64,000 nucleotides of DNA from a virus (lineage: Duplodnaviria > Caudoviricetes): the IMG/VR virus record IMGVR_UViG_3300028283_000231, one strand, 5' to 3'. The notes under the pieces were generated by a model. It did no database searches, was not told the DNA's origin, and saw only the letters and a program-made list of their open reading frames with translations. This document shows positions 1-64,000 of the stretch, one piece after another (position 1 is the first letter of the stretch; each line of letters starts with the position of its first letter). The position numbers and the translations under genes were made by a program.

Positions 1-308
1 CCAAAATATTCGATGATATGATTAGAAATTATAGTAATATATGGAAAATTGAAAAATTGAGTTCTTTGGCATCTAAAGAATTTCCAAATAATTTTTTTGA
101 TTTCATATATATTGACGCCAATCACGATTACGATTCTGTTAAACAGGATATTATAAATTGGATCGATAAAATTAAAATTGATGGATATGTTGGTGGACAT
201 GACTATCACCAAGGATCTGGTGGAGTATATGAAGCAACGCAAGAATTATTTAAAGATAAAGATTTGAAAATATATCCAGATTCTAGTTGGATATTAAAAA
301 TAAATTAA
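1..308 (+). CDS. Class I SAM methyltransferase (Methyltransf_24-like), 5'-partial
   Basis: FDFIYIDANHDY...GGHDY motif. The frame is open from the window start (aaa ata ttc gat gat atg). Confidence 0.75.
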   Translation, partial: KIFDDMIRNYSNIWKIEKLSSLASKEFPNNFFDFIYIDANHDYDSVKQDIINWIDKIKIDGYVGGHDYHQGSGGVYEATQELFKDKDLKIYPDSSWILKIN

Positions 309-312
309 AACG

Positions 313-1482
313 ATGTTATTAGAAATAGCTAGGAAGTACAATGTAGATAAAGCCGAATTAGGACAATCGGGAGGGCATAATTATATCCCCTTCTACGAAC
401 AAATTTTAAGAGATAAGAAAGAATCAGCTAAAAATGTATTAGAAATAGGTGTGGCTGGAGGAGCATCATTGAAAATGTGGAGAGACTATTTTGAAAATGC
501 CACTATATATGGATGGGACATTTTAGACACATCACATTTAAACGAAGACAGAATAAAAACTTTTATTATCGATCAATCCAATATAAATAGTATAAATAAT
601 TTTTTCTTTAAAAATGATATAACATTTGATTATATTATAGATGATGGTAGTCATATGCTTAAAGATCAAATGATTAGTTTATTCGAATTATTTCCAAAAT
701 TAACGAAAGGTGGGATTTATATCATAGAGGATTTGTGGCATCATAATATAGATAGTTTTTTAAAATTGGGCAAAAAGGATGAATATATTGAATTAATTGA
801 TCCTGTTATTAAAAGTTTTGCGACAGAGGATAAAATAAAATTTTTACTGGATAATCTTATTTGTTGCCAAAAAAATAACGTCATTTTTTCTTCAGCTATA
901 GATAAAACAGATCATCATTTTTATACTTTCTATAAAAAAATAATATGTAATGTGGGTCTAAGATATAATATTTTTAATAAATATTTAAACGAATATTTCG
1001 TTGAAACTGGTAGTTTTAATGGTGGTGGGATATCGTGGGCTTTAGATTCTGGGTTTAAAAATGTGGTATCAATAGAACTATCTGAATTATATTATAATAA
1101 ATGCAAAGAATTATATAAAACTAAAGATAACGTTTTTTTATATTTGGGTGATAGTAGTATAATTTTAGGTGATATTATAAGGAGTATAAATACTCCAATG
1201 ACTTTCTGGTTAGATGGGCATTATTCTGGTGGTGATACAGCGATAGGTAAATATAATAGTCCATTAATGCAAGAGCTGGATATAATAAAAGATCATCCTA
1301 TAAAGACTCATACAATATTGATAGATGATATGAGGTGTTGGAATGACTTACATGAATTCAATAAAAATGATATTCTCAATAAATTAGAAGAGATCAATAA
1401 AGATTATGAAATAACTTACGAAGACGGATTTATAGATAAAGACATTTTAGTGGCAAAAATAAATAATAAAAATGTTTTATAG
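313..1482 (+). CDS. Tandem two-domain SAM methyltransferase-like protein
   Basis: N-half: VLEIGVAGGASLKMW, IIDDGSH, GGIYIIEDL. C-half: FVETGS, FWLDGHYSGG, ILIDD. Confidence 0.7.
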   Translation: MLLEIARKYNVDKAELGQSGGHNYIPFYEQILRDKKESAKNVLEIGVAGGASLKMWRDYFENATIYGWDILDTSHLNEDRIKTFIIDQSNINSINNFFFKNDITFDYIIDDGSHMLKDQMISLFELFPKLTKGGIYIIEDLWHHNIDSFLKLGKKDEYIELIDPVIKSFATEDKIKFLLDNLICCQKNNVIFSSAIDKTDHHFYTFYKKIICNVGLRYNIFNKYLNEYFVETGSFNGGGISWALDSGFKNVVSIELSELYYNKCKELYKTKDNVFLYLGDSSIILGDIIRSINTPMTFWLDGHYSGGDTAIGKYNSPLMQELDIIKDHPIKTHTILIDDMRCWNDLHEFNKNDILNKLEEINKDYEITYEDGFIDKDILVAKINNKNVL

Positions 1483-2077
1483 TCAACAAAAAGAAGATGA
1501 GATACTTTATAATAAGTATTTAAATTATAAAAATGGATTTTTTATTGAAATTGGGGCGATGAATGGTATAGACTATTCAAATACAAAATTTTTCGAAGAC
1601 AATCTTGTTTGGAATGGTATTTTAATTGAACCAACTAGTCAATTTATCGAATTGGAAAAGAATAGACCAAAGTGTTTAAATTTCAATCTTGCCATTTCTG
1701 AAAAAATTGGTGAAATTGAATTTATAGGGAAAGGAGCCCTTAGTGGATGTAAAGAAAGTATGAGTGATTCGTATAAAAAATTATGGGGAATAGATGAAAA
1801 ACTATCATATAAAGTAAAATCTGTCCCTTTCCATGTTCTGACAAGTAAAATAGATATAAAAAAAGTAGATCTATTTTCAATTGATGTAGAAGGCGGAGAG
1901 ATAGAAGTTTTAAATACATTTGATTGGAGAATACCAGTTTATATTATTCTTATTGAACTAGATACACACAATCCAGATAAAGATGAAAAATGTAGAGAAA
2001 TTTTAAGAAAAAGGGGATTTGAATTCAAATTGAGAATAGGGTCTAATGATGTTTGGATAAATAGAGAGAATATATGA
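1472..2077 (+). CDS. FkbM-family methyltransferase
   Basis: GFFIEIGAMNG..SNT, GILIEP, LFSIDVEGGEIEVL. Confidence 0.85.
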   Translation: MFYSQQKEDEILYNKYLNYKNGFFIEIGAMNGIDYSNTKFFEDNLVWNGILIEPTSQFIELEKNRPKCLNFNLAISEKIGEIEFIGKGALSGCKESMSDSYKKLWGIDEKLSYKVKSVPFHVLTSKIDIKKVDLFSIDVEGGEIEVLNTFDWRIPVYIILIELDTHNPDKDEKCREILRKRGFEFKLRIGSNDVWINRENI

Positions 2078-2946
2078 AAATAATTTACGTTATATTATTG
2101 GATGAAAGTGAAAGGCATCATTGTTATTTACCAGATGTTTTAAAAACTTGGATAGTGCCATCTATTAATCAGTGCCATAGATTAAATCCAGATTGTGAAA
2201 TAGTTGTCATAACTGATACTAAAATATTCGAAAATGAATTACCGTTTGTTAAATTTTTTGAAATTGAAGATTATGTGGATGATGATATTATGTGGTTCAA
2301 AAATAATTATATTCATTTGAGCACAAATCAATATCAATTTGAAAAAAATGCCATCCTTAGATTTTTATATCTTAAAAATTTCTGTGTTAAACATAAAATA
2401 GATCATTTTCTTCATTTGGAACCAGATGTATTAGTTTTTAGTGACATTTTGGAAGATATGATTTTTTTTAAAAATTATAATATTACATTGATACATCATA
2501 TAGGCGCTGGTGTTTGTTTCTTTAATAACGCTACAAATGTTTTACTCGAATTTTTTACATATATAAAAAATTCATATACTATTCCACAGTTAAATCCAAG
2601 AGCCTTTGACATTAAATCTGAAAAGGAATTTTATGATCACAATATAAAAAATGAAATTGGAGCAGGTGGTGTATCTGATATGCATTTTTGGAATCTTTAT
2701 AATTCTTTACACGAAAATGAATCGTTTTGCGAAATGGATAGAAATATAGATAATATTTTTTATCACACCTTTTTAGTGGATCAAACAAAAGAACAAAATT
2801 GGTTAAAGGAAAATAATTTGAAAAAATTATTTCTTGAAGAAGACAAATGTTACGGTTTTCACGTTGATAAAAAAGTTAGAATTAAATATTTACACTGCCA
2901 CGGAAATAACAAATTGTTGATACCAAAAATAATAAACAATGAATGA
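2074..2946 (+). CDS. Putative GT-A glycosyltransferase
   Basis: ILRFLYL..F, HLEPDVL (DxD-like), YLHCHG C-terminal motif, glycan-cluster context. Confidence 0.45.
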   Translation: MKIIYVILLDESERHHCYLPDVLKTWIVPSINQCHRLNPDCEIVVITDTKIFENELPFVKFFEIEDYVDDDIMWFKNNYIHLSTNQYQFEKNAILRFLYLKNFCVKHKIDHFLHLEPDVLVFSDILEDMIFFKNYNITLIHHIGAGVCFFNNATNVLLEFFTYIKNSYTIPQLNPRAFDIKSEKEFYDHNIKNEIGAGGVSDMHFWNLYNSLHENESFCEMDRNIDNIFYHTFLVDQTKEQNWLKENNLKKLFLEEDKCYGFHVDKKVRIKYLHCHGNNKLLIPKIINNE

Positions 2947-3860
2947 TATACAATTTAAAAAATGTTTACCTAAGTAGAAATGGATCTATATTAGATGAAG
3001 ATTTCAATCTGATAGAAGATGCGTCAGAATTGTTCATCAAATGGGATTCTTTTGGTTATGAAAATAATATACCACTTAAAGATTATACTGAAAATAAAAT
3101 AAAGAGCGGTAACTTAAAAAAATTAGATAATAAACAATATATTTATGCTTATCCGTATCATAACATATACGTATATGGCCATTTATGGGATTCTTTTAGA
3201 CAAATAAAAGAGATTGAGGAAAATAATATAAAAGGTAGTCTTTTATTGGGGATTGAATCGCGACATATAACTAATCTATATCATCATCTGGATATATTCG
3301 GATATGATAGGTCGAAGACCTTAAGTTGTGATTGTATGAATTATGTTTATTTTGTTCCAAATTTAATAGTGCCTGTTGATGGAGTCTACATGTCAAGATT
3401 GAATAAAGACGAATTTGAATGGCTAAGAAATAGATATTTTTATAAAAATAAATTAATGAATGTATCAAAGATTAACAACGATGATAAATTTAAATTGTAT
3501 TTATCAAGAGGATCTTCAAATTCAGATTATAGAAGTGTTATAAATGATAATGAGGTGTCTGACTTTTTATTAAAGAATGGATATATAAAAATAACAGGGA
3601 ACGAATCTTTAGAAGAACATATATACTATTTTTCTAATGCCACACATATCATTGGCTATCACGGTGCAATATTTAAAAATTGTATATTTTGCTGTAAACA
3701 ACCAATAATACATGAATTCTGTTCAAAAAATTGTGAAAAATGTTTTTTAAATGTTAGTGATACATGTGAAATAACAAAAAATCATCAGCAGATCAAAATA
3801 GATTCCGATGATAGATATAATACTACAATAGATATTGAAATAATAAAAAATATAATATGA
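2943..3860 (+). CDS. GT61 / DUF563-like glycosyltransferase
   Basis: YGHL.D, KLYLSRG...RSVIN..EV, FSNATHIIGYHGA. Confidence 0.7.
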   Translation: MIYNLKNVYLSRNGSILDEDFNLIEDASELFIKWDSFGYENNIPLKDYTENKIKSGNLKKLDNKQYIYAYPYHNIYVYGHLWDSFRQIKEIEENNIKGSLLLGIESRHITNLYHHLDIFGYDRSKTLSCDCMNYVYFVPNLIVPVDGVYMSRLNKDEFEWLRNRYFYKNKLMNVSKINNDDKFKLYLSRGSSNSDYRSVINDNEVSDFLLKNGYIKITGNESLEEHIYYFSNATHIIGYHGAIFKNCIFCCKQPIIHEFCSKNCEKCFLNVSDTCEITKNHQQIKIDSDDRYNTTIDIEIIKNII

Positions 3861-4627
3861 AAAAAATATCATTTATTCCAAATATGGGCGCCAGATTTGG
3901 TCATCAGTTCGTAGAATGGTTATATGGATATATCTATTGTAGAAATAATAATTATATATTCTATCATCATGAATTTATCGGTAAATCTCCAAAATTTGAT
4001 AATTTTTTAAATTTATCTCACGGTGAGAGAAATTTTAATTCCTACGGTGAAAAAATCATAACAATGAAAGATATGTCAATAGAGGAATATTTGTCTTCAA
4101 ATTGCATGGAACTATATCTTTATGATTATTATAATGATGATTCAAGAGTTTATGCTACAAACGATATGATGATAGAAGATGATATTAGAAATATATTAAG
4201 AAATAAATATTTCTCAAATCATAATAAAATTAATTATGATAATACTATATCAGTGCATATTAGAAGAGATGACGTTTTTAAAGATAGTCCTTATTGGGCC
4301 AGTAGATATATACCAATAGAATATTTTATTAATATTCTAAACGACTTGCATGATGAGTATCCATCATTTGATGTGAGAATTTTTTCGAGTAATGTAGACG
4401 AATCTTTTAAAGATATAAAAAATATTAAATATGAAAATATATATTATCACATAGATGACAGTATAGAGAACACATTAAATTATTTGATAAAATCTAAAAT
4501 ATTAATAACCAGTAACAGCGGTATATCTTTTATACCAACTTTATTATCGAAAGTGGATAACATTAAAATATGTCAGGATAATTTCTGGCTTAAATGGCCA
4601 AAAGAATGCATTATAAAAAATACTTAA
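3857..4627 (+). CDS. GT11-like (alpha-1,2-fucosyltransferase-like) glycosyltransferase
   Basis: GARFGHQF at the N-terminus, SVHIRRDD, ILITSNSGISF. Confidence 0.6.
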   Translation: MKKISFIPNMGARFGHQFVEWLYGYIYCRNNNYIFYHHEFIGKSPKFDNFLNLSHGERNFNSYGEKIITMKDMSIEEYLSSNCMELYLYDYYNDDSRVYATNDMMIEDDIRNILRNKYFSNHNKINYDNTISVHIRRDDVFKDSPYWASRYIPIEYFINILNDLHDEYPSFDVRIFSSNVDESFKDIKNIKYENIYYHIDDSIENTLNYLIKSKILITSNSGISFIPTLLSKVDNIKICQDNFWLKWPKECIIKNT

Positions 4628-4632
4628 ATTGA

Positions 4633-7600
4633 ATGAAAAAATTACAAAGGAAAATAATAGATGATACTGAACATCTTAGACCATTACCAAAATATCCTAC
4701 TTATCCACCATATCATGTTGGATATTACATAGAAGATTATTTTTTCAACTATTATTTGAAAAATAATGTGGAGACAGATAGAATTTATCTACCAATTTTC
4801 TGGACCAGTTGTTATAACAATACTTGGTATGATAATAATATAGTTATGCCAGATATACAATCTTTTTTAAATACGCTAGATCCAAATTTAAAATATTTTA
4901 CTGTTTGTCAACACGAACGCGCGCCTCAAGAAAAATTACCAAATAACACTTTAATTTTTTCTTCCAGTGGTAAAATTCACGCTGATAATAAAAGTAATAA
5001 TCATGTTCCTATTCCACTTGTTTGTTCACCTATAAAAAACATAAAATTGAACAAAAAAAGAGATATTTTTTGTTCTTTTATTGGGGCAAATACACATAAG
5101 ATAAGAAAGGATATGTTCAACGCATTAAAAAGTGAAGACAGATATTATCTATCTTTAAATGAATGGAATATTGACACACCAAAACCAAAAGAAGATGAAT
5201 TCAAAAATATTACAGAGAGATCTGTTTTCGCCTTATCACCAAGAGGAGATGGACCTACTAGTTTCAGAACTTATGAGGCTATGCAGTTAGGAGCAATACC
5301 CGTTTATATTTATGATTATAAATGGATACCATATGAAAATAAAATAAATTGGAATGATTTATGTATTTTTATACATGAAAACGAAATACCTCATTTGAAA
5401 GATATTTTAGAACATATACCCGAAGATAAAATAGAAAAAATGAGATTAGAAATTAAAAGGGTATATAACGATTTTTTCACATTGCAATCAGTGTCTAAAA
5501 ATATAATATCACATTTAAAGGAAGAAAAAATGAGATTGATCACATTTTATACAGAATCACATAAAGAACTCATAGAAAATTATTTTTTACCAACGATTGA
5601 AAAATTCAACGAATTTGATGTTAAAATAGAAAATTTCGATCAGAACTGTGAAGGTTATTACAGATGTGATGGTTGGGGTGATGCCATGTTAAATAAAGTA
5701 AATCTAATTATTAGAACTATAAAAGAAACATGGGGAGATTATTTTGTTTATTCTGATTGTGATATTATGTTTTTTGATAAAATAAAAGATCAATTATTGA
5801 AATCAATAAGAAATCATGATATATCATTTCAACACGATGGTAATAGTGTGTGTGCTGGATTTTTTATATGTAAATCAAATGAAAACACTTTAAAATTGTG
5901 GGAAACTGTGAAAGAAAATACATATAAATTTAATGACGATCAATTAACTTTAAATCAATATCTTGATATTATAAATTATAATAGACTACCAATATCGTTT
6001 TTTACTATTGGTAATGTTAACGGATTTAAGAGATGGGATGGAGAGAAAAGTTACTCCATACCAAAAAATATAGTTATGTTTCATGCCAATTGGACGATTG
6101 GAGTTAATAGAAAAATTGAACTTTTTAATTATATCATAGACAATATGAAACATAAAATTGATCTTTCGGACATGAAGATTGAATATTTCAATAAAAAAAC
6201 AGTACACAATTTTAATAATGGGAAAGTACTTATTGGCGATTTGGTTGATGGAAATATCACTAATCCAATATATTTGAACATTAATATAATTAGTGATATT
6301 GTTTTTAATGAGAAAGGTATTAATGTATTTTATAATTACTACGATGTAAAAAACAAAGATAGGAAAAAAGAGTTAAAATATTGTTTGGATATGTTATTAT
6401 CAAATAAAAAAATAAGTAACCTTTATATACTATGTAGTAATAAATTAGACATTGAACAAAATAACGTGACAAAAATAGATTTCAATTTTGAGCAACCATC
6501 GTTTAAAGATTATTTTAATATTATCAATTTTTATTCAAGTGATGAGAGTATTAATATTCTTTTGAATTCTGACTGTTTTGTTGATGAAAAGAATATAGAT
6601 TTAATATCAAAAAATATAAAAGAAAATGAAGTTTATTGTTTATCCAGATGGGATATAGTTTCGAATAAAGATTTTAAAAGTACTCATTATGATATAGAGT
6701 GTAGTCAAGACGCTTGGATTAAAATAGGTAAATTTTCTAATCGTATAGAGGGTAATTATAAAATGGGTGTACCAGGTTGTGATAACGCGATTGCCTACGA
6801 ATTTCAAAAAATTGGATATAAAATATCTAATCCTTCCAAAGATATTAAAATATACCATTACCATTTATCTGATGTTAGAACATATGGAGTATCACATGAT
6901 GATAAAGAAAGTCATAGAATTCGAAGACCTTATGTATTCGTTCAAAGTTCGAAACTCGATGAAAATACAATAACAAAAAAAATAATATCTGATGATGTAA
7001 CTGAGAAAAAAGAAAATTTCAACTCATCTACTTTGAATAAATTCGTTGATAATGTTTATCTTATAAATCTTAAAAGAAGAGATGATAGATTAAACCATAT
7101 GATAAATGAATTTGATAAAATAAATGTTTCTTTTAAAAGGTTCAACGCAATAGATGGTAAAATTATGGGTGATGGTCTTAAATCTTCTCAAGTGGCATGT
7201 TTAAGAAGTCATGTTGGAGTTATTAGAGACGCTTTAAGGATGGGATATAATAGGTTTGTTATTTTTGAAGATGACGTCATATTTTGTGACGATTTTGAAA
7301 AAAGGTTCAAGTATTATTCTGAGAATGTGCCAGACGATTGGGATATAATGTATCTTGGATGTAATTTACATAGTTCCAGCAATCCAAAATTCATTAAAAA
7401 TTTTATCTATAAAGTAGAAGAATGTTACGGGTGCTTTGCTATGATTTTAAATAATAAAAATGGATTGTTTGAAAAAATTATAGAAATAACTAAAGACGAA
7501 GAAAAACCAATAGATAATTATTATCACGAACAAATATTGAAAGAATTTAAAGCTTACGTATTTGCCCCATTTTTCGTTAAGACATTAAATACTATATCTG

Positions 7601-7935
7601 ATATAAGTGATAATAAAAACAAATTTTCTTACGAAGAGGTGGATAAATATTTTAAGAATGAAGTCGATCTTACTATATTTTCGAAAATACCTATTTTCCC
7701 TAAAACGTTTCCAACTCCACCTCCTCCTAAACCGCAAATAGACTATGTTAAAAGTAATCAAGATATATGTGAAGATTTTGTAAAAGGTAATTTACCTTTC
7801 CAAATATTCCATAATAATAGATTGATATTTGATAGTGATTCATCAGATAAAATGAACTTGAGATTCTTTAGAGATAGTTTTACACTATACGGAAGACAAT
7901 TTAACTACCAAGGCATGTTAATAAAAAGAAAATAA
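4633..7935 (+). CDS. Multidomain glycosyltransferase: GT47 exostosin-like + GT77-like + unknown domain + GT25-like
   Basis: FALSPRGDGPTSFRTYEAMQLGAIPVYI; YSDCDIMFF/DDQLTLN/FHANW; SRWD..SQDAW..GCDNAIAYE; VYLINLKRRDDR/RFNAIDG/CLRSH/IFEDD. Confidence 0.75.
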   Translation: MKKLQRKIIDDTEHLRPLPKYPTYPPYHVGYYIEDYFFNYYLKNNVETDRIYLPIFWTSCYNNTWYDNNIVMPDIQSFLNTLDPNLKYFTVCQHERAPQEKLPNNTLIFSSSGKIHADNKSNNHVPIPLVCSPIKNIKLNKKRDIFCSFIGANTHKIRKDMFNALKSEDRYYLSLNEWNIDTPKPKEDEFKNITERSVFALSPRGDGPTSFRTYEAMQLGAIPVYIYDYKWIPYENKINWNDLCIFIHENEIPHLKDILEHIPEDKIEKMRLEIKRVYNDFFTLQSVSKNIISHLKEEKMRLITFYTESHKELIENYFLPTIEKFNEFDVKIENFDQNCEGYYRCDGWGDAMLNKVNLIIRTIKETWGDYFVYSDCDIMFFDKIKDQLLKSIRNHDISFQHDGNSVCAGFFICKSNENTLKLWETVKENTYKFNDDQLTLNQYLDIINYNRLPISFFTIGNVNGFKRWDGEKSYSIPKNIVMFHANWTIGVNRKIELFNYIIDNMKHKIDLSDMKIEYFNKKTVHNFNNGKVLIGDLVDGNITNPIYLNINIISDIVFNEKGINVFYNYYDVKNKDRKKELKYCLDMLLSNKKISNLYILCSNKLDIEQNNVTKIDFNFEQPSFKDYFNIINFYSSDESINILLNSDCFVDEKNIDLISKNIKENEVYCLSRWDIVSNKDFKSTHYDIECSQDAWIKIGKFSNRIEGNYKMGVPGCDNAIAYEFQKIGYKISNPSKDIKIYHYHLSDVRTYGVSHDDKESHRIRRPYVFVQSSKLDENTITKKIISDDVTEKKENFNSSTLNKFVDNVYLINLKRRDDRLNHMINEFDKINVSFKRFNAIDGKIMGDGLKSSQVACLRSHVGVIRDALRMGYNRFVIFEDDVIFCDDFEKRFKYYSENVPDDWDIMYLGCNLHSSSNPKFIKNFIYKVEECYGCFAMILNNKNGLFEKIIEITKDEEKPIDNYYHEQILKEFKAYVFAPFFVKTLNTISDISDNKNKFSYEEVDKYFKNEVDLTIFSKIPIFPKTFPTPPPPKPQIDYVKSNQDICEDFVKGNLPFQIFHNNRLIFDSDSSDKMNLRFFRDSFTLYGRQFNYQGMLIKRK

Positions 7936-7939
7936 AATT

Positions 7940-8608
7940 ATGTTAAGTATAGTTACAGGTACATTAGATAGACTTGATTTACTCAAAGAAGTCATAAAGA
8001 ATACAGTAGATAGATCTGATAAAATAGAACTAGTTCTATTAGACGGTGGTTCAACTGACGGTACAATAGAATATGTTAAAAGTCTAGACAACGAAAGAAT
8101 AAATTTAATTGAAATAGGTGGAAGATCTACTTACCCGAGTTTTATGAACACTGGTATAAGAGCAGCAAAGTACGAATGGATAGTCCAATGGAACGATGAT
8201 GTACTTCTGATAAACGAATGGGACGATGTTATTAATATGTTAAACGACGGCAACGATGTTTATATATTCGACTGGAACAGAGGTACACTAGAAGAATACA
8301 CCAATAAAACGCATGAAAACCAATGGATATGTTTTCACGACTGTATGAATTTTGGTATTTACAGGAAAGAAATATTCAGAAAAATAGGTATGTATGATAG
8401 CCAATTTAAATATTACGAATGTGATCACGATATGGCAACACGTTGTTTATCATTTGGTTATAAAGTAGTTAACGCTCATAATATAAAGGTTATGGAAGTT
8501 AGAACAGAGAAAAGATGTATAGAATACGGTGGTGATAGATCTATATGGTTCAAGAATAGAGAGTTATATCACGCTGGTATAATACCAAATACAATTGAGA
8601 AATTATGA
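7940..8608 (+). CDS. GT2 family glycosyltransferase
   Basis: LSIVTGT, LLDGGSTDGT, WNDDV, YECDHDMATR. Confidence 0.8.
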   Translation: MLSIVTGTLDRLDLLKEVIKNTVDRSDKIELVLLDGGSTDGTIEYVKSLDNERINLIEIGGRSTYPSFMNTGIRAAKYEWIVQWNDDVLLINEWDDVINMLNDGNDVYIFDWNRGTLEEYTNKTHENQWICFHDCMNFGIYRKEIFRKIGMYDSQFKYYECDHDMATRCLSFGYKVVNAHNIKVMEVRTEKRCIEYGGDRSIWFKNRELYHAGIIPNTIEKL

Positions 8609-9285
8609 AGAAGGTTATAAGTTTTAGTATATATGGATCAGATCCTAAATACACAATTGGGTTATTAAGGAATTTAGAATTATCCAGTAAGATATATCCT
8701 GGTTGGGTAGTTTACGTTTATTATAATAGTACTGTTTCAGATTTTATGATTGAAGAATATAAGAAATTTAATAACGTTGAGTTAATAAATATGGACGGGA
8801 ATGATTTACCTGGAATGTTTTGGAGATTCACACCAAAGGAGGGAGTAGAGAGATTCATAAGTAGAGATGTTGATAGTAGATTATCTATAAGGGAAAAATT
8901 AGCTGTTGATGATTGGATAATTTCAAATAAAACTTTACATATTTTGAGAGATCACCCTCATCACGAACACGAGGTAAATGGAGGTATGTTTGGACTTGTT
9001 ATAAATGAAAAATTTGATATGTTGAGTGAAATCAATAAATGGTTAGAAGGTAAGCATTTAGATTTATTTAATAAATTTGGAGATCTAGATTTTTTAGATA
9101 ATGTTATGTTTGTTGAATTAAAAGACGACTTAATAGCTCACGATTCCGTGTGGAGAAGTAGAGTTGGTTCTGTTCCTTTTCCAACACCTATGGAAGATTA
9201 TAAATTTGTTGGTGAAATTTACGACGAGAACGAAAACAGGTATCATCAATATCAAGAATGGGTAAATAGAAAGGAAGTTAGATGA
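8605..9285 (+). CDS. Conserved glycan-cluster protein, putative GT-A fold
   Basis: VISFSIYG, YPGW, GMFWRF, ISRDVDSR, HILRDHPHH, GGMFG. Confidence 0.5.
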   Translation: MKKVISFSIYGSDPKYTIGLLRNLELSSKIYPGWVVYVYYNSTVSDFMIEEYKKFNNVELINMDGNDLPGMFWRFTPKEGVERFISRDVDSRLSIREKLAVDDWIISNKTLHILRDHPHHEHEVNGGMFGLVINEKFDMLSEINKWLEGKHLDLFNKFGDLDFLDNVMFVELKDDLIAHDSVWRSRVGSVPFPTPMEDYKFVGEIYDENENRYHQYQEWVNRKEVR

Positions 9286-10754
9286 AAGATAATATAGCGA
9301 TTGGCATAATGACTTCTATAAATCTTAAACAACGTTTTATGGCTTGTAAAAACACTTGGACCAAAGATTTCGATAACGTTTTCTTTTTTGGTGGAGATAA
9401 ACAAGACGATAATCTAATAAGATTGGAAGGAATAGGAGAAGATTATAGTAGTGCCTTTATGAAACAACAATTAGGCATGAAACGTATGTTCGAAGCTAGT
9501 CCGGAATTTGATTGGTACTGTATGATAGGTTGTGATCATATAATATTCAAAGATAGTCTTTTAGAGTCCTTGAAAAATTTTGATAGAAATGAAGATATAA
9601 TAATAAGTCAAGTGCGTGATAAAATCATCATAGATAATATTGAGACTGTAATATTTTCAGGAGGAGCTAGCTTTTTCATGAGTAATTCTTTAATGAAAAA
9701 AATATATCCAAAAATAGATGAGTTTAATGTTCATTGGGGGAATATAACTAACCCTACAACTTATTTTTCAAATGTTTCTTACGACTGGGCTGATATAGCT
9801 ATAGCCTATATAGTGAAAAAATATACTAATATAGACGCTACTAATGTGTTAGGTATGTATTCACAAAATCCGTCATTCTACGATGAGTATAACATTCAAG
9901 AAGGTATAAAATACGGAGGGTTAAAACAAGATAATGTTAGTCATCTTAAAAATCCAATTTCATTTCATTATATAAGACCAGATGAAATGAAATCAGTTTA
10001 CGAAAAATTTAGAAAGAAAAAGTACTTATTTTATCACATATATCTCTACGATAAAATAAACGATATAGTGGGTGATCAATTAAAGAAATTAAAAAATAGT
10101 GGATTATTAGATATATCTGAATTGCATGTTACTATAATGGATAATTATGATGGATCTTATAAAATAGATGACGCTAATATGGAAATTATAAATAAATACG
10201 CTACGGAAATATATTACGATAATAGTAACACTTTTGAATTATTCACTCTTCAAAAACTTCATCAACACGCTTTAACACACTGCGGTAATTATCTTTATTT
10301 TCACACAAAGGGATGTACAAGAGTTAACGACACTAATGTTGAAAATTTCGCCTTTGGTCCTTATGTTGGTAATTATTCTTACAAGAACGTAGAAAATTGG
10401 AGAAATATAATGGAACATTTTACAATAGAACATTGGTTGGAATGTGTGGAGTATCTTAATAATGGTAGTGATTTAGCTGGTTGTAATTATAACAGTAAAT
10501 GGAGTCCTCAACATTACTCTGGTAATTTTTGGTGGGCAAGTTCAGATTTTTTAAAAAAATTACCAGATCCTTTTTCTTTTGGAGTAGATAGAATGAACGC
10601 TGAAATGTGGATAGGTAGAATTAAACATAAAGCTACATGTTTATATCCCTTACCAATTAAAGAAGATGAACATAATAGATTTGTTGTATATACCGACCCA
10701 GAAGATTACTTAAACAAGATCGATATAAAAGAATATTATAATTATGATAAATAA
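9282..10754 (+). CDS. GT31/Fringe-like glycosyltransferase fused to a YFHxKG-GNFWW domain
   Basis: N-half: TWTKD, DWYCMIGCDH, FSGGASFFMS, ISFHY. C-half: YFHTKG...HYSGNFWWASSDFLKKLP. Confidence 0.6.
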   Translation: MKDNIAIGIMTSINLKQRFMACKNTWTKDFDNVFFFGGDKQDDNLIRLEGIGEDYSSAFMKQQLGMKRMFEASPEFDWYCMIGCDHIIFKDSLLESLKNFDRNEDIIISQVRDKIIIDNIETVIFSGGASFFMSNSLMKKIYPKIDEFNVHWGNITNPTTYFSNVSYDWADIAIAYIVKKYTNIDATNVLGMYSQNPSFYDEYNIQEGIKYGGLKQDNVSHLKNPISFHYIRPDEMKSVYEKFRKKKYLFYHIYLYDKINDIVGDQLKKLKNSGLLDISELHVTIMDNYDGSYKIDDANMEIINKYATEIYYDNSNTFELFTLQKLHQHALTHCGNYLYFHTKGCTRVNDTNVENFAFGPYVGNYSYKNVENWRNIMEHFTIEHWLECVEYLNNGSDLAGCNYNSKWSPQHYSGNFWWASSDFLKKLPDPFSFGVDRMNAEMWIGRIKHKATCLYPLPIKEDEHNRFVVYTDPEDYLNKIDIKEYYNYDK

Positions 10755-11967
10755 TAATATATGTCCTATAACAAATAGTAAAAAGAAATTAAAATATTTT
10801 GATCTTGGTGAAATGCCATTAGTTAATAATTTAACCGATACATTCGAGGAATCTTTATTCGTAAAAAAATATCCATTATCTGTATCTTTATTCGACGAAT
10901 CAAATCTTAGTGTACTCGATGTTATTATAGATCCAGACGAAATGTTTGAAAATTATACATTTAGATCAAGCACCAATAAACCGTATTTTTTTCATTGTAA
11001 AAAAATGTACCTGTACTTACAAGATTTCATAGATATTAAAAAAGAAGATTTGTGTATTGATATCGGTGGGAATGACGGTACTTTATTACTGGCGTTTAAC
11101 GAAGTAAGTAAAGATATGGATTTACCAATCTGTGATAAAATAAATATAGATCCAGCCAAAAATATATCAAAAATATCTATCAGTAAAGGCATCAACACGA
11201 TGGTAGAATATTTCGGTGAAAACACATATAAAAACATAGATAAAAAAGCCAAATTAATAATATCTACAAACGTATTCCAACACCTGTACGATATAAAGAG
11301 TTTTGTAAAAGGTATAAATAACTTATTAGATGATAATGGTATATGGTGTTTAGAATTTCCGTATTGGGCATATACAATGGAAACAAATCAGTTTGATCAA
11401 GTTTATCACGAACACATATATTATTATTTAGTTACACCACTTAAACAATTCTTTGAAAATAATAATTTGAAAATAATTAACATATCAGAACATTTCATTC
11501 ACGGTGGTTCATTAAGATTAATCATAACTAAAAAAGGATCAAATAGAGAACCAGATCATACCATACAACCTTATATAGACAAAGAAAAGAAATACGATAT
11601 AAATTATTACGATAATTGGTACGTTAAAGTTAACGAACATTTGGAAAAATGTAGAGAAGTTTTAAGAAATTTAAATGGTAATTTATTTGGTTTCGGTGCA
11701 GCGGCCAAAGGATGCATTTTTTTAAATACTTTAAATTTGAATTATAATGATATTCAATATGTTATAGATGATACAGTTTTAAAACAGAATAAATACATAC
11801 CTGGAACTGGAATTAAAATAATAGACAGATCAATCATTAAGGTTTACGATATAGATTACATACTTATATTAGCACATAATTTTGCTGATTATATTATGAA
11901 ATCTTTAAACGAATACGGTTATAAAGGAAAATATATTATTCTTCTACCTGAAATAAAAATAATTTAA
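10744..11967 (+). CDS. NDP-hexose C-methyltransferase (Methyltransf_13/14-type)
   Basis: DLGEMPLVN, IDIGGNDGTLL, FDQVYHEHIYYY, IHGGSLR, FGAAAKG, YILILAHNF. Confidence 0.85.
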   Translation: MINNNICPITNSKKKLKYFDLGEMPLVNNLTDTFEESLFVKKYPLSVSLFDESNLSVLDVIIDPDEMFENYTFRSSTNKPYFFHCKKMYLYLQDFIDIKKEDLCIDIGGNDGTLLLAFNEVSKDMDLPICDKINIDPAKNISKISISKGINTMVEYFGENTYKNIDKKAKLIISTNVFQHLYDIKSFVKGINNLLDDNGIWCLEFPYWAYTMETNQFDQVYHEHIYYYLVTPLKQFFENNNLKIINISEHFIHGGSLRLIITKKGSNREPDHTIQPYIDKEKKYDINYYDNWYVKVNEHLEKCREVLRNLNGNLFGFGAAAKGCIFLNTLNLNYNDIQYVIDDTVLKQNKYIPGTGIKIIDRSIIKVYDIDYILILAHNFADYIMKSLNEYGYKGKYIILLPEIKII

Positions 11968-11971
11968 TAAA

Positions 11972-12529
11972 ATGATAAGTTATATACCAACAAAAAGAGA
12001 AAATCCAAAAGTTATGACTGATATGCCATCAGCCTGGTGCGATATACCAACTATCCTTAAAGATATTATAGATAGATTTAATATTAAACAAAATAAAGCA
12101 CTAGAATTCGGCGTTGAATGGGGTTACTCCACATCAGCCTTATCTAACTACTTCGAAACAGTCACAGGAGTCGATACATTCACCGGCGACGTTAACTCCT
12201 ACCTCAAAGAAAATCACTTTGAAAAAACTAAAGATCTACTAAAAGATTATAAAAATATTCAACTTGTGGAGTCTGATTATCAAGATTTTATAAAAAATAA
12301 TAACGATATTTACGATTTAATTCACGTGGATATTGTGCATAATTATGACCAAACTTATAAATGTGGAGAGTGGTGTGTTCAACATTCTAAAATTACTATA
12401 TTCCACGACACCATATCTTTTGCGGAGGTTTATAAAGTATGTGAAGATTTATCCAATAAGTATAATTTAGAATTTTACAATTATCCAAATTCTAACGGTT
12501 TAGGTATATTAATTAATAACAGTATATGA
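11972..12529 (+). CDS. Class I SAM methyltransferase (Methyltransf_24-like)
   Basis: ALEFGVEWGYST, DLIHVDIVHNY, IFHDT. Confidence 0.7.
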   Translation: MISYIPTKRENPKVMTDMPSAWCDIPTILKDIIDRFNIKQNKALEFGVEWGYSTSALSNYFETVTGVDTFTGDVNSYLKENHFEKTKDLLKDYKNIQLVESDYQDFIKNNNDIYDLIHVDIVHNYDQTYKCGEWCVQHSKITIFHDTISFAEVYKVCEDLSNKYNLEFYNYPNSNGLGILINNSI

Positions 12530-13176
12530 GAGAACTTTACATCTATCATCACATGGGGCTAGGTGACCATTTAATTTGCCATGGCATCATTAGACACTAC
12601 GCTAATGAATACGATGTGGTGCATAATTTTGTAAAACCTCATAATTTTAAGAGTGTAAGTTTCATGTACAGAGATTTAAAGAACGTTGATTTAATTGAGG
12701 ATTACGATCAAGACGCTGAAAAATATACAAAAAATGTATTAAAAATAGGATTTGATAATTTGTTTTACGGTGGTAATACTTTTGATAAAGGGTTTTACGA
12801 ACAAATTGGTTTACCATTTGAAAATAGATGGGAATTATTTAAAATTGAAAGGGATATTAAGAAAGAAAAAACAATTTATAACGAATATAATATAACAGGC
12901 AATTATAATTTTGTACACGATGATAGTAGATTTCCTATTCCGTTGCAGTATAAAAACAATAGTGTTTCACCTAGAATTGGTTTAACAGAAAACATATTTG
13001 ATTATTTGACGTTAATAGAAAAGGCTGATGAAATACATTGTATAGAAAGTAGTTTTCTATTTATGATTGATTCCGTTATTAAAGGAAAAAAGGTTTTCGT
13101 ACACAGATCCTCAAGATGGAACCCAAGTAACGAAATACCACATTATAGTAATAAAAATGAATATATTATATTATGA
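12526..13176 (+). CDS. Conserved glycan-cluster protein, possibly GT-B fold
   Basis: HHMGLGDHL N-terminal loop (GxGD, as in GT9-like enzymes), ADEIHCIESSF. Confidence 0.4.
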   Translation: MRELYIYHHMGLGDHLICHGIIRHYANEYDVVHNFVKPHNFKSVSFMYRDLKNVDLIEDYDQDAEKYTKNVLKIGFDNLFYGGNTFDKGFYEQIGLPFENRWELFKIERDIKKEKTIYNEYNITGNYNFVHDDSRFPIPLQYKNNSVSPRIGLTENIFDYLTLIEKADEIHCIESSFLFMIDSVIKGKKVFVHRSSRWNPSNEIPHYSNKNEYIIL

Positions 13177-13703
13177 AATATAAACAAGCAATTATAGAAT
13201 CAATGGAATTACTATCCAAAGATACAAAAACACTGTTCCTTGGATACGGTATTAAATACGGCGGTAAAGCTGGTGGTACCTTATCAACAATAAATACTGA
13301 ACAATTAATAGAAACTCCGTTGGCTGAAAACTTAATGGCTGGTTTATCAGTAGGATTATCTATTGAAGGATATAAACCAGTTTTATTTGTGGAAAGATTC
13401 GATTTCATCTTAAACGCTTTAGACGCTATTGTTAATCACCTTGATAAATTTAAAATTATATCAGAAAATCAATATAAACCTAAAGTCATAATAAGAACCT
13501 GTATTGGTAGAAGATTATCTCCGTTTTTAACTGGACCAACTCATACTCAGGACTTTACAGATGCTATGAAAGAATTAGTATCTTTTCCCATATTAAGACC
13601 AAGAACAGCAAGTGAATTAATTGATTGTTACAAGATGGCTTATAATTATAATGATAGTGTTATGATTGTAGAGGAGTTGGACTTATATGATATTGATTTC
13701 TAA
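13173..13703 (+). CDS. ThDP-dependent E1 beta / transketolase pyrimidine-binding subunit (short, lacks the C-terminal domain)
   Basis: LIETPLAENLMAGLSVGLSIEGYKPV, DAIVNH, GPTHTQD; 176 aa. Confidence 0.8.
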   Translation: MKYKQAIIESMELLSKDTKTLFLGYGIKYGGKAGGTLSTINTEQLIETPLAENLMAGLSVGLSIEGYKPVLFVERFDFILNALDAIVNHLDKFKIISENQYKPKVIIRTCIGRRLSPFLTGPTHTQDFTDAMKELVSFPILRPRTASELIDCYKMAYNYNDSVMIVEELDLYDIDF

Positions 13704-13719
13704 AAAATAATGTAAAGAT

Positions 13720-14772
13720 GTGACTTCTAATAAATATGACGATAAGAAGATAGTTTGGTTTCCAGAGAAATTGTTCTCAATGAAAGATGATATAGTGAAA
13801 CCACCTATATATGTAAGAGTAAAACCTATAAATAGATGTTGCCATAAATGTTTCTTTTGTGTATATAACAGTGATTTTTCAAATATGCACGAAACAATGG
13901 ATAAGAAAGACATTTTAAGTAAAGATAAAATGTTTGAAATACTTGATGATTTTAAAGATATGGGAGTTAAAGCCATAACCTACTCTGGTGGTGGTGAACC
14001 ATTAATGCATCCAAATATATTAGATATAATAAGAAAAACAAAAGAAAATGGAATTGATTTATCAATAATAACTAACGGTCAATTATTGAAAGGTGAAATA
14101 GCTAAAGAATTTTACGATAGTAAATGGGTTAGAGTATCAGTAGATTATTTTAATAGTAAATTGTTTAGTGAATCAAGAGGAGTAAAAGAGAAATTCTTTT
14201 ACGAAATTGTTGAAAATATAAAAGATTTTGTTGAAAATAAAAATAAAGAATGTGAAATAACATTAAATTATATAATAACAAAAATTAATCACGACACTAT
14301 ATACGAAGCTTGTAAATTCTTTAAAGACTTAGGAATTGATAATATAAGACTATCACCAATGTGGACACCGGATTTTATGGAATATCATAAAGATATTAAG
14401 GACTTGGTGCTTAGTTCAATAGATAAAGCTAGGAATGATTTACAGGACGATAGTTATATGGTATATGATAGTTACAGAATAACACCAGATGCGACTAAAA
14501 GAACTTATCATAAATGTTACGTGATGCAGATAATACCTGTAATTGGGGCTGATGGTATTGTTTATAATTGTCACAATAAAGCTTACTCAGAAGATGGTGT
14601 GATAGGGGATATTAATAATCAATCGTTTAAAGAAATGTGGTTTAGTAAAGAAACAAATGAATATTTTAAGACGTTTGATCCAGTGGTACATTGTAATCAT
14701 CAGTGTTCGAACGATAATAAAAATATTATTATTCGTGACTTGGTAAATGTTTACGGTGATAATTTTGTATAA
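13720..14772 (+). CDS. Radical SAM protein with SPASM/twitch-like C-terminus
   Basis: CCHKCFFC (CxxxCxxC), SGGGEPLMHP, ITNG, GADG.VYNC...CNHQC. Confidence 0.85.
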   Translation: MTSNKYDDKKIVWFPEKLFSMKDDIVKPPIYVRVKPINRCCHKCFFCVYNSDFSNMHETMDKKDILSKDKMFEILDDFKDMGVKAITYSGGGEPLMHPNILDIIRKTKENGIDLSIITNGQLLKGEIAKEFYDSKWVRVSVDYFNSKLFSESRGVKEKFFYEIVENIKDFVENKNKECEITLNYIITKINHDTIYEACKFFKDLGIDNIRLSPMWTPDFMEYHKDIKDLVLSSIDKARNDLQDDSYMVYDSYRITPDATKRTYHKCYVMQIIPVIGADGIVYNCHNKAYSEDGVIGDINNQSFKEMWFSKETNEYFKTFDPVVHCNHQCSNDNKNIIIRDLVNVYGDNFV

Positions 14773-14785
14773 AATAAATATAAAT

Positions 14786-15391
14786 ATGAATAAAGAAGAT
14801 TTAATTAATTTTGAGAAAGAAGTCATAGAAATGTTTGAGGATGGTGACGTGCCTTATCTTTTACATATATGTGGGGGAAACGAAGAAGAGTTAATAAATA
14901 TATTTAAAAACATTAAACAGACTGATTATAAAATATCAACTCATAGAACGCACTATCATTATTTGCTTTCGGGTGGTGATCCAGTTAAATTAAAAGAAGA
15001 TATAAAGAGAGGTAAGAGTATGTTTATTTTTGATAAAGAATTAAATTTCTTATCTACTTCTATTGTAGCTGGTGGACCTTGTATAGCGGCCGGTATAGCT
15101 TACGGTTTAAAAATGAAAAATTCAGATCAAAAAGTTTGGTGTTTCTTGGGTGACGGAGCAGAGGATGAAGGACATTTTTACGAGGCAGTAAGATTTGTAG
15201 ATGGTTACGATTTACCGTGTACTTTTGTAATAGAAGATAACAATAGGAACGTATCTACAACAAGAGAACAAAGAATGGGTAAATCAACAATCGTTTGGCC
15301 TTCTTGTGTAGTCAGATATAACTACGTAGCAACGTTTCCACACACTGGGACAAATAGTGGTAAAAGAATAAATTTTAAATTCAATTCTTAA
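14786..15391 (+). CDS. ThDP-dependent E1 alpha subunit
   Basis: STHRTHYH, GDGAEDEGHFYEA...FVIEDNN ThDP-binding motif. The ATG at 14786 is preferred over the ORF-track start at 14747. Confidence 0.8.
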   Translation: MNKEDLINFEKEVIEMFEDGDVPYLLHICGGNEEELINIFKNIKQTDYKISTHRTHYHYLLSGGDPVKLKEDIKRGKSMFIFDKELNFLSTSIVAGGPCIAAGIAYGLKMKNSDQKVWCFLGDGAEDEGHFYEAVRFVDGYDLPCTFVIEDNNRNVSTTREQRMGKSTIVWPSCVVRYNYVATFPHTGTNSGKRINFKFNS

Positions 15392-15438
15392 ACAAACCCT
15401 TCTTTTTCTAGTATATTCTAAAAAACAATCATATAACG

Positions 15439-16665
15439 ATGAAAGAACTTTTTACGCTTGGTAAGTTAAACGTATCAGACTTTATTCCAACAAATAAAAT
15501 CACTTTATTCACTAAACCACACGAACTTAAATTGATGTTGGAAGAAGAAACTGGCGCTGTTAGATTAGAAAAACCAGCTCCAATGGACGCAATGTACGGT
15601 AAATACTGGTACAGAAGTGGTATCAATCAAACAATGCGAGACGAACTTAAAAATGTTGTAGAATCTGTATTAAAAGTACATAAATTAAAAGAGAATGATA
15701 TTTGGCTAGATATAGCTTGTAATGACGGCACGATGTTTGAATTTATGCCAAAGAATATAATAAAAGTTGGAGTTGATCCTTGTGACGATTCTTATAAAGA
15801 CGAGTCTGAAAAGAAGGCAGATTGTATAGTTCAAGATTATTTCAATTACGAAAATTATAGTAAATCTAAATTCGGTAAAATGAAAGCTAAAGTTATATCT
15901 ATCATAGCAATGTTCTACGATTTAGATAAACCAGATCCTTTCTTACAAGACGTCTTTAAAGTTTTAGATGACGATGGTTTATTGGTTATGCAAATGAGTT
16001 ATACACCATTAATGATAAAACAATTAGCATTTGATAATATTTGTCACGAACACATTTACTACTACTCTCTTTTCAATATAAAGAAAATACTTGAAAGAAA
16101 CGGATTTAGTGTAGTAGATTGTACATTAAACGATATTAACGGTGGTAGTTTCAGAGTCTTTATGAAGAAGACTGGGCACGAGAATGAATTTTACACACAA
16201 CCGTATCGAGACGTTGCTAATTTTAGAGTAGATTCTTTATTAGAGTATGAAAAGACATTGAAATTAGATAGTGAAGAAACTTGGTTAGATTTCTTTCGTA
16301 GAATAAATGAATTAAAAGTACAAACAGTTAAATTTATTAAAGAAGCAAAAGCTAATGGTAAAACTGTTTGGGGATACGGGGCGTCGACGAAAGGTAACAC
16401 TACACTTCAATATTTTGGTCTAGATGAAACATTAATCGATGGTATAGCAGAAAGAAGTACTTATAAATGGGGATTAAAGACAAGTGGCACTAATATTCCA
16501 ATTTATTCAGAAGAAGAGATGAGACACGCAAAACCCGATTATCTTTTAATTTTACCGTGGCATTTTATAAATGAATTTAAAGAAAGAGAAAAAGATTATT
16601 TGATAGGTGGAGGAAAATTCATTGTTCCTTGCCCAAAATTTGAAGTTGTGAGTTATGGAAAATGA
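15439..16665 (+). CDS. NDP-hexose C-methyltransferase, second copy
   Basis: YWYRSG.N..M, DIACNDGT, FDNICHEHIYYYS, NGGSFR, YGASTKGNT, LILPWHF. Confidence 0.85.
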   Translation: MKELFTLGKLNVSDFIPTNKITLFTKPHELKLMLEEETGAVRLEKPAPMDAMYGKYWYRSGINQTMRDELKNVVESVLKVHKLKENDIWLDIACNDGTMFEFMPKNIIKVGVDPCDDSYKDESEKKADCIVQDYFNYENYSKSKFGKMKAKVISIIAMFYDLDKPDPFLQDVFKVLDDDGLLVMQMSYTPLMIKQLAFDNICHEHIYYYSLFNIKKILERNGFSVVDCTLNDINGGSFRVFMKKTGHENEFYTQPYRDVANFRVDSLLEYEKTLKLDSEETWLDFFRRINELKVQTVKFIKEAKANGKTVWGYGASTKGNTTLQYFGLDETLIDGIAERSTYKWGLKTSGTNIPIYSEEEMRHAKPDYLLILPWHFINEFKEREKDYLIGGGKFIVPCPKFEVVSYGK

Positions 16666-16813
16666 ACAATTACCAATAGTTAAAAGATTATTGGATCAAA
16701 TAGGTGATAGAGATATCGTGGGGTACGGATCGTCTGTTAAAAAAGAACTCATAGTTGACGAAAATTATCATATTTTTCTATTTTTAAAACAAAAAGGTAG
16801 AAAAATAATATAA
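16655..16813 (+). CDS. Small hypothetical protein (52 aa, below the ORF-track cutoff)
   Basis: Read by eye: MENEQLPIVKRLLDQIGDRDIVGYGSS...; overlaps the 3' end of the upstream gene. Confidence 0.45.
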   Translation: MENEQLPIVKRLLDQIGDRDIVGYGSSVKKELIVDENYHIFLFLKQKGRKII

Positions 16814-16828
16814 AATAAAAAAAAGATT

Positions 16829-16990
16829 ATGGGAAGACCTAAGATAAAAGATAAGAAAGTTGTTATGTCGATAACAATCAACGAATTACTCAATGAAAAA
16901 TTAGATAAATATATAGGAGAGAAAAAACTAAGTAAATCGGAGTATGTTGAGTATCTTATCAAAAAAGATATTCATAAAGATGCATCCTAA
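16829..16990 (+). CDS. Ribbon-helix-helix (CopG/Arc-like) DNA-binding protein, 53 aa
   Basis: Read by eye: MGRPKIKDKKVVMSITINELLNEKLDKYIGEKKLSKSEYVEYLIKKDIHKDAS. Confidence 0.65.
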   Translation: MGRPKIKDKKVVMSITINELLNEKLDKYIGEKKLSKSEYVEYLIKKDIHKDAS

Positions 16991-17753
16991 TATTATTTCT
17001 GTCTCACGAAGAGAAGATATTCCGGGTTTTGATAACAGATCAGAATGGTTTATGCAAAAATTGAAAGAAGGTAAAATTGATCTTTCTAATTTTTACCAGA
17101 GTTATGAAGTATCTTTTGATAAGACTTACTTTGCTGTGTTCTGGACTAAAAATCCAAGACCCTTTATGAAACATATAAAGGATTTACCATTTAACTATTA
17201 TTTTCAATATACTCTAAATGATTATCCCGAATACGAACTTCGTGTTCCACCCTTAGAAGAAAGAATACAAACATTTAAAGATTTATCTACTGAAATAGGA
17301 CAAGAAAAAGTTATATGGAGATTCGATCCTATTATAGTCAATGACGATATAAGTGAAGACGAAATCGTTAAAAGAATTAAAAATATTGGCGATCAAATAT
17401 ATCAATACACCAATAAATTAGTCTTTAGTTACATTGATCCTTATAAAAAATTAGCTAAATATTTTAAAGAAATAGATGACAGAACCAAAATATCTATAGC
17501 AGAAAAACTCATAGAACTAAATAAAATATGGGGATTAACATTAGCAACATGTGCTGAAGTGATTAATTTAGATGGGATTGAACACAATAAATGTATTGAT
17601 CCTGTTTTAATAGAGCAGATTTGTGGTCCTAATAAATGGATAACAAGGAAAAAGGATAAGGCTCAGAGACCAGTTTGTGGTTGTATTGCTAGTGCTGATA
17701 TAGGAACATTTAAAACATGTAGACATTGCTGCACCTATTGCTACGCTAGTTAA
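16980..17753 (+). CDS. DUF1848 family protein (spore-photoproduct-lyase-related, putative DNA repair)
   Basis: IISVSRREDIP, VFWTKNP, QYTLNDY, VIWRFDPI, RPVCGC..S.DIG...CRHCCTYCYA. The ATG at 16980 is preferred. Confidence 0.8.
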   Translation: MHPNIISVSRREDIPGFDNRSEWFMQKLKEGKIDLSNFYQSYEVSFDKTYFAVFWTKNPRPFMKHIKDLPFNYYFQYTLNDYPEYELRVPPLEERIQTFKDLSTEIGQEKVIWRFDPIIVNDDISEDEIVKRIKNIGDQIYQYTNKLVFSYIDPYKKLAKYFKEIDDRTKISIAEKLIELNKIWGLTLATCAEVINLDGIEHNKCIDPVLIEQICGPNKWITRKKDKAQRPVCGCIASADIGTFKTCRHCCTYCYAS

Positions 17754-17768
17754 AAAATAAATAATATA

Positions 17769-18992
17769 ATGTATTACGCTGAAAATGAAACAGATAAATA
17801 TATAAGGGAAACTTATTTTCCTGATTTTTCTTATAGGGGGATTATGGTTGAAGTAGGTGCTGGTCCTCCAGAGTGGATTAGTATGTCAAAACATTTTAGG
17901 GAAGAAGGTTGGAGATGTATTTGTGTAGAGCCTAATCCTAAATTCGTAAAGATGCACAAAGAAGCTGGTAATGAAATATATCAATGTGCTTGTTCGAACG
18001 ATGATAAAGTTTCAAATTTTAAAATTGTAAATACACATAATTGGGACGAAGATAAAGAAGGAGTGAGCTATTCTTCACTAGGAATAAGATACATGCCGTT
18101 TGATCCTAATAAAAATGAAGTCGAAAATATACAAGTAGAAGTTAAAAAATTAAATACTATCTTAGAAAATGTTAATGTACAACACGTTGATTTTGTGTCT
18201 ATTGATACAGAGGGATGGGAGATTGATGTAATGATGGGGTTTGATGTAGTTAGATATAATCCTAAAGTTATATTACTTGAAAATTACGGTCATAATTCAA
18301 ATTATACAACTTATATGGAGAGTTTGGGTTATTATTTAGATAAAAAAATAGAATTTAATTATATGTATGTGAAAAAGAATATAAATTATTACGGACAGCA
18401 TGGTGAAGACAAGGTTATAGAAAAATATTTCCCAGGAGGATTTGTAGGAGGTTGTATAGATATTGGGGCCACAGATGGAGTATCCATTAGTAATACTTTA
18501 CATTTTGAACAGAACGGTTGGTATTGTTTGTGTGTTGAGCCAAATCCTAAATTCTATAATAATTTGAAGAATAATAGAAAGAACGCTTTAAATTTGGCTG
18601 TATCAGATCACAATGAGGATTTTGCTACTTTTAATATAGTTGTTTTGAATAATCAAATAGAGGACGCTATAAGCAGTTTGAAAATTGATGATAGATTAAT
18701 AAAAGATCACTCTCAATACGATATAAAAATAATACCTATAACTTGTGATATAAGAACTCTTGATTATTGTATTGATAATCATTATAAATATGATACAATT
18801 GATTTTGTAAGCGTTGACACAGAAGGGACAGAATTAGATGTTTTAAAGGGGTTTGATATTAATAAGTGGAGCCCTAAATTATTTATCATTGAGAACAATT
18901 ACGAAGATAAAAACATAGAGGAGTATATGAACAGTTTTGGTTACGTGAAAGATCAGAGATTAGCTGTTAACGATTTTTATATTAAAAAATAA
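17769..18992 (+). CDS. Tandem double FkbM methyltransferase
   Basis: Two repeats of (V/I)(E/D)(V/I)GA...CVEPNPKF...FVS(I/V)DTEG.E.DV..GFD. Confidence 0.85.
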   Translation: MYYAENETDKYIRETYFPDFSYRGIMVEVGAGPPEWISMSKHFREEGWRCICVEPNPKFVKMHKEAGNEIYQCACSNDDKVSNFKIVNTHNWDEDKEGVSYSSLGIRYMPFDPNKNEVENIQVEVKKLNTILENVNVQHVDFVSIDTEGWEIDVMMGFDVVRYNPKVILLENYGHNSNYTTYMESLGYYLDKKIEFNYMYVKKNINYYGQHGEDKVIEKYFPGGFVGGCIDIGATDGVSISNTLHFEQNGWYCLCVEPNPKFYNNLKNNRKNALNLAVSDHNEDFATFNIVVLNNQIEDAISSLKIDDRLIKDHSQYDIKIIPITCDIRTLDYCIDNHYKYDTIDFVSVDTEGTELDVLKGFDINKWSPKLFIIENNYEDKNIEEYMNSFGYVKDQRLAVNDFYIKK

Positions 18993-19001
18993 GATTAATT
19001 A

Positions 19002-19253
19002 ATGGAAACATTTGGAAATTTAGTGGACAAACTTACGATAGTAAATCTTAAAATATGGAAATATGAAGATATTAAAAGAGACTCTAAAGAGGATAGTGAA
19101 ATAGCTGAGGCCACTAGAAAAACAAATATATTAAATCAACAGAGAACAGATTTAATACAAGAAATTGACGAGATGTTGATTGAAGCTTCTAAAGGTAAAA
19201 TATCATTCAAGAATTATAAACAGGGTGATACAAAAAGTTACGGTAAGAAATGA
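19002..19253 (+). CDS. DUF4254-like helical protein
   Basis: LVDKLTIVNLKIWKYEDIKR...NQQRTDLIQEIDE. Confidence 0.55.
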   Translation: METFGNLVDKLTIVNLKIWKYEDIKRDSKEDSEIAEATRKTNILNQQRTDLIQEIDEMLIEASKGKISFKNYKQGDTKSYGKK

Positions 19254-19930
19254 CTACAAATTTCATAACATACTACGATGATAAAGGTGATAGTAGATAT
19301 TTAAGAGAGGCTAATAGGACTAAAAATAGTGCTGTTAAATTTTTTGACAGTGTTACTGTTTATAATAGAGATACTTTAATTAAAGAACCTTTTTACGAAG
19401 ATAATAAAACCATATTAGATCAAACTAGATACGCTGGTTGGTGTCTTTGGAAACCATTTTATATTCACAAAAAATTAATGGAAATGGAATATGGTGACGT
19501 TCTTTTTTATATGGATGTAGGTGATATATTACATTATAATATAAAAGGTTTTTTGTTAAGTATAATAGAACAAAATGACGGTTTCTTCTTAGTTCAGTCC
19601 ACTCACTCCAATAAAGTTTGGACAACCAAAGATTGTTTTGTTTTAATGGGGTGTGACGAACCTAAATACTGGGAAGCCAACCAATTAGAGGCGGGTGCTA
19701 TAGGATTTAAGAAAACTGATGAAACAATTAAATTTGTAGAAGAGTGGTTAATGTTTTGTAAAAATGAACATATTTTAACTAAAAATAATATAAATGAAAA
19801 CCATTCTGAATATTGTGGTGATAATAGGGCAGATCAATCTGTTTTAACTAATTTGAAAATTAAACACGATATTAAAACGGTATCTATTTTTTCCATCTTA
19901 ACGTTCATTCAACATAATATACCAGGATAA
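19250..19930 (+). CDS. Putative GT-A glycosyltransferase
   Basis: WCLWKPFYI, LFYMDVG, QLEAG, ADQSVL. Confidence 0.45.
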   Translation: MTTNFITYYDDKGDSRYLREANRTKNSAVKFFDSVTVYNRDTLIKEPFYEDNKTILDQTRYAGWCLWKPFYIHKKLMEMEYGDVLFYMDVGDILHYNIKGFLLSIIEQNDGFFLVQSTHSNKVWTTKDCFVLMGCDEPKYWEANQLEAGAIGFKKTDETIKFVEEWLMFCKNEHILTKNNINENHSEYCGDNRADQSVLTNLKIKHDIKTVSIFSILTFIQHNIPG

Positions 19931-19944
19931 AATAATGAAATTTA

Positions 19945-20907
19945 ATGAGAGTATTAATAACAGGAGGATTAGGTTTTATAGGTTCAAATTTAGCGACAAT
20001 TCTTTCTAACACTGGTAATGAAGTTACTGTGATAGACAATTTAAATCCGCTTTACGGTGGCAACGAATTTAATTTATTCGACGCCAATAAAGATAATATT
20101 AAAGTAGTTAAAGGCGACGTTAGAGATAAGGAATTATTAAATGAATTAATTAAAGACGTTGATGTAGTTTTTCATTTCGCTGCACAGGTTAGTTATATTG
20201 ATAGTTTGAGTATGGTATATGAAGACGCTGATGTTAATTCAGTTTCCACTTTAAATATACTTGAAAGTATTAAAAAAATAAATCCTAATATCCTTGTATT
20301 TTTCACTAGTTCTAGATTAGTTTACGGTAAAGTTGATGTTATGGTTAATGAAGAATACGCTACAGTGCCAACATCAATATACGGTACTCATAAATTAACG
20401 TCTGAAAGATATTTGGAAATATATCATAGAAATTTTGGTATTCCTTATGTCATATTAAGATTGGCTAATCCTTACGGTATTAAGCAACAAATGAAACACA
20501 GTAAGTATTCTATGGTTGGTTGGTTTATTCGACAAGCGATGGAAGGTAAGACTATAAATATATTTGGGGACGGTAATCAAAATAGAGATTATATTTATAT
20601 AGATGATATTATTTCAGCCATATTAAATCTTATAAATGAAAATTATTATAATAACATTTATAACTTGGGTTATGGTCATTCGATAAGATTTAAGGATATG
20701 GTGGAAAAAATTGTAAGTATTGTTAAATGTGGTGAAGTTAAATACGTTGAGTGGCCATCAAATTACGAAAAGATTGAAACTGGCAATTTTGAGATAGATA
20801 ATCGTAAATTAATAAGAATTGGATGGTACCCTAAAATAACTTTTGAAGAAGGTATATTTAAAACTTACGATTTTTATAAAAAATATAAAGAACATTATTT
20901 CACATGA
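19945..20907 (+). CDS. NAD-dependent nucleotide-sugar epimerase/dehydratase (extended SDR)
   Basis: LITGGLGFIGS, VFHFAAQ, TSS, YGTHK (YxxxK), RDYIYIDD. Confidence 0.9.
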   Translation: MRVLITGGLGFIGSNLATILSNTGNEVTVIDNLNPLYGGNEFNLFDANKDNIKVVKGDVRDKELLNELIKDVDVVFHFAAQVSYIDSLSMVYEDADVNSVSTLNILESIKKINPNILVFFTSSRLVYGKVDVMVNEEYATVPTSIYGTHKLTSERYLEIYHRNFGIPYVILRLANPYGIKQQMKHSKYSMVGWFIRQAMEGKTINIFGDGNQNRDYIYIDDIISAILNLINENYYNNIYNLGYGHSIRFKDMVEKIVSIVKCGEVKYVEWPSNYEKIETGNFEIDNRKLIRIGWYPKITFEEGIFKTYDFYKKYKEHYFT

Positions 20908-21713
20908 AAAATTTAATAATAGGTGAATCATCACAATTATCACATTTCTTCCCAGATGATTACGAAAAAATATCGTCCAGAAATATAGATGTGAGTTATC
21001 TTAGATATAATAAATGGGACTCAGTTTATATTACATTCGCGGAGCAGCGTGTTTACATGAGTGATATAGATTATATTACTCCAAATTTTATATATACTAG
21101 AGATATTATAGAAAATCTTGTAGGTTCTTCAAATAAAATAGTTATATACGGAACCTGCGACCTTTGGAACAATATAATAGGTTGTGTTTATCATGGTGAT
21201 GAATTCTTCTACTCTTACTCAAATGATTATTGTCTATCTAAAGAGAAGTTAATCAAATATATATGGGATAGGAGAGATAACGGATGGTGGAAGAACGTTA
21301 TTATAATTCAGCCATTTAATTTCAATTCTACTTATAGGAAACAAGAGTTTTTATTTGGTAAAATTTTTAATTCTATAATAACAAAAACCCCGGTTGAAAT
21401 AGGTAATACTTATTTTTACAGAGATTTAGTACACACTAAATATATGGTAGAAAGATCTATGAAAGCCACAGAAGATGAAATGGTTGGAAGTGGTAGATTG
21501 TTTTTTGTTAACGATTTTATTAAGGATTTATATAAATATTTTGGTATGGATTATGATAAATACGTTAAAGATAATAATGTGACTAAGAGCAGACATTCAG
21601 AGAAATTGTTTTATTCTTATCAAAAAAATATCTACACTTACGATATGTTATTAATGGACACGATTGAGGATATAGAAAAAAGAATTAAACAATTAAAAGA
21701 AAATAAAGTATAA
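20904..21713 (+). CDS. Atypical SDR-like protein with a degenerate NAD-binding motif
   Basis: IIGESSQLS replaces GxxGxxG. YCLSK, PFNFNS, FLFGKI and RDLVH are retained. Confidence 0.55.
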   Translation: MKNLIIGESSQLSHFFPDDYEKISSRNIDVSYLRYNKWDSVYITFAEQRVYMSDIDYITPNFIYTRDIIENLVGSSNKIVIYGTCDLWNNIIGCVYHGDEFFYSYSNDYCLSKEKLIKYIWDRRDNGWWKNVIIIQPFNFNSTYRKQEFLFGKIFNSIITKTPVEIGNTYFYRDLVHTKYMVERSMKATEDEMVGSGRLFFVNDFIKDLYKYFGMDYDKYVKDNNVTKSRHSEKLFYSYQKNIYTYDMLLMDTIEDIEKRIKQLKENKV

Positions 21714-21720
21714 TCGCGAT

Positions 21721-21924
21721 ATGAACAGAAAAAATACAATAGAAAGTTTTTTAAATCTAAAAGACCCCGAAATAGATATGTTATATAGATCTTGGGATAA
21801 AGGGGATTGTTCCGAAGTTGGACTTTGTGAAATACTTTTATATCAAATCATTAAAGAACATAAAGAAGAGAACGGTGTGTATTACGACACAGATTACGAT
21901 CAGATAGTATTAAGAATAAAATAA
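21721..21924 (+). CDS. Hypothetical protein
   Basis: ORF in a tandem run of small genes. Confidence 0.5.
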   Translation: MNRKNTIESFLNLKDPEIDMLYRSWDKGDCSEVGLCEILLYQIIKEHKEENGVYYDTDYDQIVLRIK

Positions 21925-21937
21925 AAGAATAAACAAA

Positions 21938-22294
21938 ATGGTAAAGATAAAGAAATACAAAAGCCTCATGGATGGTTGGACTCTTAAAAGATACGAGGAT
22001 TATAAAGATCCAAAATATGATAAAAAAAGAAGGACATCTGATGAGTTGACAAATGAAGAATTTAAAAACGTTGATTGGACAAAATTTAAAATTATAGTTC
22101 CAACACAAAAAGATAAAAAGGAATTAGAAGAAACATTACATTATCTTCACAACGCTGATATAGATACCGATTATATTACCGTTAATCAATTAGTACATGG
22201 GTATCTAAATGAAGATGAGGGTTATGAAAACAATATTATTGTGGATAAAGATTTGTACGATAAATTACCAGAGTATAAAAAAGTAAATGAATAA
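21938..22294 (+). CDS. Hypothetical protein
   Basis: ORF in a tandem run of small genes. Confidence 0.55.
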   Translation: MVKIKKYKSLMDGWTLKRYEDYKDPKYDKKRRTSDELTNEEFKNVDWTKFKIIVPTQKDKKELEETLHYLHNADIDTDYITVNQLVHGYLNEDEGYENNIIVDKDLYDKLPEYKKVNE

Positions 22295-22296
22295 AT

Positions 22297-22845
22297 ATGG
22301 AAAATAAATGGTACGTGATTAGATGTTCAAGTGGGAAAGAAAAGAAAGCCTACAAACATATAGAAAAAGAGTTTGAAAAACAAAATTTAAACGAATTTGT
22401 TACTAGAATGGTTATACCTACTAGGAAAGAAGTCTACGTTAAAAACGGTAAAAAAGTTAATAGGGAAGTAAATTACTATCCTGGTTATATTCTTATTGAA
22501 GCAGACCTAAGAGGTGAGATTCAACACATTATAAAAGAAACTTCTGGTGTTATAAGTATATTAGGTGGAAAAGATAAAAATGGTAAAGACGTACCAGATG
22601 CTATTCGTCCTGAAGAGGTTAAGAAGATTCTAGGTAAGATTGACGCTTTGGCTGAAGCGGGTGATAGTACCAAATTAGATTTTGTAACTGGTGAAAATAT
22701 AGTAATATCGGAAGGTCCTTTTGCTAATTTCAATGGTTGTATAGAAGAAATTAACGAAGAGAAGAAACGTCTTAAAGTTAGTATTAAGATTTTCGGAAGA
22801 AAAACTCCAGTTGAATTGGATTTTGCACAAGTAATTAAAAATTAA
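22297..22845 (+). CDS. nusG: Transcription termination/antitermination factor NusG
   Basis: KWYVIRCSSGKE, YPGYILIE, and KOW domain GPFANFNG.IEEIN.EK.RLKVSIKIFGRKTPVELDF. Confidence 0.92.
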   Translation: MENKWYVIRCSSGKEKKAYKHIEKEFEKQNLNEFVTRMVIPTRKEVYVKNGKKVNREVNYYPGYILIEADLRGEIQHIIKETSGVISILGGKDKNGKDVPDAIRPEEVKKILGKIDALAEAGDSTKLDFVTGENIVISEGPFANFNGCIEEINEEKKRLKVSIKIFGRKTPVELDFAQVIKN

Positions 22846-22849
22846 AGTT

Positions 22850-23194
22850 ATGAATTATTTTGAAGAAATAACAGGTAAGAAGTACTTTTTTGTAGAATGT
22901 GATGAGTTTTATTGGAACGTAGTTCACAAAGAGCCTTTTGGTAAAATAAGACCTAATGATTCTTTTGATCAATTTTTCTCTAATAATTTCACAAGGGCTC
23001 ATACAAAAGATATAGAAATAAATGATACATATACAATTGAAGACTTTCTAGAAGAGTCTGGTGATAATTATTTAGTATTCTGTTTGAACGGTGAAAGTAT
23101 TTATCATTACGGTAATCATAACGTGGCTTACTGTGAACATCCAGAGGGATGTACAAAAAAATTTATTAGAGTTTATATAGATTATAAAAATTAA
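22850..23194 (+). CDS. Hypothetical protein
   Basis: ORF in a tandem run. Confidence 0.55.
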   Translation: MNYFEEITGKKYFFVECDEFYWNVVHKEPFGKIRPNDSFDQFFSNNFTRAHTKDIEINDTYTIEDFLEESGDNYLVFCLNGESIYHYGNHNVAYCEHPEGCTKKFIRVYIDYKN

Positions 23195-23202
23195 TAATTA
23201 TT

Positions 23203-23415
23203 ATGAAAGTAAAAATAGGTAATAAAATTTACGATAGTAAAGATGAACCAATAATGCTCATCTTTTCTGATGACGATATGCGCAAAAATGTAGCTCAACA
23301 TTTAACTGATATGCCTGAAAAAGAAGGCATTAGAAAGTATGCTATATTTAATAACGAACATCCAAAGGAAGAAATAGATAAGTTTATGGATTTAAAAAAT
23401 AACGATGAATTATGA
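23203..23415 (+). CDS. Hypothetical protein
   Basis: ORF in a tandem run (MKVKIGNKIYDSKDEPIMLI). Confidence 0.55.
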   Translation: MKVKIGNKIYDSKDEPIMLIFSDDDMRKNVAQHLTDMPEKEGIRKYAIFNNEHPKEEIDKFMDLKNNDEL

Positions 23416-23639
23416 TGGAAAGTATTCAAGAAGAAGATGGTATATTATTTAATGTTGTTAGGGCTGATGTAAGTAGTTACGATCCTTATGATATAATGGA
23501 TTTCGTAAAAGGTGGATTTTGTAAAGTTATTTTAATTATTGATGAGATCACTATTAGAACGTATTATTTTAAAAACGGAGTGGAGACGTCGAAAGAGAAA
23601 ATACTTCAGGACGAGAGACTAAAACAATTAAGGAGATAA
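23412..23639 (+). CDS. Hypothetical protein
   Basis: ATGA overlap with the upstream gene. Confidence 0.5.
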   Translation: MMESIQEEDGILFNVVRADVSSYDPYDIMDFVKGGFCKVILIIDEITIRTYYFKNGVETSKEKILQDERLKQLRR

Positions 23640-23643
23640 ACAT

Positions 23644-25230
23644 ATGAATAGAAATTTTTATATCATTACAATTTTCAATAAAGAAAAATTAATATCTGAT
23701 GTAGTTTACGGGGTTATAAATAATTTAAGTGAAGACTCTAAAAATTACATCATTTGTGTGCTAGATGGGTGTAAGGATAATACTGAAAATATAATAGATG
23801 AAATCGCGTCTAAAAATTTAGCGAACATTATTAAATTAAAAGTGAACGACGTGCACGAGCTATTGTCTTTGAACGCCGCTTTTAAATATATTGATGATAA
23901 TTTCCCCATTTTACCTGAACCAGATAGATCTATATCTGAATTTGGTTATAATATTCCAAATGATATTTATTACTTGTTGCAAGACGATGTAATACTGGAT
24001 GAAAATTTTGAAAAACCATCAAGAGAAATATATAATGAATATCCCACTCTTGGTTATATTTCTTTTAGATGTGGAATGACTTTAAAATCTAACGGTGCTT
24101 CTATCGACGAGTACGAGTTTGTAGAATCAGAATTTGGGCATTGGAAACAAATGGGGTCCACAAATTTCAGAGAACTAAAACATGGCGAGATGATATTTTG
24201 TGAAAGTCTTATAAAAAGTCCAACAGCGATTAAAAGAGATGTTTTAAATCACGTTGGTTATTTCGATGAAAAACTCGCACCTTTCGGACACGACGATACT
24301 GACTTATGTATAAGATTAAACATGCTAGGTTACCAGAACGTTGTAAAAGGTGTTAAATTTAAAAGTTTATTATCATGGGGAGGCACAAGAGAACACGGTC
24401 GACCAGATCACGATAGAATCATTGTAAGAAATAACCAATATTTATCTAAAAAACACGCAAATTATTTTAAAAATAGAACACCATTAAAAGATTTATTATT
24501 AGAATACGAAAAATCTAAACAATGGGTAGATACTTACGAATATAACAATTTCATTTACGATTGGTATTTATCCAAAGTTGATTCTTACGATTTTCTATCA
24601 AATCACCATCAAATTGTTTTAAGTAGAGGATTAGGTTACGGTGAAAGAGCTTTCAGATATTTTTGGCTTCTAATAGGTGCTATGATGCGACCAAATAGTA
24701 AATTTCTAGAAATAGGTGTTTATAAAGGATCTATTCTTGCCCTGATGCAACTAATAAGTAATAAATTAAATAAATCATTTAAAATATACGGTGCCACACC
24801 TTTAGACTCAACAGGAGATAAATACGGTTCTTACGATAATACCAACTACTTAGAAGATATTAAAAATTTATATTCTTTGTTAGGATTAAATATTAGTAAT
24901 CTCACGTTAATAAAAGGATTATCCACTAGCGATGAAGTGAAAACAAATATTCATAATTTTGGAACATATGATTGTATGTACATTGACGGAGGACACGATT
25001 ACGAAACAGTTGTTAACGATTTACTAATAGCTGAAAAAGAACTAAAACCTGGTGGTTTTCTAATTTTAGACGACTCATCAAGTGATTTAAAATTATCTGG
25101 AAGAGAAGGCAGATTTAACGGTCATCCAGATGTAGCTAAAGCGATAAAAGATTACATAGATACCAACGATAATTATACACATTTATTCGCCTGTGGACAC
25201 AATAGATTATGGAGAAAGAAATATGAATAA
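23644..25230 (+). CDS. GT2 glycosyltransferase fused to a Methyltransf_24-like domain
   Basis: CVLDGCKD, LLQDDVI, FGHDDTDLCIR; FLEIGVYKG, MYIDGGHDYE, GGFLILDD. Confidence 0.8.
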   Translation: MNRNFYIITIFNKEKLISDVVYGVINNLSEDSKNYIICVLDGCKDNTENIIDEIASKNLANIIKLKVNDVHELLSLNAAFKYIDDNFPILPEPDRSISEFGYNIPNDIYYLLQDDVILDENFEKPSREIYNEYPTLGYISFRCGMTLKSNGASIDEYEFVESEFGHWKQMGSTNFRELKHGEMIFCESLIKSPTAIKRDVLNHVGYFDEKLAPFGHDDTDLCIRLNMLGYQNVVKGVKFKSLLSWGGTREHGRPDHDRIIVRNNQYLSKKHANYFKNRTPLKDLLLEYEKSKQWVDTYEYNNFIYDWYLSKVDSYDFLSNHHQIVLSRGLGYGERAFRYFWLLIGAMMRPNSKFLEIGVYKGSILALMQLISNKLNKSFKIYGATPLDSTGDKYGSYDNTNYLEDIKNLYSLLGLNISNLTLIKGLSTSDEVKTNIHNFGTYDCMYIDGGHDYETVVNDLLIAEKELKPGGFLILDDSSSDLKLSGREGRFNGHPDVAKAIKDYIDTNDNYTHLFACGHNRLWRKKYE

Positions 25231-26206
25231 TATAGTAATAACAACAATAAATCCACTAAACGATAATATTAAACAATTCACAAAAGTTCCTAATTTTAAA
25301 ACTATTATAGTTGGAGACGATAAAAGCACTATTTATCACTATAAAGATTTGATATTTTTATCGTTAGATGATCAATTAGATTTAAAATATAGATCTATAT
25401 CTACCACACCTGAAAATCATTATTCGAGAAAGAATATTGGTTATCTTTACGCTATGGTTAATGGGGCTGAGGTTATATATGAATCTGATGATGATACGTT
25501 TATAAATAACGATAATTTTCTTAAAGATTTCAAGTTTGAGTGTAATAATAAGATAAATTCATCTTCTAGTATTATCAATATTTATAAATTGTTTACTAAA
25601 GAGAATATATGGCATCGAGGATTTGATATAACTAAAATAAATGAAAATATAGATTATAAAGAAGAAAGATATTCTTCCAGTATAGGAGTATGGCAAGGTT
25701 TAATAAATAGGGACACTGATGTAGATGCCATATATAGATTAACAAATAAGAAAGTGGATATAAAATTCGATGAGGGTAAAGAAATTTCTTTAAACATGGG
25801 GTTGTATAGTCCATTTAACACGCAGAATACGCTATGGAGGAAAGAATGTTTCCCATTGATGTATTTACCCATGTCTGTTAATTTTAGATTTACTGATATT
25901 TTAAGAGGTTACGTAGCGCAAAGAATAATGTGGGAATACGGTTATAATTTAGGATTTCACAGTCCTGATACTTACCAGATAAGAAATAAACACGATTATT
26001 TGAAAGATTTTAAAGATGAAATGTCTATGTACCTAATTGTTCCAAGATTGATAGATATTTTAAATAATGTTAAATTATCTGGAATAAGTATGACTACCGA
26101 TTTGTGTTTAGTATATCATAAGTTATTTGACGAGGATATAGTATCGAAATACGAACTTCTCTCAATTAAAAATTGGGTGATGGATTTAAACTATCTTTTG
26201 AAATAA
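25223..26206 (+). CDS. STELLO/DUF288-like (GT75-related) protein
   Basis: YSRKNIGYLYAM, IYESDDD, QGL...DVDAIYRL, PFNTQNTLW, RFTDILRGYVAQ. The ATG at 25223 is preferred. Confidence 0.75.
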   Translation: MNNIVITTINPLNDNIKQFTKVPNFKTIIVGDDKSTIYHYKDLIFLSLDDQLDLKYRSISTTPENHYSRKNIGYLYAMVNGAEVIYESDDDTFINNDNFLKDFKFECNNKINSSSSIINIYKLFTKENIWHRGFDITKINENIDYKEERYSSSIGVWQGLINRDTDVDAIYRLTNKKVDIKFDEGKEISLNMGLYSPFNTQNTLWRKECFPLMYLPMSVNFRFTDILRGYVAQRIMWEYGYNLGFHSPDTYQIRNKHDYLKDFKDEMSMYLIVPRLIDILNNVKLSGISMTTDLCLVYHKLFDEDIVSKYELLSIKNWVMDLNYLLK

Positions 26207-27295
26207 GTACTGATTAGTTTCATCGTTGTAAAATTTGCATTTTACTATTGTTCCTGTCCTATAATATCCGTGAGGAGTTATCCAATGGAATATGCCCTTT
26301 TTAAATTCTGTTTTATAACTATAAAGTAACTCTTTATCCTGGTAAAAATCAATTCTTATTTTATGAGGAGCGTCTTCAAAAGGCGTGATTATTATTTTAT
26401 TATCTTTACTAACTACGTCAACTATATTGTTATAGTTATTCTGTTTTAATAATTCTCTTTTTATTGTTTCGTATATGTTATCAAATTCGTAATTATTTAT
26501 CCATACTTTTGAGCATAATGTTTGGTCGTACCAAGCACCGTCACTAAATATGTTGCAAATAAATATAAAAGTTTTATCAACGTCATCAAAGTTCTCTTTT
26601 ACTTCCGTAAATGAATAAGGACCCGACGCCCTACCTATAATGACAGTACAGAAAGTAGATAAATAAGAAATTTCATTTAAATCTGCGCCAGCTTTAATAA
26701 TATCGGAAGTATATAAAACATTTTCTCTTTCTATAACGTCTTTCTTATCAGTTAATATAAAATGAGTTTTTGGAAATTCGTCCGCTAATTTTTCAATTAA
26801 AGCTTTAAAATCAATAGGAAGAGATTGATTAGAATAAACGTCACCGTTACAAACAATGACTTTAGAGAAAGCTCTATTATTTTCAATATATTCATTGATT
26901 CCAGATATTTCAAATTGTTTATAATCTATTACTGGTAAGTAATGTTTTTTCTTTTCCATCGGCACTCTCAACTTATTAAAAATTATTTGAAAATAATCGT
27001 AAAATATTGGTAAACTAACGTCGTTAACTTTATCAACAAATATCTCGTAAACTCCAAGATGGGTATTAATATACGTTTCATTATTGATAATGTGAAAAGG
27101 TGAATCAATTTTACAATTTTCGTTTAGTTGTCCGTGTTGTAATTTTGGTATATCCATTAACAATTTAGGACTTCTTTTATGAAGAAAGTAATATTCGTCG
27201 TAATTAGTTTTTTGAACTATATCTCTAACGAATTCCCTAGTGAAATGTATATCACCGTTGTTATGATTATTATAAAAAATAAGTTTGTTTATCAT
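26186..27295 (-). CDS. Putative GT-B protein with a C-terminal beta-rich domain; paralog of 34866-35975
   Basis: KLIFYN..NGDIHFTR, NGDVYSNQS and ISYLSTFC.VIIGRASGPY align by eye with 34866-35975. Confidence 0.5.
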   Translation of the reverse strand: MINKLIFYNNHNNGDIHFTREFVRDIVQKTNYDEYYFLHKRSPKLLMDIPKLQHGQLNENCKIDSPFHIINNETYINTHLGVYEIFVDKVNDVSLPIFYDYFQIIFNKLRVPMEKKKHYLPVIDYKQFEISGINEYIENNRAFSKVIVCNGDVYSNQSLPIDFKALIEKLADEFPKTHFILTDKKDVIERENVLYTSDIIKAGADLNEISYLSTFCTVIIGRASGPYSFTEVKENFDDVDKTFIFICNIFSDGAWYDQTLCSKVWINNYEFDNIYETIKRELLKQNNYNNIVDVVSKDNKIIITPFEDAPHKIRIDFYQDKELLYSYKTEFKKGIFHWITPHGYYRTGTIVKCKFYNDETNQYLFQKIV

Positions 27296-27310
27296 ACGCT
27301 TTCTATATTT

Positions 27311-28027
27311 TTATTTCCAAAGGTTAACAATTTTATTCATTGTGCAAAATAGAACAAAGAATTTAAATCCCATAGGTACAAATCTTTTATGAATTAAGTC
27401 CTCCATTAAAGATTGATCAAGATTGTCGTGAAATTCAAAAGCTATTTTTCTAATACCTAATTTTTCAATTGTACTATCTGATAACCCCTTAAATATTTTA
27501 ACTTCACATCCTTCTGTATCAATTTTTAAGAAATCCACTTTTTCTATTAATCCACATTCATATAAATCATCAATGGTAGTTGTATAAATTTTCTCAGTAG
27601 AATAACATTCATCTATGTTAGATACGGTAGCACACCCTAAATGATTTATATTTGGTGTAGTAAGAGTTTCAACTCCTCTCTTATCAGATATAGCAAATTT
27701 ATAAGCTTCAGCGTTATCTGGAAGATTATCTAATAAACATTTAAAAGATAATTTTGATGGCTCCACACTTATTATTTTTGAAGCCCCGTCGTGGGCAGCT
27801 CTATTAGTAAATAATCCAACATTAGCACCTATATCTAACACTATATCCCCTTTTTCGATTTTACATCCGTGTCTTTGGTATATACATCCATTAGAATCAT
27901 AATCTGCATTTTTCCACATTTCTGAATAAATCAAATTATATTCATCGAAAATTATATTATCGTCTCTGAATATTCTTTTAACGTAAACCCCTTCTGGGGA
28001 TAAGACAGTATATTCTTTATCTTTCAT
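27311..28027 (-). CDS. FkbM-family methyltransferase
   Basis: VLDIGANVGLF, ISVEP, FLKIDTEGCE, IAFEFH. Confidence 0.85.
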   Translation of the reverse strand: MKDKEYTVLSPEGVYVKRIFRDDNIIFDEYNLIYSEMWKNADYDSNGCIYQRHGCKIEKGDIVLDIGANVGLFTNRAAHDGASKIISVEPSKLSFKCLLDNLPDNAEAYKFAISDKRGVETLTTPNINHLGCATVSNIDECYSTEKIYTTTIDDLYECGLIEKVDFLKIDTEGCEVKIFKGLSDSTIEKLGIRKIAFEFHDNLDQSLMEDLIHKRFVPMGFKFFVLFCTMNKIVNLWK

Positions 28028-31000
28028 ATGCTCTCTATGTTTTTTCTATCTATAAAATTACCGTAAGATTTAATATTGGTAAACACTTCATCGTTAACTT
28101 TTATAATTTTATTCTTCAACACCTCATTGCCATTAATAACTCTGAAATTGATTTCAAAATTATCACCTTTAGTGAATTTAACCTTTTTGTAATATATAAA
28201 CTTTTTATCAATTGGTTTAAGATCAGTTAATATGATATTACCATTCTTTCTCACTGCTATATTAAAATCTCTACTATCGAGTGAGTTTGCTGAGCTAAAC
28301 CATATAACGAATTTATCTGGTTCGTTCTCAACTGGTAATATAGTATTATATTCAATTAAAGAAAATAAATTAATTTGACTTGTTGGGAACAACTGATCCT
28401 CATTAATTTCCTCCAATAACAAATCTTTAGTTTTATTTTTTAAAGAATGATATACGAAATTTTCAAGACAATTGGTATTTGAACCCACTTTTTGCATTTC
28501 TTCTATGTAAAGTTTTTCGTTGGTTATGTATTTAAATGTATTAATAAAATAATCAACATCAGTTATAAAGAATATTGTTTTATAATGTACACCTTCTGTT
28601 TCAGGTGTGTTCATAAAGAATGCCTTTTTACCTTCCATTCTCATTCTATTTATTCTATCGTCTATTACTTTTTTATCTTCAGCACTAAACACCATATCAA
28701 AATTGGTACAAACAGCGGTGTTAAATCCTTGTGATTTAGCTAAAATTAAACTGTTATAATAATTTAAGAAGACGCCAAGAGCGTGATTAAAATTATTGTC
28801 TTCTTTAGTTATGTTTAAATGAGCGTGATAATCAGTTGCTGGAAACCAACTGTTTGTGTAAAAGTCGTGTTTTATAAGAGGATTATTCTTATCGTAAATA
28901 AAATAATCAGCTAATTTTTGTATATCTGTTGATACAGGACAATGTGCTGACAAAATAACTTTTTCACCAAATAATCTAATGTTTTCTAAAGTCTTTTTAG
29001 TTATGTCTTCTGACATTTTATAATTAGGGTGAGAAGTGATAATATAAACTGAATTTGGTTTTATGAATTCTATTGGTTCTGCAATAGATTCAACGATAAC
29101 TGGTTCATCTTCTTTCTGTTTAAAATCGTGAAAAATAACAGAGGTATCGTCCTTTAAACAATCTTTATATTCGTTTCTTAAATATAAAAAATCAAATTTC
29201 ATTCCGTTTATTTTACTTTTAGTATCTTTATCTTCAAGAATAAAAGTTAAATTATTGTATTCTTTATTTAATTTTCTAATTTGTTCAGTTTCTTCTTTAT
29301 CAATTAATACTACTTTATCGAATATATTACAGAAACAATAAGTAGATCCGTAATATTTAGATCCAATTTCTAAAACACTTTGATTTCCTTTTATCATTAA
29401 ACTTTTAATAAAGTCTTTATAGTCGTATTTATTTTCTTGTTCGCCATATTTTCTAAAAGACCAAGAAACTAATTCGTTGGCAAATTCTTCATGATCTGTT
29501 CTGTAAATTAAAGGATGGAACCATTGTAAATAAAGATTCTTATATCCTATTTTTTCGTAGTTGAAATTTTCATACACTTTCACGTTAGGATTGCTTGTTA
29601 TCCAGATTTCAGAAAGAAATCTATTTTCATTATTTTCTGGTTCGCCTAGTGTTCTAATATATTCAGATTTAGTCCAGAAGAAATGTCCACCTAAAACATA
29701 TCTTTGATGCATGTCGTTAAAATTCCAATCTACACAAACAACATCGTTATCTTTTAAATGTTCTATATTTTCTTTCCATTTATTTATAGTAAAGTAGTTA
29801 AGATATTTTCTCCACGTTGGTATTCCAACATTTGGATCTATTTCCTTACTTATAACACCTTTCAAATGAAAATAACAGATATAGGTGTGTTTATCTTCAC
29901 TATATTTTTTAAGATGCTTGAGAGCGTCGTACTCGTAATTATTCTGTTGTAACTCTATTATTTTCCATTTTTTAAGTGTATCTTCCTGTTCTATAATATT
30001 TCTAAATTCATTAATATTATTTTTATCGTCAGCGTAAATTGTGGCAAATATTTCTGTACATCCTTCATAAAGACCGTTATTTTTCATTAAAAATATTTGT
30101 TCTTCCAGTATATCTTTCCAACCATATCTTAGATAACAATGATGAACGATAACAATTCTTGGTATGACTTCACCAAAGAATCTATGACTTGCTAAAACAT
30201 CTGGAATATATTTAATTTTTAAATTTTGAGCGTTAACGACATTTTCACAAGCTTTAATATATCTATGATCGTGTCCAAAATAATCGTCCCAATTAAACAT
30301 TTTACCAATGTCCGCTTTAAATAATATTCCTAGTTGATCTATTTCACAATCTTGTATTCTATCAGCCAATGGTAGTACGTAGTTTGTCCATTCTTTATCG
30401 TTATAATGTATTCTACAAATAACCATTCCAGTTTTATTATCGATTTGAGCAATCATTTTTTCAAAATAATCTGGATAAATTATATTATCGTCGTCTAAAT
30501 GTAATATGTAATCACCAGTTACTTTCTCCAACATGAAATTTCTTTGAGCAGCACCGTAGTTATTCCTTCTTTCTATCTCATAATAAAATATCTTATCGTG
30601 TTTATTATCTTCTTTAAATTTATTATATTCGTCTGAAGGTCCGTCGTGACAAACAAGAATTTCAAAATTATCGTAGTTTTGATCTAACACAGATTTTATA
30701 GCTTCTTTTAAAAGATTAAACCTATTATAAGTTGGAATAAGAACACTAATCTTGTAATGAGAATCCCCCTTATAATCTTTAGCGTCTATTGGAGCGTAAT
30801 AAAAACCGTAATCTTTTGGAATATAAAAATTATAAAATTTATTAGGTATTCTATTTATCCATTTCTCACATTCAACTCTACACCAAGTCTTCGCTTCATC
30901 GTTGGGATCTGGATCGTTCTCTTTAACGTACTCGAGTTTTGGTAACTTCTTTATATACTTAGAGTTAGCCCACCAGAAATTACCGCTAAAGAGTGGTTCT

Positions 31001-33294
31001 TTTTCGTTATAGTTATAGAGTGCTCCGACTACCTCGTAACCTTCGTCTAATTTCTTTACACAATTTTTCCATTTTTCTATATTAAAATATTCAAGACATT
31101 CCCTCCAACTATCTATCGCTAATCTATTACCAGCGCTATTATAAATGCTCCAAACTCCTTTTAAATGGAAATATAAAATATAAGCGTTTTCGATTTTAAC
31201 GAATTCCTGTAAAGCTTGAAGTGTAGGATATTCAAAAAAGTTTTCTTCTATTCTAATTATATTAATTCTGAATAAATTATCGTAAGAATTTACCTTACCT
31301 TGAAATTTATTAAACTCTTTATCTTCTCCAAAAACGTACATGAATAAGATTGTGAGTTCGTCGTATAGTCCGCTTTCTTTTAATATTTTAAGTTGATTAT
31401 CTAATATAGAGTTCCAATTGTTCACAAGATAATTATGTGAAAAAGCGTAAATTGGTATAGTTTTATTTTCTTCACCTATAACTTGCACTGATTGGAAGTC
31501 ACATCTTTTATTAAAATCAGATATAGAAGTTAAACTAAAAGGTCTATTGTGTGAACCACAACCACCTGATAAATTCCAATCACTTAATCTATCAGCTACA
31601 CCAGCTGATCTTCTAGTCATGTATTTATGTGCTATCCATTTAAAATGTAAATGTTTTATATCTCTTGTTTCACTATATTTAACTGGACCTATTGGATCAC
31701 ATCCGTGACTACCTATATGATAGTTAATATCAATGGATGATTTGAATATTGATTTCTTATCTAAAAAGACTGAGTCTCTTACTCCCCTGTTTACGATATC
31801 TGGTAAATATTTCCCTTCTTCGAATTTTGGAATTTTTTTACTTATCATGTCATAACCCTCTGTTAATGGTATAGTTACACCGTTTTTATCGTATTCTTTA
31901 AGTTTTTCTTTAAGATTTGGGTGATATATAAATTCATCTATATCGCAGACTATTATCCAGTCGTATTGTTCCCTGTATGGTTTCCAACCATCGTTTCTAA
32001 GATCGTTTAAATGTCTATCGTCTAATTTTTCTTGTATATCTATGATTAATTCAGCTTTAGGATTTGATTTAATTATTTCTTGTGATTTATCTGAGCTACC
32101 ACCGTCAATAACTACTATTTTATCTACCCCTATGAAATTAGAATAATAGTCGAGATAGAATGGTAACATTTGTTCCTCGTTGAAACAGCAGGAAAAAACT
32201 AATATTTTAATGTCTTGTTTTTTAGCAAAAAGGAATTGCCACTCTTTTAATAATAATTCATATTTTTTATCTATTAGATATGGTATAACTAGATGGCCTT
32301 TACCGATATAAGTTTCTTGATCAGCTATATCGTCTATTAGAACTAATGCTTTTGGTGTCAGGAATTTTTCTGCTTTTAAATATGCCTCTAAGTGCTTTTC
32401 CTCTGATATTCTTTTGTCCTCTTCTGTTCCTCTATAATCCCAAGCGTCTAGATAAAGAAGATCTATATTATCTTCAAATGTGTCGAAAAATTCAATTCCG
32501 TCTGCACAAACTAGATTTACTCTATCTGTGAGCATTCCTTTATTATTCAATTGAATTTTACCATTTTCTATATAAGTATTCTCGATGTCTATTGAATATA
32601 ATTTACCTCCATACGTGTTAACAAACCAACTAAAAACACTAGTTGAACAACCATCTCCAGTATTATCGAAATTTCTTTGTGTTCCTATTTCAACTATAAC
32701 TGGATTTTTAATATTATTTTCTTTTATATAATTAATAGCTGGTAAAAATCCACCTCTACCGTGTTCTGGTATTTCATTTAATTTATTATAAAAGTTCAAA
32801 AGTTCATCTTTATTATTTGAAGTCATTACATGTATATTATTTTTTATCACTTCGTGTGGTAAATCCCACCATTTCAATTTTAATAAAATATCAACCACGT
32901 CTTTACTGAACCTTGTGAATAAGAACTCTGCTGGATTTCCACCAACAACAGTATATGGTTTTACATTTTTAGTCACGTACGATTTAGCTGATATGATGGC
33001 ACCATCTCCTATCGTTACACCGTAAGCTATAGTTGCTCCGTCACCTATCCAAACATCGTTACCAACTGTTATTTTACCTCTTACTAAATGATCATTCACT
33101 GGAAACATATCTTTTGTTTCCGCCGTATGACCAAATGGGTAAGTAGAAAATAAATTTGTTTTATGCCCCCATAATATAAACTTAACGTCCTCAGCGATAG
33201 AGCAAAATTTACCAATTTTTAATATTCCCTCACCGTTTGTTCTTGGTACTCCATAAGAGTAATCACCGTATTCGTAATCTATTTTTGGTTGCAT
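28024..33294 (-). CDS. 1756-aa multidomain glycan-modifying protein: hexapeptide O-acetyltransferase + methyltransferase + GT2-like + YFHxKG domain + GT2 + YFHxKG domain + truncated methyltransferase + unknown C-terminal region
   Basis: IGKFCSIA/VGNDVWIG/VVGGNPA; VEIGTQR/LYLDAWD; CFNEEQMLPFY/CDIDEF; YFHLKG..GNFWW; SVLIPTYNR/HLDDDN; YFHLKG..GHFFW; VLEIGS. Confidence 0.75.
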   Translation of the reverse strand: MQPKIDYEYGDYSYGVPRTNGEGILKIGKFCSIAEDVKFILWGHKTNLFSTYPFGHTAETKDMFPVNDHLVRGKITVGNDVWIGDGATIAYGVTIGDGAIISAKSYVTKNVKPYTVVGGNPAEFLFTRFSKDVVDILLKLKWWDLPHEVIKNNIHVMTSNNKDELLNFYNKLNEIPEHGRGGFLPAINYIKENNIKNPVIVEIGTQRNFDNTGDGCSTSVFSWFVNTYGGKLYSIDIENTYIENGKIQLNNKGMLTDRVNLVCADGIEFFDTFEDNIDLLYLDAWDYRGTEEDKRISEEKHLEAYLKAEKFLTPKALVLIDDIADQETYIGKGHLVIPYLIDKKYELLLKEWQFLFAKKQDIKILVFSCCFNEEQMLPFYLDYYSNFIGVDKIVVIDGGSSDKSQEIIKSNPKAELIIDIQEKLDDRHLNDLRNDGWKPYREQYDWIIVCDIDEFIYHPNLKEKLKEYDKNGVTIPLTEGYDMISKKIPKFEEGKYLPDIVNRGVRDSVFLDKKSIFKSSIDINYHIGSHGCDPIGPVKYSETRDIKHLHFKWIAHKYMTRRSAGVADRLSDWNLSGGCGSHNRPFSLTSISDFNKRCDFQSVQVIGEENKTIPIYAFSHNYLVNNWNSILDNQLKILKESGLYDELTILFMYVFGEDKEFNKFQGKVNSYDNLFRINIIRIEENFFEYPTLQALQEFVKIENAYILYFHLKGVWSIYNSAGNRLAIDSWRECLEYFNIEKWKNCVKKLDEGYEVVGALYNYNEKEPLFSGNFWWANSKYIKKLPKLEYVKENDPDPNDEAKTWCRVECEKWINRIPNKFYNFYIPKDYGFYYAPIDAKDYKGDSHYKISVLIPTYNRFNLLKEAIKSVLDQNYDNFEILVCHDGPSDEYNKFKEDNKHDKIFYYEIERRNNYGAAQRNFMLEKVTGDYILHLDDDNIIYPDYFEKMIAQIDNKTGMVICRIHYNDKEWTNYVLPLADRIQDCEIDQLGILFKADIGKMFNWDDYFGHDHRYIKACENVVNAQNLKIKYIPDVLASHRFFGEVIPRIVIVHHCYLRYGWKDILEEQIFLMKNNGLYEGCTEIFATIYADDKNNINEFRNIIEQEDTLKKWKIIELQQNNYEYDALKHLKKYSEDKHTYICYFHLKGVISKEIDPNVGIPTWRKYLNYFTINKWKENIEHLKDNDVVCVDWNFNDMHQRYVLGGHFFWTKSEYIRTLGEPENNENRFLSEIWITSNPNVKVYENFNYEKIGYKNLYLQWFHPLIYRTDHEEFANELVSWSFRKYGEQENKYDYKDFIKSLMIKGNQSVLEIGSKYYGSTYCFCNIFDKVVLIDKEETEQIRKLNKEYNNLTFILEDKDTKSKINGMKFDFLYLRNEYKDCLKDDTSVIFHDFKQKEDEPVIVESIAEPIEFIKPNSVYIITSHPNYKMSEDITKKTLENIRLFGEKVILSAHCPVSTDIQKLADYFIYDKNNPLIKHDFYTNSWFPATDYHAHLNITKEDNNFNHALGVFLNYYNSLILAKSQGFNTAVCTNFDMVFSAEDKKVIDDRINRMRMEGKKAFFMNTPETEGVHYKTIFFITDVDYFINTFKYITNEKLYIEEMQKVGSNTNCLENFVYHSLKNKTKDLLLEEINEDQLFPTSQINLFSLIEYNTILPVENEPDKFVIWFSSANSLDSRDFNIAVRKNGNIILTDLKPIDKKFIYYKKVKFTKGDNFEINFRVINGNEVLKNKIIKVNDEVFTNIKSYGNFIDRKNIESI

Positions 33295-33303
33295 TAATCA
33301 TAA

Positions 33304-33991
33304 TCATTTTTTTGGAATTGATATGTAATCAATGTCATGCACTTGTTTAAGAGAATAGGATATACTTTTAAAAAATTTAACAATATCATCAGTAGATTTA
33401 TTATACATATTTAAATGTGCTTCAGCTATTTCAATCAAAATAATTGGTTTATTTCTTAATATTGTCCCCATCAAGTACAAATGGTTCGTAACCTTGTACG
33501 TCCATTTTAATTAAACTCACATTATCGTAACGCAAATCGTCTAATCTCACCTCATCCACTAATTCACCTTCGTTTGATATATGTGTATCACCTATATTTA
33601 ATAATCCATCCAAATAAAAATTCTGTCTTTCTATATGTGTTATACCATTCTTATCAGATAAGGCTTTATTAATAGCAATAATGTTATCAAATCCGTTTGC
33701 TATTATATTTGCACACAACTGGTAATAAACTATACGTTGTGGTTCGAACGCGTAGACTTTACCTTCTTCACCAACCATTTCTGCAAATTCAAGAGTATGA
33801 GCACCCAGATTAGCACCAATGTCTATTATATTGGTGCCCTTAAAATTATAATCTTTAATTGCTTCGTATAGATGAGGTTCCCATAATCTTCCTTCTCTTA
33901 TACAACTTGTTAATCCTATATCTTGTTTAAAAAGAAAATAATGTTTATCTCTAGATGAAACGTAGTCAATAGGTAATCTTTTCATAAACAA
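33304..33991 (-). pseudogene. FkbM-family methyltransferase with an apparent frameshift near 33466
   Basis: The ORF stops after KMDVQGYEPFVLDG-DNIKK. The +1 frame continues TILRNKPIILIE...IPKK for 53 aa to a TGA at 33304-33306, 9 nt before the next ATG. Confidence 0.7.
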
Positions 33992-34021
33992 TTTTGTTTT
34001 TTCGTTATATTATGTTTTAGT

Positions 34022-34888
34022 ATGAATGTTTTAATAATTAACATAGGGCCACATGGTGACGTATTGAGAACCACAATACTCTTGAACCAATTTAAACACG
34101 ATAATATATATTGGTTAACATCAGTCCGTAACAAAGATATTCTTAACTCTAAACTCATTAGAAAAATATTTTATATAGAAGAACTATCACATTATTATAA
34201 CATAACAAATTACGATCTAGTCATAAGTCTCAACGAAGAACACCCATTCGACGAGCGTCCTCTATATGGAAAACTTATTGGAATTGATAAACACGGAACA
34301 TATTCAATAGAAAGTAAATACTGGTTCGATATGTCTCTTATAAGTAATTACGGAGACTGTATCGCTAACAAATTAAAAAAAGAAAATAGAAAATCTTATA
34401 ACCAAATTCTTATAGAAATGGTTGGGGGAAAATGGGAAGAACAAGAATATATCCTTGATCACGAACCAATTAAGTCAAATAAAATAGGATTAATAAAAAC
34501 AGTTAACGGTGTTTGGAAAAGTAAACAATGGAACGGATTTGATGAATTATACAATTTACTTAAAAAAGATCACGATGTTAGTTTCTTAGATATTAAACCA
34601 ACAGTTAAAGAACATATAGATGATATAAATAATTGTGGATTAATAGTTTGTCCTGATACGTTTGGAATGCATATAGCTATAGCTCTTAAAAAGAAGGTGG
34701 TAGCTTTATTTAATAGTACTTCACCTCACGAGATATATGATTACGGAAGAATGATAAAGATAACTAGTCCGTTGCAAGATAAGTATTTTTATACTAAGGA
34801 TTACAATGAAGAATTGTGTGATTCCATAGATGTCAATTACGTTTATAAAAAAATAAAAGAATTATATGGGGAAATTAATATTTTATAA
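34022..34888 (+). CDS. GT9 (heptosyltransferase-like) glycosyltransferase
   Basis: GPHGDVLRTT, IYWLT, KQW, IVCPDTFGMHIAIALKKKVVALF. Confidence 0.8.
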   Translation: MNVLIINIGPHGDVLRTTILLNQFKHDNIYWLTSVRNKDILNSKLIRKIFYIEELSHYYNITNYDLVISLNEEHPFDERPLYGKLIGIDKHGTYSIESKYWFDMSLISNYGDCIANKLKKENRKSYNQILIEMVGGKWEEQEYILDHEPIKSNKIGLIKTVNGVWKSKQWNGFDELYNLLKKDHDVSFLDIKPTVKEHIDDINNCGLIVCPDTFGMHIAIALKKKVVALFNSTSPHEIYDYGRMIKITSPLQDKYFYTKDYNEELCDSIDVNYVYKKIKELYGEINIL

Positions 34889-35975
34889 TTTATGGCATAA
34901 TGGTGATATTCATTTCACTAGGTCGTATATTAGAGATATAATGAAAAAAACAAATTTTGACGAATATCAATATTTGCATAACAATAATCCAGGTATATTA
35001 AGAGACATTCCTAATTTAGTATATGGTAAAACAAATGAATATTGTCAAGATACTACAATTGTATTAAGAGTTAATAACGATTTGTACATAAATGTTTGGA
35101 TAGGTTTTTATAATTCTTTATTTAACGAAGAAGTGGATTCACCGGTACGTACTGTATCTGGTGTTCTTTATAGATTTTTCACACACATATACGAAAAATT
35201 GGGAATAAAACTTGGAGACGAAAGAGATTACGTGCCTTTTATAGAATTTGATTCATTTGATAAAACTAAAATAGATACCTTTATTGAAACTAATAAATAT
35301 CCAAAAGTTCTTGTCGTAAACGGTCCTGTATTTGCCTACCAATCTGTGATAGAAATCAATTTCATGGATATAATAAACAGATTATCAGAAGATTATCCAT
35401 ATGTTCAATTTCTTTTAACTGAGCGAATAGCGTTAGATAAACCTAATGTTTTATTCACGTCGGATATAGCACCTGAGTTAATGGATATATCTTATTTATC
35501 GATGTTTTGTGACGTGATATTTGGGAGATCAACGGGTCCCTATGTTTTTAGTTGGATGGAAAAGAATTTAAAAGATACACAGAAAACTTACATTTGTGCT
35601 TCTTCAAAATTAAGGCATATAACTTGGGGGACTAAATCAAATTGTAAAAATGTTTGGATAGAAGATTATAATGAAATTTATAATATAGTTAAAGACGAGT
35701 TAAAATTTCTATCACCCATAACAGTAAATGATTTTACAATTAGATGTGTAGTTGATAGAATATATGTAAAGCCTAATATAGATATTACCCCGGAACACGA
35801 CGTGAGTTTTTATTTCTATACAGGAGATAGGAAAAATTGGGAACATAAGAATTACGTGGCATTAGCTGGAATGGAAAGCTGGTATATTCCTTATCACGGT
35901 TATAATTGTGAACATAATCGTATAAAAATGGAATTTAGAACCGCTAAAAATTTATTATTCTTTTTAGATTTATAA
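34866..35975 (+). CDS. Putative GT-B protein with a C-terminal beta-rich domain; paralog of 26186-27295
   Basis: KLIFYN..HNGDIHFTR, ISYLSMFCDVIFGRSTGPY. Confidence 0.5.
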   Translation: MGKLIFYNLWHNGDIHFTRSYIRDIMKKTNFDEYQYLHNNNPGILRDIPNLVYGKTNEYCQDTTIVLRVNNDLYINVWIGFYNSLFNEEVDSPVRTVSGVLYRFFTHIYEKLGIKLGDERDYVPFIEFDSFDKTKIDTFIETNKYPKVLVVNGPVFAYQSVIEINFMDIINRLSEDYPYVQFLLTERIALDKPNVLFTSDIAPELMDISYLSMFCDVIFGRSTGPYVFSWMEKNLKDTQKTYICASSKLRHITWGTKSNCKNVWIEDYNEIYNIVKDELKFLSPITVNDFTIRCVVDRIYVKPNIDITPEHDVSFYFYTGDRKNWEHKNYVALAGMESWYIPYHGYNCEHNRIKMEFRTAKNLLFFLDL

Positions 35976-36605
35976 CTTCTTCAAGATGTAATTATTAAGA
36001 GTGCCAAGTGAATCGTAAATTTTTACCACTTTGCCTTCTACCATTTTATAATCGTAATAAATAGGTATATGTTGTTCCAAACTACCAATTATTTCGAACC
36101 CTTTAAAGTTATCTATATTTCTCATGTAGTCTACGGCTTTTTTAACATCGGGTGAATATTTATCCATGTAATCATCAAATACAATGTAACCACCAACTTC
36201 TACTAGCTCTTTATAAACAGAATAATCTTTAATAACGTCAAAATAGTTATGACTTCCGTCAATGAAAATCAAATCAAATTTGCCTTGAATTATTTCTAAA
36301 ATGGATTTATCAGTAGAATTAGTTTGAAATATACCAGCGTTGATTTTATATTTATCTAAATTTTTATATAATAATTCTCTCACTTTAATGTCTATACCAT
36401 ATACCTCTTTTACTTTTGGATGCTGAGCAACGTAACAAAAACTAGCACCGTCCCATAATCCAATTTCTAAATATCTTATATCTCTATCTAATTGATCTAT
36501 AAGATATTCTAAGATAAAATAATGTTCGTGGAATCTTTCTCCTTCGAAATCTTCGAGATATGGTTGCATTTTATCTAAATAATATTGTTGTTTTTCTTTA
36601 GTCAT
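35970..36605 (-). CDS. Class I SAM methyltransferase (Methyltransf_24-like)
   Basis: YLEIGLWDGAS, LIFIDGSHNY, GGYIVFDDY. Confidence 0.8.
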   Translation of the reverse strand: MTKEKQQYYLDKMQPYLEDFEGERFHEHYFILEYLIDQLDRDIRYLEIGLWDGASFCYVAQHPKVKEVYGIDIKVRELLYKNLDKYKINAGIFQTNSTDKSILEIIQGKFDLIFIDGSHNYFDVIKDYSVYKELVEVGGYIVFDDYMDKYSPDVKKAVDYMRNIDNFKGFEIIGSLEQHIPIYYDYKMVEGKVVKIYDSLGTLNNYILKKL

Positions 36606-37651
36606 TTTGCCTTTAAGTAATTTATTATATAATCTAAATCGCTATTGTTCATATCAGCATTCAAAGGGAAACAAACGATCTCTTCGTATAATTTATTAGA
36701 GTTAGTAAATCCGATTAAAGGTTCGTAATATTTCTTATATTCTACGTCTTTAATGTCTATTTCTTCTTTAAATGATTTGATAGGTAAACATGATATTAAA
36801 CTATTATCGTAAGGTTTAATTAATTCAAATCTAGTTTCTCTTAATCTGTTTTCGAAATATTTTGCCAATTCTTTATGAATATGATCAATGGCGTAAAAAT
36901 TGTCTAAATGTTGAAGAATGAAGGCAGCAGATATATCGCTCATTCTCCAGTTAGATCCGTGTACAGACCATTTCTTAATTGATTTAGTATATCCAAAATT
37001 TATTGATTTTCTAACATCTGCTTCGTATTCTCTATCAACTATAATAACTCCGCCTTCACCGAAACCGAGTGGTTTCGTGTGATGTAAACTAATTATAGAA
37101 CCAACTCCGAAATTATTTATATTTAAAAAATTGTAAAAAGTGTATGGGGCAGTAGCACTATCAAAGATAAGGTATTTATCGTTATCTACACTCCATTTAA
37201 TAAATTTTTCAACTTCACTAGCAAATCCAAACATATTAGTAACTATAACACCGTTAATGTTATCTTTGATATGTTCTAAAGAATTTAGATCTGGTGATAT
37301 ATCATTATAGTCTATATCTACTATAACAGAATTTCTCAGCACACCTTGAGCTGAAACTGGGAATGTATAATCTTGGGTCGCCCATCGTGTTTCAACTCCA
37401 AGTTTATTATTTATACCTGAAACAAGAGCGTGTAGTGCGGCGGTTCCGCTACAAGTTGGAATTACAACTTTACTGGAACTAATTTTTAATATAGATCTAA
37501 GTCTATCGCTTAGCATTTTTTGCAAAGGCCCGTCGTTACTAAATTGATTTTCTTTAATAGAAAATTCCATATAGTGTTTAACTCTATCCCAGTTTATTTC
37601 TTTCTTATTTACCCAATTTATTCTCATTTTGTCCAGTCTATTGTTGCACAA
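36602..37651 (-). CDS. DegT/DnrJ/EryC1/StrS-family sugar aminotransferase
   Basis: CSGTAALHAL, TFPVS, IFDSA, SLHHTKPLGFGEGG (PLP lysine), NWRMSDISAA. Confidence 0.85.
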   Translation of the reverse strand: MCNNRLDKMRINWVNKKEINWDRVKHYMEFSIKENQFSNDGPLQKMLSDRLRSILKISSSKVVIPTCSGTAALHALVSGINNKLGVETRWATQDYTFPVSAQGVLRNSVIVDIDYNDISPDLNSLEHIKDNINGVIVTNMFGFASEVEKFIKWSVDNDKYLIFDSATAPYTFYNFLNINNFGVGSIISLHHTKPLGFGEGGVIIVDREYEADVRKSINFGYTKSIKKWSVHGSNWRMSDISAAFILQHLDNFYAIDHIHKELAKYFENRLRETRFELIKPYDNSLISCLPIKSFKEEIDIKDVEYKKYYEPLIGFTNSNKLYEEIVCFPLNADMNNSDLDYIINYLKAK

Positions 37652-38340
37652 TATCCTTCAGCTAAATGATAAGCAGTAGCTTTGGGTATATGATAAGTAT
37701 CTAATTTGCCTTCTTTTACGTCTTTATATATTCTGTCCCAAAGATCAGCGTCAGAAGCTTTTTTCTCACCTTTATCTATCATATTAATATATCTATGTTT
37801 TATTTTACTTATATTAAAAGTTACAGTCTGGTGAATGACTTGTCTGCCTTTTGGAGGTAAATTGTTAATAACATCGTCAGTTAAATTAGGTGGGAAAAGG
37901 TTTTTAGGCCTTACGTAGTGAGCCTTTGAATAAACAAAAGATACTGTTGGATATTTAAGATAGGTTTTATTGTGTAGTTCAAGGTGATTAACTTCCCATT
38001 TGTCCTCGTAATCAAAATGAGCGTAATAATCTATTCCTTCTTTTTCTAATAACTCTATCCCTTTATTAAGAGCGTTTGTGCCACTACATAACCAAAGATC
38101 GTTACCAGTATAACGACTTCTTTCGTCTGCTACGGGTAAATTCACATATGTTATCATACTTGATGGAACGCGCGAAGTAATAAATTCTAGTTCTTCTGGT
38201 TTATCGTAATCGTCTCCAATTAGAAATAGTTTCCAATCAGAGTGTGTTTGCATCATTATATTTTGTATGGCTCTATATAAGAAGACTATTGTTTGTCCGT
38301 CTTTTCTATAATAAGTGGGTAGTACTATTCCGAATTTCAT
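37624..38340 (-). CDS. GT2 family glycosyltransferase
   Basis: GIVLPTY, LIGDD, ALNKG, AHFDYEDKW..NHL. Confidence 0.7.
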   Translation of the reverse strand: MKFGIVLPTYYRKDGQTIVFLYRAIQNIMMQTHSDWKLFLIGDDYDKPEELEFITSRVPSSMITYVNLPVADERSRYTGNDLWLCSGTNALNKGIELLEKEGIDYYAHFDYEDKWEVNHLELHNKTYLKYPTVSFVYSKAHYVRPKNLFPPNLTDDVINNLPPKGRQVIHQTVTFNISKIKHRYINMIDKGEKKASDADLWDRIYKDVKEGKLDTYHIPKATAYHLAEGYCATIDWTK

Positions 38341-39071
38341 TGTTTAGTTAATTCAATTTTGATGAATATTTTATCCCCGTTATCGTTAATAAAATAAGCA
38401 TTTTTAAAATCCCCGTGCGATAAAGCCTTCAATTTAGTTATATGATTAAAAAATGTGTCTTTATCGTTTATATCAATCTTTCCAAGATCGTTAAAATCTT
38501 TCTTGTAATTTATATTTCCTTCATCTGGTATTCTAACGAAAGAATAATTCTTATTAATTATATCTATCAGATTTCTATCAAGGAGTTTCATTTCAACGTC
38601 AACTACTTTTTCGTAAACTGAAAGAGAAGTGTCGTGTGGTTCTATATATATTCGCTCTTGGGTTATAATGGGCCCGTGATCAATCTTATTATCTATTTCG
38701 TGTATAGTTACACCAAAAGGTAGTCCATTTAATATGGAAAACACTTGTGGGTACCATCCTCTATTATAAGGGTTATAACCTGGATGTATATTAATACATC
38801 TTACTTTTTCTATGAGTTCTTTTGGAAATAATTGTTTACAATGTAACGAGAAGATAATTTCGTATTTATATAAACTTTTATCTCTAACGTCAATTGGTTC
38901 AACTGGTTTGTACATCCAAGAGTTAAAAGATTTATGATAATCAGCACAAAAGTCGTAATTATTATAGCTCCAACCGTAATCAAAGTCTTCTCTAAGTTTT
39001 TTAGATACGACTATTTGATTAAATCTTGCTAATAATTCTATTTTATCCGTGATTAAAAGGAATTTTCTCAT
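38337..39071 (-). CDS. Sugar N-formyltransferase (VioF/WbtJ-like dTDP-4-amino-4,6-dideoxyhexose formyltransferase)
   Basis: SLHCKQLFP, CINIHPGYNPYNRGWYPQVFSI, GVTIHEID..IDHGPII, ALSHGDFKNAYF. Confidence 0.85.
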   Translation of the reverse strand: MRKFLLITDKIELLARFNQIVVSKKLREDFDYGWSYNNYDFCADYHKSFNSWMYKPVEPIDVRDKSLYKYEIIFSLHCKQLFPKELIEKVRCINIHPGYNPYNRGWYPQVFSILNGLPFGVTIHEIDNKIDHGPIITQERIYIEPHDTSLSVYEKVVDVEMKLLDRNLIDIINKNYSFVRIPDEGNINYKKDFNDLGKIDINDKDTFFNHITKLKALSHGDFKNAYFINDNGDKIFIKIELTKQ

Positions 39072-39110
39072 TGATTAATATAATGAGAAAAGATTAAAAA
39101 GTTTATTCAA

Positions 39111-39905
39111 TTATCCTCTACGGTGCATTGATGGAGGTCCCGATTTTTTAAGAAAATCCTCTATTGTTTTATAAAATCCTTTCTTTTTAGGTTTTTCAGG
39201 TGGAGGGTTATGTCTTCTAGCTTGTTCTTCTTCGAAGTTTCTTCTATGTAAGGCTTCAATATTAGCTTCCCTACCTCTTTCGAATTCTCTGACTCTACGT
39301 TCCTGGTCTCTTTGTAACATTGCTATAACATCTGCTGGTGGTATATGACGATGAGCCATTCTTGCTCTACCAGCGTCTCTTACATCTGGTGCTGGAATAG
39401 GTTCTACCATATCATCTTCAACGTCCCAATCCTCTTCACCGTAGGCTGCTTCCACTGGATCTCTTTCTGGTTTTTTAACTTTTTCTGGGGTATCCCATAC
39501 TTCTTCACCATAAGGATCAACGTCTGCATGTACTTTTCTTTCTAAATCTTCGTGATAACGAGCACATATATTTAATATAACATCTAAATATTTAGTTCTA
39601 TTATAAATATCACTTTTAAATTTTCTACTATGTGTAGTATTACCTTGTTTGTCTTTTATTATCAATTCGTAAATCTCTGAAAATTCATCGGGACAAGTTT
39701 TAATTATTTCAAAATCGCAATAGGTGTCCTCACACGTGGCAGATTTATTGATGATAACAAACCCTTCATCTTCTAATAATTTCTTTTCTGCCAGTCCAAA
39801 ACTTTTTCCTTTTTCTGGATCAAAAGGCATAAAGGTATCGCCTATTTCGAAATTAGCAGGAGCTTTTCTTTTTAGTTCTTCAAATAATTTAAAACTCTTT
39901 ATCAT
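39111..39905 (-). CDS. Putative virion internal protein with a capsid-targeting-like N-terminus and two YGEExW motifs
   Basis: MIKSFKLFEE; DPYGEEVW and AAYGEEDW; TTAATATATAC upstream. Confidence 0.5.
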   Translation of the reverse strand: MIKSFKLFEELKRKAPANFEIGDTFMPFDPEKGKSFGLAEKKLLEDEGFVIINKSATCEDTYCDFEIIKTCPDEFSEIYELIIKDKQGNTTHSRKFKSDIYNRTKYLDVILNICARYHEDLERKVHADVDPYGEEVWDTPEKVKKPERDPVEAAYGEEDWDVEDDMVEPIPAPDVRDAGRARMAHRHIPPADVIAMLQRDQERRVREFERGREANIEALHRRNFEEEQARRHNPPPEKPKKKGFYKTIEDFLKKSGPPSMHRRG

Positions 39906-39986
39906 AGTAACTGTATATATTAAAATAAACTTTTAATATTTTTATCTATAAATAGTACAACACATTAAAAAATAATTGACTATGAA

Positions 39987-40238
39987 ATGAAAATTATAGA
40001 AATAAAGAACGGTGATGAATTATCAAAGTTTATAGAAGAGTATAAACAATTTCACTCTGAAAGAGGAATAGCTGAAAGTTCAAATATTTTAGTTGGAAAC
40101 TATAATCAAGATAAAGGTAAATTTCTTGTTGTTGATAAAAATGATGACTTGGTTTATGAAGTCAATAAAATATATATTTGTCGACATCAAAATACACACA
40201 TGTTAGATTATAAAATTGAATATTGTGAAATTGGATAA
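39987..40238 (+). CDS. Hypothetical protein
   Basis: ORF behind an AAACTT-N14-TATAAATA motif. Confidence 0.5.
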   Translation: MKIIEIKNGDELSKFIEEYKQFHSERGIAESSNILVGNYNQDKGKFLVVDKNDDLVYEVNKIYICRHQNTHMLDYKIEYCEIG

Positions 40239-40300
40239 TTTACCATAAAATTTCTTGAAATGATTTCAAGTGTAAATATTCAAAAAGAATATTCCTATAA

Positions 40301-41374
40301 ATGGAATTTAAAAAGCAATTAGAATGTATGAAAAAAAGGGCGTTAATAACAGGTATAACAGGAATGGATGGTTCTCACTTATCAGAGCTTCTTTTAGAAA
40401 AAGGTTACGAAGTACACGGTATAATTAGACGTTCCAGTTCATTTAATACTGGAAGAATTGATCATATTTACCCCCAATTAAAACTTCATTACGGTGACGT
40501 TACTGATACTCTTTCAATAGAACACGTCATTCAAGACATTAAACCAGATGAATTATATAATCTGGCAGCCCAATCCCACGTAGCAGTTTCTTTTGAACTC
40601 CCTGAATATACAGGTCAAGTAGACGCATTAGGTGTACTTAGAATATTAGAAACAGTTAGACGTTACTCTCCACATACAAAGATATATCAAGCATCTACAT
40701 CAGAATTGTTTGGTAAAGTAGAAGAAGTACCACAAAAAGAAACAACACCATTCCATCCCAGATCTCCTTACGGTGTAGCTAAACTTTACGCTTACTGGAT
40801 TTGTAAAAATTACAGAGAAGCTTATAACTTATTCATCTCTAACGGTATATTATTTAATCACGAAGGCGAGCGTAGAGGTGAAACATTCGTAACAAGAAAA
40901 ATTACAAAAGGTTTGGTTGAGTGGACAAAAACAAAAACCCCTATACATTTAGGTAATTTAAATGCTAAAAGAGATTGGGGTTACGCTAAAGATTTTGTAT
41001 ATGGTATGTATCTCATGTTACAACAAGATAAACCAGATGATTTCGTTTTAGCTACAGGTGAAGCACATTCGAATAAAGAATTTATTGAAGAAGCTTGTAA
41101 ATACGTTAATATTGATATAGTATGGCGTGGAGAAGGAGTTAATGAAATTGGGGTAGATAAAAATTCTGGTGACGCTATTGTGATACAAGTTGATCCAAAA
41201 TATTTCAGACCAGCAGAAGTTGATCTTTTACTTGGTGATCCAACAAAGGCCAAGGAAGTTCTTGGTTGGGAAGCTAAAACTAAATTTAAAGATTTGGTTA
41301 AACTCATGATGGAAAGTGATTTAGATAAATATGGTGAAAAAAATCTATGGCAAAAATTTTTTAAGAAGGGATAA
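40301..41374 (+). CDS. gmd: GDP-mannose 4,6-dehydratase
   Basis: ALITGITGMDGSHL, YNLAAQSHV, YQASTSELFG, PRSPYGVAKLY, LFNHEGERRGETFVTRKIT, RPAEVDLLLGD. The start may be 40328. Confidence 0.95.
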   Translation: MEFKKQLECMKKRALITGITGMDGSHLSELLLEKGYEVHGIIRRSSSFNTGRIDHIYPQLKLHYGDVTDTLSIEHVIQDIKPDELYNLAAQSHVAVSFELPEYTGQVDALGVLRILETVRRYSPHTKIYQASTSELFGKVEEVPQKETTPFHPRSPYGVAKLYAYWICKNYREAYNLFISNGILFNHEGERRGETFVTRKITKGLVEWTKTKTPIHLGNLNAKRDWGYAKDFVYGMYLMLQQDKPDDFVLATGEAHSNKEFIEEACKYVNIDIVWRGEGVNEIGVDKNSGDAIVIQVDPKYFRPAEVDLLLGDPTKAKEVLGWEAKTKFKDLVKLMMESDLDKYGEKNLWQKFFKKG

Positions 41375-41378
41375 GTTA

Positions 41379-42242
41379 ATGAAAATACCAACCGAAAATG
41401 ATTTTTATGTTAGAATAGAAAAAGAGCCTAATAAGGTTATTATTAATTCTGTTAATTTAAATGACGCTGGTGGTAGTGAGCATTTAAATAAAATATTAAA
41501 AATAGATTTTATTTTAAATGGCAACATTTCTTATTCACTTTCATGTAATTTTTCTGATCCGAATATTAATCATTGGATAGTACCATATGGTTATTCAAAT
41601 GATAATGACGATTTAATATTAAATTTTTACGACGAATCTAGACATTTATTTGATATAAAAATTGATAAATTATATGGTAATCACATTTATAATAAAATAG
41701 ATGGTTGGTTTGATTTCCAAAGTGTTTATAAAGAAGCTGTTCAAAACGGAAAAGACGGAGATCATTTTGTTGAAATAGGTTCTTGGTTAGGGCGTTCTGG
41801 TTCTTTTATGGCGACTGAAATAAAAAATTCAGGCAAAAAAATAAAATTTGATTGTATAGACACTTGGCAAGGATCAGGTGAAGTATATCACGAAGAATAT
41901 TTGAAAGATAATAGTTTATACGATAATTTTTTAAAAAACATATCACCTTTAAAAGAGTACATAAATCCAATAGTAGAATATTCTTATATAGCTCCAAAAT
42001 ATTACGAAGATTTGTCTTTAGATTTTGTTTTTATAGACGCTGATCATAGTTACGAGATAGCTAAAAAAGATATAACAGAATGGTACCCAAAAGTAAAAAT
42101 AGGCGGAACAATCGCTGGTCACGATTATTATAATTCATGGCACGTTCAAAAAGCTGTGAATGAAATATTTGGAGAAAATATAACACAAAATAGATTATCA
42201 TGGATTCATAAAAAAGAGAGCGATCTCTTTCCACTAAATTGA
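41379..42242 (+). CDS. N-terminal beta-rich domain plus Methyltransf_24-like domain
   Basis: FVEIGSWLGRS, CIDTW.G, FVFIDADHSYE, GGTIAGHDY. The ATG at 41379 is preferred over 41331. Confidence 0.8.
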   Translation: MKIPTENDFYVRIEKEPNKVIINSVNLNDAGGSEHLNKILKIDFILNGNISYSLSCNFSDPNINHWIVPYGYSNDNDDLILNFYDESRHLFDIKIDKLYGNHIYNKIDGWFDFQSVYKEAVQNGKDGDHFVEIGSWLGRSGSFMATEIKNSGKKIKFDCIDTWQGSGEVYHEEYLKDNSLYDNFLKNISPLKEYINPIVEYSYIAPKYYEDLSLDFVFIDADHSYEIAKKDITEWYPKVKIGGTIAGHDYYNSWHVQKAVNEIFGENITQNRLSWIHKKESDLFPLN

Positions 42243-42306
42243 TAATCAGTGTATTATAAATAACAAGATTAAAAATTTATATATAGGTAAAAAATATAAT
42301 ACGAAA

Positions 42307-42738
42307 ATGAAAAAGGTTTACGAGAATTTAACGAAGGAGAATATCAACAAGAATTTGTTTGATGTTGATTTTGAATTTGATGATTTGAATAGTATTGAAA
42401 AACAATTATTAAAGGATTATATAAATAAGATAACTGATAATATGATGGAGTTTGAACTTATGTCTGTTGATAAGACTGTTCAACCACTTGATATATTGAT
42501 CAGATTGAAGAATAATAAATTGACTGGTGATGTTTTGGTTAAAATGAAAGATAAGGATGATCATATTCTTGGTGTTTTTAAATTTAAGACATTAAAAGTG
42601 ACTGAAATTAATAATTTAATTGATTTTGATTTTGGTGAAGCTGATTTTAGAGGAAGTCAGAAGACTCTGACGATAAATTTTATCTACGATGATATTCTTT
42701 ATTCTAATGACGGAAAAGAATATGAGAAACTCACATAA
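42307..42738 (+). CDS. Putative virion protein, possibly tail-tube (gp19-like) fold
   Basis: GVFKF..L.VTEI...DF......LTINFIYD resembles T4 gp19-like C-termini. TTTATATATAG lies upstream. Confidence 0.3.
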   Translation: MKKVYENLTKENINKNLFDVDFEFDDLNSIEKQLLKDYINKITDNMMEFELMSVDKTVQPLDILIRLKNNKLTGDVLVKMKDKDDHILGVFKFKTLKVTEINNLIDFDFGEADFRGSQKTLTINFIYDDILYSNDGKEYEKLT

Positions 42739-42797
42739 TTCGAATTTTTAAACTTAAAATTTATATTCACGTATAAATAAAAAAAGAATATTATTTT

Positions 42798-43325
42798 ATG
42801 CAAATACTCATTACACCCGAAGACATTATAAGACGTTGTTTATGGTTGGATTATAAAAGATTTTGTCTAAAGGAAAAAGGCGAAGAAGAATTAAGGAAAG
42901 TTATAGAAGAAAATAAACCAGTCGCTTTAAAGGAAGACGACGCCTATGTGATAGGTTTATTAAAGATTGTAGAAACTCCAAATCTAGTTCACAGACTAAA
43001 AGAGCACATGGATGAAGTATTAAAAATAAGAAGTAATATTTTCAATAATAAGTTGTTCATTATAAAATCAGTAGCTTTAAAAGAAATAGGACAATTCGTA
43101 CAAAGATTCCCAGAAGGTTTTAAAGCTCCTTTTGAATATAAAAAGGGGATAGAGGATTTGAAAGTTTTCTCTGAAAAAATATACGGTGAAGTGGATAGAT
43201 TACCAACTCAAACTTTCCAAAACGGTGATAAAACTTACACATATGTTTCATCTAATAGTGTTAAAAATATAGTGGATGAAAAAGATAAAGAGAAAGAAAA
43301 AGACAAGGTTGAAAAAATACTATAA
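42798..43325 (+). CDS. Hypothetical protein
   Basis: 175-aa ORF behind an AAACTT-N16-TATAAATA motif. Confidence 0.55.
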   Translation: MQILITPEDIIRRCLWLDYKRFCLKEKGEEELRKVIEENKPVALKEDDAYVIGLLKIVETPNLVHRLKEHMDEVLKIRSNIFNNKLFIIKSVALKEIGQFVQRFPEGFKAPFEYKKGIEDLKVFSEKIYGEVDRLPTQTFQNGDKTYTYVSSNSVKNIVDEKDKEKEKDKVEKIL

Positions 43326-43651
43326 TGGCTAGACTTTTCACATACGGTGAATTACAAAGGTCTGATGTTCAGATTAAAATTTTAGGTAAAGAGATTCCTG
43401 GAACATTTGACAGTATTAGTAATTGGATGGTACTGAACGATTTCGATAAAGGTAAATATTATTTACAATTAGCTAGTCAGCCAAGTGGAATAGTATTCGG
43501 TAAAATATTAGAATTAACAGACGAAGATATAAAAATCCTAGATAATTACGAAAAAAATTATTTCAGATACACCTTAAAAACAGATAATGACGTCACAGTC
43601 GAAACTTACGTCAAGAACAACGATAAATATAAAGATGATTACGCTTTTTAA
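43325..43651 (+). CDS. Gamma-glutamylcyclotransferase (GGCT/AIG2-like)
   Basis: LFTYGELQ, VFGKILELT..DIKILDNYE..Y. Confidence 0.75.
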   Translation: MARLFTYGELQRSDVQIKILGKEIPGTFDSISNWMVLNDFDKGKYYLQLASQPSGIVFGKILELTDEDIKILDNYEKNYFRYTLKTDNDVTVETYVKNNDKYKDDYAF

Positions 43652-44874
43652 ATAGTTCTAAATACTACAGCGTCTTTGAATTTCCAATAAACAATGATTC
43701 CTTGATCAAAAGAATATTTACCAGTCAATTCTTTTGAGTCTGATGCTCTTACTTTTGTTTTAGTTTTCAATAAATCTACATTCTCAATTTGTTCAACTGT
43801 TCTATATACTGGAAGTTCTTTGCCTATTTTATTAATAAGGAACTGATAATAAGATTCTATTATTTCTAATGTACCCAAGCTCCTCTCTAAGAAAGCTTTT
43901 TTCATTTTTGGATAATCTGGACTCTCAAGCGCCTTTTCGTATTTAGCTTTATTTGCCAATAAATCTTCGTGTGTAGATATTTTTTCCTCTAAAAGGAAAT
44001 CCTTATAAGAAAATTCTAAAAGATCCTCTTTCTTAAAAGGCACTACATTTTTTGCTATAACTACGTCTTCGTCGTCGTCCTCTTCTTCGCTAATTTCAAC
44101 TTTTGTATCACCTTCCTTTGGTCCATTTACTGGTATATTAAATCCAGCTTTCTTTTTAGCGTATTCAGATATTTTAATTTCACTAGCACTCATGTATATA
44201 CTAGTTGTAGTTCCATCCTCTTCAAGAAAATCTACCATACAACTATTATCGTTGTCCCATACATTAGTTACTTCACCAACTTTATTATAATATTCACTTG
44301 CTTGATCTACACATAAAACCTTATCACCCATGTTGAAAATAACATCAGCAGAAGGCTCGTCTGACGATGTAACAAATTCTTTTTTAACTAACATAGAATG
44401 CTTACTTTGATTTTTAGAATCATCTTCATCAAATTCAATAAGGTAAGCGTCTTTATTTACTTTCTTAACTGTTCCCTTGGCGTCTTTCCATTCAGTCTTG
44501 CCTTCTACGCCGTTCACAATGACTCTCTTACCTATACTGATATCGTCGTCTGATGTTTCAGTTTCTTTTTTAGGTTCTTTAGGTTTGAATTGATTTTCGA
44601 TATAACTTGATTGTTTTTTAGCTTCTGTTTCTACTGGTGCTGGTTCGTTTTCAAATCTTAATTCTGATTCTAATGCCATTATAGAAGCACCAGATGGAGT
44701 TTTGATACTGTACTCACCTTTGTTAGTTGAAAAAACAAATGCCACATCACATAAAGCGCCTTTATGTATATTATAATAAGATCTATTTGATAAAGGCGTG
44801 AATATAACCTTATCTCCTTTTTTAAATTTAGAGTCTTCTGTCGATTCTTTTATGTAATCAAAATATTTTAACAT
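43648..44874 (-). CDS. Putative virion internal protein with three SH3/KOW-like modules
   Basis: MLKYFDYIKES N-terminus; KFKKGDKVIF, ISIGKRVIV and FNMGDKVLC modules. Confidence 0.45.
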   Translation of the reverse strand: MLKYFDYIKESTEDSKFKKGDKVIFTPLSNRSYYNIHKGALCDVAFVFSTNKGEYSIKTPSGASIMALESELRFENEPAPVETEAKKQSSYIENQFKPKEPKKETETSDDDISIGKRVIVNGVEGKTEWKDAKGTVKKVNKDAYLIEFDEDDSKNQSKHSMLVKKEFVTSSDEPSADVIFNMGDKVLCVDQASEYYNKVGEVTNVWDNDNSCMVDFLEEDGTTTSIYMSASEIKISEYAKKKAGFNIPVNGPKEGDTKVEISEEEDDDEDVVIAKNVVPFKKEDLLEFSYKDFLLEEKISTHEDLLANKAKYEKALESPDYPKMKKAFLERSLGTLEIIESYYQFLINKIGKELPVYRTVEQIENVDLLKTKTKVRASDSKELTGKYSFDQGIIVYWKFKDAVVFRTI

Positions 44875-44876
44875 AC

Positions 44877-45764
44877 TTACAAATTTATTTTCCTTTTCAC
44901 ATTTAAAAATTTCAATATTATAGATTTTATTCCATCTATATTATATACCCAGTCCTTTTCCCACACATGTAACAATTTAATATTATTATCTTTACATCTA
45001 TTAGATTTATTATCGTGATAGTCCAGTTTTCTAAATTTTTCACTATGCCAATATGTTCCATTAAATTCAAATGCTATTTGTAATTCTGGTAAATAAATAT
45101 CTAACTCCAATGGTGGTATTATTTTTCTACTATTTAAAATTATTATACCATTATAATGTGTTTTTATAAAATCCTGCAGTTGTATTTCATATCCGCTTGT
45201 GTGATTATCAACTGGATTACAAACAGTGCACAATATAGTTTTATATTTATTTTTCCTTGTTATAAACACTTTTTTATTGATTCTATATATCGATCCACAT
45301 TTATCACACTTTAAAATATATTCATTTTTATCATAGTCAACATCAATTATATTTAGATTTGAATATTTATCGATCACGAATTTTTTAAAACTTGACCTCA
45401 AAAAACTTTCATTTCCATATCTTTCAGTATTGGTCTTTTTAATTTTTTCTTTTATTTCATCATTTTGAAAAACATTATCAAAACCATATATATGTTTTAC
45501 AGTTTTATCCATTTTGATTTTTTGACAATTCGAACAACAATAGTACCCACCGTTATTAAAACTCAATAAGTATCTTCTATATTGTAATTTTTTTTCTTTA
45601 CCGCAAATATCACATTTAACATTTATAATATGATGACTTGTTGGTAAAAGATGCTCTATCGGAACACTTATCACGTCGTGCTCTTTTACCACATAACCAA
45701 GATCTTTGTAATGTTTTATACAATAATTGTTTATATTAATATCTACGGTTTTATCTATTATCAT
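44877..45764 (-). mobile_element. Free-standing putative homing endonuclease (zinc ribbons + C-terminal DUF559/PD-(D/E)XK-like domain)
   Basis: CDICG, CCSNC, CDKCG, CTVCN; KTNTERYG repeat; ELDIYLPELQIAFEFNGTYWHS...LLHVWE. Confidence 0.7.
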
Positions 45765-47209
45765 ATATTAATTTTCCTTATTTGATTCATCATCATTACT
45801 TTTTTGTTAATCTCTTTTTCTTTTGGTTCTTGCTTTTCCTGTTGGTTCTCATTCCATATGAGATTTAGTTTCCATTTGATTCCGGTAATATCGTGTATAA
45901 TCCAATTCTTCATCAAATCCATAAACTTAAGACCGTAAAAAGTTCCTTGCTTTTCACATCTGCCTAACACGTTTGAAAGATTCCCTATTCCAGGGTGTCC
46001 TCCGCTTTTAGCTCCAGCATATTTGAAACCAAATTGTCTTGGTAAAACAAAATTCATTAAAAACCTCGTATATTTATCCAAATCATCTAACACTTCACCA
46101 CCTTTTAAAACTGGTAATTTTTCTGCTGCATCTATATTTCTGTAAGCAGCCAACTGTAAAGAAGCACCATAATCAAGAAGAATAAATTGAATATTCTTAT
46201 CGTGTTTACCAAGTGCCATTTCTATTAAAGCTCTTGCTCTCAAAGCGTTGGCCCAAGTTCCAACTGGTACATATACTAAATTCTTTATAACAACGAAACC
46301 GTCGAATTTAAATTTATTTTCTTCCATATTCCAGTAGAATGTTTCGAAATCTTCGATATTATATATTGTTGGTTTATCATATTGGCCAAGTGTTTTGCCC
46401 ATCATTTTACCTAGTCTTTCTGTTGAATCTGGCACAAATTCGGGTATTGCTTTTAATTCTTCGTCGTCTTCTAGAGGTATTCTGTTTAGTACTCTATGTC
46501 TTATATCTTCTTTATCTGCTCCTCTTTTTACTGATAGGTTATTCAAAGGATAAAGAATTTTAAATAATTTGAATATTTTATATATGGAAAGTGTGCCGTT
46601 GGCTACAACTTCTATAATAGTTCTATAATCACTTCTTTTAACTAATTGATTGAAAGCCCCAGCAAATACAAGTCTTGGGTCTTTTTCTTTCATTATATCT
46701 CTAAGATTAAAATTTAAAATCGTTTTAATATCAACGTTATATTCGTCATATTTTGCTGCGTCAATCATAGATATAACAGACAGAATGTATTTATCTGTTG
46801 GCATTCCAAGAACTCTTACTATTAAACCGTAACATGAGTCACTTTTCATTTTAATAGAAAATTCGCTTTTCTTATATAAATCGCCTTCTTCCATGTGGTG
46901 ATCTATATAGAGATCAAGGTCAGCGTTATCTTCAGCGTAATCAACACAAACATTTATATATGTTTTATCTATCGTTATATCTCTCCAGCCAGATTCGTAA
47001 TCCATTACACAATATCCGCATATAGTAAATCCTCTATTAGATAAATATTCTTTCATCGCTATCGCGCTGAATATGCCATCCATGTCATTGTGTGTGTAAA
47101 TTATAACATCCTTATCACGTTTGCCTTTCTTCTTCCAGTATCCCAAATCATTTGGAAATTTTACAGAAGCCTCTTCATTTAATATATATTCATTAAATTT
47201 TATTTTCAT
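45761..47209 (-). CDS. DHH/DHHA1-family phosphoesterase with a capsid-targeting-like N-terminus
   Basis: THNDMDGIFSA, CVDY, YIDHH, SGGHPGIG; starts MKIKFNEYILNEE. Confidence 0.65.
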   Translation of the reverse strand: MKIKFNEYILNEEASVKFPNDLGYWKKKGKRDKDVIIYTHNDMDGIFSAIAMKEYLSNRGFTICGYCVMDYESGWRDITIDKTYINVCVDYAEDNADLDLYIDHHMEEGDLYKKSEFSIKMKSDSCYGLIVRVLGMPTDKYILSVISMIDAAKYDEYNVDIKTILNFNLRDIMKEKDPRLVFAGAFNQLVKRSDYRTIIEVVANGTLSIYKIFKLFKILYPLNNLSVKRGADKEDIRHRVLNRIPLEDDEELKAIPEFVPDSTERLGKMMGKTLGQYDKPTIYNIEDFETFYWNMEENKFKFDGFVVIKNLVYVPVGTWANALRARALIEMALGKHDKNIQFILLDYGASLQLAAYRNIDAAEKLPVLKGGEVLDDLDKYTRFLMNFVLPRQFGFKYAGAKSGGHPGIGNLSNVLGRCEKQGTFYGLKFMDLMKNWIIHDITGIKWKLNLIWNENQQEKQEPKEKEINKKVMMMNQIRKINI

Positions 47210-48104
47210 TTAATATATTTTTTATTTTGTTTTCTATATTTTCTTTATGATTTATTCTCACTAATCTGATGTTATTCTCTTTACAATAGATGTTTTTTAT
47301 TTCATCATGGTTTTTGATAATTTCAAAATATTTAGTTCCTCCAAATATCTTCACTGGTCTTGAATGTTGTTTACCATCAAACTCTATGCAGATATTTTGT
47401 TCTGGTAGATAAAAATCAAATGGTAATTTTAATTTATCTTTACATTTTTCAAAAGTATATTGTGAATGGTGTCTTATATTATATTTTTCTAATAACAACT
47501 TAACTTTATTTTCTCCTTTACTTTTTTTACAAAACGGACACCCTTTTCCATCGTATATATGAGAAGATGCAGTTTGCTCAAATGGTCCGTGTTTAGGACA
47601 AATAATTTTTACTTTTTTCTGCGAATTGATGTATTCCACTAAAGAGTAGTCATACTTATTATAATGAACTTTTTGTGATTTCCCGATAAATTCTTTATCA
47701 GTCAATTTTTTTGTCATAGAACATTTCGAACATCCACATCCTTTTAAATGATTACTTGGTGATTGCTCAAATATACCATGTTCGTTACAGACAATTTTTA
47801 CTTTTCTTTTATTGTTTCTATATTCAACGAAACAATAGTCATACTTGTTACCATGTATCTTTTGTGATTTCTCAATAAAATTAATAGTATTAGACTCATT
47901 ATATTTTATTTTTTCGTCACTACATTTTTTACAAGCGTGTCCATTCAAATGATGACTGGCTCTAATTTCAAATGGTCCGTGGTTAGGACAAATAATTTTA
48001 ACATTTTTTAAAGAACCAATATACTTTACCATAGAATAATCATACCAATCTCCGTGTATTTTTTTAGATTCTATAATAAATTCATGTGTATCGCTTTTAA
48101 TCAT
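47193..48104 (-). mobile_element. Free-standing putative homing endonuclease (DUF723-like repeats + PD-(D/E)XK-like domain)
   Basis: Three FI.KS.K.H...YDY...KVKI.C..HG.FE repeats; LPFDFYLPEQNICIEFDGKQH. Confidence 0.75.
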
Positions 48105-48169
48105 TAAAAGTATTATTTTTTGTTATATATAAATTTTTTATTCTCGTTTTGTAATTTGCCTTTTTTGTA

Positions 48170-49042
48170 TCATCTTATTCTTTCTACTGGTTCTGGTTTA
48201 GAATACGTGCCCCCTTTTCTTTTAAATAATAAAAGTGTTTCAGGTACCCATTTAGTATTACCATCTTTGAATTTAATTCTATATTCTGTAACGTGCATAT
48301 ATGCTTTAAATTCTAATATTTCAACTTCTACTGCGTCAGGTATATATAAACATATATCACCATATTTAAATTTATCGTCTTTGCCTTCATTTAACAATTT
48401 ACCTTTTTTGTACCATCTTATTTTCACTGGTTTTTCTGGTTCTAAATCTTCCATGAAATAAAAATGTTTTCTAGCGTAAGAATCAACATGTCCGTTGTCC
48501 CATTTTATTGTATATGGGAGACCGTCGTATTCTTCCTCATCGTAAGGGTTATAATTTTGTATTACACCACAACCGCTATCTCCTCCTTTAAATCCATAGG
48601 CCTGATTTAGATAATCTTTTGGACAATCTTCTTTCATTTTTACTCTTTTACCAATAAACTCTTTAGATTCGTTTAATTTACCTTTTTTGTACCATCTTAC
48701 TCTTGTTGGTTTCTTATTATCATTGATATATTCATCAATAAAATCAACCCCTTCCATAAAATCGTAACTGTTATAATCATTACCTGGTCCTATTAAACCA
48801 CCTTTTCTACCGTACCCTAAAGCTCCTGGTTCGTGTAATATGAAGCAAAAATCGGGTGATTCATTTTTAAAACAATTATAATCTTTATTCAATGTCTTTA
48901 CTCTTTCTTCCCCCCACGTGAATCCCTCAAAATCCAAAAATTCGGCTATAACATTATAGTCTTCTATACTGTGAATACAAATAATTAATTTAGTTAAACC
49001 ATTTGATGATTCTTTAATATATGTCCAATAGTTTTTCAACAT
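48170..49042 (-). CDS. Putative packaged polyprotein: three modules joined by RWYKKGKL-(L)NE linkers
   Basis: MLKNYWTYIKES; RVRWYKKGKLNES; KIRWYKKGKLLNEG; ends RIR*YKKGKLQNE. Confidence 0.5.
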   Translation of the reverse strand: MLKNYWTYIKESSNGLTKLIICIHSIEDYNVIAEFLDFEGFTWGEERVKTLNKDYNCFKNESPDFCFILHEPGALGYGRKGGLIGPGNDYNSYDFMEGVDFIDEYINDNKKPTRVRWYKKGKLNESKEFIGKRVKMKEDCPKDYLNQAYGFKGGDSGCGVIQNYNPYDEEEYDGLPYTIKWDNGHVDSYARKHFYFMEDLEPEKPVKIRWYKKGKLLNEGKDDKFKYGDICLYIPDAVEVEILEFKAYMHVTEYRIKFKDGNTKWVPETLLLFKRKGGTYSKPEPVERIR

Positions 49043-49117
49043 AACGCTATATATTAAAATTTTTAAACAAAACTTTTAAGGAATAAATTCGTATAAAATA
49101 AAACATTAATTATTGAT

Positions 49118-49900
49118 ATGCCTGTCGTAGATAGAAATACAAATATTACATTCACAATATCAACCGATCAATTATCAAATCTTCTAAAGAAAATAAAAGA
49201 TTTGACTTCAATTGATCAACGTATAGTCATGAAAATAGACGCCAATAACGTTTTATTGTTCTCTTTTGTAGGTGAGACTTTCAAAAATATACACGCCTTC
49301 AAAAGTTACATCTTCTCTCTTGAGGAAGTTTTTACTATTAAAAAAGGCGAACTAGAAGAACCTCTTTTCTTTATAGCAAGAGACGGTAAGAAACTATACA
49401 GAATATTAGAAAATTTCCTTATCTATAAAGAAGAAATAAATTGTAAAATTTCAGCCAACGACGAAAACTACGTTAATTACATCGCTTTCGATACTAAAAA
49501 GATGAGCGAGAAAGTTATTGGTAGTGACCCTATTGCTATTGGTTCTCAGATTAGTATAGACGATATTAATTTCCTTATGAATATTGATAATTCTAAATTC
49601 AATTTCAGATTAGATAGAGCTGATTTCTTACAAATTAAAAAAAGAGGAGTCATAGAAAACGAACCAAAAAGTGTTCTATATATCAACGTAGTTAATAAGG
49701 CGTTAACTATTGGTGAAACCAAATGGCATCTAAACATTTTAGATGAAGTTGAAAGTGAAGATATTATGCTGTCTTTCCCCAAAGCGTATTTTAATACAAT
49801 AAATCCAACAGAGTATATACAGATATACGTATTTGAAGATTTCATACTCGCTAAGTATGACGATTACAATCTCATGATTATTTTAGAAACAACAATTTAA
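49118..49900 (+). CDS. Possible DNA sliding clamp / processivity factor (gp45/PCNA-like)
   Basis: 260 aa with a two-fold helix-plus-beta pattern (FTISTDQLSNLLKKI; FRLDRADFLQIKKR; LSFPKAYF). No diagnostic motif. Confidence 0.35.
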   Translation: MPVVDRNTNITFTISTDQLSNLLKKIKDLTSIDQRIVMKIDANNVLLFSFVGETFKNIHAFKSYIFSLEEVFTIKKGELEEPLFFIARDGKKLYRILENFLIYKEEINCKISANDENYVNYIAFDTKKMSEKVIGSDPIAIGSQISIDDINFLMNIDNSKFNFRLDRADFLQIKKRGVIENEPKSVLYINVVNKALTIGETKWHLNILDEVESEDIMLSFPKAYFNTINPTEYIQIYVFEDFILAKYDDYNLMIILETTI

Positions 49901-49947
49901 ATTTTCATTTTTCCATATTAATATATAGAAGAAAATAAGTTAGAGTT

Positions 49948-50556
49948 ATGACCAAGAATTATAAATCCTTTGTTGAAGCTGCTAAATGGTATAGTAGTCC
50001 TGAGGAATTAGACGCTGAAGAACGTAGAAATAGTTTTAGTGGTTATCACGATTACGATGAAGGTGGCGACGGTGGTGATTACTACGATGACGATGGTGAT
50101 CCCGATGAATATGGCAAAATTCAGGAGTTTCAAATACAATCCGGCAGAGAACCAGATGAAGATATGGAAGAAAGAGAACTTGATTTAGATATGGATTTTG
50201 ATAGAGATGAAGATCCTAAAACCCCAATAAATGTTGGAGAAGAAGTAGTTTATCTCGGTAATACTGGTGGCAGACGTTATCAATTAGGTTCAGTTCATAA
50301 ATTGAGAGAAGATGGTAAAATTGTAGTTAGGTTTGACGATAAGAAACTTGTTGCTGTGAGTAAACCACATCTAAGACATAAACTTAGCGAAGAAGAAATT
50401 GTGAAAAAGAAAGCTGAATTAGAAATAAAAAAACAAGAAAGAAAGACTAAAAGAGCTGAACAAGAAGCTAAGAGATTAGCACAAGAAGAAGAGGCTAAAA
50501 AGAATCCACCTCCAGTAACTGGCGCAAGATGGTGGGAAAAAAATAAAAAAGAATAA
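49948..50556 (+). CDS. Putative virion internal protein: acidic region + SH3-like module + coiled coil
   Basis: MTKNYKSFVEA; D/G/Y-rich stretch; VGEEVVY...EDGKIVVRFDDKKL. Confidence 0.45.
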   Translation: MTKNYKSFVEAAKWYSSPEELDAEERRNSFSGYHDYDEGGDGGDYYDDDGDPDEYGKIQEFQIQSGREPDEDMEERELDLDMDFDRDEDPKTPINVGEEVVYLGNTGGRRYQLGSVHKLREDGKIVVRFDDKKLVAVSKPHLRHKLSEEEIVKKKAELEIKKQERKTKRAEQEAKRLAQEEEAKKNPPPVTGARWWEKNKKE

Positions 50557-51575
50557 TGGTAAAAAGATATAAACAATTCATCAACGAAGGAGTAGACGAA
50601 AAAGCAAAAATGGACGAACTCCTCGATAAAGGTTTAGAAAATTTAACACCAGATGAAAAGATACTCCTTGATAAACTTAGCAAAGGTGGTACTCTAGATC
50701 CAGATAATAAACCTGGTAATAGTCCTGTTCATCAAGATGATGATGATTTAGATTATCTTAATAAAATGTTAGGAAATCACGCTGATGAAGAAATTCCTGT
50801 TAAACCTGTGGTTAAAGGTGGACCAGTGAATGACGACGGACCAACAGAAGGCGATAGAATTGTTTATTATAAAGAAGGTTCAGAGCACGATGGTAAAACT
50901 GGTATTTTTGCTGGTATTAGAGAAGATGACGGTAAATATAGAATAGTCTTTGATGATAAGAAAAAATTAGCAGCCAACGCTAAAAATGTTTACGCTGCTG
51001 GTACACCAAGACCTGCACCAAAGAAAAAATTACCTGAGGGTTATCATGAAATTCCAGAAGAAAAATTGGGTAGAGCAGAATGGGGACCAGGTACATTCGA
51101 TGTACCAGATACATTCTACGGTGGTAAAGCACCTGAAAAACCAAAATCTAATTTCAAAAAAGGGGATAAAGTTTTATACAAGAACGATAAATCTGAGCAT
51201 AATAACAAACAAGCAACTTTTGTAGAACAAAAAGAAGACGGCAAATTATCAATCAGATTTGAAGGTGGTGGTAAATTGGCTTGTAATCCAAAGAACGTAG
51301 TTCCTTTCTCAATAGAATTACCTAAACAAGATTTTATTATTCGTCTTGGAACAATACCAGAGAATAATTCGATAGGTGCTGGGGTATTCCTTGATAGTGG
51401 TGAAATGTATGACGAACACATTCTAAATCAATACCCAGAGTTACAAAGAATGGGATTTGAAGAACCCGCTGAAGGTGATTTACGTTATAACGGAGATCTT
51501 GATATAGAAGAATTACACATCGAGTTACAAGAGAGAGATTTCAGAGTTGAAGTTGTTAACGGAAATTTATACTAA
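50556..51575 (+). CDS. Putative virion internal protein with two SH3-like repeats
   Basis: MVKRYKQFINE; GDRIVY..SEHDGK..DGKYRIVFDDKKKL and GDKVLY..SEHNNK..DGKLSIRFEGGGKL. Confidence 0.5.
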   Translation: MVKRYKQFINEGVDEKAKMDELLDKGLENLTPDEKILLDKLSKGGTLDPDNKPGNSPVHQDDDDLDYLNKMLGNHADEEIPVKPVVKGGPVNDDGPTEGDRIVYYKEGSEHDGKTGIFAGIREDDGKYRIVFDDKKKLAANAKNVYAAGTPRPAPKKKLPEGYHEIPEEKLGRAEWGPGTFDVPDTFYGGKAPEKPKSNFKKGDKVLYKNDKSEHNNKQATFVEQKEDGKLSIRFEGGGKLACNPKNVVPFSIELPKQDFIIRLGTIPENNSIGAGVFLDSGEMYDEHILNQYPELQRMGFEEPAEGDLRYNGDLDIEELHIELQERDFRVEVVNGNLY

Positions 51576-51603
51576 AATATTTTTTTAGTAAATAAAACTT
51601 TCG

Positions 51604-51611
51604 TATCTTTG
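51604..51611 (+). promoter_or_regulatory. Bacteroidota-type -7 promoter element (TAnnTTTG)
   Basis: Intergenic cgTATCTTTGtg 18 nt before the ATG at 51630, heading a run of small genes. The -33 TTTG is imperfect. Confidence 0.5.
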
Positions 51612-51629
51612 TGTTAGAAAAATACGAAT

Positions 51630-51947
51630 ATGAAAGTACAATCCTATATTATTAAGAAAGAAGTCCTTGTGGATTCAGAATACGAATTACTAACGAACGT
51701 TAGTGGTGCATTCAACGCGGAATCCCCCTTTGCAGTTAAAGTAGCAGATATTAAAGAATGTTTAGAAATTACCAACGATCTAAACACTGGTGAAGAAGTT
51801 ATGGATTGTGCTGGTAGGACATGGATTCCCGACTACGATGGCGATATTAACTTCATGACTAAAATCCTCAAAGAAGCTGAAGGTTGTGAATACATCATTG
51901 TTGAATTTGATAATTATTACGAACTATATACGATTGAAACAGATTAA
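51630..51947 (+). CDS. Hypothetical protein
   Basis: First ORF after the TATCTTTG element. Confidence 0.55.
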   Translation: MKVQSYIIKKEVLVDSEYELLTNVSGAFNAESPFAVKVADIKECLEITNDLNTGEEVMDCAGRTWIPDYDGDINFMTKILKEAEGCEYIIVEFDNYYELYTIETD

Positions 51948-51970
51948 TTAACCCCTTAACACTTAAACAA

Positions 51971-52081
51971 ATGGCAAACGAAAAAGTTTACATCGAGATT
52001 GATGGTGAAGTTATCTTTTTGAACCCCGATATGGAAGATGTTATCCGTTGGGCTAATAGTGATTATACAACTGAGGACTAA
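51971..52081 (+). CDS. Small hypothetical protein (36 aa)
   Basis: Read by eye: MANEKVYIEIDGEVIFLNPDMEDVIRWANSDYTTED; TAATG coupling to the next ORF. Confidence 0.5.
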   Translation: MANEKVYIEIDGEVIFLNPDMEDVIRWANSDYTTED

Positions 52082-52254
52082 TGGAATACATTAAGATTAA
52101 AACTGGTGACGATGTAATTCGTCTTGAGTTTGTTATGAGTGCTGAAGAAATGAAAGCAGTATATAATCTTCTTATAGAACAGCACAAAGATATGATTTCA
52201 TATAAGAAAGTAGCAAAAAGAATGGAAAAACAATTAAAGACTTTAGAAAAATGA
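52081..52254 (+). CDS. Small hypothetical protein (57 aa)
   Basis: Read by eye: MEYIKIKTGDDVIRLEFVMSAEEMKAVYNLL...; ATGA overlap downstream. Confidence 0.55.
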   Translation: MEYIKIKTGDDVIRLEFVMSAEEMKAVYNLLIEQHKDMISYKKVAKRMEKQLKTLEK

Positions 52255-52616
52255 AAAGAATTAAACTTTGCAATTTAGTATTTTTAGGACTTGTTGTCCT
52301 TTCAATGTTTGGATTATTTGCTTCTTGCACTGATCCTGGAACAACTGAAAAATTTACTGGATGTGGTAGTGATAGCGCTAAGATCAAACCTTGTATTATA
52401 AATGGTGACACTTTGGAACTTTATCAGTATTACTACGCCACTGGTTCAGCAATTTGGATTGCTAAATCTAAAAATTATTCTACCACAAATCTTACTTACA
52501 GAGTCGGTAAGCATGACGAATCTGTTATTATTCTGAATGGTGATCCTTATAGGAGAATTCAGGGAACTGTTATTATGGAAAATGATAGTATGGTTTTAAT
52601 CAAGAAAAAACTGTAA
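52251..52616 (+). CDS. Putative lipoprotein
   Basis: Basic N-terminus, hydrophobic stretch, lipobox-like FASC. Confidence 0.5.
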   Translation: MKRIKLCNLVFLGLVVLSMFGLFASCTDPGTTEKFTGCGSDSAKIKPCIINGDTLELYQYYYATGSAIWIAKSKNYSTTNLTYRVGKHDESVIILNGDPYRRIQGTVIMENDSMVLIKKKL

Positions 52617-52617
52617 T

Positions 52618-52803
52618 ATGTTACATTGGGCATTCAAATATTTTACATTTTTTATTGACGCTTGTCTTTTGGGGATGGGGTTAGTTGTCCTAATCTTCGG
52701 AGCAAATGGTTACGCTAAACCATTAGGTATAATAGTAATAATCGCGTCAATCCTTATGATTTTATACGATATTAAATACGTTAAAGATAATAAAACTGAA
52801 TAA
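52618..52803 (+). CDS. Small two-TM membrane protein
   Basis: Two hydrophobic segments. Confidence 0.5.
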   Translation: MLHWAFKYFTFFIDACLLGMGLVVLIFGANGYAKPLGIIVIIASILMILYDIKYVKDNKTE

Positions 52804-52805
52804 CT

Positions 52806-52997
52806 ATGAACCAATTTTTAAAAGAAACATTCACCGCTATTGCCTGTTTCCCAGCTTTACTTTACGTATTATTTTCATTTGGAAACGGATCTTTTGATAT
52901 ATCAACATGGACTGAAGGAGCTAGAGGATCACTTGCTGCTTTTGGAGCACTTTTATCAGCCGTAATCACAATTATTCAGGGACTTAGATATTTTTAA
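52806..52997 (+). CDS. Small two-TM membrane protein
   Basis: Two hydrophobic segments. Confidence 0.5.
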   Translation: MNQFLKETFTAIACFPALLYVLFSFGNGSFDISTWTEGARGSLAAFGALLSAVITIIQGLRYF

Positions 52998-53101
52998 TTT
53001 AACATTTTGTTAATCTTGAAACTTAAACTTCACCCCGTTTTCCTTAATATATATATATAATAGCAACCTTAGGCATTCTTTCTATAATCTTTTAAGCAAA
53101 A

Positions 53102-53126
53102 AAAATCCCAATTAAGTTGGGATTTT
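53102..53126 (-). terminator. Intrinsic terminator, possibly bidirectional
   Basis: aaaatcccaa-ttaag-ttgggatttt stem, followed by a long T run on the minus strand, between convergent genes. Confidence 0.7.
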
Positions 53127-53147
53127 CTGTTTAAAATAAGCCTTAAC

Positions 53148-53387
53148 TTATTTCTTCTTTCCTAATTTCTTCACAGGAAGCTTAGCAATTGAGTCAGCTT
53201 TCTTAATTGAGTCAGCTTTTGCAATTGAATCAGCTACTAATTGAGCGGCTTGAACTTTTGCGCAAGAATCAGCTACAAATGTTGAATCCTGAATTCTCTT
53301 AGCTTCAATTTCCTTAGCGGATGGACCACAAGATACAGCCAAAAATGTAACGGCTGCGATTACCAAAATACCAAATAATTTTTTCAT
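53148..53387 (-). CDS. Bacteroidota-style lipoprotein with DSI(A/K)K repeats
   Basis: MKKLFGILVIAAVTFLAVSC lipobox; ADSIAKADSIKKADSIAK. Confidence 0.7.
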   Translation of the reverse strand: MKKLFGILVIAAVTFLAVSCGPSAKEIEAKRIQDSTFVADSCAKVQAAQLVADSIAKADSIKKADSIAKLPVKKLGKKK

Positions 53388-53537
53388 GTTTACTTTCTTT
53401 TATTTTTTAAAAATGTTATATTTCTTATCCCCCAATTTAATCAAAGTTTAAAAAAATTTTAACATTTTTTAACGATTTTATATATTCATTTAAAAAAGTC
53501 TATTTTTTCCAAATTGATTTTTTATATATAGAAAGGT

Positions 53538-54413
53538 ATGATAAATATAATAAAATATTCTTTATTTGAATCTAAGAAATATAAAAAGTATAACAATATG
53601 CTTAAGAATCTTGGTGTTATGGACGATAAAGGAGATATCAACCTTAAAGACATGACTGAGAAGATCAATCAGTTCCTTTCTAAAGACGGTAACAAGGATA
53701 AATTTATGAAAGATTACGACGATAAGATTTCTCCAGATGTTAAAGTGAAGAATGAAAAATTTAAAGCCATCGATTTAAAACCAAGTCAAACTGAAATATT
53801 CCTTGATCACGTTCTTTCCAGATTAGTTGTAAACGACGGTGATAGAAAACAAATACTTAAAGGTGGATTTAAAGATCACGATATTCTCATTAGCTCAGAC
53901 GGTCATATTATAGACGGACATCATAGATGGTTATGTGCCTTCATATTAAATCCAGAATGTGAATTAGATTGCACAGAAATAGAAATACCAATAGAATACG
54001 CTCTTCCTGTTATCAACGCCATAATAGAAGCTTCTGAAAAAGAAACAGATACTTTAAAAGATACTTATAAAATTAATATCTTTGACGCTATGGATTGGAA
54101 GAAGGAGAAGTTATTTAAGAAGATGAATTCGATTATTAAGAAGGCTATAAAGAGTGGAGTTGGTATAGGTGAAGAGAAGAAGAAATCTAATAAATATCCG
54201 AAAACAATTGAAGGTTTAGATAATATAAGTACAGACGTCACTAAACCTTTTTATAAGAAACTTAGAAAGAAATTAAAGTTACAGAATCATCCTCTTAAAC
54301 ACATAAGAGAGAATATGAAACAAATTCCGAAACCAAAGGAGTTATTTAGTGATAGAAAAGATATGCCACAATTAAAGAAGAAGGACGCTAAAAACTTTTA
54401 TGATACCTATTGA
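53538..54413 (+). CDS. ParB/Sulfiredoxin-like domain protein with a capsid-targeting-like N-terminus
   Basis: LKPSQTEI, ILISSDGHIIDGHHRW; starts MINIIKYSLFES; TTTATATATAG upstream. Confidence 0.6.
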   Translation: MINIIKYSLFESKKYKKYNNMLKNLGVMDDKGDINLKDMTEKINQFLSKDGNKDKFMKDYDDKISPDVKVKNEKFKAIDLKPSQTEIFLDHVLSRLVVNDGDRKQILKGGFKDHDILISSDGHIIDGHHRWLCAFILNPECELDCTEIEIPIEYALPVINAIIEASEKETDTLKDTYKINIFDAMDWKKEKLFKKMNSIIKKAIKSGVGIGEEKKKSNKYPKTIEGLDNISTDVTKPFYKKLRKKLKLQNHPLKHIRENMKQIPKPKELFSDRKDMPQLKKKDAKNFYDTY

Positions 54414-54819
54414 AATTTTAAAGATTAAAGACGACCTAAGAAATGGTTATCATATTTTATGCCGTGTCCACATCAATGGTAAAGAATTTAGAATGCTTGT
54501 AGATACTGGTTCTTCTATGACTTTGTTTGATATGAAAAAACAAAAGGAAATAAGTCAGTACGAAGCAGAAAATAACGACCAACATATAGTAGCTGTTGGT
54601 AGTGGTAATATTAAAAGTAAATATATCGTTATAGATGAAATGAGAATAGGTAATGTAATCATAAGAGATTATAAAACTATGTTACTTAATTTAGAATTCA
54701 TTAACGAACATTTTAGAACTAATGGTAATCCAACGATTGATGGTATAATTGGCGGAGATATATTAGCTGATCATAAGGCTGTTATAGATTACGAAAAGCG
54801 TGAAATGAAGTTATCATAG
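54400..54819 (+). CDS. Retropepsin-like aspartyl protease
   Basis: FRMLVDTGSS, DGIIGGDIL, VIDY. Confidence 0.85.
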   Translation: MIPIEILKIKDDLRNGYHILCRVHINGKEFRMLVDTGSSMTLFDMKKQKEISQYEAENNDQHIVAVGSGNIKSKYIVIDEMRIGNVIIRDYKTMLLNLEFINEHFRTNGNPTIDGIIGGDILADHKAVIDYEKREMKLS

Positions 54820-56209
54820 ATTCGTTATATAATTTCCCCTTTTTGTACCATCTTACCTTACCAGCTTCTTCTTTTTCTTCTTTTTTTCTCGATAAATATC
54901 TCACATCACAAGGGTGATCGTTCCACTCGGGGTCGTCTAAAAATCTATAATGGACTGTTTCTGCGTCTCTTTGTTGTCTGGTTATCATAACCTCGGCACC
55001 AACTTTATCTTTGTAATTTTTTCCTTTATAAATTAGGATTTCACCAACTTTAAAAAAATCTCCTTTATCCTCGTTGATTTTATTTTCTTCCAACCAATCT
55101 TCTTCACCGTAAGGATCGTGATGTAAATGTAATTTATTTAATTCGTCTCTTTTTATTTTTAATAGATTCGGTCTATCTTTTACGTAGTTTTCAATATCTT
55201 TAAAATTATCAATAAATTCATCAACAGTTACAGTTACGTCATTATCTGCTGTTCTACTCTGGTAAATTCTTTTTCCATCGTTATCTATTCCTATACCAAC
55301 ATTATAATGTGGGCATAAATAACCTCTATAAGTTCCATCATGATACCAAGACGGAAACCATCTCTCAAGCTCTTCTCCGCCACCTCCCCAAACAAACCAA
55401 TTCTTTTTAAGGAAATTGATTAATTCGTGATATTTTTCTTTAGAATCTACTTTTACGTAAAGACTATCTATACTTAAATAACTTTCATTTATCTTACTTT
55501 CGTTTTCCCAGTCTTCTTCGCCATATGGATCTACGTCTTTAGTTTTGAGATATAGTTGTTTAAGTCTTCTTATTTCTTTTTTAGTTTTTCTAATTTTATC
55601 TACTTTTTTCAAATTCCCTCTTTCGAACCAAATACCATCTACTTGCCAATATCTATCATTATTTGGGTTCAGATTCACTTTAAATTGTGTTCTATTATTC
55701 CTAAAATCAGTGATAACTCCTACTCTACTATTATATCTATCTACGTATCCATGTATAATTTCAACATCATCACCAACATATAAATCTTTTTTACTTTCAT
55801 TGACTACACTTTCATATTCCCATTCTTCTTCACCGTATGGGTCCCAAGGTGATACAGGATCTGGTTTATCTTCGTAATATATTACATTTGTAACACCACT
55901 ACCTATATGTAATATAACATCATAATCATTATCAGCAACCATGTGAACTTTCTGATTTTCATCTAAATATATCTTAACAATCTTCCAATGTCCTGCTCCA
56001 TGTATTTCATTCCCACCATCTTTATTCTTACCTAAAACTGGGAAACTACACACCTTACCTATCAATCTCTTTTTAAGGTATTCAGTAAATCTTCCCCACA
56101 ATTCTTTACCGTCTCTTATTCTATCTATTCTTTGAATATCGTGTAAAATATTAAGAGGAACAATCTCCTTAATAATATATCCTTCGGGTGTGAATTTACT
56201 TATACGCAT
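54782..56209 (-). CDS. Putative packaged polyprotein: four modules joined by DPYGEExW..xNE and RWYKKGKL-YNE linkers
   Basis: DPYGEEEWEYESVVNES; DPYGEEDWENESKINES; DPYGEEDWLEENKINED; KVRWYKKGKLYNES. Confidence 0.5.
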   Translation of the reverse strand: MRISKFTPEGYIIKEIVPLNILHDIQRIDRIRDGKELWGRFTEYLKKRLIGKVCSFPVLGKNKDGGNEIHGAGHWKIVKIYLDENQKVHMVADNDYDVILHIGSGVTNVIYYEDKPDPVSPWDPYGEEEWEYESVVNESKKDLYVGDDVEIIHGYVDRYNSRVGVITDFRNNRTQFKVNLNPNNDRYWQVDGIWFERGNLKKVDKIRKTKKEIRRLKQLYLKTKDVDPYGEEDWENESKINESYLSIDSLYVKVDSKEKYHELINFLKKNWFVWGGGGEELERWFPSWYHDGTYRGYLCPHYNVGIGIDNDGKRIYQSRTADNDVTVTVDEFIDNFKDIENYVKDRPNLLKIKRDELNKLHLHHDPYGEEDWLEENKINEDKGDFFKVGEILIYKGKNYKDKVGAEVMITRQQRDAETVHYRFLDDPEWNDHPCDVRYLSRKKEEKEEAGKVRWYKKGKLYNESMITSFHAFRNL

Positions 56210-56295
56210 AACTCGACTATATATTAAAAATTAAAAACAATTTACTCGATATTGATTATATATGATAACAAACCTTAAAAAATAATAGCCTATGA

Positions 56296-56970
56296 ATGAT
56301 CAAAACAATTGCCCACTTCGCGGACATACACGTTTATAAGTCTTTAGATAGACACGATGAATACAGAAAAGTCTTACAACAAGTTTACAAGAAATTAGAA
56401 GAACAAAAACCCGATAGAATAATAGTCGCTGGTGATACATATAGTGATTATATCGACCTCGAAGGCGAAGCTCTCATTCTTATAGGTGAAATACTTAATC
56501 GCTTCGCTAAAATTGCTCCCGTTATTATTACACGAGGCAACCACGAAATTAGAAAGAAAAATAGAAGTAGAATAGATACAGTTAAAACTGTTACAGACCT
56601 CCTCCAAAACCCAAAAGTTACATATTATAACCAATCTGGTTTCTACCCAGACGATAACGTCATGTGGGTGGTATGGGACCACGTTGATCATAGATATAAC
56701 AACATTAACCCTTGGAAAAATATAACACATTCAAGAGATAAGAAACTTACTTATATAGATTTATACCACGATCCAATAGATGGTTGTGTATATCATAACG
56801 GTTACAATCCAGGTAATAGAACCTTTCCTAGTCCGTCAGATTTTAAAGGAGAATTTGGTTTCTTCGGTGATATTCATTTAAGACAATATTTTAATTTTAA
56901 AGAGGTTGAATTAGAAATAGATGAAGAAGATCTTGATAAATATCTAAAAGATGGATGGAAAATAGTTTAA
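56296..56970 (+). CDS. sbcD: Mre11/SbcD-like metallophosphoesterase, N-terminal fragment of a split gene
   Basis: ADIH, AGD, RGNHE, YHDP, GDIH. Stops before the SSLIQQNFGE motif. Confidence 0.8.
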   Translation: MIKTIAHFADIHVYKSLDRHDEYRKVLQQVYKKLEEQKPDRIIVAGDTYSDYIDLEGEALILIGEILNRFAKIAPVIITRGNHEIRKKNRSRIDTVKTVTDLLQNPKVTYYNQSGFYPDDNVMWVVWDHVDHRYNNINPWKNITHSRDKKLTYIDLYHDPIDGCVYHNGYNPGNRTFPSPSDFKGEFGFFGDIHLRQYFNFKEVELEIDEEDLDKYLKDGWKIV

Positions 56971-56981
56971 TTTCCCCTGTG

Positions 56982-57034
56982 TTTTTGTTGTTTTAGACAT
57001 TTAGATTTTTATATATACAATAAAACAACAAAAA
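56982..57034 (+). promoter_or_regulatory. 14-bp inverted repeat masking the endonuclease leader, with a putative late promoter in its loop
   Basis: tttttgttgtttta (56982-56995) pairs with taaaacaacaaaaa (57021-57034). TTTATATATAC is at 57008-57018 and the ATG at 57039. Confidence 0.65.
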
Positions 57035-57038
57035 TTAT

Positions 57039-57926
57039 ATGAAATGTTTAATTTGTGGAAAAGAACATAACAATAAGAAGTACTGTTCAGAACAATGTCA
57101 ATATGAAGCTTATAGAGTTAAGAAAGTGGAAAGAGTTAATATAAAGTGTTTAAATTGTGGCGAAGAATTTGAAATATTGAAAACTAAACAAAAAAAATAT
57201 TGTAGTAGAAAATGTGTAGATGAACATAAAAAGATAACATATTTAGGTGAAAATAACCCTATGTTCAATTATGATGTATCAGATGACACTAGAAAAAAAC
57301 ATTCTGAAGCGTCAAAAATGATGTGGAGAAATCAAGATGTGTCAGATAGAATAAAAAAAAGAATGAAAGAACATAATGAAAATAGTGAATATCCAAATGG
57401 ATGGTCTAATGAATCAAGGGAAAGAAGAATTAAAACTACTATCGAAAAATTTGGAGTAGTTCACAACTTCATGAACGAAGGAGTTAGAGATCAAGCGAAT
57501 AAAACATGTATGGAAAGATATGGGAAAATGTCATACGAACTGATGTTGGATGGATTACATAAAACTAATATAACATCAATAGAAAAAATATTTGAAAATT
57601 TCTTAATAATTAATGATATAAAATATGAAAAACAATTTAGAATATATTTTAAAAATGAAAAAAGTGAATTGAAATTCAGATCATATGATTTTTATTTAAT
57701 AGACAAAAAAACAATTGTTGAAATAGATGGTGATTATTGGCACGGTAATCCAATGTTTTTTAAGAAATTAAACGAAACTCAACTGAAAAATAAAGCCAAT
57801 GATATATTTAAAGATGAATTAGTTATAATTAAAAATTTAAATATCATAAGGTTTTGGGAAGTTGATATACATAATAACAACTACGAGCAAAAGATATTAA
57901 GTTTATATGGCAAAAATAAAGATTAA
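57039..57926 (+). mobile_element. Free-standing putative homing endonuclease (zinc-finger repeats + DUF559-like nuclease) inserted in the mre11-rad50 gene
   Basis: CLICG..KKYCS.QC and CLNCG..KKYCSRKC; YDFYL...IVEIDGDYWHGNP...IIRFWE. Confidence 0.75.
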
Positions 57927-60900
57927 GAAAAAAATCCCCAGCGCTGGATTCGCATCGTCGCTTATTCAACAGAACTTTGGTGAAGATCCATTCGGACATG
58001 GTTATCTTCTATGGAATATAGAAGAAGGAACGGTTCAAGATATTAACATTGATAACGAACATAGATTCATTAAATTTGAGATCAGTCCGAATACAGATTA
58101 CGATAAATTACATTTAATTTCTAAATACGTTGGTAAATACAACAAATTTAGAGTTGAATGGAACGAACACGCGGCTTTCATTACAAACGAAAATGAAACG
58201 AAAATAAAAAAATATCTTAAAGAAAAATACGGCGCAGAAGATATTGAAATTAAACCAAATAGAATTTATACAGATATTAAAGACGGTAAAATGCTGTCTG
58301 AAATTATTGATATAAATGATAAAGACGTACAACAAGGTATTATAAAACAATTCCTTAAAGAAAATAAATTTAAAGATGATTTTGTCAATCAGGTAATAGA
58401 AATAGATAACGTTATAAATGATAGATTACAATTAAGTGATACTAGAAATATTATTTGGAACATTGATAAGTTTTGGTTTAGTAATTTCAAATCCTACGGT
58501 GACGATAATATAATTGAATGGGATAACATAAATGGTGTTATTCAAATTGGCGGTGAGAACCAACAAGGTAAAACTACCATCATTGATGCGATATGTTTTA
58601 TACTTTACGGTACAACTATATCTACACAGAAAACAGAAAAGAACGGTAATAATAGATATATCAACAAAAATAGAAATAAGAATGCTTGTGACGGTGGTGC
58701 CGTCATAGATGTTAACGGTGAAAAGTACATAATGTACAGAAAAGTAGAAAGAGAATTTAAGAAGGGAAGAGAGATTAAATCTGTACCTATGACTCTTGAT
58801 TACTATAAGGGAACTGAAATGTCTGACGAAAATAAATTAACAGGTGAAAGAAAAGCGTCTACACAAAAATTACTGGACGAGGTACTTGGTAATTTTGATG
58901 ATTTTGTAAGATTGGCATTAACAAATGCTGATAACTTAAACTCTCTTCTTTCAATGGATAGAAGTGTTTTCATTGATTCTATCATAAAGGACGCTGGTTA
59001 CGATATATTTGAAAAGAAATTATCTGAATTTAAAGAATATAAAAAGGAATTAAATCTTGAGAAAATAAATGTTAACCAGATTGAATTACAAAACGAAATC
59101 AAAAAAATATCAGATGATTTAAAAGATAAAGAAGATTTTTTATCTGATACTAATATTGATATAGAAGATATAGATAAACAAATAGTAGATAATGTTAATG
59201 AAAAGGAAGACTGTTTAAGAAGATTACACAAGATGGACGAAACAGTAATGAATATTAATGTGAACGACGTTAAAACACAAATAAGAGTATCTAAAACAGA
59301 AAAGGAAGAGATAAGAAAAGAAATTGACGAATTGGAAAAGGACATAACTCTTTTACCAGAAGAATTCGATTATGATAACTTTGAAAAATTAACAGGCCAA
59401 CACGAAAAATATGTTACAGAGAAGAATAAAAGAGATATCGAACTATTACAGTTGAAGAATGTTTTTAAACAGAACGAAGAGAAAATTCTCAACGTTGATA
59501 AGGATATTAACATTGAAAAAACAAAGTATGTTGATTATTTAAGGAATAATATTGCTGGTTTGAGAATTGAATTAAGGGAAACTATTAACGAGATAAATAA
59601 TAATTCCAACGTTAAAAGAAATGAGTTAGAAAATCAAAAGAATAAATATAGAAATGAATTAAATCTTCTTAAGCAAAATGGTATTGACGAAAAACAAAAA
59701 ATCGTTGATTATACAAACATGCTTAATGGTGATAATCAAATCTGTGTTACCTGTAATCAACCTATTGTTACAAAGGACGAAGAACATATGAACGGACTTA
59801 TAACAGATAGTAAAAAGAAAATAGAAGATATTACTAAAACTGGTAAACAGAAACTTGATTTCTTAAATGAATGCAATACAAAATTAGAAGCCTTATCTAC
59901 TCTTTCAGATAAATTAATTGATGAAAAAACTATCGAATTTACAGATAAAATAAAGGAGATTCAAAACAAAGTAGATAACTTCAACATCGCCTATATACAA
60001 GATCGAATTGAAGAAGTGATGAAAAATAAAGAGAAAGCAGAACTCGAAAACGTTTCTTACGATACAAAAATAGAAGAGAGAAAGAAATACGTTTCTAAAC
60101 TAGACACAGAAATTAAAAGACTATCTCTCACTATAACCAGTCTTAAAGTAGACAAGGCTCTCTTCGAAAAATGTAGAACTTTAACTCATAAGAGAGATCT
60201 ATTAACTTCACAATATAAAGACGCTCAAAGATCTTTCGATGATAACACTAAATTATTAAATGAATATCTTAAAAACGAAGCTCTTATAACTGAGAACGAA
60301 CGCATCAACACCTCACTAAAATCTATTAAAGAACAGATTGATACGCTCACTTCTAAGAGGAGCGAACTTTTAGATGATAAACTATCTTATTCTAATGAGA
60401 TCACTCTGTCTAAGAAGGTTATAGTAGATTTAAAGGATAAATTAGAGCGTTATATTGAGCAGGAAAAGAGAGAAGAACTTCATAACGTTTATTTAAAATT
60501 AATGCACAGAACAGGTCTTCCTACTTATCTTTTAACAAAGAATATTGATATATTGAACGAAGAGTTGAACTCCTTGTTAACAAACATTAATTTCACTTTA
60601 TTCTTTGACGAGGATCTGAATTTGAAGTTACAACACGATGGGTTAGATGATATTATAAATGTTATTGAAACATCTGGTATGGAAAGAACATTTAGTGCTA
60701 TTATTTTGAAGATGGTTTTAAGAATTATAAACTTTAAGAGTAAACCTAACTTTATGTTTTTAGACGAGGTTATCAATAGACTTGTGAATAAGTCAGTAGA
60801 TAAGTTTATGGAATTGCTTGAGGTATTGAAAAATAAAATTGATAAATTAATAGTCATCGAACACGATAATGAAATAGCTAGTGATATGATTATCAATGTA

Positions 60901-60942
60901 GTTAAGAGTGAAAATGGTATAAGTAGTTTTGAAATAATATAG
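57907..60942 (+). CDS. sbcC: Mre11/SbcD C-terminal fragment fused to Rad50/SbcC ATPase
   Basis: SSLIQQNFGE..HGYLLW; Walker A GENQQGKTT; long coiled coil with CVTC hook; TSGME signature; Walker B FMFLDE; IEHD. Confidence 0.85.
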   Translation: MAKIKIKKKIPSAGFASSLIQQNFGEDPFGHGYLLWNIEEGTVQDINIDNEHRFIKFEISPNTDYDKLHLISKYVGKYNKFRVEWNEHAAFITNENETKIKKYLKEKYGAEDIEIKPNRIYTDIKDGKMLSEIIDINDKDVQQGIIKQFLKENKFKDDFVNQVIEIDNVINDRLQLSDTRNIIWNIDKFWFSNFKSYGDDNIIEWDNINGVIQIGGENQQGKTTIIDAICFILYGTTISTQKTEKNGNNRYINKNRNKNACDGGAVIDVNGEKYIMYRKVEREFKKGREIKSVPMTLDYYKGTEMSDENKLTGERKASTQKLLDEVLGNFDDFVRLALTNADNLNSLLSMDRSVFIDSIIKDAGYDIFEKKLSEFKEYKKELNLEKINVNQIELQNEIKKISDDLKDKEDFLSDTNIDIEDIDKQIVDNVNEKEDCLRRLHKMDETVMNINVNDVKTQIRVSKTEKEEIRKEIDELEKDITLLPEEFDYDNFEKLTGQHEKYVTEKNKRDIELLQLKNVFKQNEEKILNVDKDINIEKTKYVDYLRNNIAGLRIELRETINEINNNSNVKRNELENQKNKYRNELNLLKQNGIDEKQKIVDYTNMLNGDNQICVTCNQPIVTKDEEHMNGLITDSKKKIEDITKTGKQKLDFLNECNTKLEALSTLSDKLIDEKTIEFTDKIKEIQNKVDNFNIAYIQDRIEEVMKNKEKAELENVSYDTKIEERKKYVSKLDTEIKRLSLTITSLKVDKALFEKCRTLTHKRDLLTSQYKDAQRSFDDNTKLLNEYLKNEALITENERINTSLKSIKEQIDTLTSKRSELLDDKLSYSNEITLSKKVIVDLKDKLERYIEQEKREELHNVYLKLMHRTGLPTYLLTKNIDILNEELNSLLTNINFTLFFDEDLNLKLQHDGLDDIINVIETSGMERTFSAIILKMVLRIINFKSKPNFMFLDEVINRLVNKSVDKFMELLEVLKNKIDKLIVIEHDNEIASDMIINVVKSENGISSFEII

Positions 60943-60948
60943 AATATT

Positions 60949-61149
60949 ATGTTAAACATAGATAAATTAACTAGGGATGAACTACAAAAAGAATTTTTTG
61001 AATTTGAAGGGGATCACCCAGGAAATTGGGAGAAATGGATCAAATGTTTATTAAGTAAGGAGTATTTCAAGGATAGTAGTTTTTATAATTATCTTCTTAA
61101 TAAGGAAAGAACAGAATTAATTGATAAAACATTAAATGATAATAACTGA
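60949..61149 (+). CDS. Small protein with the shared C-terminal motif
   Basis: Ends NKERTELIDKTLNDNN. Confidence 0.6.
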   Translation: MLNIDKLTRDELQKEFFEFEGDHPGNWEKWIKCLLSKEYFKDSSFYNYLLNKERTELIDKTLNDNN

Positions 61150-61447
61150 TACATACGAAGATAAAGCTGGATATAGCGTGACAATTGGAGATATACAACA
61201 ATGTTGTCCTAAATGTGGGAAACACGAAATGTTTCATCTCATTTGTAAAGGTAAGGATGATAGAGGATTTAGAAATGGTATGTCCTTTATAAAATGTCAA
61301 GAATGTAACTGGAGAGGACTTAGTAAGTATTTAGTAGATCCTTATGAATTTAAAGTTAAAAAGAGAACAGAATTAATCGATAGGATGATTTATGAAGGGA
61401 AAATGGAAAAAAATATGGAACGACGACTTACCAGGATTTCACGATAG
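61136..61447 (+). CDS. Zinc-ribbon protein with the shared motif
   Basis: CPKC...CQEC; EFKVKKRTELIDRMIYE. Confidence 0.6.
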   Translation: MIITDTYEDKAGYSVTIGDIQQCCPKCGKHEMFHLICKGKDDRGFRNGMSFIKCQECNWRGLSKYLVDPYEFKVKKRTELIDRMIYEGKMEKNMERRLTRISR

Positions 61448-61661
61448 ATTTCACTGTCCAGAATGTTTTGGTTTTGAATTATTTATAGGAAAAGATCACG
61501 TTCAATATTATCATTATCAACAACCAACAGTAGTAAATAATACTCCATCTAGAATGAAATGTAAATGTGGATGGACAGGATTATCGACAGAGTTATTAGA
61601 CAAAGATGAAATGAAGAACACTAAAAGGGTAAAATTAATTGATGAAATGTGCAAAGAATAG
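61392..61661 (+). CDS. Zinc-ribbon protein with the shared C-terminal motif
   Basis: CPEC...CKCGW; EMKNTKRVKLIDEMCKE. Confidence 0.6.
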   Translation: MKGKWKKIWNDDLPGFHDRFHCPECFGFELFIGKDHVQYYHYQQPTVVNNTPSRMKCKCGWTGLSTELLDKDEMKNTKRVKLIDEMCKE

Positions 61662-61891
61662 AAACTATATACAAAGGGGAAGAATTAATAATTGAAGTAT
61701 CTGATGGTGCAAGATCTATTGGTAGCGGTTCAAATTTTGGAATAAACGGAGTTCAAATAAATTTTCATAAAGGCATCTTTGACGAAGATACAAATTCTTT
61801 TGTTGAAGATATTTTATGCGAAAGAATCAATATCAATAGAAACAAATTAATTGACGATATACTATATGGGAAGAAAGAAACTAAAATTTAA
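61649..61891 (+). CDS. Small protein with the shared C-terminal motif
   Basis: GTG start; ININRNKLIDDILYG. Confidence 0.55.
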   Translation: MQRIETIYKGEELIIEVSDGARSIGSGSNFGINGVQINFHKGIFDEDTNSFVEDILCERININRNKLIDDILYGKKETKI

Positions 61892-62192
61892 AACTAAACA
61901 TAGATGTCCCAAAAGCACTTGGGGTGGTTATATAGAAGGAAGATTGTTCGATTACGATTATACTAAATGGCCTGGTTGGATGCCTGATTATTATAAACTA
62001 TATCTCGATATGGAAGAAATAGAAGAACTAGGCAAAAAAGAAGATATAGACGAATTCTCATTGGAAATGGCTAAATTAATCAGAAACAAAGAAGAGATAG
62101 ATTTCCCAGTAGCCGTAAACTTTACAGAAGACGAATTCAAAAACTTTAGAAGAATGGTCCTAATGGATAATATGCTCAATTGTCAGAAATGA
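61866..62192 (+). CDS. Small protein with the shared C-terminal motif
   Basis: The ATG at 61866 is preferred; EFKNFRRMVLMDNMLNCQK. Confidence 0.55.
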   Translation: MGRKKLKFKTKHRCPKSTWGGYIEGRLFDYDYTKWPGWMPDYYKLYLDMEEIEELGKKEDIDEFSLEMAKLIRNKEEIDFPVAVNFTEDEFKNFRRMVLMDNMLNCQK

Positions 62193-62238
62193 TAAAAATG
62201 ACAATATTTATATTAATATATACAAATAAAAAAGAGTT

Positions 62239-62370
62239 ATGAATTTAATAATAGATAAAAACAGAGTATTTTACCATAGTTCTATTAGTAGAGCTAGATG
62301 TGGTAAATGGGTACATGTAAGTAATAGTGATCCAAAACTAAAGAATCAAAAGGAATCAGGAATCTTATAG
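62239..62370 (+). CDS. Small hypothetical protein (43 aa)
   Basis: Read by eye: MNLIIDKNRVFYHSSISRARCGKW...; preceded by TTAATATATAC and a gagttATG leader like other genes with this motif. Confidence 0.4.
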   Translation: MNLIIDKNRVFYHSSISRARCGKWVHVSNSDPKLKNQKESGIL

Positions 62371-62380
62371 TAGTGGTATT

Positions 62381-62614
62381 CTACCAGATTACGCTGAAAT
62401 GGAAAGAGAAGACATTATGCCAAGTTTGTTGACTGGTGTTATCGTACCAATCTGTTACTGTTATATTTATATGTCTATTAACTATTTCCATAATTACCTT
62501 ATCAAGAGTATCTTTATCTTGTGTCGGGTATTTATATATCGACCCTTTCTCTTTTTTCCCAAAAGTATATCTGGGACTTTTTTCAAGTTTAGTAGAATAT
62601 TTATCTGGTTTCAT
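62381..62614 (-). CDS. Hypothetical protein, last gene of the minus-strand run
   Basis: ATG embedded in the LNE codons of the upstream gene. Confidence 0.5.
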   Translation of the reverse strand: MKPDKYSTKLEKSPRYTFGKKEKGSIYKYPTQDKDTLDKVIMEIVNRHINITVTDWYDNTSQQTWHNVFSFHFSVIW

Positions 62615-62873
62615 TTAAAGATCTATCAATTATTTTTATTCTCTTATAGTTCTTTGCTTCGTATTCATCTAACGTCTTATTCCAATCACCCATCCATCCA
62701 CAAGATTTACATTTTGGAAGAATGGCTCTATTATCTTTTGTGACTTCATATCCTAATATATCGTAACAAACTGGACAATAATCATAATGAATTAGTCTAG
62801 CCTGTTGTTCAGCTCTGTCTAATTGATATTTAAGGGTTTCTATAAATTCTTGTTCCTTTTCTATGCTATTCAT
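62601..62873 (-). CDS. Zinc-ribbon protein with the shared C-terminal motif
   Basis: CPVC...CKSCGW; EAKNYKRIKIIDRSLNETR. Confidence 0.6.
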   Translation of the reverse strand: MNSIEKEQEFIETLKYQLDRAEQQARLIHYDYCPVCYDILGYEVTKDNRAILPKCKSCGWMGDWNKTLDEYEAKNYKRIKIIDRSLNETR

Positions 62874-63102
62874 TTAACATTTCGTCAATTAATTTTGTTC
62901 TTTTTAAATTTTTCCATTCTTCTTGGACATAAAATTTATCATGAAAATCTTCTAATTTCAATAATGTATTAAATGGGGCTTTTATCGGCGCTTCAACATG
63001 CACTAATCCTTTTAGTATTACGAAACTATACCATTTATTTTTTTCATAACAATTGGAGTTCTTATTAAAACTTTCTTTAGCTTTTTCTATTTTATTTTTC
63101 AT
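62866..63102 (-). CDS. Small protein with the shared C-terminal motif
   Basis: EWKNLKRTKLIDEMLNE. Confidence 0.6.
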   Translation of the reverse strand: MKNKIEKAKESFNKNSNCYEKNKWYSFVILKGLVHVEAPIKAPFNTLLKLEDFHDKFYVQEEWKNLKRTKLIDEMLNE

Positions 63103-63373
63103 TTAACATTTCGTCCATTAGTTTTGTTCTTTGCCAATTTTTATATTCTTCTTTTGTAAATTCCACGATATAAGTATCATCGCCCATCATTTCTTTTCCA
63201 CCAAGTTTATATTTATCGTTATCTTCTTTACTCACACAACCAACATATTCTTTAAATTCAGACATACTATGATATATTATCCACCCGCCCTCTTTTCTGG
63301 TATGTATCCATTTTCTTCCATCAATATCAATAATATCATACTTGCCCTTCCACTTATTATCTATCACATTCAT
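63092..63373 (-). CDS. Small protein with the shared C-terminal motif
   Basis: EYKNWQRTKLMDEMLNEK. Confidence 0.6.
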   Translation of the reverse strand: MNVIDNKWKGKYDIIDIDGRKWIHTRKEGGWIIYHSMSEFKEYVGCVSKEDNDKYKLGGKEMMGDDTYIVEFTKEEYKNWQRTKLMDEMLNEK

Positions 63374-63692
63374 TTAACATTTTATCTATTAATTCTATTC
63401 TTTCGTTACACTTAATTTCATTCTTATCAAAATAAAAACGCTTTTTATCATAACCAAAAGCACATTCTACTCCATAAATAGTAATTTCATCGCTCCCATT
63501 GGCTTTATTTATAAGGTAAATGCCATCATAGTATTCACCCTCTTTAAAATTAGAACCTGGTCCTACATATTTCCCACTTACTGTATATCTATCAGGTGTT
63601 GAAAAATCCTTTATACAAAGTACTTTTATTTTTTCATAATAACAAGTCGGATATACTTCAGCGTCGGGATAATCGTCAATTACTCTCTTCAT
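63357..63692 (-). CDS. Small protein with the shared C-terminal motif
   Basis: EIKCNERIELIDKMLNECDR. Confidence 0.6.
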   Translation of the reverse strand: MKRVIDDYPDAEVYPTCYYEKIKVLCIKDFSTPDRYTVSGKYVGPGSNFKEGEYYDGIYLINKANGSDEITIYGVECAFGYDKKRFYFDKNEIKCNERIELIDKMLNECDR

Positions 63693-64000
63693 TATACCAC
63701 ATTACTTCTTTTCTATTATGCTTCTGCCCTTTTAAATCTACCAGATCCTCAAATGGAAGCCAATCAGCCCCAGCATTTTCACAAACTATAACTTGTCCAC
63801 TTCTATCTATACACCAAGCACCAAGTGAAGTATAATCAATCTTATTGTTGGTGTAATACTTACCACCATTACCAGAGTAAGGCGGATCTACAAACCAAGT
63901 GGCTTTCATATTTAACGCGTTTTCATAACTCTCGTTCTTTATGGTCCAATGTTTTACCTTATATAACTCTTCTGATAAAAGTTTGCGATGTTTTTCATCC
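63676..64000 (-). CDS. DNA adenine methyltransferase (Dam/D12-like), C-terminal part, 5'-partial
   Basis: FVDPPY motif. The frame is open to the window edge (DEKHRKLLSEELYKVKHWTIKNESYENALNMKATWFVDPPY). Confidence 0.75.
   Translation of the reverse strand, partial: DEKHRKLLSEELYKVKHWTIKNESYENALNMKATWFVDPPYSGNGGKYYTNNKIDYTSLGAWCIDRSGQVIVCENAGADWLPFEDLVDLKGQKHNRKEVMWYNEESN

Follow-up and report, generated by a model that had tools for sequence, protein, structure and literature searches.

A Mre11-Rad50 fusion gene split by a free-standing endonuclease gene in a lake-water phage

The split locus and its uninterrupted allele

Three ORFs, all on the plus strand, are located at 56296-56970, 57039-57926 and 57907-60942 of the analysed DNA, a stretch of 64,000 nt referred to as the window. 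The first (fragment 1, 224 aa) consists of 199 N-terminal Mre11-type residues and a 25-residue tail, the second encodes an endonuclease of 295 aa in a frame differing from that of both fragments, and the third (fragment 2, 1011 aa) begins with MAKIKIKKK and lies in the same frame as fragment 1. The fragment 1 stop is followed by the endonuclease ATG after 68 nt, endonuclease and fragment 2 overlap by 20 nt, and the net insert length is divisible by three. ORF coordinates and translations were in agreement with an earlier inspection of the letters (the sequence-only reading), which had given the same ORFs and peptide ends and a flank of 68 non-coding nt.

The native part of fragment 1 (56296..56892, residues 1-199) was assigned to the Mre11/SbcD-type phosphoesterase core through motif V, using Pfam (Metallophos, E 5e-12), PHROG (35725, fused metallo-phosphoesterase, positions 6-229), motifs and homologs. 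Motifs I-V were found as DIH 10-12, GDTYS 46-50, GNHE 81-84, YHDP 157-160 and GDIH 191-194, and D10, G46, D47, G81, N82, H83, H158 and H194 were invariant among 72 homologs. The rest of Mre11, comprising the last core strands, the capping domain and linker helices, was located on fragment 2 (57958..58461) by alignment A2, in which the last core strands hold invariant S18, E26, H31 and G32, and by a homolog model; this model, of a family member and not of the window's own fragments, matched the Mre11/SbcD nuclease and capping domain at E 1e-13 to 1e-9. The nuclease had been read as shared between both fragments, which holds for the last core strands and capping domain given by fragment 2, but all five metal-binding motifs are on fragment 1.

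The remainder of fragment 2 (58462..60942) encodes the Rad50/SbcC ATPase, recognised by PHROG 77 (SbcC-like, E 1e-30), by weak matches to Pfam SMC_N and AAA_29, and by its motifs. The whole ATPase had been attributed to fragment 2, and Walker A (58552-58575; residues 216-223), the CxxC zinc hook (59743-59754; 613-616), the signature SGME (60673-60684; 923-926) and Walker B (60751-60768; 949-954) were all found there (residues read from the translation), along with the H-loop (60856-60864). As in the Mre11/Rad50 fusions of Mimivirus R555 and others (Yoshida, Claverie, Ogata 2011, PMC3175470), the uninterrupted relatives are single chains (1050-1260 aa); compared with those fusions, the window fusion is re-broken inside Mre11 and not at the Mre11/Rad50 boundary.

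In LR756501.1, a 735-kb uncultured phage, the gene is a single continuous ORF of 1202 aa (locus L001:4300-7908), which was aligned on either side of the insert at about 88% nucleotide identity; the native part of fragment 1 is 96% identical at the amino acid level. A total of 1070 nt of the window is replaced by 32 nt in LR756501.1, and a single cassette of about 1.03-1.07 kb distinguishes the two alleles. Since this unbroken ORF aligns to both window fragments, they represent one split gene. Alignment to uninterrupted homologs had been suggested as a check in the sequence-only reading, and the continuous ORF supports its claim that the nuclease domain is split by a free-standing endonuclease gene. 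No endonuclease homolog was found in the 735-kb LR756501.1. Both junctions were spanned, with zero differences, by contigs from two other lake-water DNA runs, which rules out an assembly artefact at the junctions.

It is very improbable that the insertion killed the gene, leaving the fragments as decaying pseudogenes while another enzyme repairs. The window of 64,000 nt is part of the phage genome, and a second copy may lie elsewhere; however, neither fragment is disrupted, here or in about 25 divergent lineages, all catalytic and ATPase motifs are retained, and the complete 735-kb LR756501.1 has one Mre11 copy.

Still less credible is a group I or group II intron bearing the endonuclease ORF, with RNA splicing restoring the frame. 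Fragments 1 and 2 do share a frame around a net insert that is a multiple of three, and Vsr-like endonucleases are known in group I introns of recA (PMC2677866; PMC3239194). A permissive Rfam scan of 56000-58600 nevertheless gave no match to an intron family (E up to 10), as anticipated in the sequence-only reading, which had argued against an intron from the small amount of non-coding sequence. Just 146 nt lie outside the endonuclease ORF, and 78 of these encode the selected tail. A 3′ intron core is absent, because the endonuclease stop adjoins the resumed host sequence, and fragment 2 begins with a conserved ATG and head of its own. A joint skipping the insert was found in none of the runs searched, where contigs from RNA libraries covered parts of all three genes and bridged zero junctions.

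The endonuclease, its leader hairpin and their distribution

The free-standing homing endonuclease gene (57039..57926, 295 aa) was assigned from profiles, homologs and a structural model. In its product, CxxC pairs at the N-terminus and a helical DNA-binding region are followed, from about residue 195, by a C-terminal Vsr-like (EDxHD) catalytic domain; profile matches were obtained to Pfam DUF7487, NUMOD3 and Vsr (all weak) and to PHROG 559. The search yielded 87 homologs, many with DUF559 or Vsr domains. In a comparison of 55 homologs, including the window protein, D217, E228, G231, D232, Y233, W234, H235, D255 and K258 were invariant and D230 nearly so, and the window endonuclease retains every family-invariant residue. 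The spacing of D217-E228-H235 equals that of D51-F62-H69 in Vsr (Vsr positions from Dassa et al. 2009, PMC2677866).

A sequence search of the PDB with the endonuclease gave nothing meaningful. The structural model (pLDDT 94) was matched best by Foldseek to 3r3p (I-Bth0305I), then to 1cw0/1vsr (Vsr) and 3hrl (prob 1.0, E 1e-3 to 2e-2), with a TM of 0.68-0.76 against 3r3p, depending on the target, and a Vsr-like (EDxHD) fold is predicted on this basis. I-Bth0305I and the EDxHD family (Taylor et al. 2011, PMC3239194) share with it the Vsr-like catalytic domain with conserved acidic and histidine residues, and I-Bth0305I also an N-terminal DNA-binding region and the phage setting. I-Bth0305I, in contrast, sits in a group I intron of recA, whereas the window endonuclease is free-standing and shares just 19% sequence identity with the solved domain.

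Before the endonuclease gene, a leader hairpin with a 15-bp stem was predicted at 56981..57035 (fold energy −14.1 kcal/mol, z −3.1). Its 3′ arm stops 3 nt upstream of the ATG, and its loop contains TTTTATATATAC (57007-57018). Equivalent hairpins were found in four of five other loci (z −3.8 to −8.2), i.e. in five of six with the window included; an alignment-based consensus fold failed, and the loop motif showed no significant enrichment in the window (9 matches vs 4.3 expected, a count reached in 6 of 100 shuffles). Hairpins were reported before fractured-gene endonucleases and mobE (PMC2677866; PMC3045599), and the present one probably restrains translation of the endonuclease.

The order fragment 1, endonuclease, fragment 2 was also found in loci L002, L005, L006, L008 and L010, whose endonucleases are 46-66% identical, and many divergent metagenomic phages, dispersed across the host-gene tree, share this three-gene layout. 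The host gene was surveyed in the 150 best 50%-identity representatives, of which 19 were split forms ending in the tail motif and about 110 had a short linker and no interruption. An internal insertion resembling the tail is present in six uninterrupted homologs (the scar forms), several of which are sister to split forms. On the host-gene tree, the split state costs 24 changes for 25 rows, with at least 12 forced by well-supported branches. Endonuclease and host trees of seven loci showed no supported conflict, so that repeated loss, more than repeated invasion, could account for the scattered distribution.

Tail, head and the proposed joining of the halves

The acidic C-terminal tail of fragment 1 (56893..56970, 25 codons and stop) is cassette-borne and absent from LR756501.1. 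It is predicted to form strand-helix-strand. Among the 150 best representative clusters 19 conserve it, as do six fetched loci. The cassette-borne N-terminal head of fragment 2 (57907..57957) is a basic strand, M-A-K-I-K-I-K-K-K, followed by I-P-S-A-G-F-A-S, and overlaps the last codons of the endonuclease in another frame. It is not alignable to LR756501.1, identity over the first 60 nt past the junction being 67% vs about 88% elsewhere, and is conserved in nine split homologs and five loci. Proportions of synonymous (pS) and non-synonymous (pN) differences were 0.58 vs 0.23 for the tail (0.45 vs 0.07 between the window and L002) and about 0.9 vs 0.04-0.27 for the head. These values indicate that both peptides are translated and under purifying selection.

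Tail and head could in principle be a very short split intein, with the halves ligated by protein trans-splicing, which is regarded as no more plausible than the intron. At 25 + 9-17 residues the peptides are far too short, and to our knowledge every known split intein is far longer. No Hint or intein family was matched in Pfam, position 1 of the tail lacks the conserved Cys/Ser/Thr and no His-Asn precedes the resumed host sequence, which bears out the sequence-only reading that intein end residues are missing. Furthermore, a fused tail-head persists as a folded part of the mature protein in uninterrupted homologs. The idea draws on the fractured genes of Dassa et al. 2009 (PMC2677866), most of which carry split inteins on either side of the same endonuclease family, with electrostatically pairing intein halves, and on L010, which carries a split intein elsewhere in the same gene; Dassa et al., however, scored their own SbcD-like locus as intein-less.

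Complex modelling, likewise suggested in the sequence-only reading, was performed with fragment 1 and residues 1-180 of fragment 2. The score was 0.92 and the best of three controls reached 0.00, with contact agreement between runs of at least 97% and partner pLDDT of at least 81. Of 80 solved complexes, 58 attained the mark applied, as did 2 of 110 mismatched pairs; these counts are only approximate, since our own alignments were fed to the complex model, and the pass may reflect likeness to solved Mre11 structures, the fragments being halves of a solved fold. In the model, fragment 2 strand 33-38 pairs with fragment 1 strand 3-8, and the predicted interface includes residues 199-210, 213, 216 and 219-224 in the tail and residues 1 and 3-20 in the head. 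Selection and predicted contacts are consistent with the earlier proposal that the charge-complementary tail and head help to rejoin the halves.

One of the six scar forms, P0229:1-420, was modelled by AlphaFold2 (pLDDT 89). Its tail-like insertion folds as strand 211-218, helix 219-225, strand 230-236 and strand 239-246, and the break of the split forms corresponds to the 236-239 turn. Where fused in uninterrupted relatives, tail and head are predicted to form one small beta-alpha-beta-beta unit.

The locus as a whole is probably explained by a cassette split that yields two chains, their non-covalent reassembly with a tail-head clasp, and a homing endonuclease. In this huge phage of lake water, a mobile cassette occupies the gene for the single-chain Mre11-Rad50 protein (an SbcD-SbcC fusion) directly past phosphoesterase motif V, and comprises the 25 tail codons with stop, the leader hairpin, the endonuclease gene, and a new ATG with the basic head overlapping the endonuclease stop. 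Two polypeptides would be made and rejoined non-covalently, in the absence of RNA or protein splicing. The main contact would be provided by fragment 2 strands docking on fragment 1 strands, which completes the Mre11 beta-sandwich, while the acidic tail (strand-helix-strand) and the basic head (strand) would build the beta-alpha-beta-beta unit at the break. The endonuclease presumably cuts cassette-free alleles like that of LR756501.1, and recombinational repair would copy the cassette in, tail and head included.

Alternatively, the halves might join via the native Mre11 beta-sheet only, with tail and head as passengers, either co-converted flank or peptides of other use (dimerisation, Rad50 contact, translational coupling). 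The lowest-error contacts of the complex model are indeed native (residues 3-8 and 187-190 of fragment 1 with 33-38 and 12-15 of fragment 2, respectively), the head codons double as endonuclease C-terminus and fragment 2 start, and the tails of Aeh1 NrdA are dispensable for heterodimer formation (Crona et al. 2011, PMC3045599). This alternative is considered unlikely, given that both peptides lie within the modelled interface, are under purifying selection in the fragment 1 and 2 frames over deep divergence, and are retained as a confidently folded internal unit in the uninterrupted scar forms.

The clasp may, at somewhat less than even chance, be a portable mini-domain of beta-alpha-beta plus beta, which accompanies the endonuclease gene as a remedy for the break, is selected in dozens of phage lineages, and stays as a scar domain in re-fused genes after endonuclease loss. 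If so, it would represent a natural, reusable module for re-joining proteins free of splicing.

Precedents

The split Mre11-Rad50 gene is real but not new. The sequence-only reading had taken it for the second such case after Aeh1; the same SbcD-like split, however, was first reported by Dassa, London, Stoddard, Schueler-Furman and Pietrokovski (2009, Nucleic Acids Res 37:2560, PMC2677866), as an intein-less fractured gene from the Lake Gatun GOS metagenome, and further endonuclease-split phage genes are cited there and in PMC3045599. As in the window, the DNA comes from fresh water, and two ORFs are parted, with no split intein, by a free-standing Vsr-like endonuclease ORF, which overlaps the second of them. 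Inserts of 25 C-terminal and 9 N-terminal residues, missing from uninterrupted homologs, correspond to the window's tail of 25 and head core of 9. That locus is one short assembled sequence mentioned in passing (PMC2677866), and it is likened to the window by its description and not by its sequence. Added here are the whole Mre11-Rad50 fusion in a huge phage, a near-identical uninterrupted allele, and the spread over many lineages, together with the scar forms and, for tail and head, evidence of selection and a predicted fold.

The Aeh1 nrdA/mobE system (Friedrich et al. 2007; Crona et al. 2011, PMC3045599) likewise has a free-standing endonuclease between adjacent beta-strands near the active site of an essential enzyme, and oppositely charged cassette tails, with function via assembly and not splicing. 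These tails are essential for the split NrdA, but are needed for higher-order assembly only and not for the association of its two halves. As in the window, the mobE gene runs into the downstream fragment, and an inhibitory hairpin lies in front of it (PMC3045599); the hairpin of the window is a predicted one. The host enzyme is ribonucleotide reductase in Aeh1 and Mre11-Rad50 in the window, and mobE is of the HNH type whereas the window endonuclease is predicted to be Vsr-like. Aeh1 is one known instance, backed by biochemical proof, whereas split Mre11-Rad50 has many instances, known from sequences and models. The charges are reversed between the two systems, Aeh1 having a basic C-tail and an acidic N-tail.

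Position of the break and the uninterrupted allele

The interrupted locus is made up of three plus-strand ORFs: fragment 1 (56296-56970, 224 aa), the endonuclease (57039-57926, 295 aa) and fragment 2 (57907-60942, 1011 aa). The two fragments share a frame and the endonuclease is read in a different one, starting 68 nt beyond the fragment 1 stop and overlapping fragment 2 by 20 nt. Fragment 1 was matched to Pfam Metallophos and to the beginning (the first 229 of about 1376 positions) of PHROG 35725, which profiles fused metallo-phosphoesterases; fragment 2 was matched further along PHROG 35725 and to the SbcC-like PHROG 77. As read from the translations, phosphoesterase motifs I-V, and with them all five metal-binding motifs, are located in fragment 1, and fragment 2 carries Walker A, the CxxC zinc hook, the SGME signature, Walker B and the H-loop. 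Across 72 homologs, D10, G46, D47, G81, N82, H83, H158 and H194 of fragment 1 were invariant, with further invariant nuclease-core residues at the start of fragment 2 (S18, E26, H31, G32). A model of the first 420 residues of a family member (pLDDT 89) was matched to Mre11/SbcD nuclease-plus-capping structures (E 1e-13 to 1e-9), which puts the break within the catalytic domain of Mre11, after motif V and between two strands, away from the Mre11/Rad50 boundary. Fusions of Mre11 and Rad50 have been described previously (Yoshida et al. 2011, PMC3175470).

Alignment to uninterrupted homologs gave a single continuous ORF of 1202 aa in the 735-kb uncultured phage LR756501.1 (locus L001, 4300-7908), which matches both fragments and was aligned to window 55002-56887 and 57958-60940. 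At the same place, 1070 nt in the window stand against 32 nt in LR756501.1, a net length difference of 1038 nt; when codons are aligned, the insert comprises 56893-57924 (1032 nt). The relative reads GDIH-LRQFF-KKKSMAYPSS-LIQQNFGE at the break, whereas the window reads GDIH-LRQYF, followed by an acidic 25-residue tail and a stop, and restarts with the basic head of fragment 2 (M-A-K-I-K-I-K-K-K-I-P-S-A-G-F-A-S-S-LIQQNFGE). An unusually diverged tract extends to about 57957, identity over the first 60 nt right of the insert being 67%, against about 88% elsewhere; on checking for a co-conversion tract, unusual divergence was limited to the first 33-60 nt right of the insert, the left flank being ordinary. 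LR756501.1, a complete relative, holds one Mre11-like gene only and no endonuclease homolog, and no second Mre11 copy was found within the 64-kb window.

The window has a G+C content of about 28% throughout. The sole kind of record that it matched in the phage collection was the 735-kb phage LR756501.1/LR756503.1 (88% nucleotide identity over 55000-62000), and the same stretch was present in independent lake-water DNA runs. Because both junctions are bridged with zero differences by contigs of two other DNA runs, the arrangement is no assembly artefact. RNA contigs from two lake-water metatranscriptome libraries (window 56659-60863) are identical to internal stretches of both fragments and of the endonuclease (57284-57549), DNA carry-over being possible; they all end short of the junctions, and no insert-skipping contig was seen among the contigs of the runs. 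Just upstream, a 475-aa ORF on the minus strand (54782-56209) shows repeated DPYGEE-x-W motifs between modules, and downstream (60949-63692) a series of small ORFs, encoded on either strand, shares near-identical …ELIDKMLNE-type C-termini.

Nature of the insert

No intron family was found in a permissive Rfam scan of 56000-58600. Only 146 nt of the insert lie outside the endonuclease ORF, 78 of these coding for the tail, and the endonuclease TAA (57924-57926) adjoins the point at which host sequence resumes, so that no room is left for a 3′ ribozyme core. Intein families were not matched by the products of the three ORFs, and the tail and head fall far short of split-intein length and lack the terminal residues of inteins. 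Translational bypass or frameshifting over 1 kb was dropped because fragment 2 owns a conserved start. On both counts the sequence-only reading was borne out: the three ORFs and the uninterrupted allele confirm a Mre11-Rad50 gene split by an endonuclease, and the null scan, the lack of an intein family match and the short ends agree with the claimed absence of intron and intein.

Endonuclease homologs numbered 87 in a protein collection clustered at 90%, many with DUF559, Vsr, NUMOD3 or DUF7487; D217, E228, G231, D232, Y233, W234, H235, D255 and K258 are invariant in the family, the window's protein included. A sequence search of the PDB returned nothing but a chance ribosomal-protein match, so that a fold search was needed. 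The best solved match to the endonuclease model (pLDDT 94) was the I-Bth0305I catalytic domain (3r3p), followed by Vsr and a DUF559 protein, which by predicted fold places the enzyme in the Vsr-like ‘EDxHD’ homing endonuclease family (Dassa et al. 2009, PMC2677866; Taylor et al. 2011, PMC3239194).

The leader of the endonuclease contains a hairpin with a 15-bp stem (56981-56995 with 57021-57035, plus strand), ending 3 nt before the ATG. Its fold had a z-score of -3.1, with equivalents in four other loci (z -3.8 to -8.2); at L008, a metagenomic locus with a short spacer, the 5′ arm is absent. A consensus fold of six poorly aligned leaders (RNAalifold) gave no structure, and hairpins were called from single-sequence folds in its place. 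The layout resembles the hairpins of fractured-gene endonucleases (Dassa et al. 2009, PMC2677866) and of mobE (PMC3045599), and we infer a regulatory role. The loop holds TTTTATATATAC, which was not significantly enriched in the window (9 matches versus 4.3 expected; 6 of 100 shuffles reached 9) and has one exact copy within a gene; on these grounds it was rejected as a general promoter, and by analogy only it may serve as one here.

Tail, head and predicted reassembly of the halves

The pattern of the tail, alternating acidic and hydrophobic residues followed by an acidic helix and G-W-x-I, is kept down to about 30% host identity. By codon comparison, the proportion of synonymous differences (pS) exceeded that of non-synonymous ones (pN) in the tail (mean pS 0.58, pN 0.23; window versus the metagenomic locus L002, pS 0.45, pN 0.07) and in the head (pS about 0.9, pN 0.04-0.27), which indicates that both are translated peptides under purifying selection, neither filler nor RNA structure. 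In one fragment 1 homolog (P0089, a 267-aa representative) the ORF continues about 45 residues beyond the tail motif, so that the stop position after the tail is variable in the family.

Uninterrupted forms with a long insertion, in which tail-like and head-like segments are linked by a short turn, are sister to split forms in several clades (e.g. P0229 with P0209, support 99). A model of P0229 gave a confident fold for this region (strand 211-218, helix 219-225, strand 230-236, strand 239-246), and the split forms are broken at the turn that joins strand 230-236 to strand 239-246. Most simply, the long-insertion forms are read as re-fused genes left as scars after loss of the endonuclease; with the opposite order of events, they may be precursors.

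Fragment 1 and residues 1-180 of fragment 2, each supplied as an alignment, were modelled as a complex that scored 0.92, whereas none of three controls exceeded 0.00. Of 80 solved complexes, 58 attained that mark, as did 2 of 110 mismatched pairs; these counts apply only roughly here, since the alignments were our own. Contact agreement between runs was at least 97%, with a partner pLDDT of at least 81. The surest modelled contacts complete the native sheet (fragment 1 3-8 with fragment 2 33-38; 187-190 with 12-15), and the interface also takes in tail residues 199-210, L213, Y216 and 219-224 and head residues 1 and 3-20. The model supports binding of the halves; the pass may reflect likeness to solved structures, because the fragments are halves of a fold with many of these. 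Selection, predicted fold and complex model thus lend support to the earlier proposal that acidic tail and basic head help to rejoin the halves, whereby the cassette would itself bring the peptide ends through which the two halves reassemble.

In the split NrdA of phage Aeh1, cassette-derived, oppositely charged tails are essential, and a general solution was predicted from this single phage (Crona et al. 2011, PMC3045599). The lengths of tail and head (25 residues, and 9 for the basic head core) equal the published numbers of the intein-less SbcD-like locus of Dassa et al. 2009 (PMC2677866), compared by description, so that the window's locus belongs to the type they described. The sequence-only reading had taken the locus for a second case after Aeh1, which does not stand; as the type was already published in 2009, the discovery is modest. 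Added by the window are a near-identical uninterrupted allele, the placing of the break within a complete Mre11-Rad50 fusion encoded by a huge phage, the extent of the family, the selection on tail and head, a predicted fold for both and probable scar forms. The arrangement illustrates how an essential enzyme domain can accommodate a selfish endonuclease with neither intron nor intein. With many natural replicates, the uninterrupted allele and apparent re-fused scar forms, the split Mre11 family would be a good system for testing the idea of Crona et al., and would also be suited to characterising a small natural protein clasp.

Recurrence and distribution

Every endonuclease homolog on the fetched contigs lies directly 3′ of a Metallophos gene, and five metagenomic loci (L002, L005, L006, L008 and L010) have the fragment 1, endonuclease, fragment 2 layout (endonuclease identity 66-46%). 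When fragment 1 was the query of a full HMMER search, the 150 best 50%-identity representatives included about 110 uninterrupted forms (1050-1260 aa) with a short linker after motif V, 19 split forms ending in the same tail motif and 6 uninterrupted forms with the long tail-like internal insertion; nine split fragment 2 homologs start with M-x-K-I-K-I-(K/R/T)-K.

On the N-terminal-domain tree, window and uninterrupted relative are paired with 100% support. Split forms are dispersed over this tree (24 changes for 25 rows, of which well-supported branches force at least 12), no better ordered than shuffled labels. Endonuclease and host trees of seven loci were without supported conflict; accordingly, the scatter may stem from invasion, from loss or from both, and the trees lend no support to horizontal transfer between distant lineages. 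In deep pairs, endonuclease identity (58-61%) exceeds host identity (38-52%), which may reflect different rates. Under invasion or loss alike, the cassette is gained or lost whole, and its ends are exact.

At L012 (3177-5109), which also has a gene matching a T4 gp13-type Pfam family, an unsplit Mre11 gene of 261 aa precedes an endonuclease homolog (41% identity). Behind the endonuclease lies a 59-aa ORF in which the final ~55 residues of this Mre11 are duplicated, which suggests that the cassette moved together with adjoining host sequence. At L010 (4872-8879; on the 191.8-kb metagenome contig NODE_309), the gene has a second break: the Rad50 part is cut off after 245 aa, exactly at the lysine of Walker A (…GK, continuing as C-V-E-E…), its stop is followed by a 422-aa ORF without Pfam match, and the ORF after that matches the C-terminal blocks of an intein splicing domain, at a level short of the Pfam cut-off (E 7e-6). 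This second break looks like a canonical split-intein fracture adjoining the intein-less one. Two genes upstream of the fractured Mre11, a second NUMOD3-bearing ORF of 300 aa (L010, 2161-3063) is probably another free-standing endonuclease.
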